Source of the DNA: an uncultured Planctomycetaceae bacterium
Lineage (GTDB): Bacteria > Planctomycetota > Planctomycetia > Isosphaerales > Isosphaeraceae
NCBI GenBank assembly: GCA_963833985.1
Contig: CAWIAD010000001.1
Location: 576,001-640,000 of the forward strand
Length of the DNA: 64,000 bases
Reading direction: 5' to 3'
This document shows, one piece after another, positions 1 through 64,000 of the stretch; position 1 is the first letter of the stretch; every line of letters starts with the position of its first letter. The position numbers were made by a program, and so were the translations under genes. Under the pieces are notes generated by a model that was given only the letters and a program-made list of their open reading frames with translations, was not told the origin of the DNA and did no database searches.

Positions 1-845
1 ATGCCGTTGAGCACGGCGAGCGCCAGGCCGGTACCGAGCAAGAGTCCGTATCCGAATCGCTCGCCAAGGCGGCCGGCGGCATAGGCCAACCAGGGGAGGC
101 TCCAGTAACTCATGGCCAGGTCATAGCCCTGGGCCGAATGCACGATCACGCCGCCGTTGAGCCCGTACACGAGGGCCGCGGCCGCGGCTCCCCAGGGATC
201 CTTCAGCCAGCGGTGTGCCAGGCGGTAGGCCCCTTCGACAGCCAGGAACAGGCAGACGGCGGTCGCCAGGCCCAGACCCGGCGTCGTACCGAAGATCAGC
301 ACCAGGGGCGATGCGATCGACACCGCGCTGATCTGCGGATGCGAGGCCAGGGGAAATCCGCCCCGGCACCAGGGGTTCCACCAGGGAAATTGCCCCCAGT
401 GCACCACCGTCTGCCGCAGCGCCTCGTAATACTCCAGGTAAAAGTCCCAGTCGGCGAACCCCAGCCCGTCCGGGCTGTGCGTGAGCGGGATGACCAGGGA
501 CGCCACCGCCAGCCGCATGAGCCATGGCACCAGGCGGTCGGCAACCGCCGGCGCAGGAACATTGAGGGGCTCGGAGACCGGCCACGAGTCCGCCGGCCGT
601 ATGAGCCAGAGTCTGTACAGTCCGGCGGCGATCAGGGTCATCAGCGTGCCTTGACCCAGAGCGCGTCGCAGGGAATTTGGCAGGCTGAAGTACCAGGCCT
701 TGAACAGATCGACGGCCAGCGGGCCCAGGAAGATCGTGAACGAAACCAGCAACAGCAAGAGGATCGGCCGGTACGACCGTCGGTCGAACCAGGGACCAAG
801 CCAGCGCGCAAGCTTGAGCATCCGATCGCGCTGCTCCTGGTTCAT
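1..845 (-). CDS. Polytopic membrane protein, GT-C/YfhO-like glycosyltransferase candidate (runs off window start)
   Basis: Manual translation from ATG 845: MNQEQRDRMLKLARW...GFADWDFY...GQFPWWNPWCRGGFPLASHPQ. Open to position 1 with multiple hydrophobic helices. Absent from the ORF track because it has no stop codon in the window. Confidence 0.65.
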   Translation of the reverse strand, partial: MNQEQRDRMLKLARWLGPWFDRRSYRPILLLLLVSFTIFLGPLAVDLFKAWYFSLPNSLRRALGQGTLMTLIAAGLYRLWLIRPADSWPVSEPLNVPAPAVADRLVPWLMRLAVASLVIPLTHSPDGLGFADWDFYLEYYEALRQTVVHWGQFPWWNPWCRGGFPLASHPQISAVSIASPLVLIFGTTPGLGLATAVCLFLAVEGAYRLAHRWLKDPWGAAAAALVYGLNGGVIVHSAQGYDLAMSYWSLPWLAYAAGRLGERFGYGLLLGTGLALAVLNG

Positions 846-1088
846 GGTCACGACCTTGATGCGGTTACGTGCGGGTGGTGGGGTACCTCCGGTGTGCGGC
901 CCAAGCCGGGCCATCTTACCCGGAAGGCCACGAAAAGTCCCGGGCGCCGGAGCCTGCCGGCCCTTCGAAACTGCAACGGGGCGGCTCAGGGCCACCCCGT
1001 TCGTCGATCCTGGCCGCCATCTCCGGCGGGGCCAGCAGTCTTCCAGCATCAGGACGGCGACAGCCGCCGCCCACCCGTGCTGGTCTGG

Positions 1089-1544
1089 TTACTTCTTCTG
1101 TGCCGCGCCCACCTTGATCTGCCGCGGCTTGGCGGCCTCGGCCTTGGGCAGGGTGAGCGTGAGCACGCCGTGCTCGAAGTCCGCCTGGGCCTTGTCGGAA
1201 TCAACGGGGGCGGAGAGAGACAGCGAGCGCTGGAACACGCCGGTACGCCGTTCACGGAAATGCCAGTGCTCGTTCTGCTTCTCCTCTTCCACCTTCGACT
1301 CGCCGCGGATGGTGAGCGTATCGCCGTGCACCGTGATCTGGACGTCCTCGGGCTTGATGCCCGGAAGCGGGGCCTTGATCACGAAATCGTTCTCGGTCTC
1401 GCCCACGTCCAGCGGCAGGGCCAGGACACTGCCGTTCTGCCCGGGCGTGCCGCTGGGCCGGACGTAGCTCTCCTGGAGCAGCGAGTTCATGGCGTCACGC
1501 AGGCTGATCGCCTCGCGAAAAGGGTCCCATCGGTCAATGGACAT
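1089..1544 (-). CDS. Hsp20/alpha-crystallin small heat shock protein
   Basis: MSIDRWDPFRE...LPGIKPEDV...ERRTGVFQRSLSL...ADFEHGVLTLTLPK...PRQIKV; AAGGAG RBS upstream of ATG 1544. Confidence 0.95.
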   Translation of the reverse strand: MSIDRWDPFREAISLRDAMNSLLQESYVRPSGTPGQNGSVLALPLDVGETENDFVIKAPLPGIKPEDVQITVHGDTLTIRGESKVEEEKQNEHWHFRERRTGVFQRSLSLSAPVDSDKAQADFEHGVLTLTLPKAEAAKPRQIKVGAAQKK

Positions 1545-1606
1545 GGAAAATCTCCTTCGGGGTTGGGAGAGAAACCTCGTGTCTACCGGGAATCTCCAGC
1601 GCAACT

Positions 1607-2056
1607 TCATTGCGATGAACCTGTTCTCAGAGTGATCTTCTTGGGCCGGGCTTCCGGACTCTTCCTGAGCGTCATGCGGAGCATGCCGCTCTCCAGCGTG
1701 GCCTCCACATCGCTCGTGTCCACGGCTTCAGGGAGCGTCAAAACCCGCTCGAAGCGGCCGAATGACAGGCCGTTGTACAGGTAGCCGCGGTTCTCCGGCG
1801 GCTTGCGCTCGCCGCGAATGATCAGGGAGCCATTATGGACTGTCACCTCGACGTCGCTCTCGGTGACGCCGGGAAGCTCAACCTCCACGTAGAGATGATC
1901 GTCATCCTCCCACATTGCCAGGGGGAGCGCCGGCCACGGCTGACCCGGCTTACCGCCGTCCTCGCCGAAAACGCGGTCGAACAGGGAATCAAACCGGCCA
2001 AAAGGACTGGTGAAGAACGGGGCCGGAACCACACTTCTGCGCAAGACCGGGAACAT
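1607..2056 (-). CDS. Hsp20/alpha-crystallin small heat shock protein (second, tandem)
   Basis: ELPGV...GRFERVLTLPEAVD...ATLESGMLRMTLRK...PKKITL; GAGGAGG RBS before ATG 2056. Confidence 0.93.
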   Translation of the reverse strand: MFPVLRRSVVPAPFFTSPFGRFDSLFDRVFGEDGGKPGQPWPALPLAMWEDDDHLYVEVELPGVTESDVEVTVHNGSLIIRGERKPPENRGYLYNGLSFGRFERVLTLPEAVDTSDVEATLESGMLRMTLRKSPEARPKKITLRTGSSQ

Positions 2057-2170
2057 CGTGAAACCTCCTCTCGAACACCTCTGGTAAGCCGCCCACATAG
2101 AGAAACCGACCGTACGCGGTGCGCCGATCAGACCTCGCCGATCGACGCGTCACTCACGATCTTGATTGAA

Positions 2171-2186
2171 AGCAAGAGCCGTGCCG
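2171..2186 (-). promoter_or_regulatory. sigma54 (RpoN) -24/-12 promoter for the Hsp20 pair
   Basis: Minus strand CGGCACGGCTCTTGCT matches TGGCAC-N5-TTGC with exact GG-N10-GC spacing. Confidence 0.75.
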
Positions 2187-2200
2187 ATTGCGTTATCTAT

Positions 2201-2230
2201 TATGTAAGTCATTGGAATTAATAAAGTTAC
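2201..2230. promoter_or_regulatory. AT-rich IHF-like binding site
   Basis: TAAGTCATTG (reverse complement CAATGACTTA fits the CAA-N4-TTR core of the IHF consensus) lies between the sigma54 promoter and the upstream repeats. Confidence 0.5.
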
Positions 2231-2263
2231 GGAATAAAGTTCAGAATATAGAATCGCGCCATT

Positions 2264-2320
2264 CGCCAAAATGGCAGCTATTCCATTCTGCCATGAATGC
2301 CATATCGGCAGACTCTGGCA
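2264..2320. promoter_or_regulatory. Putative enhancer (UAS) for a sigma54 activator: repeated TGCCA-N3-TGGCA-like boxes
   Basis: CGCCAAAATGGCA (2264), TTCCATTCTGCCA (2281) and TGCCATATCGGCA (2298) at 17-bp spacing, plus a TGGCA half site ending at 2320. Confidence 0.5.
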
Positions 2321-2511
2321 TTCGTGCATTCTGACTGCCGAATACTGTGGTTGTTCGATGAGGCGGAACGCTTTCCTGGCAGGGCGAAGCACGTCCATTC
2401 CAGCGCCGGACCGTTGACGGATGATAGCGTGGGCGTCACCATAGCTTCCCTTCGACGTATTGACCGGCCCAGCACCTGCTGTCCCGACCCGCTCATGGAA
2501 GGATGACCCAA

Positions 2512-3843
2512 ATGCTTCTGGTGCAGCGATCCAGGCCCAGGCGATTCCGTTCCTGCCGAAGCTTCTTGCCGCCATTTCTCGAGACGGATCGGCTGGAGTC
2601 GCGCACGCTGCTCAGCTCGATCGCGGTCATTCAATGGTCGATGGCACCGCAGATCGCGCCGGACCCCGCGCACGGCAACGCGCCCGACCTGCCAAACACC
2701 CCGGAGTACGTGAACCCGCCCGGTGGTTACAACGTTTTGCTGGATGCCTCACACTCGGTGGGCATCCTGCCGGGCACAACGTTTTCCTGGACGGTCACGA
2801 ACCCAGGCGGCCAGGCCACGTCGCTCAGCGGTGAGCACCCGAACATCAACCTGCCACAGGCCACGTATTCCGTGCGGCTCACGGCCACCGGGCTTTCCGG
2901 CAAGAGCAGGCCGGTGTCCACTTCCACCAAGGTCCAGGTCAAGGACGTGCTCATCGTCTCGATCGGAGACTCCTACGCTTCGGGCGAAGGCAACCCGGTG
3001 GTCCCGAGCGCCACGGCTCCCCAGTGGGCCTATTCGCCCGACCCGGCGATGAACACCGAAAATGCGGACGCCCATCGCTCCACGATCGCCGGAGCGGCGC
3101 AGTTCGCGCTCCAGCTTCAGCAGAGCAACCCTCACGAGGCCGTCACGTTTGTCTCGGTGGCCGCGTCCGGAGCAAGCATTCCCGACGGCATCCTCGGCCC
3201 CATGCCGAGCATCGGCGACCCGACCTTCATGCTTCCCGCCCAGATCAGCGAGCTCGAGCAGATCATTGGCAGCCGGCACATCGACGTGCTTACCGTCACC
3301 GTGGGCGGTGACGACATTGGCTTCACCCCGATCATCCAGAACCTGATCAGCAACACGTACAGCGGCACCCCCACGCTCCAGGCGATCCAGAGCCAGTTCG
3401 ACACCGCGCTGGGCCAGTTGCCCGCCCACTACGCCGCGCTCGATCAGGCGATCCAGACCCTGGCCCCGAGCCAGGTACTGATCACGCAGTATCCGGACAT
3501 CACCCGCAATCAGAAGGGCCAGCCCGCCACCATCTTTGACGGCCTGATTCTGATCATCAGCAAGGCGGACGACCAGTTCGCGGCCGAGCAGATCATCCCG
3601 CCGCTGAACGCCGCCATCGCCAGCGCCGCGAGTACCTACAACTGGACGCTCGTGACAGGCCTCACGACCGACTTCCGCACCCACGGCTATCCGTCCACCA
3701 GCTCCTGGATCCGGTCCGTGCCCGCGTCGCTGGCGATGGAAGGAAGCGTCGACGGCTCGTTCCATCCCAACGCCCTGGGTCACCTCGATATCGCCAGGCA
3801 CCTGCTGGCCGCGTACAAGACGAACCTGCGCAAGCTGGGGTAA
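2512..3843 (+). CDS. Secreted SGNH/GDSL hydrolase with Planctomycete extracellular N-terminal motif and Ig/PKD-like domain
   Basis: DRLESRTLLS motif; IGDSYASGEG block I; VTVGGDD block III; SFHPN block V. Confidence 0.8.
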   Translation: MLLVQRSRPRRFRSCRSFLPPFLETDRLESRTLLSSIAVIQWSMAPQIAPDPAHGNAPDLPNTPEYVNPPGGYNVLLDASHSVGILPGTTFSWTVTNPGGQATSLSGEHPNINLPQATYSVRLTATGLSGKSRPVSTSTKVQVKDVLIVSIGDSYASGEGNPVVPSATAPQWAYSPDPAMNTENADAHRSTIAGAAQFALQLQQSNPHEAVTFVSVAASGASIPDGILGPMPSIGDPTFMLPAQISELEQIIGSRHIDVLTVTVGGDDIGFTPIIQNLISNTYSGTPTLQAIQSQFDTALGQLPAHYAALDQAIQTLAPSQVLITQYPDITRNQKGQPATIFDGLILIISKADDQFAAEQIIPPLNAAIASAASTYNWTLVTGLTTDFRTHGYPSTSSWIRSVPASLAMEGSVDGSFHPNALGHLDIARHLLAAYKTNLRKLG

Positions 3844-3873
3844 GTGGTGGGCGCGGGGCCTCGGGGTCGAGGG

Positions 3874-5524
3874 TCACCGCCCGGTCGATCGCGATAGCTC
3901 GCGTACGAGCGGACCGCAGCCAATGTGGTGCGCGCCTGCGCCCGAGATGGGCAGGTCCATGAACGAGACCAGCTTGCGCTCGCGCGGCTGGACCCACACC
4001 CACTGTGTGTACTTTTGATCGTCGACATTCAGCTCCACCTGGGCCAGACCCGCGTGCTCCCCGCCTGCCACGGTGGCGACGACGGTCGGCGGGGAGAGGG
4101 TCACGCTCAGGTCGACACAGTGCGCATCGACAAGCGTGACGTTCCGGAAGGGCGATCGCACCGCGTGCACGTCGCGCAAGACCATCGGCACAGGAGCCTC
4201 CGCGGGAAGCCGGAGGCCGTCGAGATCCAGCGTACCGACATGCTCGGCGATGATGGCGGGGCGGGCGTCGTCGCGTGCGACGGACAGCCGGACGTTCTGG
4301 AGTTCGAGCGATTCAAGGTTGCGGGCGTAGAGGCCCCAGGCCGGCAAGGGCCGCGCGTCGACGCCCGGCGCGCGGACCTCGCTCCGCGTCGGGTCGAGCT
4401 TCCCTCCGCCGCTGAATTCCAGGCTCACATCGCGCAGGCAGACGCGGCCGATGGGAGCCTTCGCCCAGCTTTCCAGGGAAGCGGCCGCCAGGTACGCGCC
4501 CGTGGCGGAGAGCCGGTCGATCCAGATGCGGCCGGCCAGGTTTCCCTCCTTGATCGAGAGGTGCAGGGGCGTGGTGACGTCGTGCATGGCGATGTCCGAG
4601 ATCTTGATGTCGTCGAGCGCCCCTTCCGTGGCCATCCAGGCGCCGGGCTGGAGGCAAAGGCCGGCCAGCATGTTGGTGCGGTGCTGCGCGCGACGTGCGG
4701 TGCTCATTACGCCCGGGGCCGTAGAACAGGCAGTCGTGGATCACCAGGTGCTGCGCCGGGGCGATGACGCGTATGCCGTTGCAGGAGGAGTTGATCACGC
4801 AGCCGGAGATGAGCGTGTCCTGCCAGTAGCCGCCGGCGATGCAGTCGTCGCCCGTGGAGAGATTGCAGCCGATGATCTGGACGTCGCGGCAGGGCTGGCC
4901 CTTGCGGCCGCGGAAGTGCACGCCGTCCCACCCGCCCGTGCATTCGACCCCGCGCACGAGCACCTGGCTGGTGCGCTCGAGCATCACCGCGTAATTGGCC
5001 GCGTCGCGAATCCGGATGTCGCGCAGGGTGATGTTCCGGCTGTCACCAAAGAGGACCGCGTGCGGCCCGCGCATGTGCTCCTCGCCACGCGCATCGAAGA
5101 CCTTGTTGCCGTTGATCTCGCCCGGCCCGACGATGCTCACGTTCTCGACCTGCACACCCAGCACCAGGGCCCGGTGCCAGCGGCTGCCCGTGCCGGGCTG
5201 GTGCTCCGGAGGGGTGTAACTCTCGTACTGGTCCAGGTCTGCCGTACCCACGAGCACCGCGCCCGCCTCGAGCAAGAGCGTGATGCCGCTCTTGAGCTGC
5301 ACCGTGCCGGTGAGATAGCGTCCCGGCGGCACGCGCACCTGGCCACCCCCGGCGCTCGCGCATGCCTCGATGGCCTTGTTGATGGCCGCCTTGTCAAGCG
5401 TGGTACCGTCGCCCCTGGCACCGTGATCGCGCACGTTCACGACCGTCGCGCTCTGGACCCATCCCGGCGCAGCCACCAGGGCAACCGCGGCGAAGAACAC
5501 GCGCACCAACCGAAAGCCGTTCAT
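3874..5524 (-). CDS. Glycoside hydrolase family 28 / pectin lyase-fold protein (frameshift near 4690)
   Basis: Signal peptide, VNVRDHGARGDG, AINKAI...GGGQVRVPPGRYLTG, DG...TGDDCI motifs. ORFs 4313..5614 and 3874..4707 join at HRTSR/AQHRTNML. Confidence 0.8.
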
Positions 5525-5879
5525 GGATACACCCCGATCCGTGCCCGCCGGGATGATCCCCACCGCGAACCTCGCCGGTCCGGGCTCTCCTCTGGTCGCT
5601 CCAGCGTGCAGCATAACAGACCGCCCGGTGGCATCAAGGCACCGGCAAGGCGGGCGGACATGTCGTACATTCCGAACCGGTTACAAGGCCACGAGCCTCG
5701 TTTTGGCGTGTCGCGAGGTCCCGCGCAGGTCGCGGCACGCAAGAGAACATGCCCCGGGAACATCAGGTACGACCGGGAGCCGGGCGTTTCTTGAAACCTC
5801 TGCGGGGTTGCGGGGTTATATTGGTGTGACGAGACTCGGCGGTGCGGGATTGTCCCGCGATCAGGATGGGAGCTCGCGG

Positions 5880-7402
5880 ATGAATCGCTGCCTGGAGATC
5901 CTGCTGGCGTTGTGGTGGGCGGGGGCAGGGGTAGGGACAGGGCCGGTTCGAGCGGAAGTCCCAACGTTTCATCGTGAGATCGCGCCCATCTTGTGGAAGC
6001 ACTGCGCGGGGTGCCACCGGCCGGGCGAGATCGGGCCGTTTTCACTGCTTGATTATCGCGATGCCGCCAAGCGGGCAGGCGACCTGGCGGAGGTCACGGC
6101 CGCCAAGCACATGCCTCCCTGGAAGCCGGAGCCGCATTTCGGCTCGTTCCTGGACGAGAGGACCCTGAGCGAGCGGGAGATCCGCCTCATCGCCGAATGG
6201 GCCCATGCCGGCGCTCCCGAGGGAGACGCCGGTGACAAGCAATCGCCGCCGAGCTTTCCCGACGGCTGGCAGCTTGGCACTCCCGACCTGGTGCTCAAGC
6301 CGGCCGAGCCGTTCGCGGTGCCGGCCGAAGGGGGCGACATCTATCGCTGCTTCGTGATCCCCATCCCCATCGATTCCAACCGGACGGTCGCCGGGGTGGA
6401 GTTCCGGCCGGGAAACCGTAAGGTGGTGCACCACGCGTTGCTCTTTCTCGACAACACCGGCGCCGCACGCCTCAGGGACACCCTCGACCCGGGCCCCGGC
6501 TACGCCAGCTTCGGCGGCCCCGGGGTCTTGCCCACGGGCGCTCTGGGCGGCTGGGCGCCCGGGGCCATGCCCCGGCCGCTACCCGAGGGCGTCGGCCGGT
6601 TCCTCCGCAAAGGGAGCGACCTCGTGCTCCAGATCCACTACCATCCCGATGGCAAGCCGGAGACCGATCAATCGGTCGTCGGCATCCACTTCTGCCGCAC
6701 ACCCGCCCGCAAGATTGTCGCCGGCGTCGCGGTCCGCAGCCGTGACCTGAACATCCCCGCGGGAGAGCAGCGGTATCACGTCGCGGCCCGGAGCGAGCCC
6801 TTGCCGGTGAACGTGCACGTCATCGGTATTGCGCCACACATGCACTACATCGGCAACGAGATGAAGGCCGTCGCCCGCACGCCCGACGGCAAGACCGTGC
6901 CGCTCATCTGGATCAAGGACTGGGACTTCAACTGGCAGGGCCAGTACCAGTACGCCACGCCCGTCGATCTTCCCAAAGGCTCGATCATCGAGCTCGACGC
7001 TTACTACGACAACTCGGCGGAGAACCCCCATAACCCCAGCAACCCACCCCGGCCCGTGCACTGGGGTTTGCAGACCACCGACGAGATGTGCCTGCTGGGC
7101 GTGCAGGTGGTGACCGACAGCCTGGACGACCTGCGGCAGATCGTCGCGCTGCGGGGGAACCGCATCGCGGCCTTCCTTGGCCGCCAGGGCGCGCCGGCGC
7201 AGTGCGGAAGGACTCCTTCGCCATCCCCGAGCGATTCAAGGACGTGCTCGGGAAATATGATTCCGACGGCGACGGCAGGCTAACCATGAAGGAAGTTGAT
7301 ACGATGCCTGAAGACCTGGCGCGGCGCGTGCGGCAGGCGATCCGGCAGCGGTTGGGTGCAGGCGGCACGGCGGCGCCGGCGCCGGCCGGGCCGGGCTCCT
7401 GA
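5880..7402 (+). CDS. Secreted copper type II ascorbate-dependent monooxygenase-like protein with CxxCH motif and C-terminal EF-hand (frameshift near 7190)
   Basis: CAGCH, MPPW, VVHH, QIHYH, PHMH, WDFNWQ and DEMC motifs; DSDGDGRLTMKE in the continuing frame (7088..7402). Confidence 0.75.
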
Positions 7403-7431
7403 GGGGCCTGGCGGACCCTACCCGCTCCGAG

Positions 7432-8811
7432 GTGTGCTGTCCGTCTCGTCTCGTCCCGCGCCGCGACGGCTGGAATGGAGGCAGCTTGCGCACGACGTTG
7501 AGCTTTGGTCTGGCAGGGATGGTGGCCGCGGCCGGATTTTTTTCGCACGCGGCGATCCTCTTCGGCTTTCCTGCCGGCGGGCTCATCGCGGCGCTCCTGA
7601 TGGGCGCCCGCACTCCCGGCCGCGGCTCCGGCCAGAGAATCGCGGCCATGCTCATTGCCATGGCGGGCTGGGGGCTGACCGGACTCATCGTCCTGTTCTC
7701 GCTCGTCAGCATGCAGGCGAGCATCGACCCGGCATGGGGAGCCATGGCCTGGGGGTTGGGATTCGGCACCGGCGGGGCCATTGCCGGCGGACCCTTGAGC
7801 CGGCTCTGGATGCCCGCCGGCAGCGACCTGGCGAAGGTTCCCTGGGGCGGTCCCATTGCAGGGCTGGCCTTCGCCGGCTCGGGCGCGATCAGCGGCTGCC
7901 TGGCGTTCCTGGGGTTCGCGAACCTGGGCGTGCACGGCCTGGCCGTCTGCGTCTGGCTCGCGTACCTGCTCGGTGGGCAGATCTGCGAGCGGGGCTGGAA
8001 CGCCAGCCTGCACTGGAGCCGTCAAGAGCGTGAAGTGCCTGGCACCACGGGCTATCGGATCGAGCCGCCCGCCCGCCCGGTACTGGCATCGGCCGATCGT
8101 CGTGCCCGCAAGGCCGCCACCTGGGCGGTCGCCGCTTGCTGCGTCCTGGTCCTGGTCCTGGTCAAGACGCGCTGGCCGATTCCCTGGCTGGATCTGATCT
8201 TGCTCACGGTCTGGCAGGTGCCGCTCATGATGCTGGGGCTGCGCGAAGTGACGTCGCAGGCGGTCTGCCTGCTGCTTGTCCTGGGCGCTCCCGCGCTGGT
8301 CTGGGGAATTGCCGCGCTTCGGTCCTCACGACAAGGTCCGGCAGCACTGACCGGGCGGAGCCGTCGCCACGCCATGCTAGGAGTTGTGGTCGGGGCGGCT
8401 TTCACCGTCCTCGCGATCCTTTTGCTCCTGCCTCCCGCGTCGGGCAGGTTCACGTTCCTGTACGGCAAGTTGCTCGTGGCCTCGGCACGATCCGCCAGTG
8501 AATGGGACCGGGGCAACCGCATCTACCAGGGGAACATTCTGATGGGCCGCGCCGCCTTGCGCAGCGGTGATCTCGCCACCGCACGCAGCTACCTGCTGGC
8601 CGCCGGACGCTCGCCCGGTTCGCCCCAGCTCGAGACCTTTGGCCCGGACATGGCACTCGCCCGCGAAATGCTTGCGGCCGGACAGAATCAACCTGTCCTG
8701 GAGTTTCTCGAGCTCTGCCACAGGTTCTGGAAGGCTGACGAGGGCCGGCTGGAGCGCTGGAAACGGGACATCCGGGAAGGCCGGGTCCCCGCTTTTGAGA
8801 GCGGGCGGTAG
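7432..8811 (+). CDS. Membrane protein with Gly-rich TM helices and C-terminal TPR-like helical domain
   Basis: Many hydrophobic segments, then GRAALRSGDLATARSYLLAAGRSPGSPQLETFGPDM; start uncertain. Confidence 0.6.
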   Translation: MCCPSRLVPRRDGWNGGSLRTTLSFGLAGMVAAAGFFSHAAILFGFPAGGLIAALLMGARTPGRGSGQRIAAMLIAMAGWGLTGLIVLFSLVSMQASIDPAWGAMAWGLGFGTGGAIAGGPLSRLWMPAGSDLAKVPWGGPIAGLAFAGSGAISGCLAFLGFANLGVHGLAVCVWLAYLLGGQICERGWNASLHWSRQEREVPGTTGYRIEPPARPVLASADRRARKAATWAVAACCVLVLVLVKTRWPIPWLDLILLTVWQVPLMMLGLREVTSQAVCLLLVLGAPALVWGIAALRSSRQGPAALTGRSRRHAMLGVVVGAAFTVLAILLLLPPASGRFTFLYGKLLVASARSASEWDRGNRIYQGNILMGRAALRSGDLATARSYLLAAGRSPGSPQLETFGPDMALAREMLAAGQNQPVLEFLELCHRFWKADEGRLERWKRDIREGRVPAFESGR

Positions 8812-8837
8812 CCGCTTGCCGGCTCCGGAGGAGGACG

Positions 8838-8940
8838 TAAATAGCTCCCCGTAAGAGGGAAAGTGTGGAACCGCCGCCCTCGGCCGTCCTGAGCCAGCCG
8901 AGGGCGGCTGGCCCACATTCCAAGAGGCGAGGATCTTTTA
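8838..8940. mobile_element. ~100-bp palindromic MITE/REP-like element, copy 1, flanked by TA
   Basis: TA-AATAGCTCC...GGATCTTT-TA. Near-identical to 18290..18393; internal hairpin GCCGCCCTCGGC/GCCGAGGGCGGC. Confidence 0.8.
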
Positions 8941-9002
8941 CTGCGAGTGGTCAGTGTCGCTGCCCGGAACGGACTTTCCCGGCGTGGCGGTCCCTGCTCG
9001 AC

Positions 9003-11400
9003 TCACCGCGCGGACCGAAGTGAGCTCCGCGCGGCCGGTTTGCGGTTGAGCCGCTGGTAGGCCGAGGCGCCTTCGGTGATCACCAACGACTGGTCGGCGG
9101 CGACGTCGTGGAAGGTCTGACGGGTGCCGCTGGTCGGCCATTCGATGGTCAGCGACCTGACGAGCGTGACGCTGCCCAGCCCAAACCAGGCAGCCAGGCT
9201 GTTGCCGCCGAAGCTGGAACCCGCGCTGATCTGGCGATGGATCGACCGGGCCGGCAGATCGTCCGCGGGACCGAGATCGACCCTGAGCCTGGCCCCGAGC
9301 CCCGCGCGGTTGGTGCGCGTGCCCACCAGCCGGACCTCCAGCCAGTGCCGGCCGTTGCCCGGGTTCTGGAACAGGAGGTTGAACGCCCTGTCGCCGGGCG
9401 TGGCTCCTCCCGTCGCGACCAGCAAGTCCAGGTCACCATCGGCGTCGTAATCGGCGAACGACACTCCGTGGCCCTTCTGGAGATGGCCGGTGCCGCTGGG
9501 CACGGTGACATCGTCGAACCGGAATCCCGCGTTACTCAGGAGCATGACGTTGGGAACGAGCGCCGAGTACTGCGGGCGGCCAGTAGCGAGATAAAGATCC
9601 AGAAAGCCGTCATTATCGATGTCGCCGTAGTTCGCGCCCATCGGCAGCCAGACGTGCCCGAGGCCGGCCAGCGCGCTGGCCTCCTCGAACTTGCCATGGC
9701 CCAGGTTCCGGTACAGCCGCGGCCAGTTGTCGAACGAGGCCGACGAGCGGCCGGCCACGTCGGCGATCACGTCCTGCATGAGCGCGAAGGAGCCGTTGAC
9801 GTAGATGTCCATCCGGCCATCGTTGTCGTAGTCCCAGAACCAGCAGGCGAATCCGTCCGCGGGGGCGGTGAGCAGTAGCTCCAGGGCGACGTCGGTGAAT
9901 GTTCCATCGCCGTTATTGTGGTACAGCCTGTGGCCCGTGCCGCGGTTGCTGACGAACAGGTCGGGCCGGCTGTCATCGTCGTAATCGCCCCACACGGCTC
10001 CCTGCGCCCAGCGCTCGTTGCGCACGCCGGCCCGCTCGGCGACATCGGTGAATGTGCCGTCGCGGTTGTTGTGGTAAAGCCGGCTGAGGTTGCGGGCGTC
10101 CACCGCGCGCGGGCTGGGGTTGGCATCGGCCACGCGGTGATCCTCGACGGGGTAATACTCGCCGGCCACATAGAGGTCAACAAAACCGTCGTTGTCGTAA
10201 TCGCTCCAGGCGGCGGACTTGGTGGCGATGGGCACGCCCAGGCCGTTGGCCTTCGTGACGTCCTCGAACCGGCCGTCGCCCAGATTGTGCAGGAGCGCCA
10301 GAGGGTACGGGTCTTCCCAGCCTCCGCGGAGAATCAGGAGGTCCAGCCGGCCGTCGTTGTCGTAGTCGGCGTGCGTCAGGTTCAGTGCCATCGGCTGGGC
10401 GTCGAGTCCGGAGGACACCGAACGGTCCTCGAACGTTCCGTCACCCCGGTTCAGGAAGAAAGAGCGCCGCGGTCCCAGTCGGTCGATGTGGTGACGATGT
10501 CGGGCCAGCCGTCGCCGTTGAAGTCGTCGAAGACCGAGCCGCCGGACATGTTCGGTCCGCGCACGTCGAGCCCGGCCTGGGCCGCGACGTTGCGGAAGCG
10601 GCCGATCCTGGCGTGAGCCGGGGCAGGCCCGGCGCGGATCAGGAAAGGCCGCGGTACCTGGTCCGGGTACTCACCCAGCGTCATCGCGGTGATGTTCAGC
10701 AGCCAGCGCACGCCCAGGTCATCGGGCCGCTCACGGAGGTATTCCAGGAAGTAGCCCTGTGCGGCCCGCGAGCCGTCCGGGCGGGTGTGCACGGCATCGG
10801 CCGCAAGCGGATAGATGCAGCTCGACGGTCCCACGCAGGCGATGCAGTTGTCGGTCTCGCCGCGGCGCAGGGCCGCGACGCCGCGCAGGGCCACCAGGTT
10901 GGCCACCAGTCCGGCAGGCATGCCGGGCGCCCTGGCCGCATCGATCGCACGCGCAATCCAGGCATCGGCCTCGGCAAACCGGCCTTCGTACATGTGCAGC
11001 AGCGCGATGTAGGTCTGGATTCGGGAGACCTGCTGGGCGTCACCCGCCGCGCCAGCCTGCTGCAATGATTGCAGCTTCGCCTTGAGGTCGGCAATTCCTC
11101 GTTCCGACCGCCCGCGTACCGCGGCCAGGCACTGGGCCAGCGAGGCACGGTCGGCAATCGGCGCCGTGTAGGGATACGCCAGGTTGTACCCACTGTCATC
11201 CAGAAAACGCTGGCTGAAAAGTGGTGCCGCGGGTGCAGGCGCCAGGGCCGGTTCAGGCTCCCGCGACGCCAGGCCCTGGCGCAGGCGCTGGCCCGCGCGG
11301 ACGGCACGCGCCCGGGTGCAAACAGGGTGCGGGCCAGCAGCAGGCCAGACGCCAGGAGACCCACACCGATCAGAAGGGAAAAAGCCGCGAATCTCGACAT
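9003..11400 (-). CDS. CRTAC1/ASPIC-UnbV family protein with FG-GAP repeats and TPR (frameshifts near 11295 and 10462)
   Basis: Repeated DYDNDG-x-LDL and LYHNNGDGTFTDV motifs, GHLQKGHG, C-terminal UnbV (NRAGLGARL...WPTSG); pieced together from three ORFs. Confidence 0.8.
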
Positions 11401-11551
11401 TCGACCGGATCAACCAGGAAGAAGTTGCCGCGCGGGTCAGCCGCCCATGCTGCTGAGTTTAGCGGTATGCAAACCATCCATGCCAGGAGTTTATCGATCC
11501 GCGGCGAAGCGCTGCGCCGGTCGGGCAGGTGGCGGCCGTTCCATGGTGCGC

Positions 11552-12941
11552 TCAGGGCATGGGAACATCCGAGAACGAGAACGGTACGTCGATCGTGGTC
11601 TCGGTGAGCCGGTAGTAGCGGAGTTCCTTCGGCTCGGCGCCGGGGGCGGCAACCAGCGTCAGCGTCATCCGCGACGATTCCATGTCGGTGCGGGTCTGGA
11701 ACCAGGTGACAAGGTGACCGCGCGAGTCCAGGATCTCGATGTTCTGCTGGTGCGCTTCGGACCGGGAACTCAGCTCGGTGAGGGAATCGGGATCGGCGTT
11801 GGGGAGGCCGCCGGTCCGGCCCTCGCGGACTGCCAGCTCCAGTTGCCACTGGTGCGTGTTGGGATCGCCGCGAACCTCGTTGATCAGCAGATGAATGTCG
11901 CCGCTGGAGAACGACTTGCCCGCCGCGGTCGCCAGCGGGACGACAAGCGGGTCGGGATGTCTGGCGACGACCCTGAGAGGCACCGTACCGCGCAGGACCT
12001 TGATGGTCCGGCCAGGGGCTTCCGGCCGATTCAGCGGAGCACGGATGTGCACAACCGAGCTGCATGTCGCGCCCAGGACGTCCGTCGCCTGGCCCATCAT
12101 GGGCATTTCGGGAAGCGCCATCCGCAAGGAGTTGCCGAGGTCGTCGCGAGCCTCCAGGAGCTGGAGCGGTCCGGCCTGGCTGAGCGCCAGGCGGGGCTCG
12201 GCGGTCACCTGGAGCTGAACCGAGCAGCGCACGCTGGCGATGGGCCGGGGCAGTTGCGGCACCGCGTCGAGCCGCTGTGCGGGACGCGCCGGCTGGCGGA
12301 TTGCCGTGCATCCGCGGCAAGGCCGGGGCGAAACCGACATGGCGCTGGAATTCCAGGTCCACCAGGTGGACGCGGAACGGGCCGTGATCCGAGACCGGAT
12401 GAACCGGTATGGGGGTCCTGTCCGAGAGCGCGAGCGTCGGCTGGCTGCGCGCGGCGATGCCCCGGTACTCCAGATCGCTCTGGAGCCCGGCCGCGGTGCA
12501 GAGGCGGTCGATCGCTTTCCAGAACGGCAGCGGAGCGGAATCGTGCAGGCTGATCCGCTCACGCTTCCACCGGGGCATGAGCTCGGGCACCAGCGTGATC
12601 CTCATGCCCGACTGCTGCCCCAGAGCCGCCACCACCTCGGCCAGCGTCGCGTTCTCGAAGTTCAGCCGGACCATCGTCGGACTGGTGAGCAAGACGCCTT
12701 CAATCCTTTGCAGGAGCGCCCCGGCGCGGGTGCGAACTTCCATGTCACGCGAGGTCTCGGCCGCCTGGAGGGCTGGAATGGCCCGGCGCTGGAGCCCGAG
12801 AAGGGCGCGCGTTGCGGCTTCGCGGTCGGCGTAGCGGGGTGCGCCAAGCTGCTCGACCAGAGACTGTGGATCCGCCGGCGAGGCAGGGGCCGGGGCTTGA
12901 GCCGCGAGTTGCAACGCCAGCAGTAGACTCACACCAAGCAT
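11552..12941 (-). CDS. Secreted hypothetical protein with N-terminal HEAT-like repeat (frameshift near 12300)
   Basis: Signal peptide MLGVSLLLALQLAAQA, LVEQLGAPRYADREAA; continues into ORF 11552..12562 ending VPFSFSDVPMP. Confidence 0.65.
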
Positions 12942-13323
12942 TTCGAACCTCGCTTGCTCTGGCTCGCCGGAGACGATGCACGTGCCCGCGCTTTCGAACT
13001 CAAAGTTCGTCCAGCAGAAGAAGTAATCCATCATAGCCGATCGCGCCCATCTGTCCACCGGCCTCAGCTCGTTCGGGCCGGAAAAGACCGTGGCCCCGCT
13101 CCGGTCCGCGCACGATTCAGCGCGTTGCCGGAACGGCCGTTCGCGCGCGATCGGTGATCGTGCCGCAACAACCCGATCGATCGCCAGTGCGCCGTTCCAG
13201 AATTGCCGTGGACTGTTGATCTTGCCCCGTGACGCCGGTCGATCTTTCTGGTATGATGATCTGGGCGGGGAGAAACCGGGTTCAGGCAGCGCCGTCTCGG
13301 CCGGCTCGAGGCCAGGGAGAGCA

Positions 13324-14220
13324 ATGATGGTTCGATCCGGGACCTCGACATCCTGGTTGCGGAAGGCATGGGCACCGGCCATGGTGATGGTGCCTGTTCT
13401 TCTGACCTTGCCGGCGACAACGACTTTCGGCCAGGGGTTCGGCTACAGTGCGGATCCCTACCAGCCCTACAATTTTCAGTACGCTCCGTTCATCACGCCG
13501 CTCGCCCCGGGCCCCTTCGACGCTGGCTTCAACAACGGAATGGCCAGGGGAATCCGCGGCGCCAACCAGTTCGAGGAGTACCTCAACTCGTTGCAGACGA
13601 GCGTGTCCGGTGCGCGTGCCGGCGGCGCGGGGGTGGGCGTCCGGCACGACCAGCCCAACCGGGCCTACGACCGGGAATTCGGCCGCATCTACCAGCCCAA
13701 TCGGCTGGCCGACCAGCAATTCGATGCCGGCCAGACGAGCTTGAACCAGCTTTATTTTGAGTACCTCCGCGAGAAGGACCCGAGGAAGCGGGCCGAGCTG
13801 TTCCGGAACTATTCCCGGGCCCGCAGCCGGGTCGATCGGGCACTCTCCGCTCCGCGCGGAGCTACCGGCGCACGGGCAGGCACCAGGCCGGCACGGGGAA
13901 CCGCGGCCGGCGGCACCGCGGCCGGCAGGGCTTCTGAAGCCGCCGACCGCGACATGCTGGCGACTCCGCCACCGGTCACCCCGGACACGTCCCGCGCGCG
14001 GTCCCGCTCCGGCCGCACTTCCGGCGCACCGTCGCTCGGGCCGGCTCCGCCCATCAGCGGTGGGCGCGGGCTGAACTCCCCGGGAGATCTGACGCCTTCG
14101 CAGGTGCTCGATCGGGCGGCGCGCTCGGAGCGGTCCAGGCTTGCTCCCCGTCCGCGTGGGCCCGGTACAAATTCCGGATCCGGAAGAAATTCGACGAGCC
14201 CGCCGCCACCCTCCCCGTGA
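13324..14220 (+). CDS. Hypothetical exported, largely disordered Pro/Gly/Arg-rich protein
   Basis: GGAG RBS, signal-like N-terminus, coherent high-GC3 ORF. Confidence 0.6.
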   Translation: MMVRSGTSTSWLRKAWAPAMVMVPVLLTLPATTTFGQGFGYSADPYQPYNFQYAPFITPLAPGPFDAGFNNGMARGIRGANQFEEYLNSLQTSVSGARAGGAGVGVRHDQPNRAYDREFGRIYQPNRLADQQFDAGQTSLNQLYFEYLREKDPRKRAELFRNYSRARSRVDRALSAPRGATGARAGTRPARGTAAGGTAAGRASEAADRDMLATPPPVTPDTSRARSRSGRTSGAPSLGPAPPISGGRGLNSPGDLTPSQVLDRAARSERSRLAPRPRGPGTNSGSGRNSTSPPPPSP

Positions 14221-14295
14221 GTCTCTCCGCAGGATTCAGACGTCCAAAGCTGCCTCCGGCGGCCTTCAACCATGGTGCCCCACACCGCTAGCTCG

Positions 14296-14323
14296 TTGAC
14301 GGGGAGCGCTGGATTTCTAAAAT
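14296..14323 (+). promoter_or_regulatory. Putative sigma70 promoter of nuo operon
   Basis: TTGACG-N16-TAAAAT. Confidence 0.55.
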
Positions 14324-14412
14324 ACAAACGTCTCACGCGGACCAACCGGCCCTCTTGCCGCGGCTGACATGCCCCAGCATTGAACGGTTCGTCTGACGTC
14401 CATCCTTTTTGC

Positions 14413-14440
14413 AGCCCGGCGGATTGCTGGGTCTTTTTTT
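14413..14440 (+). terminator. Rho-independent terminator-like hairpin upstream of nuoA
   Basis: GCCCGGC-GGATT-GCTGGGT followed by CTTTTTTT. Confidence 0.45.
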
Positions 14441-14449
14441 GATCCGACT

Positions 14450-14467
14450 TTGTGAAAGCCTTCACAA
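14450..14467. promoter_or_regulatory. Rex operator (NADH/NAD+-sensing repressor site)
   Basis: TTGTGAA-AGCC-TTCACAA is an exact match to the Rex consensus TTGTGAA-N4-TTCACAA, 37 bp upstream of nuoA. Confidence 0.75.
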
Positions 14468-14504
14468 GGAACGCCTCTCAGGCAGATCGGAGCGGCTCGC
14501 GACG

Positions 14505-14930
14505 ATGAGCACGGACTTCACCCCGGTTTTCCTTTTTCTGCTCGTCGCGGTTGCCATCGCCCTGAGCATGCTGATCGGCAGTGCGCTGCTTGGCCCACGA
14601 AAGCTCACCAAGGTCAAGCAGATGCCTTACGAGTCAGGCATGAACCCATTCGGGGACGCCCGGCAACGGTTTGACGTCCGCTACTACCTGATCGCGATTG
14701 TTTTCTTGCTCTTCGACGTTGAGCTGCTCTTTCTTTACCCCTGGGCGGTGGCCCAGTGGAGCCGCGGAACGCCGGCGGCCTTACCAGTCGGCGCGGAGGC
14801 ACCGGTCGTGGTGGCGGGAATACCCGCGGAGTTCCGCAGCCTGGTGTTCTGGGAAATCCAGATCTTCGTGGTGATCCTGGCCGCGGCACTGGCATACGCG
14901 TGGAAGAAAGGGGTGTTTGAATGGCGTTAG
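14505..14930 (+). CDS. nuoA: NADH-quinone oxidoreductase subunit A
   Basis: [39 protein letters not shown]. Confidence 0.97.
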
Positions 14931-15631
14931 CCGCAGGCGACGGCACGGGCGTTCTTCCGGAGGCAGGGCCGGCACCGGCGTCGAGTCTATCCGTGCAGCC
15001 GTCGAGTGCTGTCGAGGTTCCCGAGAACACGATCCTGACCACGGTGGACGCCGTGGTGAACTGGTGCCGGAAGTACAGCCTCTGGCCCATGCCCTTCGCC
15101 ACGGCCTGCTGTGGCATCGAGCTGATGGCGGTGGGGGCGAGCCGGTTCGATATTGCTCGCTTCGGCGCCGAGGTGATGAGATTCTCTCCCCGGCAATGCG
15201 ATCTCATGATCGTCGCCGGACGGGTTGCCATGAAGATGATGCCCGTACTCCAGCGCATCTGGCTTCAGATGCCGGAACCAAAATGGTGCATCAGCATGGG
15301 AGCCTGCGCGTCGACGGGCGGCGTGTTCGACACCTACGCCGTGGTTCAGGGAGTGGACCGGTTCATGCCTGTGGATGTGTATATACCGGGCTGCCCACCC
15401 CGGCCCGAACAGATCCTGCGGGCACTCATCGACCTGCAAGGCAAGATCCAGAAGGGGGGCTCGCTCTTCGGGACCGGCCTGCCGGAGATGGCCGAGCGGC
15501 AGAAGTTTCTCGAAGAGAAACGCAGCGCTCCGGCCGGCTCGGCAGTCTCCCAGGAACGTGGAGATGAGGACCGCTTCGGCTATCGCTTGCCGGGCGGCCC
15601 GGCACGCCTGGGCGTGGAAGAAACTCGCTAA
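14921..15631 (+). CDS. nuoB: NADH-quinone oxidoreductase subunit B
   Basis: [29 protein letters not shown] (N2 cluster ligands). Confidence 0.97.
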
Positions 15632-15702
15632 TCCTAGGCCACCGGACCGAACCTGACTGGCCCGCCGTTTCCGGGCTCACCGCGACACCGTCGCCATCCT
15701 GG

Positions 15703-16236
15703 ATGACCTGCCCCATGAGCACCACGGCCACACCGCGTTCCCCGGCTCTTGCGAAACTCGCGGAGCACTTTGGCGACGGCGTCTTCAGCACGTCGCGGTT
15801 TCGCGACAACCTGCGGCTCCACGTGCCGGCGGCCCGGCTGATCGAGGTGCTCTCGGCCCTCAGGACGCAGCTCGGCTTCGCGCTGCTGGTGGAGCTGGGT
15901 TGTACCGATTACCTGGGCTACCCCGGCCGGACGCGGGCGCGGTTTGAAGTGCACTACGTCCTGCGCAACCTGGACTCCAACGAGACCATCGTCGTCAAGG
16001 CCGGCGTGGACGACCCCGACCCGGCGCTCCCTTCCGCAATCGGCCTCTGGCCGGGTGCCGACTGGATGGAACGCGAGGTCTTCGACATGTTCGGCATCCG
16101 CTTCCAGGGCCATCCCGACCTGCGGCGGATCCTCATGCCCGAGGAGTTCACGGCCTTTCCGCTGCGCAAGGATTATCCGCTCCGCGGCCGGGGCGAGCGG
16201 CACAATTTCCCGCGCCTGACGCGGAGCGAGTCGTGA
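15703..16236 (+). CDS. nuoC: NADH-quinone oxidoreductase subunit C
   Basis: [26 protein letters not shown]...PLRKDYP. Confidence 0.96.
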
Positions 16237-16306
16237 GGAGTCAGAAGGTGGCAGGAGCCGCGTACGGTTCGCCACCGGCCACTTGCCCCCTGAGGACCGC
16301 CAGACC

Positions 16307-17527
16307 ATGACCGCCCATCTGCTCGACGACCCCGGCGTGGAGGCCGAACCGAAGCAGGCGACCTGGACGCTCAACTTCGGGCCCCAGCACCCTGCGACGC
16401 ACACGACCCTGCGCCTCATCCTCGAGCTCGATGGCGAGCGGATCATCAAGGCCACGCCCGATATCGGCTACCTCCATTCGGGGTTTGAAAAGCTCGGCGA
16501 GCATCTGAACTACAACCAGTACGTGACCATCGCGGACCGCAAGAACTACATCAGCCCGCCCCTCAACGAGGTGGCCTGGCATGGCGCGGTCGAGAAGCTT
16601 CTGGGGATCGAGCTGACCCCGCGCTGCCAGTACATCCGGGTGATCATCTCCGAGCTTGCCCGGATCAGCGACCACCTGCTCTGCACCGGTGCCGCGGCGC
16701 TCGACCTGGGGGCCTTCACCGCCTTCCTTTACGCGTTCAATTTGCGCGAGCAGATCTACGACATCTACGAGGAGATGTCCGGCTATCGCTTCCACCCGGG
16801 TTACACCCGCGTCGGCGGCGTCATGCAGGACTTCAACCAGCGCGTGCTGGATCGGATCGGCAAGTTCCAGGGGAATTTCCCGAGCGTGTACGCCGATGTC
16901 GAGAAGCTCCTGTTCCGGAACCGGATCTTCCTGGACCGCCTGCGGGACGTGGGCCGGCTGACAAGGGACGAGGCGATCGCTCTGTCGTGCACCGGGCCGA
17001 TCGCGCGGGCCAGCGGCGTGACCTACGACCTGCGCAAGGATCAGCCCTACCTGGCCTATCCGGACTTCGATTTCTCCGTCCCGTACACGACCGAAGGCGA
17101 TTGCTGGGCCCGGTTCATCGTCCGCATGGAAGAGATGCGGCAAAGCCACCGCATCATCGATCAGGCCCTGCGCGGGCTTCCCTCCGGCCCGGTGAACGTA
17201 CCGATCGCCGAGAAGCTCCCCTTACCCGACAAGCTCACCGCCTACAACAGCATGGAAGGCCTGATCCAGCACTTCGAGCTGATCATGCCGAACCGGGGCT
17301 TCGAGACGCCGCGCGACGAGGTTTACGCCTCCATCGAGAGCTCCAATGGCGAGCTGGGCTACTACCTGGTGGCCGACGGCGGCGAGTTCGCGTGGCGCGT
17401 GCGGACCCGGCCGCCATCGTTCATCCACTTTGCGATCTTTCCGCACATCATCAAGGACCATCTGCTGGCCGACGTGGTGGCGGTGCTCGGGAGCCTGAAC
17501 ATCATCGCGGCCGAGCTCGACCGCTAA
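16307..17527 (+). CDS. nuoD: NADH-quinone oxidoreductase subunit D
   Basis: NFGPQHPATH, GYLHSGFEK, C-terminal GSLNIIAAELDR. Confidence 0.97.
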   Translation: MTAHLLDDPGVEAEPKQATWTLNFGPQHPATHTTLRLILELDGERIIKATPDIGYLHSGFEKLGEHLNYNQYVTIADRKNYISPPLNEVAWHGAVEKLLGIELTPRCQYIRVIISELARISDHLLCTGAAALDLGAFTAFLYAFNLREQIYDIYEEMSGYRFHPGYTRVGGVMQDFNQRVLDRIGKFQGNFPSVYADVEKLLFRNRIFLDRLRDVGRLTRDEAIALSCTGPIARASGVTYDLRKDQPYLAYPDFDFSVPYTTEGDCWARFIVRMEEMRQSHRIIDQALRGLPSGPVNVPIAEKLPLPDKLTAYNSMEGLIQHFELIMPNRGFETPRDEVYASIESSNGELGYYLVADGGEFAWRVRTRPPSFIHFAIFPHIIKDHLLADVVAVLGSLNIIAAELDR

Positions 17528-17588
17528 CCTGGCCGGAATCATGGAGAACTGAAGCTCAACCGAGACTCCAGCGAAGGAAGAGCCTGCG

Positions 17589-18118
17589 ATGCCAGCCGAC
17601 GTCACTACCGTTTCCAGGTTACGCATGCCGATCTTGAGCGAGTCGCTCAGGGAGCGGATCCGCGCCCTCTTTCCGCGCTATCCCAGCAAGCGCGCGGTGA
17701 CGCTGCCGGCCCTGCACATCGTTCAGGAGCACCTGCGGTGCGTGCCCTACCAGGCCATGGCCGAGATCGCCGAGCTGCTGGAGATCACGCCGGCCGAAGT
17801 GCACGACACCATGAGCTTCTACGGCTTCTTCTCGCAGGCGCCCTGGGGGAGGTCCGGGTCTGGATCTGCCGCTCGATCTCGTGCATGCTGCGCGGGGGCG
17901 ATGAGCTGCTGGAACACGCCTGCAAGCGGCTCCATGTGGAGCCGGGGGAAACATCCTCCGACGGCAAGCTGACGCTCGAGTACGCCGAGTGCCTGGGCAT
18001 CTGCGACCATGCCCCGGCCGCCCTGGCTGACGACGGCCGGGTCTTCGGCCCGCTCGACGAGGCCGGGGTGGACGCCATGCTCGAGGAAGTTCGAGGCATG
18101 TCCTCGAGCCAAAAGTAG
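17589..18118 (+). CDS. nuoE: NADH-quinone oxidoreductase subunit E (frameshift near 17843)
   Basis: RYPSKRAVTLPALHIVQ...SFYGFF, then CRSISCMLRG...ECLGICD (2Fe-2S ligands) in the next frame. Confidence 0.92.
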
Positions 18119-18128
18119 ACATTACCAT

Positions 18129-18144
18129 AATTTCATATGAAATT
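18129..18144. promoter_or_regulatory. Perfect 16-bp palindrome, candidate operator of the inserted cassette
   Basis: AATTTCATATGAAATT; a degenerate second copy lies at about 18269-18287. Confidence 0.4.
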
Positions 18145-18169
18145 TGCAGAGACTTAGAGTTAGCAAGTC

Positions 18170-18283
18170 ATGGCGTGGTCTAACCCCAATACCCTTGAAA
18201 TAGCGTTAACGAAAAGGGGCAAGCGGCTTGCGACAAACTTGTTCCCCGCTCTGCGTGGGAACGAGGGAAATTTCATTATATGA
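18170..18283 (+). pseudogene. 37-aa stub carrying the same 5' end (MAWSNP) as the DUF3990 gene
   Basis: GAGACTTAGAGT...ATGGCGTGGTCTAA is repeated at about 18149-18183 and 18394-18428; the stub translates as MAWSNPNTLEIALTKRGKRLATNLFPALRGNEGNFII*. Confidence 0.5.
18241..18262. repeat. REP-like palindrome
   Basis: GTTCCC-CGC-TCT-GCG-TGGGAAC hairpin. Confidence 0.55.
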
Positions 18284-18289
18284 ACTTTC

Positions 18290-18393
18290 TAAATAGCTCC
18301 CCGTAAGAGGGAAAGTGTGGAACGGCCGCCCTCGGCCGTCCTGAGCCAGCCGAGGGCGGCTGGCCCACATTCCAAGAGGCGAGGATCTATTTA
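18290..18393. mobile_element. ~100-bp palindromic MITE/REP-like element, copy 2, with TA target duplication
   Basis: TA-AATAGCTCCCCG...CGAGGATCTATT-TA (10/12 terminal inverted repeat). Removing it restores a sequence colinear with the uninterrupted leader at about 18129-18183. Confidence 0.82.
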
Positions 18394-18414
18394 GAGACTT
18401 AGAGTCGGCAATTA

Positions 18415-18921
18415 ATGGCGTGGTCTAATCCGGACATACGACTTTATCATGGCACTGTGGAAGATCATGTTCCGTCGATCCTCGCAGCGGTAGATCTTGA
18501 TTATCGACTGGTCCGTGGTGGGAGTGATTTCGGGCGGGGCTTCTACACGACCACCTCGGAACACCAGGCGCGCAAATGGGGAGAAACGCTCTCGTTGCAG
18601 AATCGCTATTACGGAACATCATCCGCCGTTGTTTGGTTTCAGATAACACGTGATGCCATCTCGGAACTGGACACCTTGTGGTTCGTCCGGGGAGATTCAG
18701 GCAATGACGACTACTGGCAGCTCGTTCAGCATTTTCGGTCTGTTCCCCGAGGCGTGGATCATTGCCGACCGGGTGGCTCCCCCTGGTATGATGTCGCCGT
18801 TGGGCCGCTGTCAAGGTTCTGGAAGAGGCGCGAGATCATCAGCGAGTCGGACCAGGTCAGTTTCCACACGGATCGGGCCATCGGATTGTTGAATTCGGCG
18901 ACGAAGGGCCGCTTATCATGA
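18415..18921 (+). CDS. DUF3990-like protein (predicted ADP-ribosyltransferase fold), putative toxin
   Basis: LYHGT...DFGRGFYTT...QA..W...YDVAVGP...DQVSFHT..A..LL pattern; visibly lower GC than the nuo genes. Confidence 0.8.
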   Translation: MAWSNPDIRLYHGTVEDHVPSILAAVDLDYRLVRGGSDFGRGFYTTTSEHQARKWGETLSLQNRYYGTSSAVVWFQITRDAISELDTLWFVRGDSGNDDYWQLVQHFRSVPRGVDHCRPGGSPWYDVAVGPLSRFWKRREIISESDQVSFHTDRAIGLLNSATKGRLS

Positions 18922-19196
18922 TGACCCAAAAAGAAAAAGACAATTACTGGCTAATCGTAAGGGAATGCGTGGTTGCTTTTCACGGACAGAAACGTGTCGA
19001 CGCGAATCGGATTGTGAGTTCTTACCGCGCTCGCATCGATTCTGCGTTACCGCAGATTGCATCGGATGTCTTCTATCACAACGAGCCATTTGATATCGCA
19101 TGCGACATCGCCGAAAGAGAGATCCCCTTGACCGAAGAGATCTTCTCCAAGTACGAGCGGATTCTGGAGGGGAAGCCGATTGATTCAACCGCGTGA
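18918..19196 (+). CDS. Small helical hypothetical protein, putative antitoxin/partner
   Basis: ATGA overlap with the upstream gene; 92 aa with YW and FYHNEPF motifs; low GC. Confidence 0.7.
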   Translation: MMTQKEKDNYWLIVRECVVAFHGQKRVDANRIVSSYRARIDSALPQIASDVFYHNEPFDIACDIAEREIPLTEEIFSKYERILEGKPIDSTA

Positions 19197-19240
19197 GCAG
19201 ACATGCGACGGCTATTCAAGTACCGAGCGAGAGATAAAAC

Positions 19241-20653
19241 GTGCCCACTTTTGAACCTGTCCTGAGCCGCAACTGGAACGTCGCCGACAGCCACACGCTG
19301 AAGGTGTATGAATCGCGCGGGGGGTACCAGGCGGCGCGCAAGGCCCTCACCACCATGGCCCCCGACGCCGTGGTGAACCAGGTGAAGGATTCGGAGCTCC
19401 GGGGCCGTGGCGGCGCGGGGTTCCCCTGCGGGCTGAAGTGGACGTTCCTGCCCAAGGATCGCAAAGAGACGCTCATGTGCGTGAACGCCGACGAGAGCGA
19501 GCCGGCGACGTTCAACAACCGCTACCTGATGGAGAAGGACCCCCAGCAGCTGCTCGAGGGCATCCTCATCTCGTGCTTCGCAACCCGGGCGCGCACGGCC
19601 TACATCTACCTGCGATTCGAGTACATCCGCGCGTACCGCATCCTCGAGGCGGCCATCGCCGAGGCGCGCGCCGCCGGGCACCTGGGCAAGGACATCTACG
19701 GATCGGGCTTCGACCTGGATATCTGGGTGCACCGCGGGGCGGGCGCCTACATCTGCGGCGAGGAAACCGGCCTCATCGAGAGCCTGGAAGGCAAGCGCGG
19801 CTGGCCGCGGATCAAGCCGCCCTTCCCGGCCATCGAGGGGGCGTTCCGCAAGCCCACGGTGGTGAACAACGTGGAAACGCTCTGCTGCGTGCCGCACATC
19901 ATGGAGCGGGGCGGTGCCTGGTTCAAGTCGATCGGCACGCCCAAGAGCTATGGACCGAAGCTGTACACGATCTCCGGCCACGTGAACCGGCAGGTCTGCG
20001 TCGAGCTGCCGCTGGGCATCACCTGCCGGGCCCTCATCGAGGAGCACGGCGGCGGAGTCTGGAAGGGGCGCAAGGCGAAGGCGGCTGTGCCCGGGGGCAT
20101 CAGCATGGGGCTGCTCTCCGCCGACGAGCTGGACACGCCGCTCGACTTCGAGAGCCTGCGCAAGCCCGGCTGCCTGGGCCTGGGAACCGCGGCCGTCACC
20201 GTGCTCGACGACCAGACGAGGATCATCGACTACCTGCACAACACCTGCCGGTTCTTCGCCCACGAGAGCTGCGGTCAGTGCACCCCCTGCCGCGAAGGGA
20301 CCGGCTGGCTGAACAAGATGGTCCAGCGCATTCGTGCCGGCGGCGGGCGGATCGAGGACCTCGATCTGATGCTCAGCATGGCCAATAACATGGGGATCAT
20401 GCCGGGCACCACGATCTGCGGCCTGGCCGACGGTGCGGCCTGGCCCATCAAGAACGCGATCGCGAAGTTCCGCGGCGAGCTCGAAGACTTCATCCGCACG
20501 CACCGCTCACCGGCCCACGAGGTCACCGTCTTGCAGGAGAGCATCGCCCACGGCAGACCGGCGAGCGACGGCTTCGTGGGCCTGCCCGTCCTGAACGCCC
20601 CGCCGCTGGCGCCGGCCGGCGCGGAACCTCCGGTCAGCCGCATTCCGAACTGA
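19241..20653 (+). CDS. nuoF: NADH-quinone oxidoreductase subunit F
   Basis: LRGRGGAGFP, NADESEP, GAGAYICGEET, ESCGQCTPCREG, TICGL. Confidence 0.97.
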   Translation: MPTFEPVLSRNWNVADSHTLKVYESRGGYQAARKALTTMAPDAVVNQVKDSELRGRGGAGFPCGLKWTFLPKDRKETLMCVNADESEPATFNNRYLMEKDPQQLLEGILISCFATRARTAYIYLRFEYIRAYRILEAAIAEARAAGHLGKDIYGSGFDLDIWVHRGAGAYICGEETGLIESLEGKRGWPRIKPPFPAIEGAFRKPTVVNNVETLCCVPHIMERGGAWFKSIGTPKSYGPKLYTISGHVNRQVCVELPLGITCRALIEEHGGGVWKGRKAKAAVPGGISMGLLSADELDTPLDFESLRKPGCLGLGTAAVTVLDDQTRIIDYLHNTCRFFAHESCGQCTPCREGTGWLNKMVQRIRAGGGRIEDLDLMLSMANNMGIMPGTTICGLADGAAWPIKNAIAKFRGELEDFIRTHRSPAHEVTVLQESIAHGRPASDGFVGLPVLNAPPLAPAGAEPPVSRIPN

Positions 20654-20677
20654 TTCCTCCCAGGAAAGCGAAGCACG

Positions 20678-22426
20678 ATGGCGACGATCCTGATCAATGG
20701 CACCGAATACCCGATTCCCGAAGGGGAAAAGCTGAACGCCATCCAGATGGCGCGGCGGGTCGGGATCGATATCCCCTACTACTGCTGGCATCCTGCACTC
20801 TCCGTGGTGGCCAACTGCCGGATGTGCGAGATCGAGACCGGGACGCGCGATGCCAAAACGGGCGAGATCAAGATGTTGCCCAAGCTCGTCCCGGGGTGCC
20901 AGACGCCGGCCCGGGATGGCACGGTGCTCGTGACCACCAGCCCCAAGGTCAAGGAACACCAGCGCATGGTGATGGAGTACCTGCTGCTGAACCACCCGCT
21001 CGACTGCCCGGTGTGCGACCAGGCCGGCGAGTGCGGGCTGCAAGACTACAGCTACCACTACGGGCAGGCCAGCCACCGCTTCGTGGAGGAGCGGCTGGTG
21101 AACCCGCGCAAGGACGTCTCCGACCTGGTCCAGCTCAACCAGGACCGCTGCATCATGTGCACGCGGTGCGTCCGGTTCACCCGCGAGATCACCCAGACCG
21201 GCGAGCTCGAGGTGATGCGGCGCGGCAATCATGCCGAGATCGGCATATTTCCCGGTCACACGCTCGATGCGAACCCGCTGGCCGGCAACGTCGTGGACAT
21301 CTGCCCCGTGGGCGCGCTGCTGGACAAGGACTTCCTGCACCGTCAGCGGGTCTGGTTCCTGTCCAAGCACAAGTCGGTCTGCACCCGCTGCTCCACCGGC
21401 TGCAACATCAGTGCCGAGGAGAACAAGGGCCAGCTCTGGCGGTTCAAGCCCCGATCCAACCCTCACGTGAACGACTACTGGATTTGCGACGAGGGACGCT
21501 ACAGCTACAAGGCGGCCAACGACCCCGGCCTGCTGGCGGCGATGTACGTGCGCCTGAACGACGACCTCCAGCCGGTTCCTGTCGCGGAGGCGATCGCGGC
21601 CGTGGACCGCGGGCTGCGGCAGGTCATCAGCGGCGGGGGGCGGGTCGCCGGCGTGCTCTCGCCGTTCCTGACCGTCGAGGAGGCGTTCCTCATGGTCCGC
21701 TACCTGAAAGGGCTTGATCCCGCATGCGTGCTGGCCCTGGGGCCAGTGCCGGTACGCGGCGAAGACGTCACTTTCAAGCCAGACCAGACCAAGGGGCGGA
21801 CCGGCGATACGAGCTTCGTCGTCTCGCGGCCGTTCACGATCCACGCCGAGAAGTGCCCGAACCGGCGGGGCGTCGAGGCGATTCTCGACCATTTTCAGGG
21901 GGCGGTCATTGGCTTCGAGGAGCTCACTCGCCGCGTGGCCGGTGGCGAGTTCCAGGGGCTGTACCTGGCCGCGGATGCGATCGACGCCTGGATCGATGAG
22001 GCCGCGAGCCGCTCCCTGCGGCAGGGGGTTGGCTTCCTGGTGCTCCAGGATACGACCGTGACGCCGCTGGCCCACCTGGCCGACGTGGTGCTTGCCGGCG
22101 CCACGTTCGCGGAGAAGGCCGGCAGCTACGTGAATGCCGACGGCCGCTTGCAATACTCCGAGGCCGCACTGCCGCCTCGCGACGGCGCGTTGCCCGACCT
22201 CGACCTCTTCGCCATCCTGATGCACCGCCCCGGCGGGCCGGTGCGCTCCGGCGAGGTCCTGGCCGAGCTGGCCGAAGTGGTGCCTGCCTTCAGCGCCGCC
22301 CGTGGCGGCGCGGTGGCCCCGCTGGGGGTGGTTCTCGGGGCATCGGCCCCGGCTGACGGCACTGCGCGGGCGGCTGCCTTCACGGATTCGTGGTACGTGC
22401 CGCAGGGCGCGGCACGCTCGCGCTAG
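20678..22426 (+). CDS. nuoG: NADH-quinone oxidoreductase subunit G
   Basis: IPYYCWH, ANCRMC, NHPLDCPVCDQAGEC, CIMCTRC, CPVGAL, CTRCSTGC...CDEG. Confidence 0.95.
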   Translation: MATILINGTEYPIPEGEKLNAIQMARRVGIDIPYYCWHPALSVVANCRMCEIETGTRDAKTGEIKMLPKLVPGCQTPARDGTVLVTTSPKVKEHQRMVMEYLLLNHPLDCPVCDQAGECGLQDYSYHYGQASHRFVEERLVNPRKDVSDLVQLNQDRCIMCTRCVRFTREITQTGELEVMRRGNHAEIGIFPGHTLDANPLAGNVVDICPVGALLDKDFLHRQRVWFLSKHKSVCTRCSTGCNISAEENKGQLWRFKPRSNPHVNDYWICDEGRYSYKAANDPGLLAAMYVRLNDDLQPVPVAEAIAAVDRGLRQVISGGGRVAGVLSPFLTVEEAFLMVRYLKGLDPACVLALGPVPVRGEDVTFKPDQTKGRTGDTSFVVSRPFTIHAEKCPNRRGVEAILDHFQGAVIGFEELTRRVAGGEFQGLYLAADAIDAWIDEAASRSLRQGVGFLVLQDTTVTPLAHLADVVLAGATFAEKAGSYVNADGRLQYSEAALPPRDGALPDLDLFAILMHRPGGPVRSGEVLAELAEVVPAFSAARGGAVAPLGVVLGASAPADGTARAAAFTDSWYVPQGAARSR

Positions 22427-22527
22427 CCAGGGTGCTGGATCGAGGTCTCTTGCCTGGTAAGATCGTGGTCCTTACGTGCTGACGTCGCGGTCGAGGCGAA
22501 CGGCATCAGGGGCGGTTCCCGGGAAAG

Positions 22528-23581
22528 GTGAAGCGGATGATCTGGGTGGCGTTGGGCATCTTGCTGAAGATCCTGGTGGTGGTGAACATCGCCATGGGTA
22601 CAGTGGCCTACCTGATTTACGTGGAACGCAAGGTCGCCGCGTACGCCCAGGATCGCCTGGGACCGAATCGGGCGGGCAAGGAATTCGGCGTCCCGTTTGG
22701 ACTGCTCCAGCCCCTGGCCGACGGGGCGAAGATGCTGCTCAAGGAAGACGTGATCCCCGGCTACGTGTCGCGGCCGCTGTACCTGATGGCTCCGGTGATT
22801 GCGATCGTCGCGGCCATGATCGGGTTCGCCGTTGTCCCGTTCGGTCCGGTCGGCCCGAACCAGATCATGAATTTCCAGATCGCCCCGAACATCAACATCG
22901 GCATCCTCTATGTCTTCGCCATCGGCAGCCTGGCGGTCTACGGCATTATCCTGGCCGGCTGGTCGTCCAACAACAAGTACGCCTTCCTGGTGCGCGCTGC
23001 GCTCCAGTGCCCAGCTCATCAGCTACGAGATCCCGCTGGGGATGTCCATTCTGGGCATGGTGCTGATCGCCGGCTCGCTCGACCTGAACCAGATCATCGG
23101 CTGGCAGGACCGGCACGTCTGGGGCGTCTTCGTGCAGCCCATCGGCTTCCTGCTGTTCCTCGTGAGTGCGTTCGCGGAGACCAACCGGCTTCCCTTCGAC
23201 CTGCCCGAATCGGAACAGGAGCTTGTCGGCGGCTTCCACACCGAATACTCGGCCATGAAGTTTGGAATGTTCTTTCTTGGTGAATATCTGCATGTGATCA
23301 CGGTCAGTTACCTGACGGTCATCCTGTTCTGGGGAGGCTGGGACCTGCCCTTCGTGCTCGACGCGGGGCAGACGGGTTTTCTGAGCGTGGTGCTCAAGGT
23401 GCTGGTCTTGCTGGTCAAGGTGGCGATCATGATCCTGGTCATCATGTGGGTGCGCTGGACGTTGCCCCGGTTCCGCTACGATCAGCTCATGGACCTGGCC
23501 TGGAAGTCGATGATTCCACTGTCGCTGGTGAACCTGGTGGCCACCGGGGCGATCGTGCAGCTGTTGTATTCCTCGAGATAG
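22528..23581 (+). CDS. nuoH: NADH-quinone oxidoreductase subunit H (frameshift near 22990)
   Basis: ERKV...QDRLGPN, GLLQPLAD, WSSNNKY / QLISYE, AETNRLPFDLPE, PRFRYDQLM. Confidence 0.93.
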
Positions 23582-23625
23582 CCCGGGACGCCGGTCCCTC
23601 AAGAGAACCCGTCGAGGAGATTCAT

Positions 23626-24210
23626 TTGCGAGTCGACGATCCGAACCTGGTACGCATCGATCCTCCAAGGTTGAGCCTGGCGGAGCGCATGTTCCTGCCG
23701 CAGATTGCCGCCGGGCTGGGTGTGACGGCCCGGCACATCGTCGGAGTCGCGTTCCGGGACAAGGCGATCACCGTGCAGTATCCCGAGGAACAGCACGTGC
23801 CCAGCCCCAATTACCGGGGCGTGCACCGGCTGAACAAGGACGAGCACGGCCGGGTGCGGTGCGTGGCGTGCATGCTCTGCGCCACGGCCTGTCCGGCCCA
23901 CTGCATCGACATCGTCGGCGCTTCGGCCCCGGCTGCCTGGCCGGACCGGGAGAAGTATCCGGAGAGCTTCGTCATCGACGAGCTGCGCTGTATCTATTGC
24001 GGCATGTGCGAGGAGGCCTGCCCCGTGGAGGCGATCGAGCTGACCGGGCTCTACGACTTGACCGGGCTGTCACGCGAGCAGATGATCTTCGACAAGACCA
24101 AGCTGTTGTCCGTCTTTGACGCCACCAGGGAGGTGGAGCCGATGAAATACGCGGCTCCTCCCGCCAGCCCCACCGCGGAAACCAGGATGCTCCCCTCGCC
24201 GCTGGACTAG
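23626..24210 (+). CDS. nuoI: NADH-quinone oxidoreductase subunit I
   Basis: TVQYPE, CVACMLCATACP, CIYCGMCEEACP; TTG start after GAGGAG. Confidence 0.95.
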   Translation: MRVDDPNLVRIDPPRLSLAERMFLPQIAAGLGVTARHIVGVAFRDKAITVQYPEEQHVPSPNYRGVHRLNKDEHGRVRCVACMLCATACPAHCIDIVGASAPAAWPDREKYPESFVIDELRCIYCGMCEEACPVEAIELTGLYDLTGLSREQMIFDKTKLLSVFDATREVEPMKYAAPPASPTAETRMLPSPLD

Positions 24211-24324
24211 CCCGCGGACCCCACCGGCGATGAGACCCCGCAGCGATGAGACCCCGCGCCGGACGTTCCAGAGCATGGGTCCTCACCACTCCCTGCCAGG
24301 CCTTCCCACACGACTGGACGCACG

Positions 24325-25191
24325 ATGCCTACCAGAGAACTGATTGCCGCAACGCTGGTCGTTCTGCTGGGCGCAGCGGGCAGTTATCTGCTGCTCCCCC
24401 ATCGCCACGGGGCTGCCCGCTCGCGGAACGTGCATGCGGCCGGCGCCGTCCTTGCCAGCCTGGGGCTGCTGGGCTTGCTCACGTACTTCTCCGCGCCCAG
24501 CCCGTTTCTGGCGGGAGTCTTCTTCTACCTCTTCACCATCGGGGCCCTGGTGGGCGGCCTCCTCACCGTCACCAGCCGCAACCCGATCTACAGCGCTCTC
24601 TGGTTCGCGTCGGTGGTGCTCTCCACGGCGGGCCTGTTCCTGCTGGCCGGCGCGCAGTTCCTGGCCGCGGGGAGCGTCATCGTGTACGCCGGGGCCATCA
24701 TCGTCACCTTCCTCTTCGTCATCATGCTGGCCCAGATGGAGGGCAAGGCGGTCTACGATCGCGCGGCCAGGGCTCCGGCAAGCGCCACGCTGACCTGCTT
24801 CCTGCTGTTCTGGAGCCTGCTCTATGTGCTCGGGCCGCTCCATTCCCGGCCGGCCGCGGAGGCCGTGGAAGGGGACCCCCAGCGGGCCGCCGAAAAGGCG
24901 CTCGTGCGGGGCGGCTGGATTGCCGAATCCTTCCAGCTCAAGGAAGAACACCCGGCCGGCAGGGCGCTGGCTCAGGCCTTGCGGCCAACCTCCTGGCTGC
25001 ATGACGCCGCGGGGACCGAGAAGCCGGGCGTGGCCGGACTGGGAGAATCACTCTACGCGGACCATCTGGTCACCGTCGAGCTTGCCGGGTGCCTGCTCTT
25101 CGTCGCCCTCATTGCCGCAATTACCATCGCCGGCCCGAAGCGGCCGATCCGGCCTGGACAGGGGAGAGACGCCGTGGCCGCCGAGACCTGA
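24325..25191 (+). CDS. nuoJ: NADH-quinone oxidoreductase subunit J (extended)
   Basis: RNPIYSALW, AQFLAA..VIVYAGAIIVTFLFVIML, ELAGCLLFVALIAA. Confidence 0.93.
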   Translation: MPTRELIAATLVVLLGAAGSYLLLPHRHGAARSRNVHAAGAVLASLGLLGLLTYFSAPSPFLAGVFFYLFTIGALVGGLLTVTSRNPIYSALWFASVVLSTAGLFLLAGAQFLAAGSVIVYAGAIIVTFLFVIMLAQMEGKAVYDRAARAPASATLTCFLLFWSLLYVLGPLHSRPAAEAVEGDPQRAAEKALVRGGWIAESFQLKEEHPAGRALAQALRPTSWLHDAAGTEKPGVAGLGESLYADHLVTVELAGCLLFVALIAAITIAGPKRPIRPGQGRDAVAAET

Positions 25192-25250
25192 CACAGACCG
25201 GTGCGCAGCCTGCCGCGGCCCTTTCTCATCGAGACTTTTCGAGATTCGCC

Positions 25251-25718
25251 ATGATCGAAGCATTTACACTGGACTACCTGAGAAACTACCTGCTGGCCGG
25301 CGCCGCGCTGTTCATCCTGGGGATGCTCGGCTTCCTCTCGCGGCGCAACCTGATCGTCATGTTCCTCTCGGCCGAGATGATGCTTCAGGGGACGGCGCTG
25401 TCGCTGGTGGCCTTCGGGCGTTATCACGGCAACTTCACCGGCCAGGTCTTCACGATCGTGATCCTCACGGTCGCGGCCTGCGAGGCGTCCATCGCGCTGG
25501 CGCTGGTGGTGGTCCTGTACAACCGGAAATCCTCGCTCGATGTGACGTTGTGGCAGGACATCCGCGAGGAGGGGGTGCCCCCGACCGCGGTACTGAGAGA
25601 GGAGTCCGAGGCCGAGCCGATCGAGCCGGCGCCCGGGCCCGAATCGTATCCGGTTCTCACTCCGGCGGGTATCGAGCCAGTTCATCCCGTCGAGCCCTGG
25701 CTCGAGCGGCGGCGCTGA
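25251..25718 (+). CDS. nuoK: NADH-quinone oxidoreductase subunit K with C-terminal extension
   Basis: RRNLIVMFLSAEMML, VAACEASIALA. Confidence 0.93.
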   Translation: MIEAFTLDYLRNYLLAGAALFILGMLGFLSRRNLIVMFLSAEMMLQGTALSLVAFGRYHGNFTGQVFTIVILTVAACEASIALALVVVLYNRKSSLDVTLWQDIREEGVPPTAVLREESEAEPIEPAPGPESYPVLTPAGIEPVHPVEPWLERRR

Positions 25719-25731
25719 TAAGGAGCGAGGC

Positions 25732-27785
25732 GTGTCTGGTTTCTTCGTGCACAATGTCTGGATGATTCCGTGCCTGCCTCTGCTGGGCGCCGCCGTGGCG
25801 GCCCTGGGCGCCCGCCGGCTGCGCGCAGCGCCCACCTGCCGGTGGTGGCGGGCATCGCCCTGGCCTTTCTCATGTCCTGCGGCGCCCTGTACTCGGCGGG
25901 GCCCGAGACGACCACGGTGGCCGCGCGCTGGCTGGCGATCAGCAACCTGGAAATCCCCCTGGAGTTCCGGGTCGACGGGCTGACCACGATGATGCTGGCC
26001 ATGGTCACCTTCGTGTCGACGCTGGTGGCCGTCTTCGCCGCCGGCTACATGGCCGGAGATCCCGGCTACCCCCGTTTCTTCGCGCTCATCGGGCTCTTCG
26101 TCTTCTCGATGACGGGGCTCGTGCTCTCGAACAACTACCTGCTCACCTACGGCTTCTGGGAGGGCGTGGGCGTTTGCAGCTATCTGCTCATCGGCTTCTG
26201 GCATACCCGGCCGGCGGCCGCGACGGCGGCGATGAAGGCTTTCCTGGTGAACCGGATCGGTGACTTCGGCTTCGCGATCGCCATCTTCTGGCTCTGGGAC
26301 TTGGTGCCGGGCCACGACCTGAGCTACGGCAATGTGCTCGCCGGTGAGACCCTGGCGGGGCTGCCCGCGTCTGCCAGGGTCGGCATCCCGCTGCTGCTCT
26401 TCTGGGCCGCCACCGCCAAGAGCGCGCAGATCCCGCTTTACGTCTGGCTGCCCGACGCGATGGAGGGCCCCACGCCGGTCTCGGCCCTGATCCACGCCGC
26501 CACCATGGTCACCGCGGGGGTGTATCTGATCGCCCGGTCCGCTCCGCTGGTGGCCCTGGCCCCGGGTGTGCAGGTGCTGATCGCCGTCACCGGCTGTGCC
26601 ACGGCCCTGCTCTCGGCGTCGATCGCCCTGACGCAGAACGACCTCAAGCGGGTGATGGCCTACTCGACGGTCAGCCAGCTTGGCTACATGTTCATGGCGC
26701 TCGGTGCCGGCGTGGGGAACGTGGCCCAACTCGCGGTCACGGCGGCGATGTTCCACCTGTTCACCCACGCGTTCTTCAAGGCGCTACTCTTCCTGGCGTC
26801 CGGCAGCGTTATGCACGCGATGGGCGACGTGATCGACATGCGGCGCTTCGGCGGCCTGCGGCACCGGCTGCCCTACACGCACCTGACGTTCGCCGTCGGC
26901 GGCCTGGCGCTGGCCGGCATCTTCCCCTTCGCCGGTTTCTTCAGCAAGGACGAGATCCTGATGGCGCTCAGGTCCGCCGCGCACGACCCGGCCGGCCAGC
27001 CGTGGGGCGGGGTCTACCTGGCGGTCTACTGGGTGGCGATCATCACGGTACTGATGACGGCCTTCTACACGGCCCGCGCCTACTTCATGACCTTCTGGGG
27101 CCCGGACAAGCTGCCCAGCCCGAACGACCCCGAGGCGCCTGCGGCGGAGCCCGGTTCGGGTCACGGCGATCAGGAGGCGCACGCTCCCCGGCAGGACGAG
27201 ACTCATGCCCATGGAGACTCGCACGGGCACGGCCACGGGCACGGCCACGTCGGAGAGGAATCGCCCCCCGTGATGACCTATCCGCTGCTGGTCCTGGCGG
27301 GCTGTGCCGTGCTGGCCGGACTGCTCTTCGGGCCGACCGGACTGTTCGAGCATCACCTTCGCGAGACGCTGGGATGGGACCTGTTGGGCGAGGCCGAGCA
27401 CGGCGCGGACCTGGCCACGGCGGTCATCAGCACGCTCGCGGCGCTCCTGGGCATTGGCGTGGCCTACCGGCTCTACGCCGCGCCCAGCCCCGTGCCGGGC
27501 CGCCTGGCGGATCGGTTCCGGCCGCTCTACCTGGCGTCGCTGCACAAGTTCTACGTGGACGAGGTTTACGATTGGGTTGTCGTCAAGAGCACCCGGGCGA
27601 TCGCCGTGGTCTGCGAGTTCCTGGATATCTACCTGGTTGACCAGCTTGTCGTGGGCATCGCCCGGCTTCCCCGCAAGCTGGGCAAGGATCTGCTGGCGGG
27701 TTACCAGAACGGCCTGATCCAGTTTTATGCGGCCGCCTCGGCGCTGGGCGTGGCCGTGCTCCTGTTGATCTTGTTGTTGTTTTGA
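25732..27785 (+). CDS. nuoL: NADH-quinone oxidoreductase subunit L (frameshift near 25828)
   Basis: WEGVGVCSYLLIGFW, AKSAQIPLYVWLPDAMEGPTPVSALIHAATMV, HAFFKALLFL. Confidence 0.95.
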
Positions 27786-27825
27786 GCGCGGCGCGGTCCG
27801 GCCGGGCGTGGACGAGGGATGATTG

Positions 27826-29514
27826 ATGGCGACACTCCTGCTGATGACGGTTCTCTTGCCCCTGCTCGGCGCAGTCGGGCTGTTCGCAGCGCCCCGGCTG
27901 GACCGGAGCATGGCGCGAAGCGTTGCTCTGGGGTGCACGCTGGTCACGATGGGCTTCAGCCTGATTCTCCTGTGGTCATTCCGCACCGGAGTGCTGGCCC
28001 CGCAATTCGCCTTCTCGAGCGCGACCGGATCGTACGGCCTGCGCTGGCTTGTCCGGCCGGACATTCGCTTCGCACTGGGGCTGGACGGGCTCTCGCTCTG
28101 GCTCTTCCTGCTCACCGGGCTGCTCATGATCACGGCCGTGCTGTCTTCGTGGGAGGCGGTCAGCGAGCGTCCTGCGTTGTACTACGGGTTCCTGCTGCTG
28201 CTTGAAACCGGTCTGCTCGGGCTCTTCGCCAGCCTGGACGTGGTGCTCTTTTATGTGTTCTTCGAGTTCACGTTGATTCCGCTTTTCTTCCTGATTGGCC
28301 TCTGGGGAGGTCCCCAGCGGCAGCGGGCCTCGATCATGTTCTTCCTGTACACGCTCGCGGGTAGCCTGCTGACCCTGCTGGGCGTGATTGCCCTGGTGGT
28401 GGTCCATTACAAGTACTCGCCCGGGCACGTTCTCACCTTCTCGATTCCTGAGCTGACGCGGGGGCTGGCCACGCTTCCCTGGCCGCGCTGGCACGAGGTC
28501 GGGTCGATCTCGAGCCCGCAGGTGCTGATCTTCCTGCTGTTGCTGGCGGGCTTCGCCATCAAGGTGCCGATGTTCCCGTTCCACACGTGGCTGCCGCTGG
28601 CGCACGTGGAGGCGCCCACGGCCGGCTCGATCATCCTTGCCGGCGTCTTGCTGAAGGTGGGCAGTTACGGGCTCTTGCGGTTCAACATGGCGATGACGCC
28701 GCTGGGCGCCGTGAGCCTGTTTCCCTTGCTGGCATCGCTGGCGGTCATCGGCATCATCTACGGCGCACTCGTCGCCCTGGCGCAGAGCGACATGAAACGG
28801 CTCGTGGCGTACAGTTCGGTGAGCCACATGGGCTTCATCGTGCTGGGCATGTTCGCCATGAACAGCACCGGCCTCGACGGCTCGGTGATCCAGATGGTCA
28901 ACCACGGGCTCACGACCGGGGCGCTGTTCGCCTGTGTGGGGGTGCTCTACGAGCGTTACCACACGCGCGAGATGAGCGAAATTGGCGGTATCTGGAACAA
29001 GCTGCCCGTGCTGGCCTTCTTCTTCATTCTCTCGGCGCTGGGATCAGCGGCGCTGCCAGGGCTGAACGGGTTCGTGGGTGAGTTTCCCATCCTGGTGGGC
29101 ATGTTCGGCACGAGCCCGCGGGCCGCGGTGCTCGGGGCGACGGGAATGATCCTGGGTGCCTGCTACCTGCTCTGGATGCTCCGCAAGGTGGTCTTCGGCC
29201 CGCTGCACGAGCCGGCCGAGCACGATCACGCCGAGGGACCGGGTGAGCACTCCAGGGGTGGCCACACGGCGGTTCAACCAGTGGGCTGGCATGAGATTGC
29301 TGCGCTGACGCCGCTCATGGTCCTGATCGTCCTGATCGGCGTCGTCCCCGGCCCGTTTCTTGACCGGATCCGTCCCACGGTGGGAGAGATCGACAGGAAC
29401 ATCCAGCAGCAGCGCGGCGTGATGAAGGTCGCGGACGCGAGCGGGGCTGAGCCGACGACGAGCATCCACACTCCGCGGCGAGGTGCACCGAAGGTTTCCG
29501 GGGGAACTCCTTGA
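27826..29514 (+). CDS. nuoM: NADH-quinone oxidoreductase subunit M
   Basis: FFEFTLIP, IKVPMFPFHTWLPLAHVEAP, AYSSVSHMG, LPGLNGFVGEF. Confidence 0.96.
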   Translation: MATLLLMTVLLPLLGAVGLFAAPRLDRSMARSVALGCTLVTMGFSLILLWSFRTGVLAPQFAFSSATGSYGLRWLVRPDIRFALGLDGLSLWLFLLTGLLMITAVLSSWEAVSERPALYYGFLLLLETGLLGLFASLDVVLFYVFFEFTLIPLFFLIGLWGGPQRQRASIMFFLYTLAGSLLTLLGVIALVVVHYKYSPGHVLTFSIPELTRGLATLPWPRWHEVGSISSPQVLIFLLLLAGFAIKVPMFPFHTWLPLAHVEAPTAGSIILAGVLLKVGSYGLLRFNMAMTPLGAVSLFPLLASLAVIGIIYGALVALAQSDMKRLVAYSSVSHMGFIVLGMFAMNSTGLDGSVIQMVNHGLTTGALFACVGVLYERYHTREMSEIGGIWNKLPVLAFFFILSALGSAALPGLNGFVGEFPILVGMFGTSPRAAVLGATGMILGACYLLWMLRKVVFGPLHEPAEHDHAEGPGEHSRGGHTAVQPVGWHEIAALTPLMVLIVLIGVVPGPFLDRIRPTVGEIDRNIQQQRGVMKVADASGAEPTTSIHTPRRGAPKVSGGTP

Positions 29515-31121
29515 TGATCGCGCAGACCGCGTTCGAAGCTGTGCAGCGCACGCTCCTGATCCTGACCCCCGAGTTCATCCTGCTGGCCGCAAGCGTGGCC
29601 ATGATGACGGCCGCCCCGTTCGTCCACTGGCCCCGGCGGACCTGGTGCGCGGCCGCGGCCGGGGCCGTTTTCGCCGCCCTGGTGGCGTTGCTGGCGGTTG
29701 CGCGGCTGCGCACCGATCCTTACGCCGGAGTGGTGCTGAACGATGCTCTGGCCTTCTACGGCCGCCTGACGGTGCTGCTGGGCGGACTGGTGCTGCTGGC
29801 TCTGGCGCACGATGAGCCAGCCGATTCGCTCGCCGGCGAATTCTTCGGCGCACTGCTCATGGTCCACGCGGGGGCAATGCTGGTGACCTCGGCCAACGAG
29901 CTGGTCTTCCTGTTCGTGGGCCTTGAGCTGGTGAGCATTCCCACCTACATGCTGCTGTACCTCTCGCGGCGTTCCGTCGCCACACAGGAAACCGCGACCA
30001 AGTACTTTTACCTGAGCATCTTCTCGTCGGGCATCCTGCTCTTCGGGCTGGCCTATCTTTACGGCCTGGCCGGAGTCAGCAACCTCAAGGCGCTGGCAAC
30101 GCTGTCCTGGTACCTACCGTCGATCCCGCATCCGCAGCTCGGGCTGATCGCGGTGGTCTTCGTCCTGGCGGGGCTCAGCTTCCGGGTGGCCGCGGTACCG
30201 TTCCACTTTTACGCGCCCGATGTTTACCAGGAGTCGCCCACGGCCCTGGCCGCCTTGCTGTCCTGGGTGCCAAAGGGAGTGGGCTTCGTGGCCATGGTGC
30301 GGGTGCTCACCGCGGTGATCTCGGTGAAGGGGCCGGACGACCCGCTGGTGCAGAAGGCCGTGATGATTTCCTGGATCGTGGCCGCGGCCACCATGATCCT
30401 GGGCAACGCGATGGCGCTCTTGCAGAACAACCTGAAGCGGCTGCTGGCCTACTCGTCGATCGCGCACGCCGGCTACCTGATGATGGGTGTGACGGTTGCA
30501 TTTGCCAATGGAGCGAGTAGTACCTCGTTTTATTACGGTTGCGAGGGCATCTTCTTCTACCTGGCGGCCTACGGGCTGATGACGCTGGGCGCGTTCGGCG
30601 TGATCATCGCACTTGAGACCTCAGGGCGCCAGGTGCAGACGGTCGACGAGCTGGCGGGGCTGGGCAGCACGCAGCCGTGGCCGGCACTGGCGCTGGCCTT
30701 CTGTCTTCTGAGCCTCAGCGGCATCCCACCGCTCGCGGGTTTCTGGGGCAAGCTGGAAATCTTCGCCTCGTGCTTCGCCGTGAACCCCGAGGAGACGACC
30801 GGCCCGTTCACGATTCTGGCCGTGATCGGCGTGCTGAACGCGGCCGCCGGCGCCTATTACTACCTGCGGATCATCGTCGCGATGTATCTGCGACCGGCGC
30901 GCCAGCCGGTGCAGGCGCGCGGTGGCTGGCCGCTGGCGCTGGCGGTGGGCGCCTGCGCCTCGCTGTCGCTGCTCCTGGGCCTTTTCCCCGCGCCGCTCGC
31001 CAGGGCCTCCCGGGCGGCTGCGGTGGCGGCCATCGAATACGTCCCGGCAGAGTCCGGTCCGGCGACGATCGCACGCATGGATAGCCAGGCCACGGGGCAC
31101 CCTCACCGAACGCCTCGTTGA
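29514..31121 (+). CDS. nuoN: NADH-quinone oxidoreductase subunit N
   Basis: LELVSIPTY, VPFHFYAPDVY, KRLLAYSSIAHAGY, GIPPLAGFWGK, YYYLR. Confidence 0.96.
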   Translation: MIAQTAFEAVQRTLLILTPEFILLAASVAMMTAAPFVHWPRRTWCAAAAGAVFAALVALLAVARLRTDPYAGVVLNDALAFYGRLTVLLGGLVLLALAHDEPADSLAGEFFGALLMVHAGAMLVTSANELVFLFVGLELVSIPTYMLLYLSRRSVATQETATKYFYLSIFSSGILLFGLAYLYGLAGVSNLKALATLSWYLPSIPHPQLGLIAVVFVLAGLSFRVAAVPFHFYAPDVYQESPTALAALLSWVPKGVGFVAMVRVLTAVISVKGPDDPLVQKAVMISWIVAAATMILGNAMALLQNNLKRLLAYSSIAHAGYLMMGVTVAFANGASSTSFYYGCEGIFFYLAAYGLMTLGAFGVIIALETSGRQVQTVDELAGLGSTQPWPALALAFCLLSLSGIPPLAGFWGKLEIFASCFAVNPEETTGPFTILAVIGVLNAAAGAYYYLRIIVAMYLRPARQPVQARGGWPLALAVGACASLSLLLGLFPAPLARASRAAAVAAIEYVPAESGPATIARMDSQATGHPHRTPR

Positions 31122-31365
31122 TCGCCGTTGGGGCCGCGATTATCCTGAAGCGCCAGGTAAACTCGAATTCAGGCGGCCGTGGAATGGCCCTTCCGCGGCG
31201 GAGCGCATTCCGCAGTGCCCTGCGCAGCGGTTTCCAGAAGGGTGCAGCGTCCGGCTGGCAGGCGGCCAGCCAGTTCCGTTCGGGTACCGATCATGGTCAT
31301 CACAACGAACCTGCGTGGGGCGGCAAGCCCGATGGCCCTGGACGCGGCCCGGGATCCATGAAGCA

Positions 31366-34300
31366 ATGGACGGGAACCTCAGAGACCTGACCGACCACAC
31401 GCTCGCCGCGGAGTACAGGGCACTCTGGGAAAACAGCAGCGCTCCCCCGGACGTGCTCCAGTTCCTCGCCGGCCGCCCCGCCGTGCCAGCCCCCGAGCGG
31501 CTTGACCTGCTGCGGATCGACCAGCATTTCCGCTGGATGCGCGGAGAACCTCGGCCGCTTCAGGCTTATCTCAAAGAATTCCCGGAAATCGCCGTGCGTC
31601 CGGAGCTGGTCCGGCTGCTCATTGCCAGCGACCAGGAAAGCCGCAAGGAGTCCGGCGCCGGGCCGTTTCACCTGCTCGAGGGCGTGGAGGAGATTCACCC
31701 ATCACGCGCCCGGACCCTCGTGATGGGCAGCCATGCCAGCCTCGAGACAATGACTGAAGACGAGGTGACGCCGGCGGGTCGTTCGTCGACCGCTTCGTAC
31801 CAGCCAGTGCCCGTGGCCAGAGGCGGCATGCAGGAGGCGGTCACCCGGTCGGCCAGCCGGTCCGGGCCATCGCTCGGTTTTGATCTCGACTCCTCGGTGG
31901 AGGCTCTCTCCGAGGCCGAGACGCTGCCGCCCATGCTCGGGAACGTTCGTTTCACCTTGCTCCGGCGGCTCGGCGCGGGCGGCATGGGCGTGGTCTTCGA
32001 AGCCTACGATGAGCAGCGCGGCGAGATCGTGGCGCTCAAGACCATGCGCCGGGTTGATCCCACCGCGCTGGACCGCTTCAAGCAAGAATTCCGCGCGCTC
32101 TGCGACATCACCCACCCCAACCTGATCAACCTGTACCAGCTCTTCGCCGTGGACAATCGCTGGTTCTTCACCATGGAGCTGATCGACGGCTGCGACCTTC
32201 TGGCCTACGTCGGCGCCGCTCCTGTTGCTGGAGATCCTGCCCACGGCGAGACCTGCTCCGGGGTGCCATCTCCGGGCGCGAACGCCGTCGATGGCCGCAG
32301 CCGGCTGCGAGCGGCGCTCTTGCAGCTTGCGGAGGGAGTGCAGGCCCTGCACTCCGCGGGCAAGCTGCACCGCGACATCAAGCCGACGAACGTGCTGGTG
32401 ACGCGCGAGGGCCGCGTGGTGCTGCTTGATTTCGGCCTGCTGGCGGACCTTGAGCCCACTGGCCAGCATCACACCGTCGCGCGGCAGGTCGTCGGTACGA
32501 TCGCCCACATGTCGCCCGAGCAGGCGCTCGGACGTCCCGTCTCGGCGGCCAGCGACTGGTACTCGGTCGGCGTGATCCTCTACCAGGCACTCACCGGCCG
32601 GCTGCCGTTTCACGGCTCCTTCGACGAGGTGGTGTTGCTGAAGCAGACGACCGTCCCGGCAGCACCCGATGCACTGGTTGCGGGCCTTCCCGGCGACCTC
32701 GTGCGGTTGTGCCAGGATCTGCTGGCACGTGATCCGGCGCGGCGACCCGGCGGAATCGAGATCCTGGAGCGTCTGCGGGGCTACTCATTGCCTCCGTCCG
32801 GGGCCCTCAGCGAGCGAACCGGCGTGCCCCTGGTGGGACGGACAAGGCATCGCCAGGCGCTCGACGCCGGCTATGACCTGCTCGCGCGCCGCGAGCCGGC
32901 GACCATCTTCGTGTCGGGACGGACCGGCACCGGGAAAACCACGCTCGTCCGCTCGTTCCTGGACGACCTGCGGACGCGGCAAGACACGCTCGTCCTCGCC
33001 GGCCGTTGTTACGAGCAGGAGTCGGTTCCGTTCAAGGCCGTGGACAGCCTGATTGACGCGCTGGCCCGGCATTTGAAGCAGTTCTCCGCACGCCATCTTG
33101 CCCGCTTGCTGCCCCGCGACGGCGCACTCCTGTCGCGCGTGTTCCCGGTGATTCGCGGGGTGGATGGAGTGCTTGCGGGCCGGGCCGCGACCCACGAGCT
33201 TCCCGACCCGCAGGAATTACGGATGCGCGCCTTCGCCGCGCTGCGCGAGCTGCTCGTGAAGCTAGGCGGAGAGACTCACCTGGTGCTCATGATCGACGAC
33301 CTGCAATGGGGGGACGTCGACAGTGCGGTCTTGCTGGCCGACCTGATCTACACGCCCGATCCGCCGGTCTTGCTCTTCGTGGGCAGTTTCCGGACCGAAG
33401 AGTCCGAGGAAAGCCGGTTCCTGCAAATCCTCCGTCAGGCCAGGGAGAAGAGACAGGGGCTGGTGCATCACCGCGAGCTGGCCGTCGGGGCACTCACTCA
33501 GGCGGAGTCCAGAGAGCTGGCGCTGATCCTGCTGGGCCGGGACGACGCGACGGCGCGGGCACACGCTCATATCGTGGCGCACGAGTCCGCGGGCAATCCG
33601 CTCTTCATCAATGAGCTGGTCAAGCACCTGCACGCGGGAGCGCTCTCCGACGGCTGGGACTCCTCGGCCAGCATCGAGCTGGAGACCGTGCTCTGGAAGC
33701 GAATCGAGGGTCTGCCCGATGACGCCCAGCGGCTCATGGAAGTTGTCGCGGTGGCGGGCAGGCCGATTCACGAATCGCTCGCCTTGCGGGCCGCGGAGCT
33801 GGGCATCAGCGGTCGCCAGGCACTGGGAACGCTCCGCTCGGCACGGCTCATCCGCGGCATTGGCTCGGCACAGCTCGACCAGATCGAGAGCTACCACGAC
33901 CGGGTCCGCGAGACGGTGCTTTCGCACCTGGCGCCGGCCGCCAGGCGCTGGAATCATGACCGGCTGGCCAGGGTGCTGGAAATGTCCGGGCAGGCTGACC
34001 CCGAGGTGCTCGCGGAGCATTACCGTGGCGCCGGCGATGTGCTGCGCGCTTGCGAGCTTTTCAGCCAGGCCGCGGACAAGGCCGCCTCGGCGCTGGCGTT
34101 CGACCACGCTGCCTCGCTCTATCGCTCGGCGCTGGATCTGGAATGTCAAACGCCCGCGACCCAGCGACAGCTCCGCACCAAACTGGGCGATGCTCTGGCC
34201 AACGGCGGCCGGGCGCCGAGGCGGCGGCCGTTTACTTGCAGGCCGCAGTCGGGGCACCGGTGGCCGAGGCGCTGGGGCTAAGACGGCAAGCCGCCACCCA

Positions 34301-35687
34301 GCTCCTGATCAGCGGCCTGGTGGACGAGGGGCTGGCCCTGTTGCGCACGCTACTCGGGCCTTTAGGGCTGAGCATGCCGGCAACCCCCCGTGCGGCCTGG
34401 CTCTCGCTGGTCGCTCATCGCGCTCGACTGCGTCTCCGCGGGTTCCGTTTCCGGAAACGAGACGAGACCCAGGTGTCGGCTCTGGACCTGACGCGCATCG
34501 ACACCTGCTGGTCGGCCGTCGCCGGACTGAGCGTCATCGATCCAATTCTGGGTGCCGACTTCCAGACCCGCGGCCTGCTGCTGGCGCTGCGGGCCGGGGA
34601 ACCGATGCGCATCTCGCGGTCGCTTGCCATGGAAGCCGCCCATCGGTCCACGGCCGGAACCCGCTCGGCCGGACGCGTCGAGGCGCTCATCGAGCGCGCC
34701 GAAGCCATGGCGCAGCCGCTCGACTCAGCGCACGCCCGCGGCATGATCCACATGGTCCGCGGCATCAGCCAACTCATGATCGGTCACTGGCAAGCCGCCC
34801 AGTCGTCACTCGACTCGGCCGGGACACTCTTCCGCAACCATTGCACGGGAGTGACCTGGGAGCGTGACACGGTACACAGCCTGGCGCTCTGGGCTATCCT
34901 GCACATGGGCCAGATTGGCGAGCTGCGCCGCCGCTGGAGCGTGCTCATCCGCGAAGCGCACGAGTGCGGCGACCTCTATGCCGCGACCACGCTCACGACC
35001 TTCTACCTGGCCATGATCCGGCTTGCCGACGACGATCCCCGCGACATCGCCCACGAGCTCGAGGCGGTCATGGCCCGCTGGCCCCGGCGCGGGTTCTTCA
35101 TCCAGCATTCCACGGCGGTCCGCTCGCTGGTGCACCTGGATCTCTATCGCGGAGACGGCGCGGCCGCGTGGAACCGGCTCTGCTCGGTCTGGCCCGAGTA
35201 CTCGCGTTCCATGCTGCTCCGTATCCAGCTCACGCGCATCCAGATGCTCGAGCTCCGGGCTCGCTCGGCCCTGGCGGTGGCAGAGCTGGGCAGGGACAGC
35301 GCCCGACTGCTCCAGTCAGCCGAGCGCGACGCTCGCCGGCTGGAACGCGAGGGCCAGAGCTGGGCGCTCGCACATGTGCATCATCTGCGGGCGGGGATTG
35401 CGGCGTGCCGCGAGGATGCCAGCACCGCTTTGCACCAGCTTGCCCTGGCGGCCGATCACTTCGACTCGGCCGACATGCCGCTCAGCGGATGGGTGATGCG
35501 GTACCGGATCGGCGAGATCCAGGGCGACAAGGACGGTCGCGCACTCGTCGACCAGGCCACGCTGTGGATGCAATCGCAATCCATCAAATCTCCCGAGCGG
35601 TGGGTCGCGATGGTCGCGCCGGGCTTCGGCCGGGTCGCCGGCTGCCAGCCCGACACCACCGTTCGGGGTGGCCGTCCGGCCCTCTGA
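31366..35687 (+). CDS. Ser/Thr protein kinase fused to AAA/STAND-type ATPase and helical repeats (frameshift near 34210)
   Basis: LGAGGMGVV, VALK, HRDIKPTN, LLDFG, MSPE; Walker A GRTGTGKT, Walker B IDDLQW, GNPLFI; continues in ORF 34050..35687. Confidence 0.88.
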
Positions 35688-35720
35688 TCGAAGCCCGAAA
35701 TTTGCCGAGGATCAGGCGGC

Positions 35721-37718
35721 TCAGGGCAGGCCGGATTGGACGCGTGCCTGCCGGATGCTCCGGACATACGCCTCGGGCAACTCCACGCGCTTGCCATCAC
35801 TGGTCCACCAGCGCGGTTTCTCGGTGTAGATCCAGACGTACTCGTCGGCCCATCGCAGGGCAGAGCTCAGGGCCTTCTCGAAGCGTTCGGGCGAGAAGTA
35901 ATTCGCCTCCGGCGTCTCGGTCTTCCAGCCGCGCTGGCGCCAGTCGTAGTCGAGCCAGAGTCCAAATCCCGCCGATATCAGTCGCCGGTAGGCCGACGGG
36001 TTGGCCATCTGCGGGGCGGCCGTACGGGTGATGAGCTCATGGGCTTTCTCGAAGTCCATCGCCTCACGATAACCGTATGACGCCTCGAAGCCATCAACGA
36101 TCCGTGTCTTCCCTTTCGCGGCGTCAATCATTCCATCGACGAAGGGAACCAGGAGACCATAACGTTGCATCCGGGGATGCACCACCTCGACGTCCGGAGC
36201 GGCTCGACGCGGACAAAGCCAGCTCGGGCCGAATGTGAGCATGACAGTCAAGTCAGGGAAACCGCTTTGCAGCGCCGACATGACCTCCTTGCCCCGCCGA
36301 CGAGCCTGGAGCGCATATTCCATCCAGCTCCGACGTTTCGCATCGCGCTGCTTGGAAAAATCAAACAATGGACCCTCATACTGCTCGGTATCCAGCAGAA
36401 CGCCGTCGCATCTCGCCCTCCGCGCAAGCTCAGCCGCGAGGCGGGCATTTGCAACCACCGCCCCATAGTCATCGAACCAGTCGAGATTGGCCGGAGTCAC
36501 ATTGAATCTTAGAAAATGATGATTAAAACCTTTGATACGGTCTTGATTTGCATGATTTGCTTCAGCCAGGGCCTCCTGCGCGGCCGGGAACTCCTCAGAC
36601 TTGAACTCCCGGCGTCCCCAGCCCAGCCAGGTGAGGCTTTCGACTTTCTTTGCCGGCACCGAGGTGTTGACATGGAAGACGCAGCCATCGAAGGGTGATC
36701 GACTCATGACCTCCCTGTTCCTCAACACGAACTCCAGGTCCGGTTCATCCCAGCCGAACTCGATCAGCTTGCGCGGACGGTTCGGCCCGGTCGCAACGTG
36801 GGCGGAGCGGTGGTGCTCGGGGAAATCACTCCGGTACCGCGCGAGCAGGGCGTCGACGTCGCCGGGAACGAGGTAGATCTTGCCGCGAATCGTCTTCGTC
36901 TCGCCCGGCTTCAGTCCACCGATCCGGAAATCGGAGTGCAGGCAGACGATCACCCCCTGAAACAGCTCCTGGTATGGTTCCCAGGCCGTCGCCATGATCT
37001 GCTTGCCGTCGCCGGAGAAACATCCGATCAGACCGTTTGAAGGAACCAGCGCACTGAGCGGCCTGGGGTTGACGTCGTTGCGGCTGACAAGCTCCGGACA
37101 CCAGACCTGCCCGGGCGTGTACAGGGCCTGCTGCACCCAGGGCTGCGTCGGCAGTCGCGAGAGCTTGCCGTCCATGAAGACGAAGCACTTCGGCAGGTAT
37201 GCCTCAGAGTTCGGCTCCGGCCGCACGCCCGTGAACGCGTCTACCCGGATGCAAGGCTGAGCCCACTGCGCCTGCGAATCGGTCGTGCCGGGGTTGGTGG
37301 CAGTCAGGCGAAAATCGACGGCGTCCTCCTCGGCCCGGATCTGGTGATCGACCCTCACGCCGCCGTCGAGCACGGATTGCAGGCGGATCAAGCGGCCGTC
37401 GGCGGTTGCCTCGATGAGTCGGGTGCGGTGCGGGATCACCGTGTCTTTCCAGGCGCGGCGCGTCGAGCCTGGCCGGCAGAATGCCTCCAGATAGTGCACG
37501 CGCACCGCGCCGCCGTACAGGTTCGGGGCGCGCATGGTGAGCATCTCGTTCGACCATTCCAGCCGCAGCGGTCCGATCTCCGAGGCCCGTACGCCGGGCT
37601 CGAAGACGCTCACGCAAAGCCAGAGCAGGCCGGCCAGGAAGAGGTCGCTCGCGGCCAAGGTCCACCTGCCGTGGCCCGCCGAAGACTCGGAGTGTGGCTT
37701 GTCGCTGGCCATATCCAT
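35721..37718 (-). CDS. Exported two-domain hypothetical protein
   Basis: 665-aa ORF with N-terminal hydrophobic segment. Domain 1 (YLEAFCRPGST...CLHSDFRIGG) and domain 2 (KLIEFGWD...DTEQY...YVWIYTE, TIM-barrel-like). Confidence 0.7.
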   Translation of the reverse strand: MDMASDKPHSESSAGHGRWTLAASDLFLAGLLWLCVSVFEPGVRASEIGPLRLEWSNEMLTMRAPNLYGGAVRVHYLEAFCRPGSTRRAWKDTVIPHRTRLIEATADGRLIRLQSVLDGGVRVDHQIRAEEDAVDFRLTATNPGTTDSQAQWAQPCIRVDAFTGVRPEPNSEAYLPKCFVFMDGKLSRLPTQPWVQQALYTPGQVWCPELVSRNDVNPRPLSALVPSNGLIGCFSGDGKQIMATAWEPYQELFQGVIVCLHSDFRIGGLKPGETKTIRGKIYLVPGDVDALLARYRSDFPEHHRSAHVATGPNRPRKLIEFGWDEPDLEFVLRNREVMSRSPFDGCVFHVNTSVPAKKVESLTWLGWGRREFKSEEFPAAQEALAEANHANQDRIKGFNHHFLRFNVTPANLDWFDDYGAVVANARLAAELARRARCDGVLLDTEQYEGPLFDFSKQRDAKRRSWMEYALQARRRGKEVMSALQSGFPDLTVMLTFGPSWLCPRRAAPDVEVVHPRMQRYGLLVPFVDGMIDAAKGKTRIVDGFEASYGYREAMDFEKAHELITRTAAPQMANPSAYRRLISAGFGLWLDYDWRQRGWKTETPEANYFSPERFEKALSSALRWADEYVWIYTEKPRWWTSDGKRVELPEAYVRSIRQARVQSGLP

Positions 37719-37725
37719 GGGGGCC

Positions 37726-38115
37726 TCATTGTCTCACAGTCCAGTTGCGAAGCTGTTGCTGGATCCATCGGAACAGCGGGAAGCCGAAGAGCACGCCGGC
37801 AAAATCCGCCAGCCCGTCCTCGAACTCGCCTTCGCGATTGATGACCGGCAGGTTCTGCACGAGCTCGGTGATCGCAGCCAGCCCCGCGCCCGCCAGCATT
37901 AGCCAGATGTACGTCTTTCGGGACGGCGGTGCGAAAGCACGAAGCCAGAGGAGGGCGAAGACCGTGAAGATTCCCGCGTGCACGAACTTGTCGAGATGGA
38001 GCCTGTGCGTCAGCGAGTTCGTGTTCTCGTTCACGGGCAGATACGCCTGGGGCGTCCAGCAGAGTACCAGTATGACGACCGTCCAGATCACGGCGGGGAG
38101 CACGCGGATTCGCAT
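37726..38115 (-). CDS. VanZ family membrane protein
   Basis: DKFVHAGIF, TELVQ, R...EDGLADFAG. Confidence 0.88.
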   Translation of the reverse strand: MRIRVLPAVIWTVVILVLCWTPQAYLPVNENTNSLTHRLHLDKFVHAGIFTVFALLWLRAFAPPSRKTYIWLMLAGAGLAAITELVQNLPVINREGEFEDGLADFAGVLFGFPLFRWIQQQLRNWTVRQ

Positions 38116-38341
38116 GAGGTTCTCTCGGATTCCGTGCAGATCAGTCTCTTACGGACCGCATCGTACCATGATCGACCTGCGATTCGGAGCCGAGATCAGC
38201 CCTCTCCGCGGCAAGCCCCTGCGCTCGTGCAGGCTGATCACCGGCATCACCGCGTCCGCTCCTTCGTAGTTCAAGAGGACTGACCATACTCCTTTCCGCA
38301 TGTGCTTGGACGAGTCGGAGCGCCTGATGGAGCAACGACGA

Positions 38342-40993
38342 CTATTTCGCTCGCATCGATTCCACGAAATCGGGATCGTCCAGCTTCATCGCCGGGCCTG
38401 ACCTGCGGCGGCGCTCAAACTTCGGGTCGGTCGGATCGAAAGTCTCGTCAGGCTTGAAGACCCTGGGGTCGGCAGGAACGAATTTGAATGGTGTGAAGTC
38501 CGGCCTGGAATCAAACAGATCCGCGAGGTCCGTCGCCGTGGCGTCAAACAGGTTGTTGGGGCCGAGCTTGAACAGCCCGTAAATGGACTTGATAATGCTC
38601 ATAATCGAAGTATGTTCGTGGGACACATGCCGTCTCCTGGCCCAGGGACTGATGCAGAGCACGAACGAACGATGGCGATCGATCGAGTCGTTGTCTCCTC
38701 CCGAATCATCCTGGGTCACGAAGATCGCCATCTTCTTCCACTCCGGCTGGGCGGAAAGATAGGCTACGATGCGTCCCAGGGCCAGGTCGTTATCCGCCAT
38801 ATAGCTTGCCACGTAGGGATAGCCCGTCCTGGGGCTGGGGTCGGCCCCATGGTCGTTGCAAATCGCAATATTGACGAACTTCGGAAGCTTGCCGTCGTGG
38901 GCGGATCGGTATTTCTCCACGTCTTCCACGAACCAGTCCACGCGGGCGATGTCGGGGATATTGGTGTTGTAGGCCGGGAACTCAAAACAGGTGTGGTCGT
39001 AGAGCACTTTCGGCATCGGATAGTTGACGCGAGTGAAAGCGCCGGAGCGGGTCTCGGGTTTGTCTTCGTCGTTGTCCGGCAGCTCATAGCCTTCGCCATA
39101 ATTGCGGAACGCGACGCCTCCGCGCGCCAGGTGCTCCCAGAGCGACCCGTTCTCCAGGTAATCTTCGGGAATCTGCGATCCGTTGGAACCAAACGCGACC
39201 AGACGCCCTCTGGCGTTCTCGCTCAGCTTGAAGCCCCATCCCGAGTAGTAGACACGCGTCGTCCAGAAGCTGGGGTACACGCCGACCAGCCAGCGATGTC
39301 CGTCACCCGAGGCTTGCGGCTCCATGTAAAAGTTATCCGAGATGGCGAATTGCTCCGCGAGCCGAACGTGGTTGGGCATGATCGGCAGCCGTTGCGACTT
39401 TCCCTTCTCTCTCAGCCAACCATTGATTCCAAACTCCGCGTATTCGCCCTCGCTCGACGCGCCGGCGAGCCCACCGAAGATCCCGTCAAAGGTGTGATTC
39501 TCCTTGGTGATGAAGACCACGTACTCGATCTCCGAGGGAAAATTCCGCGGCGGATCGTTTCGGGGTCGCATCCCGTTGTTGTCCAGTATCGTGTTGAGTC
39601 CGGGGGGCACGCCCTCCAGGTCCACGACGCAGATCATCCCCGGCATGTCTTGCAGACCGGATCGCTCGTCATTTTCTTGCCGCACATGTTTGGGTCCGCG
39701 CGGACCGTATCCCAGACCTTTCTGCGTCGCAACGTAGAGCGTCCGTTGGTCGGGCGACAGCCGGCAGGCGCTCGGAAACCAGCCTGTCGGAATCCAGTTT
39801 CGAACCGCGCCGGTATCGATCTCGATCACGGCAACGGCGTTGAGTCCCGATGCGCAGACGTAGAGCGTCTTGCCATCGCGGCTCGCCGCCATTCCGGAGG
39901 GGATCACCCCGCGCAGCGTCGAGAGCGCGGGCTGCGGCGCGAGCTTCACCGTGCGGAGAAGCTCCATGGAGCTGGCGCTGAAGAACTGAACCGTGTCGTT
40001 GTTTCCATTGGAGACAAAGAGCGTCCCGCCCGAGACGCAGAGCGAGTTCGGTGAACTGCCGCCCACCGCCTTACCGCCATCCGCGGGCGCATGCAGCAGA
40101 ATCCCCGTTTTAACCTTCGCCGCGACTTTTGGCTTCAAGGGGTCCGCCACATCGATCATCCAGACCGAGTGCGCATCCACAACCGACGCGCTGCCCAGTC
40201 CCGGGACTTTGCGCCCCTGGAATTCCACCCCGGTCTCCGCTTCCCTGGAAGGGAATCCAAAGGCCGGCACCGAGAGACCGCGCGGGTTGCCTGTGCCTGT
40301 CGGAATGGGCGAGTAATCGAACAGGCCGATATTGGCGACAAACAGCCTCTTGCCATCGGCCGAGAGGGCAAGCGAGAAGGGCTCCCTGCCGGCGGGGATA
40401 TCGGCGGCCACGCGGTTCGCGGCGAGGTCGAACGTCACGATCCGCTGACGCGCGACATCCGCGCCGAAGGCGAATCGCTCATCGGGCGTCAGCACCAGGT
40501 CGTTGATGTACGCATCGTCATGGACGCGAATTTCCGCCGCTGGCTTCAAGTCGCGGACTTCAAGGCGTTCCTTCGCAGGGGTGTTCCACTCCCGCGTCTC
40601 AAAAACCTGGATGCCGTGACCGGCGTCGCCGCTGGATGTGATCAGTCTGGAGCTATCCTTCGTGAAGACTCCACAGAATGCAGGCTCTTTCCAGGGAACG
40701 CGAAACGAGAAGCTGCGCGGCCCCGACTCCATGCTGGAGCAGACGACAATCCCCGACCCGCAGAATCCGGCGATCCATTTTCCATCGGGGCTCGGCACAA
40801 CGTTCCAGAGATCGCCGTCTGTGTAGATCCGCTCACCGCGCGGAGTGAGAAGCCGTCCGTTGGGCAGGATCGTCGTCCCGCCCGGCGCGACCCTGGCAAA
40901 TTCCCGGTCCGCGGGGGTCCTGTAACTTTGCGCTTGTGAGGTGAGGGGAAAGGCGATTGCCATCGCCAGGATTCCTGGAATCAGTCGATGCAT
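38342..40993 (-). CDS. Beta-propeller (YncE-like) plus phosphoesterase/alkaline-phosphatase-like protein
   Basis: LPNGR.LTP.G, IPTGWFP, ITKENHTFD, SDNFY, SGDGHRW, NDHG, DNDLALGR, QDDS. Confidence 0.85.
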   Translation of the reverse strand: MHRLIPGILAMAIAFPLTSQAQSYRTPADREFARVAPGGTTILPNGRLLTPRGERIYTDGDLWNVVPSPDGKWIAGFCGSGIVVCSSMESGPRSFSFRVPWKEPAFCGVFTKDSSRLITSSGDAGHGIQVFETREWNTPAKERLEVRDLKPAAEIRVHDDAYINDLVLTPDERFAFGADVARQRIVTFDLAANRVAADIPAGREPFSLALSADGKRLFVANIGLFDYSPIPTGTGNPRGLSVPAFGFPSREAETGVEFQGRKVPGLGSASVVDAHSVWMIDVADPLKPKVAAKVKTGILLHAPADGGKAVGGSSPNSLCVSGGTLFVSNGNNDTVQFFSASSMELLRTVKLAPQPALSTLRGVIPSGMAASRDGKTLYVCASGLNAVAVIEIDTGAVRNWIPTGWFPSACRLSPDQRTLYVATQKGLGYGPRGPKHVRQENDERSGLQDMPGMICVVDLEGVPPGLNTILDNNGMRPRNDPPRNFPSEIEYVVFITKENHTFDGIFGGLAGASSEGEYAEFGINGWLREKGKSQRLPIMPNHVRLAEQFAISDNFYMEPQASGDGHRWLVGVYPSFWTTRVYYSGWGFKLSENARGRLVAFGSNGSQIPEDYLENGSLWEHLARGGVAFRNYGEGYELPDNDEDKPETRSGAFTRVNYPMPKVLYDHTCFEFPAYNTNIPDIARVDWFVEDVEKYRSAHDGKLPKFVNIAICNDHGADPSPRTGYPYVASYMADNDLALGRIVAYLSAQPEWKKMAIFVTQDDSGGDNDSIDRHRSFVLCISPWARRRHVSHEHTSIMSIIKSIYGLFKLGPNNLFDATATDLADLFDSRPDFTPFKFVPADPRVFKPDETFDPTDPKFERRRRSGPAMKLDDPDFVESMRAK

Positions 40994-41714
40994 CTCTCGA
41001 GGTCTCCTCTTTCGGAGTGGAAGCGGGAGTGATTCTTGCGGTCAAACCATGGCGCATCCGGCATTCCAGGCAATCCGGTTTGGGACGAGCCTATTCGATT
41101 GATCTGATCCACGCAATTTGATGACGATGAAGTTTGAATGAAGAAATGCGAGTCAACTGATTCAAAACGGGATGGAAACGGTGTCACCGGGCGGTTGGCG
41201 GCTCAGGATCCACCGATCCCGGAAGAGCATGATCCGCTTCGCTCAAAGCCGGGCCCAGTGTACCCCGCTGTTCGACTCACCGGCGAGCTTCCGGCAACTT
41301 CAGTTCGGCCGCGAGGTGCTGCCATGCGTCCGGCACCCTTCGTCCGGTCCGGAGGTGATCAACTCCGGCCGCCGCCGGACGGCGCCCATCAACTGGCTGA
41401 TCCTGCCTTGCCAGCACAGCCACGAACACCCCCTCCACACACAGCGTTCAGCCCCGATTGAACGGGAGTCATCGGCCCATCGGTGCGACGGTGAAGAAGA
41501 TTTTGGTGTTTGTTGTCCTCCGGGGGAGAGTCCGGTCGTTAGGATCTCTCAGATCACAAGCCGCCCCGCTGGCGCGGATAAAGTCAACTCTCACGTCGAG
41601 CTTGGTGCCCCTGTCGCAGCATCAGGGACGCCGCGCTGCGAGCCGAGTCTGTTCACCTGATTCTCGGGAACTGCTTCCGAATGGCAACCCTCACTTATAT
41701 CCATGGAGTTATAC

Positions 41715-42833
41715 ATGAAAACGAGTCCTGCGCGGCGAGTTTTTCTGGCGGGAGCGGTCGGGTCGAACGTCGCGGCGTTGCTCGCGCCGCAATGGCTCCG
41801 GGCGCAGGCCGACACGGAGGATCCGCGGGTTGCGAAGGTCCTGGCCGGCACCATCGGCATCGACATGCACAACCATGTCACACCCGGGGGGGCAAGGCCG
41901 GAGCCCGGTCGGAAGAAGCAAGAGAAGTCAGAGTCCAGACTGGACCTGGCCGACGAGATCAAGCGCTCGGGGTTCACGGCCGTCTGCGCGGCCCTCCGCC
42001 TCGACTTCAACGCCCGCGAGCCCTATGCCACGTTCCTGCACGGGCTCAGCGCCGTCGACGGCCTGCTGGGAAGAGACCGCCTGACCCGCGCCATGAACCT
42101 GAAAGACCTCCAGGTGGCACACGAAGAGGGCCAGCCGGCCATCGTCCAGTCGATCGAAGGGGCGCACTTCCTTGAAGGGCACCTTGAACGGGTGCAAGAG
42201 GTGTACCAGCGCGGGTTACGGCACCTCCAGTTGCTGCACGATCAAGGCGATAAGCTCGAGTCGCTCGGCGACATCTACACCGAGTCGCCCCGCCTGGGCG
42301 GGCTGACCCGCTTCGGCGCGGCCGTCGTCAAGGAGTGCAACCGGCTGGGCATCGTTGTCGACCTTGCCCACGCCAGCCACGAGACGGTGCTCGGCGCGCT
42401 GAAGGTTTCCACGCAGCCCGTGATCATCTCCCACACCAGCCTCGACACGCGGGCGGGCAAGAACCCCCGGATGGCCCGCATGATGGCCCCGCGGCTGATC
42501 AGCAAGGAGAAGGCCCGCGTGGTCGCCGGCGCCGGCGGAGTGATCGGCGTGTGGACCAAGCTGTCCGACTCGATGAGCGAGTATGTCGCGGGCATCAAGG
42601 CGCTGGTGGACGCTATCGGCATCGACCACGTTGGTATGGGCACCGACAGCGACATCCTCTCCTCCCGGGTCGGCCAGTCCACCAACGCCGCCTGGCCCGG
42701 CCTGTCCGGCGGATTCTTCCAGGCGGCTGTCGCGGAGATGCTGCGACAGGGCTTCACGCCCGGCGAGATCGGCAAGATCGGCGGCGGAAACTTTTGCAGG
42801 GTTTTCGAGAAGGTCACGTCCGGTCACGCCTGA
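41715..42833 (+). CDS. Tat-exported membrane dipeptidase (peptidase M19 family)
   Basis: RRVFL twin-arginine signal; DMHNH, SIEG, VDLAHAS, ISHT, DHVGMGTD. Confidence 0.85.
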   Translation: MKTSPARRVFLAGAVGSNVAALLAPQWLRAQADTEDPRVAKVLAGTIGIDMHNHVTPGGARPEPGRKKQEKSESRLDLADEIKRSGFTAVCAALRLDFNAREPYATFLHGLSAVDGLLGRDRLTRAMNLKDLQVAHEEGQPAIVQSIEGAHFLEGHLERVQEVYQRGLRHLQLLHDQGDKLESLGDIYTESPRLGGLTRFGAAVVKECNRLGIVVDLAHASHETVLGALKVSTQPVIISHTSLDTRAGKNPRMARMMAPRLISKEKARVVAGAGGVIGVWTKLSDSMSEYVAGIKALVDAIGIDHVGMGTDSDILSSRVGQSTNAAWPGLSGGFFQAAVAEMLRQGFTPGEIGKIGGGNFCRVFEKVTSGHA

Positions 42834-42948
42834 GGCGCCTTGGTCCACCGCCGGGCGTTCAACCGAGGTTCTGCCAGGGCAAGGATGTCGGTTGAACCCG
42901 AGGCGTCGATCAATGGCATCGTCCCACAATGGCCACGGCGCGCCGACC

Positions 42949-42978
42949 GTAGGGTGGGTCAGCGTAGCGCAACCCACC
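42949..42978 (+). repeat. GTAG-type REP palindrome
   Basis: GTAG-GGTGGGTC-AGCGTAGCGC-AACCCACC. Confidence 0.6.
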
Positions 42979-43340
42979 GGCTGGCAGGGCCTTGCGTGCG
43001 CCGAACCGCACACGCCGTACGACATCCTGGGACGATCCCCGATCAATCCGAGCTTGATGCAGCGGGCGCCCTCAGCGTAGACCGGTTCCAGAGCTTCCTG
43101 GAGTGCCGCGCCGATCGAAGACGGGATTCACGCGCAGCGTTCACCCGGGGCCGGCAGGGCAGAGAGAGTCCGAAGGCGGGCAGCCCTTTGCAACGCGGCA
43201 CGCTGGAACGACGATGAGGCGCACGTTGCGATGATGCAGCATCTCTCGTCCCTGTAAAAGCCTCGCTCCGCGGCCGGCCGATTTGCTATTCTCATGCCAG
43301 AAGCCCCTTAATATCGCCGAGATAGGGACGAAGATCTATC

Positions 43341-45119
43341 ATGACAAAAGCACAACGGGGAGGTTCCGCCCAGGGTGGCATGAACGGCGGACCGGCCGGC
43401 GCGGCCCGAGGCGCGGACAGGAAGAAGAATCGCCGCGAGTCGATCGAATCATTCATCGTGGTCTTCGTGGCGTTTCTTGTCTTCAGCATCGAAGCCGAGG
43501 GCTATGTGATCCCGACCGGTTCGATGGCGCCCACGCTCATGGGCCGGCACAAGGAGGTCGTCTGCCCGGAGTGCGGCACCCAGTACACGGTCAACGCCGA
43601 TTCCGAGGTGGACAGCAATGGATCGGGCAGGCCGACGGGGCTGCGGGTGACCTGGGGAACGTGCCAGGACTGCCGGCACACCACCCGGATCGATGACACG
43701 CCGAGCTTCGCGGGCGACCGCATCTACGCGATGAAGCAGGGGCTGAACTTGCCGCTGGTACCCCAGGCCGGGAAGGTCGGGCCGGATCGCTGGGAAGTGA
43801 CCGTCTTCCGGCTTCCCGAAGATCCGCAGATTCGCTACATCAAACGCCTGGTTGGCCTCCCCAACGAGACGATCCGTATCCGCCAGGGCGATCTCTGGCG
43901 CCGTTCCCACGCTGCCGCCGGCGCTGCTGCCGGTCCGTTCCAGCGGCTCCGCCGGCCCCTGGCCCATGAGATGGCCATGCTTGTCCCGGTGCACGATGAC
44001 GCCCATCGCGCACGCTCGCTGGCCACGGACCCTCGCTGGAAACGCTGGGTTCCCGAGGCCTCGGGATGGGAAGAATCCGCCGCGGGCAGCTACGGCTTTC
44101 GTGCCGCGGGAGGCACCTGGGCGGAGATTCGCTATCGCAACGTGGTTCCTGATCCCGCGCAGTGGCAGGCCATCACGGCCGGTGAGCCATTGCCGGGGGC
44201 TCCGCGGGCCACCCTGATCACGGATTTCTGTTCGTACAACACCGATCTCACGGTGCGGGGGCGGAGCGACCTCCGGGCCGCGGCCCGGCCCTGGTTCCAG
44301 CCGCACTGGGTGGGCGATCTGGTGCTGTCGTGCCGGGTCGATGTCCGGAAGGCCGGCGGAAAGCTCCGACTCGAGCTCGTCAAGGCGGGCGTGCCCGAGC
44401 ACTGCGAGCTGGACCTCGCCACCGGCCTGGCCACACTGTTGCGTGGTAACCGGCCGCTGGGCGAAGCCCGGGCGACGAACGTGCACATCCCCGGCGCTCA
44501 CGAGCTCACCTTCGCGAATATCGATGGCCGCCTTTCGCTCATCGTCGATGGGGCCTTGCCATTCGGGGAAGGGCGCACCTGGTCGGAAGACGATGTCGCG
44601 GCCGCCAGCGCGCCCACGGCCGCCGACCTTCAGCCCGCAGCCGTTGCGGCCCGTGACGCCGACCTGGGGATCACGGGACTGGTTCTGAAGCGCGACATCT
44701 ATTACACGCAGGAGCCCGCGGAACCCGACCAGATGAACACCTACGAGACGCTTCTCGCGGGTCCCCGTGCGTTCTTCGACCTGCTTGCCGACCCCGCTCG
44801 GTATGCCAGCCTGGAGACGCCGGCCGGGCGCGACTATCCGCTGGGGCCGAAGTCGTACCTGATGCTGGGCGACAACAGCCCCTGGAGCAGGGACGGCCGA
44901 GCCTGGGGGACGAACGATCAGCGGGATCCGGATGATCCCGACCGCGGCTGGGATGATTCCGGGCGAGCGGCCTGGGAAGTTCCTGAAGCTCTCGTCATCG
45001 GCAAGGCCTTTTGCGTTTACTGGCCGCATCTCACGCCCGTGTGGCCCGAGTTTCGCTTTGGAGATGATCTGAGATTTCCGTTCCGGCCCAGCGTGGAGCG
45101 CATGCGCTGGATTCGCTAG
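43341..45119 (+). CDS. lepB: Signal peptidase I (S26) with large insertions
   Basis: IPTGSMAPTL (catalytic Ser), YIKRL (catalytic Lys), MLGDNSPWSRDGR, IGKAF; CPEC/CQDC insert. Confidence 0.85.
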   Translation: MTKAQRGGSAQGGMNGGPAGAARGADRKKNRRESIESFIVVFVAFLVFSIEAEGYVIPTGSMAPTLMGRHKEVVCPECGTQYTVNADSEVDSNGSGRPTGLRVTWGTCQDCRHTTRIDDTPSFAGDRIYAMKQGLNLPLVPQAGKVGPDRWEVTVFRLPEDPQIRYIKRLVGLPNETIRIRQGDLWRRSHAAAGAAAGPFQRLRRPLAHEMAMLVPVHDDAHRARSLATDPRWKRWVPEASGWEESAAGSYGFRAAGGTWAEIRYRNVVPDPAQWQAITAGEPLPGAPRATLITDFCSYNTDLTVRGRSDLRAAARPWFQPHWVGDLVLSCRVDVRKAGGKLRLELVKAGVPEHCELDLATGLATLLRGNRPLGEARATNVHIPGAHELTFANIDGRLSLIVDGALPFGEGRTWSEDDVAAASAPTAADLQPAAVAARDADLGITGLVLKRDIYYTQEPAEPDQMNTYETLLAGPRAFFDLLADPARYASLETPAGRDYPLGPKSYLMLGDNSPWSRDGRAWGTNDQRDPDDPDRGWDDSGRAAWEVPEALVIGKAFCVYWPHLTPVWPEFRFGDDLRFPFRPSVERMRWIR

Positions 45120-45181
45120 CCTGGATTTTGACTCGCTCGGAGGGCCGCGGCCAGCGCGGCCGGACCCGCCTTGCCCGGCTA

Positions 45182-45209
45182 TTGACTCGCCCGAAGATCG
45201 TCATAGACT
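45182..45209 (+). promoter_or_regulatory. Putative sigma70 promoter upstream of ECF sigma gene
   Basis: TTGACT-N16-TAGACT. Confidence 0.45.
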
Positions 45210-45310
45210 TTCTCTTACGAACAAGCGGCGGGTCCCCGGCCCGCGTGTTGCCCGGCGCTCTTCGCCGTTCCTGGCAGGGAATTGAACTTTCGTCGTGAGC
45301 GGTGCGTACC

Positions 45311-45952
45311 ATGGTTAGGACCGTCACCTCGGAACAGGCAGTCGACCTCGTCCAGTCCACGGACGAGGAACTGATGAGCCGCTACCGTGACGATGGTTCT
45401 GAAGCCGTGTTCACAGAGCTGGTTCACCGCTACGAGCGAGAACTCTATCGCTATCTGGCCCGCTACCTCGGTGATCCCACGCTGGCAGACGACGTGTTCC
45501 AGAACACGTTTCTTCAGGTTCACCTGAAGCGAGGATTGTACGAGAACGGCCGCCCGTTCCGGCCGTGGCTGTATGCCATCGGCACGCATCAGGCGGTCGA
45601 TGCACTGCGGAAAGCGGGGAGACATCCAACCGTCAGCCTGGACCAGCGCGTGACCACCGGACAGCGCGAGTCGGAGGCGGGATCTCTGCTGGACCTGCTG
45701 ATCAGGGAGGACTCGGGGCCTCTCGCGGAGCTGCAAGAGCAAGAGCGGCAGCAGTGGGTGCGCCAGAGCATCGAGCGTCTACCCGACGCCCTCCGCCAGA
45801 CCTTGATCCTTGCGTATCACCAGGACCTCAAGTACCGAGAAATCGCCGAGATCCTCAAGATTCCGGTCGGCACCGTGAAGTCGCGATTGCACTCCGCACT
45901 GGCGAAGCTTCAGGAAATGGCGCGGAACGCCCATCGCGACGAGGAAGAATGA
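45311..45952 (+). CDS. ECF RNA polymerase sigma factor
   Basis: DEELM, ADDVFQNTFL, FRPWLYAI, YREIAEILKIPVGTVKSRLH. Confidence 0.95.
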   Translation: MVRTVTSEQAVDLVQSTDEELMSRYRDDGSEAVFTELVHRYERELYRYLARYLGDPTLADDVFQNTFLQVHLKRGLYENGRPFRPWLYAIGTHQAVDALRKAGRHPTVSLDQRVTTGQRESEAGSLLDLLIREDSGPLAELQEQERQQWVRQSIERLPDALRQTLILAYHQDLKYREIAEILKIPVGTVKSRLHSALAKLQEMARNAHRDEEE

Positions 45953-45956
45953 CGCC

Positions 45957-46928
45957 ATGAACGCCGAGCTCATGATCGACTTCGTGCTAGGTCAACTCGA
46001 TGACACCGACCGCGAGCACGTGGAGTACTCCCTCAGGTCTGATCCCGAGCTTGCGGCCCGAGCCGAACGGTTGAGCAAGGCCATGACCTTGCTGCTCGAT
46101 GACGGCGAGCCCTTCGAGCCGCCCGCCGAGCTGGCGCGGCACACGCTCGAGATGGTCGCGCAGGCAAGACAGAAACCGCATTCGATATTGGACTATGTGC
46201 CGGCACGCGTCCCTTTTCAGTGGGCGGACTTTGCCGTTGCTGCCAGCATCTTCATTGCGGGCGTGCTCACCTTGCTGCCCGCGATCACAAACTCCCGCGC
46301 ACGGATGCGCCAGGCCGGTTGCGTGTACAACCTTGAGCAGCTCGGCAAGAGCCTTGCGCAATATGCCACGATCAACCCGTTCTATCCCTACCCGCCGATC
46401 CAGCAGGCGGATGCCCACGCCGGAACCTTCGCGGCGGTGCTCCACGATTCCGGCGTGCTCGGCGACCTCTCAATCCTGGACTGCCCCTACAATGGCCCCT
46501 GTCCTGAGCACATGACCGACCTTCCCAGCTTCGAGGAGCTGCGGCGGATTCGCGCCGTCAATCCCGACCTCTATCGGCGGATCATGTGCTGGGACTACGC
46601 GTACAATGCAGGCTATCTCCACGACTCCGGCAGACCCGGTCCGGTGGAGTCGCGTCTGCCGATGGCCGTCCCCGTCGTGGCCGACCAGCCCCCGCACGAA
46701 AACTACGTGCGGATTCTGGACGGCAACAGCCCCAACCATGACCGCCGGGGCCAGAATGTGCTCTACAGCGACGGCAGCGTCCGCTGGCATTCCTCGCGCC
46801 GCGTCGGCCCGCACGATGCGGACCTGTACCTGAACAACCATCAGCAGCTTGAGCCCGGCGTTGATGAGAACGACTCGGTGCTCCTGCCCAGCTACAGCAG
46901 GTTCATCCCGGCGCAACTGTCGCAGTGA
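45957..46928 (+). CDS. Putative anti-sigma factor with DUF1559/H-X9-DG-like extracytoplasmic domain
   Basis: LIDFVLGQLD anti-sigma-like N-terminus, one TM segment, CVYNLEQLG, NHDRRGQNVLYSDGSV. Confidence 0.75.
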   Translation: MNAELMIDFVLGQLDDTDREHVEYSLRSDPELAARAERLSKAMTLLLDDGEPFEPPAELARHTLEMVAQARQKPHSILDYVPARVPFQWADFAVAASIFIAGVLTLLPAITNSRARMRQAGCVYNLEQLGKSLAQYATINPFYPYPPIQQADAHAGTFAAVLHDSGVLGDLSILDCPYNGPCPEHMTDLPSFEELRRIRAVNPDLYRRIMCWDYAYNAGYLHDSGRPGPVESRLPMAVPVVADQPPHENYVRILDGNSPNHDRRGQNVLYSDGSVRWHSSRRVGPHDADLYLNNHQQLEPGVDENDSVLLPSYSRFIPAQLSQ

Positions 46929-47330
46929 CAGACATCGCCCATCGTCACTCAGCCGTGACGGCCGTTGCTCGCCAACGGGTCGAGCACCCCCGGCCGATCA
47001 AGCAAAGGGCCTGAGCACCGCCACGGGGGGCCGGGGCACCAGGCCATGCGCCCGAGCTCGGTAGGTCATCCAGGCGATCGCCGGCGATCCGCCATCGCGC
47101 AGGTTGAAAAGACGTCAAGCGGCCACAGAGCGCCCACGACGGTGCAGGCAATCCGCGCCGGCTGATACGTCGCCGGTCCGCCGGAACCCGATCCTCCAGC
47201 ACTGATCATGGAGATTCGCTGGGAGGGACGTCGCGGTATCCCGGCTTCCGGCTGATTGTTAAACTATGAGCCCCCGGGCTATCCAGGTCCGCGGCCGGCC
47301 GGCGGTTCAACTTTCGGGAGACATACGGCG

Positions 47331-48548
47331 TTGGCGCTCGTGATCAAGGCGCTCGTGATCGTTTGCAACCTGGCGCTGCTGCCGTACTTCGGGATGGTCC
47401 TCGTGACGGCGCTGGTGGCGCTTTGCCGGCGCCGCAAGGCGAAAGGCCAGGCCATTCCTCAGAAGCGTTTCCTGATCGTGATCCCGGCGCACGACGAGGA
47501 ATCGGGAATCGCGGCGACTGTTCGAAGCTGTCTGGCTGTGGACTATCCCGCGGAGCTCTTCGAGGTCCTCGTGATTGCCGACAACTGCACCGACGCAACG
47601 GCCGCCGTGGCCCGAGGCGAAGGTGCGACGGTGGTCGAGCGGCACGATCCGGAGAAGAAGAGCAAGGGCCACGCGATCCGGTTCCTGCTCGACGGCCTCC
47701 AGGAATCGGGCCGGTTCGACTTGCTGGACGCACTCGTCATCATTGACGCCGACACCACCGTGGATGCGGGCCTGCTGCGCACCTTCGCCACGATGGTCGA
47801 GGGCGGCGCAGAGTGGATCCAGTGCTTCTACGGCGTTGCCAACCCCGATGCCTCGTGGCGCACGCGGCTCATGGCCTACGCGTTTTGCCTGTTCAACGGA
47901 GTGACGCCCCTGGGGCAGTCGATCCTGGGCATGAGCGCCGGGTTCCGGGGTAACGGGATGTGCTTGACCACGAGCGGGCTGAGGCGTGTGCCCTGGAAGA
48001 GCTACGGCCTCGTCGAGGACATGGAATACTCGTGGAACGTACGCATCGCCGGCGGGAAGATTGCGTTCCTGGCCGATGCCCGGGTTTCAGGCGCGATGCT
48101 GGGGCAGGGGGGGAAGGCGGCGGTCGCCCAGCGGAAGCGCTGGGAGTTCGGCCGGCGCGAGGTCGCCAGGCGTGCCTTGCCGCCCTTGCTGCGATCACCT
48201 CATCTCGGCCTGCTGGAGAAATTCGCCTCGGTACTCGAGCTCACCATGCCGCCCATGGTGATGCTCATTTTCTACTATCTTTGCGCGGTCACGGCCAACG
48301 TCCTCGTCCTGCGGTCGGCGGGCGTGGCAGCCGCGCTGGCCCTCTTCTTGACGGTCAGCAGTTGCGTCATGACGCTGGCACTGCTCGTGCATGCCATCTG
48401 CCCGTTCTTCGTTTACGGGCTTCCCTGGAGCTATCTCTGGACTCTCTTCTACGTGCCGTTCTACGCGTTCTGGAAGCTGCTGGCGACGCTCGGCGCACGC
48501 CCCACTCAGTGGGTGCGCACAGCGCGTGAGGAGCCGGCGAAGCGTTGA
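47331..48548 (+). CDS. Glycosyltransferase family 2 (processive, cellulose-synthase-like)
   Basis: IPAHDEE, IADNCTD, IDADT, VEDME, QRKRW (QxxRW); start uncertain (47256-47331). Confidence 0.9.
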   Translation: MALVIKALVIVCNLALLPYFGMVLVTALVALCRRRKAKGQAIPQKRFLIVIPAHDEESGIAATVRSCLAVDYPAELFEVLVIADNCTDATAAVARGEGATVVERHDPEKKSKGHAIRFLLDGLQESGRFDLLDALVIIDADTTVDAGLLRTFATMVEGGAEWIQCFYGVANPDASWRTRLMAYAFCLFNGVTPLGQSILGMSAGFRGNGMCLTTSGLRRVPWKSYGLVEDMEYSWNVRIAGGKIAFLADARVSGAMLGQGGKAAVAQRKRWEFGRREVARRALPPLLRSPHLGLLEKFASVLELTMPPMVMLIFYYLCAVTANVLVLRSAGVAAALALFLTVSSCVMTLALLVHAICPFFVYGLPWSYLWTLFYVPFYAFWKLLATLGARPTQWVRTAREEPAKR

Positions 48549-48758
48549 ATCAGAGACAGGTCGCCCGGCCCCTCGAAACCCCGGACGCGGCAGGCGGAGC
48601 GAGTCGTCAGAAAGGAGCTATGCCGAGCCGGACGAGTCAACCCGGTAGATAGATTGGAGTGGATAATTAGAACGGGCAAAAAATCGCAAGCGAATAAATG
48701 GGACCGTCGAAAAAATCAACATCGGGGGTTCGGCGAAGTGTCATTCCTGTCGCACTGA

Positions 48759-48787
48759 TTGACCAATATCCCAATACTAGATATTGT
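48759..48787 (+). promoter_or_regulatory. sigma70 promoter with overlapping inverted repeat (candidate TA operator)
   Basis: TTGACC-N17-TATTGT; CAATATC-N9-GATATTG at 48764..48786. Confidence 0.6.
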
Positions 48788-48839
48788 ACTACCAGGCAGA
48801 CCGAATAAAAGCTAGAATTATCGCGTAACAGGATAATCG

Positions 48840-49268
48840 ATGTGGGGATTTATCAAGAGCCGCCAGTGCGATCGCCGACTCAAGCAGTACCGGAAAAGCA
48901 AAAACAAGAAGGCCCAGTTGAACGCGGTTCTCAACAACCTCGATCTCTTCCAAAAGTCGCTCATCAGTGGCAGGAAGCCGAGGCCGCCCATTTACGGTTT
49001 CTTGCACGAAGAGCCGGCGGGTTTTTTCGCGATCACCGAGCAGGGGGGTGGCGCAAATGTTGCAGCGACGAGACTCTACGTCTACCCGGACACAGAGACC
49101 GAAACCATTTACCTGCTGACGTTGGGTGATAAGTCGACTCAGACAGAAGACATCAGTCACTGTAAGATTCTTGTCAAAGACATCCGAGCCAATCCAGACA
49201 AGGGGAGAGGTGATGGCCACAGCGACGAAGACGACGAACGAGGAAAACGAGAGGATAACCACTCGTGA
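48840..49268 (+). CDS. Divergent RelE/HigB-like toxin
   Basis: Basic N-terminus; TRLYVY...YLLTLGDKSTQTEDI resembles the GGDKSTQxxDI addiction-module killer motif; upstream of an HTH gene; low GC. Confidence 0.65.
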   Translation: MWGFIKSRQCDRRLKQYRKSKNKKAQLNAVLNNLDLFQKSLISGRKPRPPIYGFLHEEPAGFFAITEQGGGANVAATRLYVYPDTETETIYLLTLGDKSTQTEDISHCKILVKDIRANPDKGRGDGHSDEDDERGKREDNHS

Positions 49269-49866
49269 CATGGAGTTCGTGGGAAAGAGATACTCCACTG
49301 TGTCTGAGATGGTTCGAGACACGGCTGATGCCGGGTTTGCGGACGAGTTTGACAGGTTCCAGGCCGATCGACGGCTGGTGAATGTGTTGAGCATCCTTCG
49401 ATGTTTCAACGGTGTTTCGCAAGTAGAGCTGGCGAGCAAGATTGGATGCGCGCAGTCGAAGATCTCCAAGATCGAGTCTGCGACGGACGCGGATCTCAAT
49501 TTCGGCGATATCATCAAGTACGCGCTAGCCTTGGACCAATCGATCCAGCTGACGTTCGCTCCATTACGACGGAATGGAGTAGACCACATTCGGTTCCACG
49601 CCGAGTGCATCAAGAACCAGCTGAGCAGCTTGGCGAAGATCGCGGGCAACGACAAACAAATCGGCGATGGCGTCGAGGAGTTCGCGATCGAGACGGTTCA
49701 GACCTTGGTTGCGAACATCGAGTCTGTCCTCGATAGACTTCCCCACGGAGTGCAACGCGAGAGCCCCCCCATCTGCGTGGAAGCAGAAGGTCGAGGGGGA
49801 CACACGTTGAATCTTGATGCACCCAAAAATGCTCGGCGCGTCGCCAAGAAACCACAGTCCACTTGA
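49213..49866 (+). CDS. XRE-family HTH protein, putative HigA-like antitoxin with C-terminal extension
   Basis: GVSQVELASKIGCAQSKISKIES helix-turn-helix; overlaps the toxin 3' end. Confidence 0.78.
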   Translation: MATATKTTNEENERITTRDMEFVGKRYSTVSEMVRDTADAGFADEFDRFQADRRLVNVLSILRCFNGVSQVELASKIGCAQSKISKIESATDADLNFGDIIKYALALDQSIQLTFAPLRRNGVDHIRFHAECIKNQLSSLAKIAGNDKQIGDGVEEFAIETVQTLVANIESVLDRLPHGVQRESPPICVEAEGRGGHTLNLDAPKNARRVAKKPQST

Positions 49867-50530
49867 GTTGGAGAAAGTCCAGACACGCACTGTTCACTCA
49901 CTCCCGCGCCGGCTCTCCTCTTGCGCCGGTTGAAGCATCCTGTCTAAGATCATCCACGCCCCGCATTCTCCTGCTTGCCAATCCGCAATGTCCGGACCGC
50001 CAGCCCGGCTCGCTCGTCCGATTCACGTCCCAGCAGTTCTTCTGTGACCCAGCTATCGCATCAATCAACCACCATCTCCCGGAAGCACCAGGCTGGCGCC
50101 ATGCCGGATTTGCATAAAAACTTCACGTACTGCGCCGATACCGTTTCTGATCATTTTTCGGTGCTCTAGATTGTTGCATGCTCACGACTTTAAAAATACG
50201 TAAGTCATTGCCATAAAATTATTTATGGCGCGCGCAAAGAGCCGAGAGTTGCTGCAACAGCACAACGGGTTGAGGCTCGCGGGCTGCCGCCGGTGCGCTG
50301 GCCGGAGACTTCCAAACCCTTGCGGAACGCCGAAAAACTCGGTTTTATGGGCAGGATGGGTCCAAGGACGTGGAACAGCGAGGGGGAGAACCCCGGGTGC
50401 CTGTTCCGGACTTCGATCCGTGTCGATCGAAGGCCGATCGAAGCCAGTGCAACGCCCGCCGCAGGATTCGCGGGGTGATCCGGCGAACACTGGAAAACCA
50501 GGCATATGATGTTGAATGAGCGATTTCTGA

Positions 50531-52844
<2,314 letters not shown>

Positions 52845-52862
52845 GACGACCCCGGCCGAGGT

Positions 52863-52898
52863 GAACCACGAAAGGTGCCCAGGCACTCCTCGTGGTTC
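52863..52898. terminator. Hairpin between convergent genes
   Basis: GAACCACGA...GTGCC-CA-GGCAC...TCGTGGTTC. Confidence 0.5.
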
Positions 52899-52949
52899 CT
52901 GTGCCGTCGCAGCCAGTCTGTGGACAGACCGACTCAGCCCCGGAGCTGC

Positions 52950-53289
52950 TCAACGCGAGGTTGGCGTTGTGCCCACCACGATCTGCTTGAGCTCGCCATA
53001 GATGCCGGCCGGAACGCCCACGAAGGTGGCCGCGGCAGTCTTCACGATCTTGTTGTCGCCCGAGGATTCCCAGTACTGCCGCGGCTTCGAAAACAGGGGA
53101 TGACGATCGACGTAGGTGACGGTCCTCTCGGGCGTCGCTTCGGTCACCGTGCCGTTGGAGTCAATCGAGCTCGAAGAGTGCCGGCTCAGGGGCCGAGGCG
53201 GTCCGGTGCGAACCCGCGGACTGGCACCCCGAGATGGCAAAGAACATCGCCGTCACCGCAGCAAGCCGCATCCATTGATGATGAGCCAT
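52950..53289 (-). CDS. Small putative lipoprotein (frameshift near 53190)
   Basis: MAHHQWMRLAAVTAMFFAISGC lipobox joined to ...YVDRHPLFSKPRQYW...GVPAGIYGELKQIVVG. Confidence 0.6.
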
Positions 53290-53545
53290 CGCCTTCCATC
53301 CTTTCCCACGGGATTCCGCCGTCCCTGCCTCGATCCCGCAACAAACAACCCATAATACACTTGAGCATACCCTCCAGTCCGCCGGACGACGGCCATTTCC
53401 GCTTCGTGACCCTTCAGAATATGATGAGGCGGGAGGCTTTGATGGAAGCAACGATGGGACGGTCCTTGCCGGTCCGGCCGAAGCGAGCACATCGACCGGA
53501 AATACAGTGCTCGATCGGCGTCTTGCCCGACGCGGAGGCGCGCTC

Positions 53546-54369
53546 ATGCTGAGCAGCTCGCTGTCGTTCGGTGATTGTGAGTTCATCGCGTTCGACTTCG
53601 AGACAACCGGGCTCGATCCCTGCCGCGACAGGCTGGTGGAAGCGGGAGCGCTTCGCTTCCATCGATCGGGCGAGGTCGTGGATCGGTTCGAGTCGCTGAT
53701 CCATCCGGAAATGCCGATGCCACCGGCCGCTCAGGCCATCCACGGCATCACCGATGCCGACCTGGCCGATGCGCCGACTTGCCGGGAAGTCTTGCCGCGG
53801 TTCCTGGCGTTCCTTGGCGACCCGCGCACCACTGCCCTGCTGGCACACAACGCCTGCCTGGACGCGGGCTTCCTGGGAACCGAGCTGCGGCGGGCGGGTC
53901 AGGCACTTCCCGACCACCTCATGTTCGACACGCTGGCCCTGGCGCGGAGCTGCCGTCCGGACCTGCGCAGCCACCGCCTGCACGCGCTGGCAGGTGCCCT
54001 TTGCCTGGAGGCCTACGCTATGCATCGGGCGCTGGCCGATGCCGTCTGTGTCAAGGCCCTCTGGCTCGCGCTCGATGGTCCCCGCACCCGCGCGATCGGC
54101 TTGTCTCGTACCCGATCCATGACGCCGCTGGTGCGGTCCCGGCGCCTCACGGCTGGTGCGTGCTCGATGAGGCCATCGCGGGCGGCCGGCACGTGCGGAT
54201 CGTGTATGAGGGGGGAACGCGCGGCGTTGCGCCGCGGGTCATCTCACCGCGCCGCTATGCGTACAAGGGGGGTATGGGGTACGTTCTGGCCTTTTGCCAT
54301 GTCGACCGCCTTGAAAAGGCGTTCCGGCTTGACCGGATCCGTCAGTGCGTGCTTGCCGCGGTTCCCTGA
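53546..54369 (+). CDS. DEDDh (DnaQ-like) 3'-5' exonuclease fused to C-terminal WYL domain (frameshift near 54095)
   Basis: FDFETTG, AHNACLD, HRALADA; then VRIVY...RVISP...YVLAFCH...FRLDRI (WYL). Confidence 0.82.
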
Positions 54370-54456
54370 GGTCGTGGTCGCCATGTTGATCCACAGGCCG
54401 CGAACCGATAAACTACGAGACGAACAGTCAAAGCAGACTCTAGCGAGGTGGAAGAA

Positions 54457-55017
54457 ATGCTGAAGCTTCTCTTTCTCATTGCCGTAGGAGCGATTTACCG
54501 ACTGGTGGATCACCCGGTCAACTTCGTGCCGCTCGGTGCACTGGCCCTGTACGCGGGAGCGAGCTTTCCTCGCCGCTGGGCCTGGATCGTACCCGTCGCG
54601 GCCATGGGGCTTTCCGACCTGGTGATCGATTACTCGACGGGGCGCCCGTTCAGCGACCCATCTCGCTGGCTGATCTACGGGACCTTCGCGTGCACCACGC
54701 TCATGGGCCCGCTTGCCCGCCGCCCGAAGGTCGGCCCGTGGCTGCTGCCGGCCCTCTCGGTCTCTGCCTCGCTCCTCTTCTTCCTCACCAGCAACTTCGG
54801 AGCGTGGCTGGTTCCCGAGTTGAACTATCCGCGGAACCTGTTCGGGCTGATCTCCTGCTACATCGCAGGCATCCCGTACATCCATCACACGATCCTCGCC
54901 GATCTGGCAGGAACCGCACTGTTCTTTGGACTTGAAGCCAGTCTCGAGCGTGCCAGAAACCTGCTGTTCAATCGCTCCACGGCTCCTGCCCCCGTCGAAG
55001 TACCCCCTGCGGCATAA
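54457..55017 (+). CDS. DUF6580-like putative transport membrane protein
   Basis: HPVNFVPLGALALYAGA, SDL, SLLFFLTSNFGAW, CYIAGIPY. Confidence 0.75.
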   Translation: MLKLLFLIAVGAIYRLVDHPVNFVPLGALALYAGASFPRRWAWIVPVAAMGLSDLVIDYSTGRPFSDPSRWLIYGTFACTTLMGPLARRPKVGPWLLPALSVSASLLFFLTSNFGAWLVPELNYPRNLFGLISCYIAGIPYIHHTILADLAGTALFFGLEASLERARNLLFNRSTAPAPVEVPPAA

Positions 55018-55026
55018 GCTTTTTCC

Positions 55027-55782
55027 GTGGCAAGGTTGCTTGTCAGCGTCCGATCCGCCAATGAAGCGGTTGCCGCATTCCAGGGCGGCGCCGCGATCAT
55101 CGATATCAAGGAACCGGATCACGGCTCGCTCGGCCGAGCCCCCTGGTCCGTCTGGCGTGCCGTGCGGAAGGTGGTCCCCACGGCAATCCCGCTCAGCGTG
55201 GCTCTGGGCGAGCTTCCCGAGTGGCTCTCGCACGACCGCTGCACTGTGCCCGCCAACGCCTGGACGGGCATCTCCTACCGCAAGCTTGGGCTCGCCGGCA
55301 GCGGACCCGACTGGCGGCAGGACTGGCGGTGTGTCAGGGCCCTGCTCGGTGACGAGGCTGGGCCTCCGTGGATTGCTGTCATCTATGCCGACTGGCAGAT
55401 GGCCTCCGCGCCGGACCCGCAAGCCGTCCTGCTCGAGGCTCTCGATGACGCGCGCATGGCAGGCGTTCTGCTTGACACCTCGGACAAGACCCGGCCCATC
55501 CGGATCGATGACCGCTGGGTCAAACTCATCGAACAGGTCCGCCGGGCCGGCAAGCTCATGGCCCTGGCGGGCGGACTGGATGTTGAGTCCATCAGCCGGC
55601 TGGGCCCCCTCGCTCCGGACATCATCGCCGTCCGGGGCGCGGCGTGCCGCGACGGCAACCGCCGTGCGGAGGTTGATCCGCGCCGGGTTGCCGCACTGGC
55701 TCGGATGGTGAGCGCAGGGAACTGCGATCAGCCGCCGACATCGAATGCGACGCCTTGTGCCAGCGGCAGGTCCGCGCCGTAG
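55027..55782 (+). CDS. mfnB: (5-formylfuran-3-yl)methyl phosphate synthase (methanofuran/methylofuran biosynthesis)
   Basis: LLVSVRSANEA..A..GGA.IIDIKEP..GSLG, SVALGEL, LLDTSDK, ALAGGL, PDIIAVRGAAC. Confidence 0.88.
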   Translation: MARLLVSVRSANEAVAAFQGGAAIIDIKEPDHGSLGRAPWSVWRAVRKVVPTAIPLSVALGELPEWLSHDRCTVPANAWTGISYRKLGLAGSGPDWRQDWRCVRALLGDEAGPPWIAVIYADWQMASAPDPQAVLLEALDDARMAGVLLDTSDKTRPIRIDDRWVKLIEQVRRAGKLMALAGGLDVESISRLGPLAPDIIAVRGAACRDGNRRAEVDPRRVAALARMVSAGNCDQPPTSNATPCASGRSAP

Positions 55783-57251
55783 TTGATGGTGCAGGTTTGC
55801 CGGCGCATGTAGGTCTTCCAGGCGTCCGAGCCCGCCTCGCGGCCGCCTCCCGTGGCCTTCTCGCCGCCGAAGGCTCCGCCGATCTCGGCTCCTGATGTGC
55901 CGATGTTCACATTGGCAATACCGCAATCAGATCCCACGGGCGAGAGGAACAGCTCGGACTCGCGCAGGTCTCTCGTGAAGATGGCCGACGCCAGGCCCTG
56001 CTCCACGCCGTTCTGCATGGCTATGGCCTCGTCGATCCGCGCATACCTGATCACGTAGAGGATGGGAGCGAAGGTTTCCTGTCCCACGATGGGCATATCC
56101 GGCCTTGCCCGCACGATCGCGGGCTCGACGAAGTACCCGGGCCGGTCGAGCCGGCCACCGCCGCAGAGGACCTCGCCTCCCTGGCTCACGGCTGCGGTCA
56201 GCGACGCGTGCATCTGGTCGACGGCGGATGCGTGAATCAAGGGACCGACGAGCATGCCGTTCTCCCAGGGGTCACCGATCCTCAGGCTTCGGTATGCGGC
56301 GACCAGGCGTGCCACGAAGGCGTCGTGCAGCGAGTCGTGGACGATGAGTCGGCGGGCCGTGGTGCAGCGCTGGCCGGCCGTGCCCACCGCCGCGAAGACC
56401 GTCCCTCGCACGGCCAGCTCCAGATCGGCACTCTGCGTGACGATCACCGCGTTGTTGCCGCCGAGTTCCAGCAGTGTCCGTCCCAGCCGTCCGGCGACGA
56501 CCTCGGCCACGCGCCGGCCCATCCGGCAGCTTCCCGTAGCCGAGATCAGGGGCACTCGAGGGTCAGCCGCCATCCGCTCGCCGACCTCCTCCGCATCGCC
56601 GACGCAGAGGCCGAAGACGCCCGGATGGCCATGCTCCGCGGCGAGGCGGCCGACGATGCGCTGGATGGCCACGGCCGTCAGAGGGGCCAGCGGCGACGGC
56701 TTCCAGATCATGGTGTTGCCGCAGACCGCCGCGATCATGGCGTTCCAGGCCCAGACCGCGGCCGGGAAGTTGAACGCCGTGATGATGCCGATGGGCCCCA
56801 GGGGATGCCACTGCTCCATCATCCGGTGCCGCGGGCGCTCGCTGGCGATGGTCAGGCCGTGGAGCTGGCGCGACAGCCCCACGGCGAAGTCGCACATGTC
56901 GATCATCTCCTGGACCTCGCCCTCACCCTCGGAGCGGATCTTGCCGGTCTCCAGGGTGATGAGCAAGCCCAGGTCGGCCTTCTGCTCGCGCAAGGCCAGG
57001 CCGATCTGCCGCACCAGCTCGCCGCGCACCGGTGGGGGGATCGTGCGCCAGGCCTGAAAGGCGGCGATGGCTTGATCGACGACTCGATCATAGGTTCCCG
57101 CGGTCGCCATCACGACCCTGCCCAGCGCCTGGCCGGTTGCCGGATTGATCGACGCCAGCTCGCGGCCGCCGGGATCATCGACCCACGAGCCGCCGTGGGC
57201 GCCGCTCTGGATCTGCTGGAGGCCGAGCCGCTGGAACAAATCTTCGGTCAT
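55728..57251 (-). CDS. Aldehyde dehydrogenase family 7 (antiquitin/piperideine-6-carboxylate dehydrogenase-like)
   Basis: ITAFNFP, LELGGNN, GTAGQRCT, ETFAP, GAEIGGAFGGEK, GSDAWK.YMRRQT. Confidence 0.93.
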   Translation of the reverse strand: MTEDLFQRLGLQQIQSGAHGGSWVDDPGGRELASINPATGQALGRVVMATAGTYDRVVDQAIAAFQAWRTIPPPVRGELVRQIGLALREQKADLGLLITLETGKIRSEGEGEVQEMIDMCDFAVGLSRQLHGLTIASERPRHRMMEQWHPLGPIGIITAFNFPAAVWAWNAMIAAVCGNTMIWKPSPLAPLTAVAIQRIVGRLAAEHGHPGVFGLCVGDAEEVGERMAADPRVPLISATGSCRMGRRVAEVVAGRLGRTLLELGGNNAVIVTQSADLELAVRGTVFAAVGTAGQRCTTARRLIVHDSLHDAFVARLVAAYRSLRIGDPWENGMLVGPLIHASAVDQMHASLTAAVSQGGEVLCGGGRLDRPGYFVEPAIVRARPDMPIVGQETFAPILYVIRYARIDEAIAMQNGVEQGLASAIFTRDLRESELFLSPVGSDCGIANVNIGTSGAEIGGAFGGEKATGGGREAGSDAWKTYMRRQTCTINYGADLPLAQGVAFDVGG

Positions 57252-57373
57252 GAGCTTCCCCGAGAGGTACGGTCCGTGTTCGTCGCCCGATCCCGGGGAA
57301 TTCTACAGCCGACGGCGCCAGGCGGAAACCGGCAATTTGCGTCCCCTGATTCGACCTGGGACGCGGGCAGGGA

Positions 57374-58744
57374 TCAATATCCCCCGCTGACGTTCCACCA
57401 ATCGGGCTGCTTGTAGAGGTGACGGACAAAGGGTTGAAAATCCTCGGTGGTTTTTCTGCCGTCGCGTTCCAGCTCGACCTTCACCGGCACTCGAAGCGAT
57501 TCGGTGCGCCGATCCGCAGTGGGCTTGCCGACGGAGACGACGCGGAGGATTTTCCTTCCTGCGAATTGCTTCCGGACGACCTCCGCCGGAAGCCCGCCGA
57601 GGATCGAACCGGCTTTTTCGTAATCCTGGGCGATGAGCGCCTCGTAGAACTCCCGGGCCGCCTTGATCGCGATCTCCTCGTCGCTGAGATCACCTCTGGG
57701 CAGGCCGAACTGGCGGCTGATCTGGTCCACGACGATCACGTCCCCGGGCAGGTCGAGCTGGAAGACCTTGGGGTCGATTTCCTGGTTATACTGGAGGTAT
57801 TCGCGCAGCTTGATTCGTTCCCAGCGGCTGTCCTGCTGCCGGAAGTCGGCCACGCGCTGCACCAGTTTTGTCGCCGGATCGACCTCGTACACTTCGCGTC
57901 GATCGGGCATGTCCCGGGAAGTGACCGTCAGCGTGATCGGCTCCCCTTGCCGGGTTGGTTCTTCTGTCTCCACCTGAACCCTGCCGGCCTTCCGCTGTGT
58001 TTGCAGCTCCTCAAATGCCAGCTTCGGGTCGAAGGCTGCGCGCCCTATCTTGAAACTTCTGTCCAGAGATGCTCGCCCTTTCATGAGGCTGTTCAGGGCT
58101 TCCGCGTCACGGCAAATGAGCCGGCAGTTCTTCCATTTGAACCAGACCTCGGCCCTGTCTCCCGAGATGATGGTGGTCTTGGGGCCGTCCTCGGTGAGCG
58201 GGAAGTCCAGGCGAATTCGCGTGGCCGCACCGTTGGCGTCGAACTGGATCCAGGCTTCTGACAGGCCATAGATGGTCGGAGTGATCTTGATGTGGCAGCT
58301 TCGGATCTTGTCATTGGCCCGGGCCGTCTGCTCGAGCGCGTAGACGGCGGGAGATGAGAAGAGCAGGGCGTAGCAGGCAAGACTAGCCGCCAGGGCCAGC
58401 ACTGCCGCTGTCGAGGCACACGCGCGTTTGTGGGAACGGATCATGAGTCGAGTCCTTTCGAGAAAACCGTGATTCGCCCCGGCGAGATCACGGGGAGATC
58501 TGGCCTGCCTGACCGGAAGGTTATCGAGTACTGAAGCCGCGCCAGGCGCAAGGTTGCACGCCAGCGAGGCGAAGCCGACCCGGACCTGCTGCTCTTCCGC
58601 CCGAAGGGCGTCCCGGAGACGCCGGCAACCGATGCAGACGGCCAGATGGTCACGCAGCTCACGGGCAGCCGGAACGTCCAGCTCGCCCAGGGTGAGCGCG
58701 ACGAGGTTCTCCAATCGGTCCTTGCACTCTGTTGCAGCGCTCAC
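57374..58744 (-). CDS. Zinc-finger (zf-HC2) anti-sigma factor with large extracytoplasmic domain
   Basis: HLAVCIGC (HxxxCxxC), TM helix; GTG start overlaps the sigma-factor stop. Confidence 0.8.
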   Translation of the reverse strand: MSAATECKDRLENLVALTLGELDVPAARELRDHLAVCIGCRRLRDALRAEEQQVRVGFASLACNLAPGAASVLDNLPVRQARSPRDLAGANHGFLERTRLMIRSHKRACASTAAVLALAASLACYALLFSSPAVYALEQTARANDKIRSCHIKITPTIYGLSEAWIQFDANGAATRIRLDFPLTEDGPKTTIISGDRAEVWFKWKNCRLICRDAEALNSLMKGRASLDRSFKIGRAAFDPKLAFEELQTQRKAGRVQVETEEPTRQGEPITLTVTSRDMPDRREVYEVDPATKLVQRVADFRQQDSRWERIKLREYLQYNQEIDPKVFQLDLPGDVIVVDQISRQFGLPRGDLSDEEIAIKAAREFYEALIAQDYEKAGSILGGLPAEVVRKQFAGRKILRVVSVGKPTADRRTESLRVPVKVELERDGRKTTEDFQPFVRHLYKQPDWWNVSGGY

Positions 58745-59256
58745 GGGCCTTCCTCGCGCAGAAGTTCGTGTAGCATCGTCCTGGCACGCACCAGGCGCTG
58801 CCTGACGGCGGCCTCGGTCGTTTTCAGTGAGACGGCGACTCGGGAGCAGTCGCGCCCATCGAGATAGTACAGGACAATGGCCTCGCGATAGCTCGGGGGG
58901 AGTTTCTGGATCGCGTTGTGAAGACGCTCGACCATCGCGTCCGCGGCCGGAGTGGCGGCCGCCGGCTCGTCCAGGAGCGGTTCGGTTTGCTTCCGTCTGC
59001 GGTAGAAGTCGACGCACTTCCGACGTGCAAGCTGCAAGAGCCAGGCGCGGGCGCGTGCGGGTTCTCGCAAGCCGGAAAATTTCGCCGTCGCGTTCAGAAA
59101 GACAGATTGCATGACGTCTTCGGCGTCATGGTGGTTCCTCGTATTGGCAAGGCATACGGCGAACACGCCTTCCTGGTGAAGGCGGAACAGGTCTCCCGGA
59201 GTCATCCCCTGGGGGGCCTCGTTCCGCGGATCGGTCCTGCCCTGCTTCGATCTCAT
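58741..59256 (-). CDS. ECF RNA polymerase sigma factor
   Basis: DAEDVMQSVFL, WLLQLARR, LPPSYREAIVLYY, AVRQRLVRAR. Confidence 0.92.
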   Translation of the reverse strand: MRSKQGRTDPRNEAPQGMTPGDLFRLHQEGVFAVCLANTRNHHDAEDVMQSVFLNATAKFSGLREPARARAWLLQLARRKCVDFYRRRKQTEPLLDEPAAATPAADAMVERLHNAIQKLPPSYREAIVLYYLDGRDCSRVAVSLKTTEAAVRQRLVRARTMLHELLREEGP

Positions 59257-59276
59257 GGGTTCCACCCAAGGAACAA

Positions 59277-59303
59277 GACGCGGCGTGAGTCGGAAAAGTG
59301 ACA
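59277..59303 (-). promoter_or_regulatory. Putative ECF-type (autoregulatory) promoter
   Basis: Minus strand TGTCAC-N17-CGTC, about 20 bp upstream of the sigma start. Confidence 0.45.
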
Positions 59304-59456
59304 TGCGCCAGAATCTTCGGGGAGCGGCAAGCGGCAGCCGGAAGGTAACGCATTCTCCCCGGGAGCGAAAGCGGGTCCACCCTGTGTTGATTGCCGGGAC
59401 GAGGTCACGGACAATACGTCTTCGAGCAGGGGGAGTTGTCGCACTGCGAGGCATTG

Positions 59457-60761
59457 ATGCGACTGCGGTTCCGGCGAAATCAGGGGGTTCCAGCGCGGCA
59501 GGGCGTTCTGTCCTTCGCCGAGCGCTTGCGGCGCCGCGAGCGCTGGTTCAAGGGGGCCATCGTCGCCGGCACCCTGGTGGTCATGACCGCGCTGGTGGCG
59601 GCGTCGCCACGCGGGCGATACCTGGCTGTCAGCCTGGCCGACAAGTCGCGTCAGCTCGCGTGGCAGGCGGTCGGAGTGCCCCCAGACCGTGCGCAGATCG
59701 ACGCCGAATGGGCCAGATACCGGCAGCAAGGCATTGCCGACACCCTGCGCGAATTTCGCAAGGTCTATGCTGATATCGATGCGCCGTTGCGGAAATTGAT
59801 GAGCTACGCCGGCAACGACCCGGAGACCGGCATCCTGCGATGGGGCAATTTCTCAAGGACCCTGCTCCTGCCCTCGACGGTGTTCGAGCCCGACGATAGC
59901 GGCCGCTCCTACCGCCTGCGGCCGAACACCCGCGCGGTCTGGCTGCGAAACCTGACGATCCAGCGCATTCCACTCACGTTCTTCCTCGTTCCCGATGGTC
60001 CCGGGCTCGATGAAGCCATGCGCGGGACCACGGCCATTCGCGTGCCGGGCTCGGAACAGACGACCAACTCGTGGGGCCTGCGCGGGCCCGAGCCGGACCC
60101 CTCCGCGCCGTTGCGGGGTATCGTACTGGGCGACTCGTTCATGCAAGGGCTCTTCATCGACGATGCCCACACGCCTCCGGAGTGCCTGCGGAGATACCTG
60201 GAAACAAGACGCAAGACCAGGGCCTCCCTGTTGAACACGGGCGTTCTGGGCTATTCCCCGGAGCAGGAATATCACACCCTGCGCACGTTCTGCGAGCGCT
60301 TCCGGCCCCAGTTCGTCGTGCTCAGCCTCTTCGCCAATGACTTCGGCGACGTCTTCGAGGTCGCCGGCGGCAAGGGAGACTGGGACGAGGGCAAGTACTG
60401 GCTGGGGCAGATCACGCAGTATTGCCGCGGCCAGAGCATTCTCTTGATCACGGTTCCAGCCCCGCTGGAAAGCCAGTTGAACGCACGGCGGTTCGCGGGC
60501 AACTACCCGGGACAGGTCTCGAACATCCTGGAGTCCTCGGGCATCGAGTATCTCGACCCGATCGAGAGCTTTGTCAATGAGCACCTGGCGCTCCTGATCA
60601 CCCGCACCCGCACAGGAAATCGCCCGCAGACCAGTCCGCTGTTCAACGGTGTGATCGGCGACGGGCATTTCTCGGTACTGGGCTCGGAGCTGTGGGCCCG
60701 GGTGGTGGGTGAGCGACTGGTGCTGCTGTTCGAGAAGGCACAACTTCCCGCTACCCCGTGA
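59457..60761 (+). CDS. Membrane-anchored SGNH/GDSL hydrolase-like protein (paralog 1)
   Basis: TM segment, NSWGLRG, LGDSF, GYSP, FAND, DGHFS. Confidence 0.8.
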   Translation: MRLRFRRNQGVPARQGVLSFAERLRRRERWFKGAIVAGTLVVMTALVAASPRGRYLAVSLADKSRQLAWQAVGVPPDRAQIDAEWARYRQQGIADTLREFRKVYADIDAPLRKLMSYAGNDPETGILRWGNFSRTLLLPSTVFEPDDSGRSYRLRPNTRAVWLRNLTIQRIPLTFFLVPDGPGLDEAMRGTTAIRVPGSEQTTNSWGLRGPEPDPSAPLRGIVLGDSFMQGLFIDDAHTPPECLRRYLETRRKTRASLLNTGVLGYSPEQEYHTLRTFCERFRPQFVVLSLFANDFGDVFEVAGGKGDWDEGKYWLGQITQYCRGQSILLITVPAPLESQLNARRFAGNYPGQVSNILESSGIEYLDPIESFVNEHLALLITRTRTGNRPQTSPLFNGVIGDGHFSVLGSELWARVVGERLVLLFEKAQLPATP

Positions 60762-62263
60762 GCCCGAGGCCACGCATGAGCCGGAGACCCGCAGTCACCT
60801 GGGGAAGCGTGAGCCGCCGAAGGCTCGCGTCGCGCTGGCGCCGCTTCCTGCAACGGCCTGGCTGGCTGGGCGGGAAGCAAAGCCTGCCCAGGCCGATCCA
60901 GCGCACCTTCGCCTTTCTGGAGCGATCGCAACGGTTGGCCCGGCGGTTCAAGGCTGCCATCCTGCTGGCAACGGCCGCCATCATCGCAGTCACCCTGGCG
61001 GCGTCGCCCACAGGACGGTACGCGGCAGGATGGACGGCAACGAGGGTACGGTGGTCGGCGATCCAGGCGCTGGGATTGCCCCTTGACCGCTCGGAGATCG
61101 AAGCCGACTGGCAGCGCAGGCGGCTGCACGACATCGAGCAGACCCGCGGCAAGCTGCGCTCCATCTACGCAGAGTACGACCCACCCATGCGAAGTTTGCT
61201 GGATTACGCAGGCCTGGACCCCGATCACGCCCTGCTCCGCTGGGGAAACTTCGACAAGACGTTGTACTTGCCCTCCACGGTCTTCCTGCCCGACGACACG
61301 GGCCGATCGTACCGCTTCCGGCCGCACACGCGGTCGATCTGGATACGCAACCTCAAGCTCAAGGGTGGTATCCTGGCGTACTTCCCGGTCCCGCTGGGAT
61401 CCCAGCTCGATGCACTTGTGCAAGGCACGGGAGCGCTCGTCGTCTCGTCGTCCGTGCAGACGACCAGTTCCTGGGGCCTGCGGGGACCCGAGCCCGATCT
61501 GCAAGCGCCGTTGCGGGGCATCATCCTCGGGGATTCGTACATGCAGGGCCTGTTTGTCGGCGACGACCAGACACCTTGCGAGTGCCTGAAGCGCGAGCTC
61601 TCGCAGGCCCTGAAAACCCGCGTCGAGATCCTCAACACGGGACATCTGGGTTATTCGCCGGAGCAGGAGTATCACACCCTGCGGGAGTATTGCGAGCGGT
61701 TCCGGCCGCGGTTCGTGGTGCTCAGCCTGTTCGCCAACGACTTTGGCGACCTGTTCGAAGTCCTCGAGGGAAAAGGGGACTGGGACGAAGGGCGGTACTG
61801 GCTGGGGCAGATCACGCAGTACTGCCGCACCAAGGAAATCCTCTGTCTGGCCGTCCCCGCGCCCTGGATCAACCAGCTCCAGGGCGATCGCAGGGCGGGG
61901 TTCTATCCGGGCAAGGTGTCGAACATCCTGGAATCCACGGGCCAGGCCTACCTCGACCCATTCGAGGCGTTCGCCACCGAGTTGTTACGGCTCACGGACG
62001 AGCGGCAACGGCAAGGGAAGCCGATCGCTCCCAATCCGCTGTTCAACGGAGTGCTTGGCGATGGACATTTCTCTCCCGCCGGTTGCGAGCTCTGGGCGCG
62101 GACGGTCGCCACACGGCTGGAACTCCTGCTCGGCGAGCTGCCGGCCCAGACGTCGACCCGGAACCGGGTCGGCCGGATTGGAAGCTCTGCACAGGACGGC
62201 GAGACTCAAGATCCCGTGCAATTCCACGCCCAAAACGATAGGATCCAGGTGTCGCAAGAATAG
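60758..62263 (+). CDS. Membrane-anchored SGNH/GDSL hydrolase-like protein (paralog 2)
   Basis: SWGLRG, LGDSY, GYSP, FAND, DGHFS; colinear with the upstream paralog. Confidence 0.8.
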   Translation: MSPRPRMSRRPAVTWGSVSRRRLASRWRRFLQRPGWLGGKQSLPRPIQRTFAFLERSQRLARRFKAAILLATAAIIAVTLAASPTGRYAAGWTATRVRWSAIQALGLPLDRSEIEADWQRRRLHDIEQTRGKLRSIYAEYDPPMRSLLDYAGLDPDHALLRWGNFDKTLYLPSTVFLPDDTGRSYRFRPHTRSIWIRNLKLKGGILAYFPVPLGSQLDALVQGTGALVVSSSVQTTSSWGLRGPEPDLQAPLRGIILGDSYMQGLFVGDDQTPCECLKRELSQALKTRVEILNTGHLGYSPEQEYHTLREYCERFRPRFVVLSLFANDFGDLFEVLEGKGDWDEGRYWLGQITQYCRTKEILCLAVPAPWINQLQGDRRAGFYPGKVSNILESTGQAYLDPFEAFATELLRLTDERQRQGKPIAPNPLFNGVLGDGHFSPAGCELWARTVATRLELLLGELPAQTSTRNRVGRIGSSAQDGETQDPVQFHAQNDRIQVSQE

Positions 62264-62273
62264 GGAGCAGCCC

Positions 62274-62897
62274 ATGTCCACGGCAGCCAGTCGAGTTCGG
62301 TTCGCGCCGGAAGAGTACCTGGCGATCGAGCGTCAGTCCGAAGTGCGGCACGAATACTACCGGGGCGAACTCTTCGCCATGTCCGGGGCCAGCCGCGAGC
62401 ACAACCTGATCGCGGGGAATGTCTCCGGCGAGATACGCAACCAGATACTTGACCGCCCCTGCGAGTCCTACGCGAGCGACATGAGAGTGTGGATCAAGGC
62501 GACGGGGCTGTACACATATCCCGACGTCGTGGTGGTCTGCGGGGAGCCGAGGTTCCAGGATCGCGAGGTCGATACGCTGCTCAACCCGACGGTCATCATT
62601 GAAGTCTTGTCGTCCAGCACGGAGAAGTACGACCGAGGAGCGAAATTCCGGCACTACCGGAGCGTCCCCTCGCTGCGCGAGTACGTTCTGGTGGCACAGG
62701 ACGAGATGCTCGTCGAACGCTTCACCCGCCGGGGAGACGACTGGTTGCTCTCGGTCATGACCGGGCCCGACCAGGCGCTGTCACTGGAATCGATCGAGTG
62801 CGAGATCCCGCTGAGCCGGGTTTACGCCAAGGTCGTCTTTCCCGAGCCGGGGGCAGCGGTTGCCAATCCAGACCAGCCGCCCCCGCGCCCGAAGTGA
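62274..62897 (+). CDS. Uma2 family endonuclease (DUF820)
   Basis: EEYL..E...RHEY..GE..AMSG, YPDVVVVC, P.VIIEVLS.ST...DRG.K, EYVLV. Confidence 0.93.
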   Translation: MSTAASRVRFAPEEYLAIERQSEVRHEYYRGELFAMSGASREHNLIAGNVSGEIRNQILDRPCESYASDMRVWIKATGLYTYPDVVVVCGEPRFQDREVDTLLNPTVIIEVLSSSTEKYDRGAKFRHYRSVPSLREYVLVAQDEMLVERFTRRGDDWLLSVMTGPDQALSLESIECEIPLSRVYAKVVFPEPGAAVANPDQPPPRPK

Positions 62898-62913
62898 AGC
62901 ACGCGGATCGGCC

Positions 62914-64000
62914 TCAATCCAGCTCGAGCAGGACGACCGACTTCGACGGCAGCACGGCCGTGAAGCCGTTGCCGGTCCGGGTGACCTCGCGGAACGGTCC
63001 GGGTTTGACATTCTCGGGCTCGTCGAACGTGTTGTGCGCCTGCATTTCCTGCGCGGTGAGCACGCGGCCGGTGATTGATTTTGCGCTGCCGCCCTTGAGC
63101 TCGCACTGCACCTCGGCCGGCGCGTTCGGGTTGAGGTTGCAGAGAGTGATGTGAATCTTGCCGGCCCTGTCGCGCGAGGCGGAGGCGGAAACCGCGGGAA
63201 TCTTGCGGTCGCCAAGCTGGTAATCCGCGCAGCTCAGCTCGGCGGGCAGGAGCGTGGCATCCTGGTGCGCGGCGTACATCTCGAACACGTGATACGTGGG
63301 CGTGAGCAACAGTCTCGCATTGTCGGTGAGGATCATCGCCTGGAGCACGTTCACGGTCTGGGCGATGTTGGCCATCCGCACCCGGTCGCAGTGCTGGTTG
63401 AAGATGTTCAGCGTGATGCCGGCGACGAGCGCATCGCGCAGCGTGTTCTGCTGGTAGAGGAAACCCGGGTTCGTACCGGGCTCAACCTGGTGCCACGCGC
63501 CCCATTCGTCAACCATGAGGGCCACCCGCTTCTCGGGATCGTACCGGTCCATGATCCGGGAATGCTGGGTGACGAGATCCTCCATGTGCAGGGCTTTCCG
63601 CAGCAGGGCGAACCAGTCGTCCTCGGCGAAGTGGGTCGACGAGCGGCTCTTTTCCCCGGTGCCGCAGTAGTAATGGAGCGCCAGTCCGGACATCCGCCGG
63701 CCGGCCTCGCGCATCAGCACCTCGGTCCAGTGATAGTCTTCCCGGTTGGGGCCGCAGGCAATCTTGAAGATGCGGTTGTCACCAAAGTTGCGCACGAAGG
63801 TCGCATACCGCCGATACTGGTCGGCGTAGTACTCGGCGGTCATCGATCCGCCGCAGCCCCAGTTCTCGTTGCCCACGCCAAAGTACTTCAGCTTCCAGGG
63901 CTGCTCACGACCGTTCTGCTTGCGCAGGTCGGTCATCGGGCTGACACCGTCTGAGGTCATGTACTCGACCCATTGCTGCATCTCGCGTACGGTGCCGCTG
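62914..64000 (-). CDS. Alpha-L-arabinofuranosidase GH51 (5' part outside window)
   Basis: [43 protein letters not shown]. Confidence 0.93.

Follow-up and report, generated by a model that had tools for sequence, protein, structure and literature searches.

A candidate DUF3990 toxin and its helical partner at a polymorphic junction of the nuo operon in Isosphaeraceae

What are two short, overlapping genes that resemble a toxin and its antidote doing between nuoE and nuoF, inside a core respiratory operon? The question arose from a stretch of 64,000 nt (the window, meaning all of the DNA analysed) in the genome of an uncultured Planctomycetaceae bacterium. We examined both genes, their relatives and the junctions they occupy.

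A gene pair inside the nuo operon

The genes encode proteins of 168 and 92 aa, lie in the same orientation with an ATGA overlap (Table 1), and each occurs once in the 10.2-Mb genome. GC and GC3 are 0.56 and 0.62 for gene 1 and 0.49 and 0.60 for gene 2, below the 0.64-0.68 and 0.89-0.92 of nuoD, nuoF and nuoG. Positions, overlap and composition all agree with the coupled, lower-GC, co-oriented pair described in a first-pass annotation of the window. That annotation also called the surrounding operon otherwise intact, which is roughly correct, but a C/G run in nuoE carries a frameshift, and nuoH is spread over two ORFs. These and the other apparent frameshifts (nuoH, 22528-23581; nuoL start, about 25730-25780; an upstream gene, 11552-13382) are probably long-read indel errors.

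Table 1. Features at and around the nuoE-nuoF junction, in window positions.
Feature	Positions	Strand	Remarks
Rex-type operator	14450..14467		5' of nuoA; belongs to the host operon, not to the cassette; perfect palindrome, 0 mismatches to the consensus
nuoE, left flank	17589..18118	+	stop ends at 18118; apparent one-base frameshift near 17841-17849
Relic first copy of cassette leader and gene-1 start	18129..18187	+	ATG at 18170
Dispersed REP-like repeat R1	18185..18266		truncates the relic gene-1 start; 42 matches in the genome, 32 near full length
MITE-like repeat R2	18289..18394		106 nt, within the second leader copy; terminal inverted repeats
Gene 1, DUF3990 ART-fold protein, putative toxin	18415..18921	+	H12, D38, G-F-Y44, W55, R79, Q147
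Gene 2, partner, putative antitoxin	18918..19196	+	92 aa, all-helical, unannotated family; invariant W11; YHxEPF motif
nuoF, right flank	19241..20653	+	begins 44 nt 3' of the partner stop

The insertion is real, as the same junction is occupied in independent assemblies; the presence of the pair at nuoE-nuoF in five relatives and 16 metagenomic contigs rules out misassembly. The single listed read run, in which 0.08 of words were present and the cassette was uncovered, has no bearing on the assembly either way.

The insert had been given an extent of 0.78 kb. It is really about 1.1 kb, since the 296-nt interval between nuoE and gene 1 (18119-18414) comprises, besides a relic of the gene-1 start, two repeats that are dispersed in the genome. 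A 39-nt direct repeat, 87% identical and extended by alignment, links 18148-18186 to 18393-18431. The relic ATG lies 51 nt past the nuoE stop codon and, because this fits the 44-78 nt found in relatives, we infer that a duplication and two insertions displaced the working gene 1 downstream. Repeat R2 carries the terminal repeats CTAAATAG, with inverted repeats I1 and I2 found, and has 57 matches in the genome, 41 of them near full length and 11 at 100% identity. With 11 identical copies, R2 has apparently been active recently; a crude script search found no autonomous element with R2 ends and no R2 mobiliser. Rfam gave no match of note, and a scan of 17900-19400, which may not suit this phylum, found no sigma-70-like site.

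A DUF3990 protein and its helical partner

Gene 1 scored 42.2 bits against DUF3990 (PF13151), above the Pfam gathering cut-off of 32.2, and its HGT, DFGRGFY and DQVSF motifs were all confirmed, so the family assignment made by eye holds. The ART fold expected from it was recovered as well: the predicted structure has a split beta-sheet and matches ART/RES-fold proteins, with 7-18% structural identity among the best 12 matches listed. At E 0.008, a gene-1 profile aligned YHGT and GFY with the catalytic domain of diphtheria toxin. H12, in strand 1, and Y44, in the GFY motif, are invariant in 49 of 49 sequences. The third catalytic position would be taken by Q147, which is invariant (77 of 78 sequences in a second count), begins a strand and adjoins D146.

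The first-pass reading of the triad as H-Y-Q fits these residues, but its departure from H-Y-E is not special. H-Y-[EDQ] is a recognised ART class that includes H-Y-Q, according to the accessible text of PMC9503650 and PMC11618068, which rules out H-Y-Q as an anomaly. From fold and residues we infer that gene 1 encodes an ART of this diphtheria/PARP-like class that uses NAD+; a glutamine at the position of the catalytic glutamate may reduce or alter its activity. Judging by the nearest structural relatives, its substrate would most likely be RNA or a translation component, or NAD+ itself.

The family of gene 2, which the annotation had not recognised, comprises 415 clusters of helical proteins without a match in Pfam, NCBIfam, PHROG or PADLOC. 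The YW and FYHNEPF motifs of gene 2 were confirmed, and the family consensus is FWxxVxxCL with an invariant Trp. None of 141 family members has an HTH or RHH Pfam match; DNA-binding domains and autoregulated promoters are frequent, though not obligatory, among type II antitoxins. A partner profile matched two of 401 phylum-wide genomes, the source genome included, in a search of low sensitivity that scored 12 candidates per genome. Two family genes, L163 and L172, had no ART in the flanks examined. In longer proteins the partner domain is fused N-terminally (L049:940-3174, L086:2420-3088, L059:2418-3434, L064:5592-7112, L069:5603-6952); these fusions include a DEAD-like helicase beside a T5orf172/MUG113 gene, a ROS/MucR regulator and unannotated proteins of 340-510 aa.

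We then asked how closely the two families are linked. Of 403 gene-1 relatives confirmed in a scan of genomes, the best 80 were analysed; among their sources are Planctomycetota, Acidobacteriota, Gemmatimonadota, Chloroflexota, Armatimonadota and Pseudomonadota. A first profile placed a partner-family gene directly 3' of the ART at 67 of the 80 loci, and a second, built from the first-round partners, at 76, with two of the four misses at contig ends. Elsewhere among 9,669 ORFs the first profile matched only twice, in a tandem second copy and in an inverted copy near an unpartnered ART. The partner is thus conserved beside this ART across phyla, and wherever the ART frame is open at nuoE-nuoF (14 loci) the ATGA overlap is kept. 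At six distant DUF3990 loci in viral contigs the partner was absent, which together with the lack of a PHROG match argues against phage carriage of the pair.

Modelling of the pair as a complex also passed, with a score of 0.83 and 0.00 for the best of three controls, at a mark that 116 of 157 solved complexes and two of 215 mismatches pass. Contacts agree between runs to at least 81%, and the partner has a pLDDT of 84 or more. The partner is thereby predicted to bind the ART directly. Partner residues 49-54 and 56, in the conserved motif, face ART residues 50-64, 132-137 and 142-145, beside Q147. H12, Y44 and Q147 themselves are absent from the listed interface residues, so predicted binding need not imply inhibition.

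Both genes have dN/dS well below 1, indicating purifying selection. Among 77 loci (the 80 less three duplicates), both genes were intact at 66 and a broken ART stood beside a partner at seven; the remainder were two intact ARTs without an adjacent partner and two broken ARTs without one. The bias towards the ART breaking first gives a binomial p of 0.16 with L031 counted as a partner loss and 0.047 otherwise, and the metagenomic loci were picked by partner motif, which favours intact partners. A tendency of the ART to decay before the partner is therefore suggestive, not firm.

Gene 1 also carries the Tox-ART-HYD2 signature (H12, D38, GFY42-44, W55 and R79, the last in 61 of 78), from which HYD2 and DUF3990 may be the same family. 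According to the accessible text of PMC3482391, PMC7955679 and PMC4524185, such ARTs are employed as Rhs or secreted toxin domains. Like these, gene 1 is followed directly by a small gene; unlike them, it is a standalone protein with no secretion or Rhs domain, and no Rhs, PVC or secretion-domain fusion or linkage was found in the gene or the neighbours scanned. The partner has no Pfam immunity match, and the table of PMC3482391 leaves the HYD2 immunity family unnamed. The pair could be an orphan polymorphic-toxin tip with its immunity gene, derived from Tox-ART-HYD2 and kept mainly because the partner shields its host from competitors' ART toxins; the persistence of partner-only alleles (G011, L153, P0002) and the co-circulation of several alleles would fit. 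We consider this origin quite unlikely, given that the ART stands alone as a complete gene, has a conserved start of its own and is under purifying selection, and that no Rhs, VgrG or PAAR family occurs in the neighbours scanned (68 upstream, 71 downstream).

ParST, RES-Xre, MbcTA, NatRT, DarTG and CmdTAC resemble the pair in their two-gene operons, ART/RES-fold toxins and small partners, which in our case is predicted to bind, and gene 1 shares the HY-[E,D,Q] triad given for CmdT in the accessible text of PMC11618068. However, their toxins belong to other families, whereas here the toxin gene comes first and there is no third gene. No Xre/HTH, macro, NADAR or chaperone match was obtained for the partner, unlike known antitoxins of ART-fold systems, and toxin-first order without an evident autoregulator is atypical of classic type II pairs. 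The PADLOC models hit by gene 1 are PDC-M13A/B (E 4e-12 to 8e-7) and PDC-M10A (E 5e-7), untested candidates embedded in defence systems according to the main text of bioRxiv 10.1101/2024.01.29.577857. Judged by the PADLOC models alone, neither gene 2 nor any of the 141 partner-family members matches a PDC system.

The partner fold is weakly similar to mitochondrial LYR-motif proteins, which is only a lead. The partner lacks the LYR motif, having the invariant Trp instead, has two extra helices and is predicted to pair with an ART. LYR homology by sequence found no support in Pfam, PDB sequence profiles, Foldseek (none at E 0.001) or named ESM Atlas clusters, and the LYR Pfam family was not among the matches listed for the partner family (best 25 of 51 families). 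The accessible text of PMC11293456 reports that no prokaryotic LYR proteins were found. That the partner is a bacterial relative of these proteins, with LYR factors arising from an ART antitoxin and nuo/suf residence reflecting a functional tie, is highly improbable.

The nuoE-nuoF junction as a probable exchange site

Partner matches were found in five of 60 relatives searched (G001, G006, G007, G011 and G036), in every case immediately 5' of nuoF. Within the genus, the cassette occupies five of 13 readable junctions, the window counted, and eight are empty; in the family it occupies six of 33, and among class-level relatives none of the 12 junctions read (12 of 16 matches fetched). Among named records, one labelled Isosphaeraceae has the pair at nuoE-nuoF. 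In metagenomes, every locus whose partner reaches 50% identity (16 in all) borders nuoE and/or nuoF, and the four more distant ones do not. The G036 allele, from another genus and a frameshift-ridden assembly, stands apart from the same-genus alleles; a single clade was not rejected (p-AU 0.195), leaving no firm support for an independent arrival.

Cassette carriers are dispersed on the nuoF and nuoD trees, requiring at least six and at least five changes, respectively, and the three allele groups at the junction are discordant with the host. Even where nuoE/nuoF are 97-99% identical between hosts, the partner alleles share only about 60-74%, or the partner is missing. G011 and L145, for example, are 97% identical in nuoE, 99% in nuoF and 63% in the partner; G006 and G011 are 97% identical in nuoF and 73% in the partner. 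Conversely, G007 and G011 share 84% of nuoF and 91% of the partner, and the final nuoE codons track the cassette allele, G011 resembling G007. The G003 junction is empty at 96-97% identity. What the first-pass annotation had missed is that near-identical hosts carry several divergent alleles, or the empty one, at what is a polymorphic exchange site.

In relatives the cassette begins at the distance past nuoE given above and ends about 40-48 nt before nuoF. It has no mobility gene, and this spacing leaves no room for one, so that the simplest cause of the discordance would be homologous recombination through the nuoE/nuoF flanks, by which strains would trade whole alleles or the empty one. This recalls minimal mobile elements, defined, in the accessible text of PMC3787668, in Neisseria and between separate genes. 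Both vary in content between conserved flanks in closely related strains and lack a mobility gene, but here a respiratory operon houses the site, and what alternates there are alleles of a single toxin-partner family.

The ART region was covered at 20 nuoE-nuoF loci (G036 and L155 excluded; L145 and L146 identical). The ART is intact at 12, has a 36-aa in-frame insertion at two and is broken or deleted at six; the partner is broken at one, G001, along with its ART, is extended at one and is cut by a contig end at one. The insertion, of 108 nt, is that of L019 and L156, and the near-identical allele L154 lacks it. Such frequent ART decay could suggest a selfish or nearly neutral passenger of little effect on the host, spread by recombination into an insert-tolerant junction, and the same junction does take other inserts and repeats. 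Yet both genes are under purifying selection, the catalytic positions are invariant and deep allele divergence is kept among near-identical hosts; a mere passenger is very unlikely.

In G018 the junction (L119:2070-2631) holds an unrelated two-gene insert encoding 77 aa and about 117-133 aa, without a Pfam or NCBIfam match. By eye the second of these proteins resembles the N-terminal part of P0174, which itself bears a partner domain. The class-level relative G052 (L133) has a longer nuoE-nuoF spacer of about 350 nt with an ATG-started stretch.

Expression, possible function and other sites

The annotation had speculated that a Rex-boxed transcript ties the cassette to redox state. The palindrome is indeed present, and the genome encodes a Rex-family DNA-binding domain, but the same box lies about 3.6-4.3 kb 5' of nuoF in seven cassette-free genomes of the genus (G002, G004, G008, G009, G010, G012 and G013). 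It is therefore ancestral to the operon, and a cassette-specific Rex link is ruled out. Nor is a redox link specific: suf, carboxylase and mdh-fumarase loci, along with many unrelated ones, also carry the pair. Under co-transcription the cassette would obey nuo operon control, and nothing ties its location to that. In an unlikely alternative, the pair is a non-lethal regulator: the ART would modify complex I, Fe-S assembly or some other redox enzyme, with the partner as adaptor or chaperone and the nuo/suf location functional.

Taken together, the pair is probably an undescribed type II toxin-antitoxin-like module on a site resembling a minimal mobile element. Gene 1 would be toxic and gene 2, a small helical antitoxin, would neutralise it, binding beside the active-site cleft via the YHxEPF motif. 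Given the short distances to nuoE and nuoF, the pair probably shares the host nuo transcript. Speculatively, a phage that shuts down host transcription would let the antitoxin run out and so release the ART; other toxin-antitoxin systems are known to be activated in this way, according to the accessible text of PMC10511110. Phage defence through such a drain would be the most likely benefit, though we hold this only tentatively, with plain addiction or stress dormancy as the remainder. It is doubtful whether the module reads the core-operon transcript as a sensor of phage transcription shut-off, its alleles being shuffled via flanking genes.

The toxin family had already been predicted. No description of the partner family, the pairing or the exchange site turned up in the literature searched, which covers few subscription journals. 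The results would add an unannotated, widespread partner family to ART-type toxin-antitoxin systems, in a small, testable pair with an unusual H-Y-Q site, and point to a toxin module acting as a multi-allelic, exchangeable slot in a core respiratory operon of soil bacteria. Defence-discovery pipelines that need defence-island context and drop housekeeping operons, as in the accessible text of PMC13069673, would miss such modules; the nuoE-nuoF and sufB-sufC junctions of Planctomycetota are therefore worth searching for more.

Neighbours of the pair are mostly housekeeping genes, and defence genes are few among those scanned on either side (McrBC at L027, SIR2 at L089, SEFIR at L072 and RES at L051). 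A separate ART clade lies between sufB and sufC at five loci, and at a sixth before sufC, where the contig begins just upstream. These Planctomycetota loci (L057, L073, L075, L078, L097, L102) often have extra small genes of 73-107 aa, one of them DUF5076, which suggests another insertion hotspot; sufC-sufB of the source genome has no comparable gap. In Gemmatimonadota the pair lies near carboxyltransferase or biotin carboxylase genes (L033, L038, L042, L056, L058), with two partner genes in tandem at L056. One genome has three copies of the pair, from a single clade, at unrelated sites (L028, L029, L030), which suggests spread within that genome by a route other than flank recombination.
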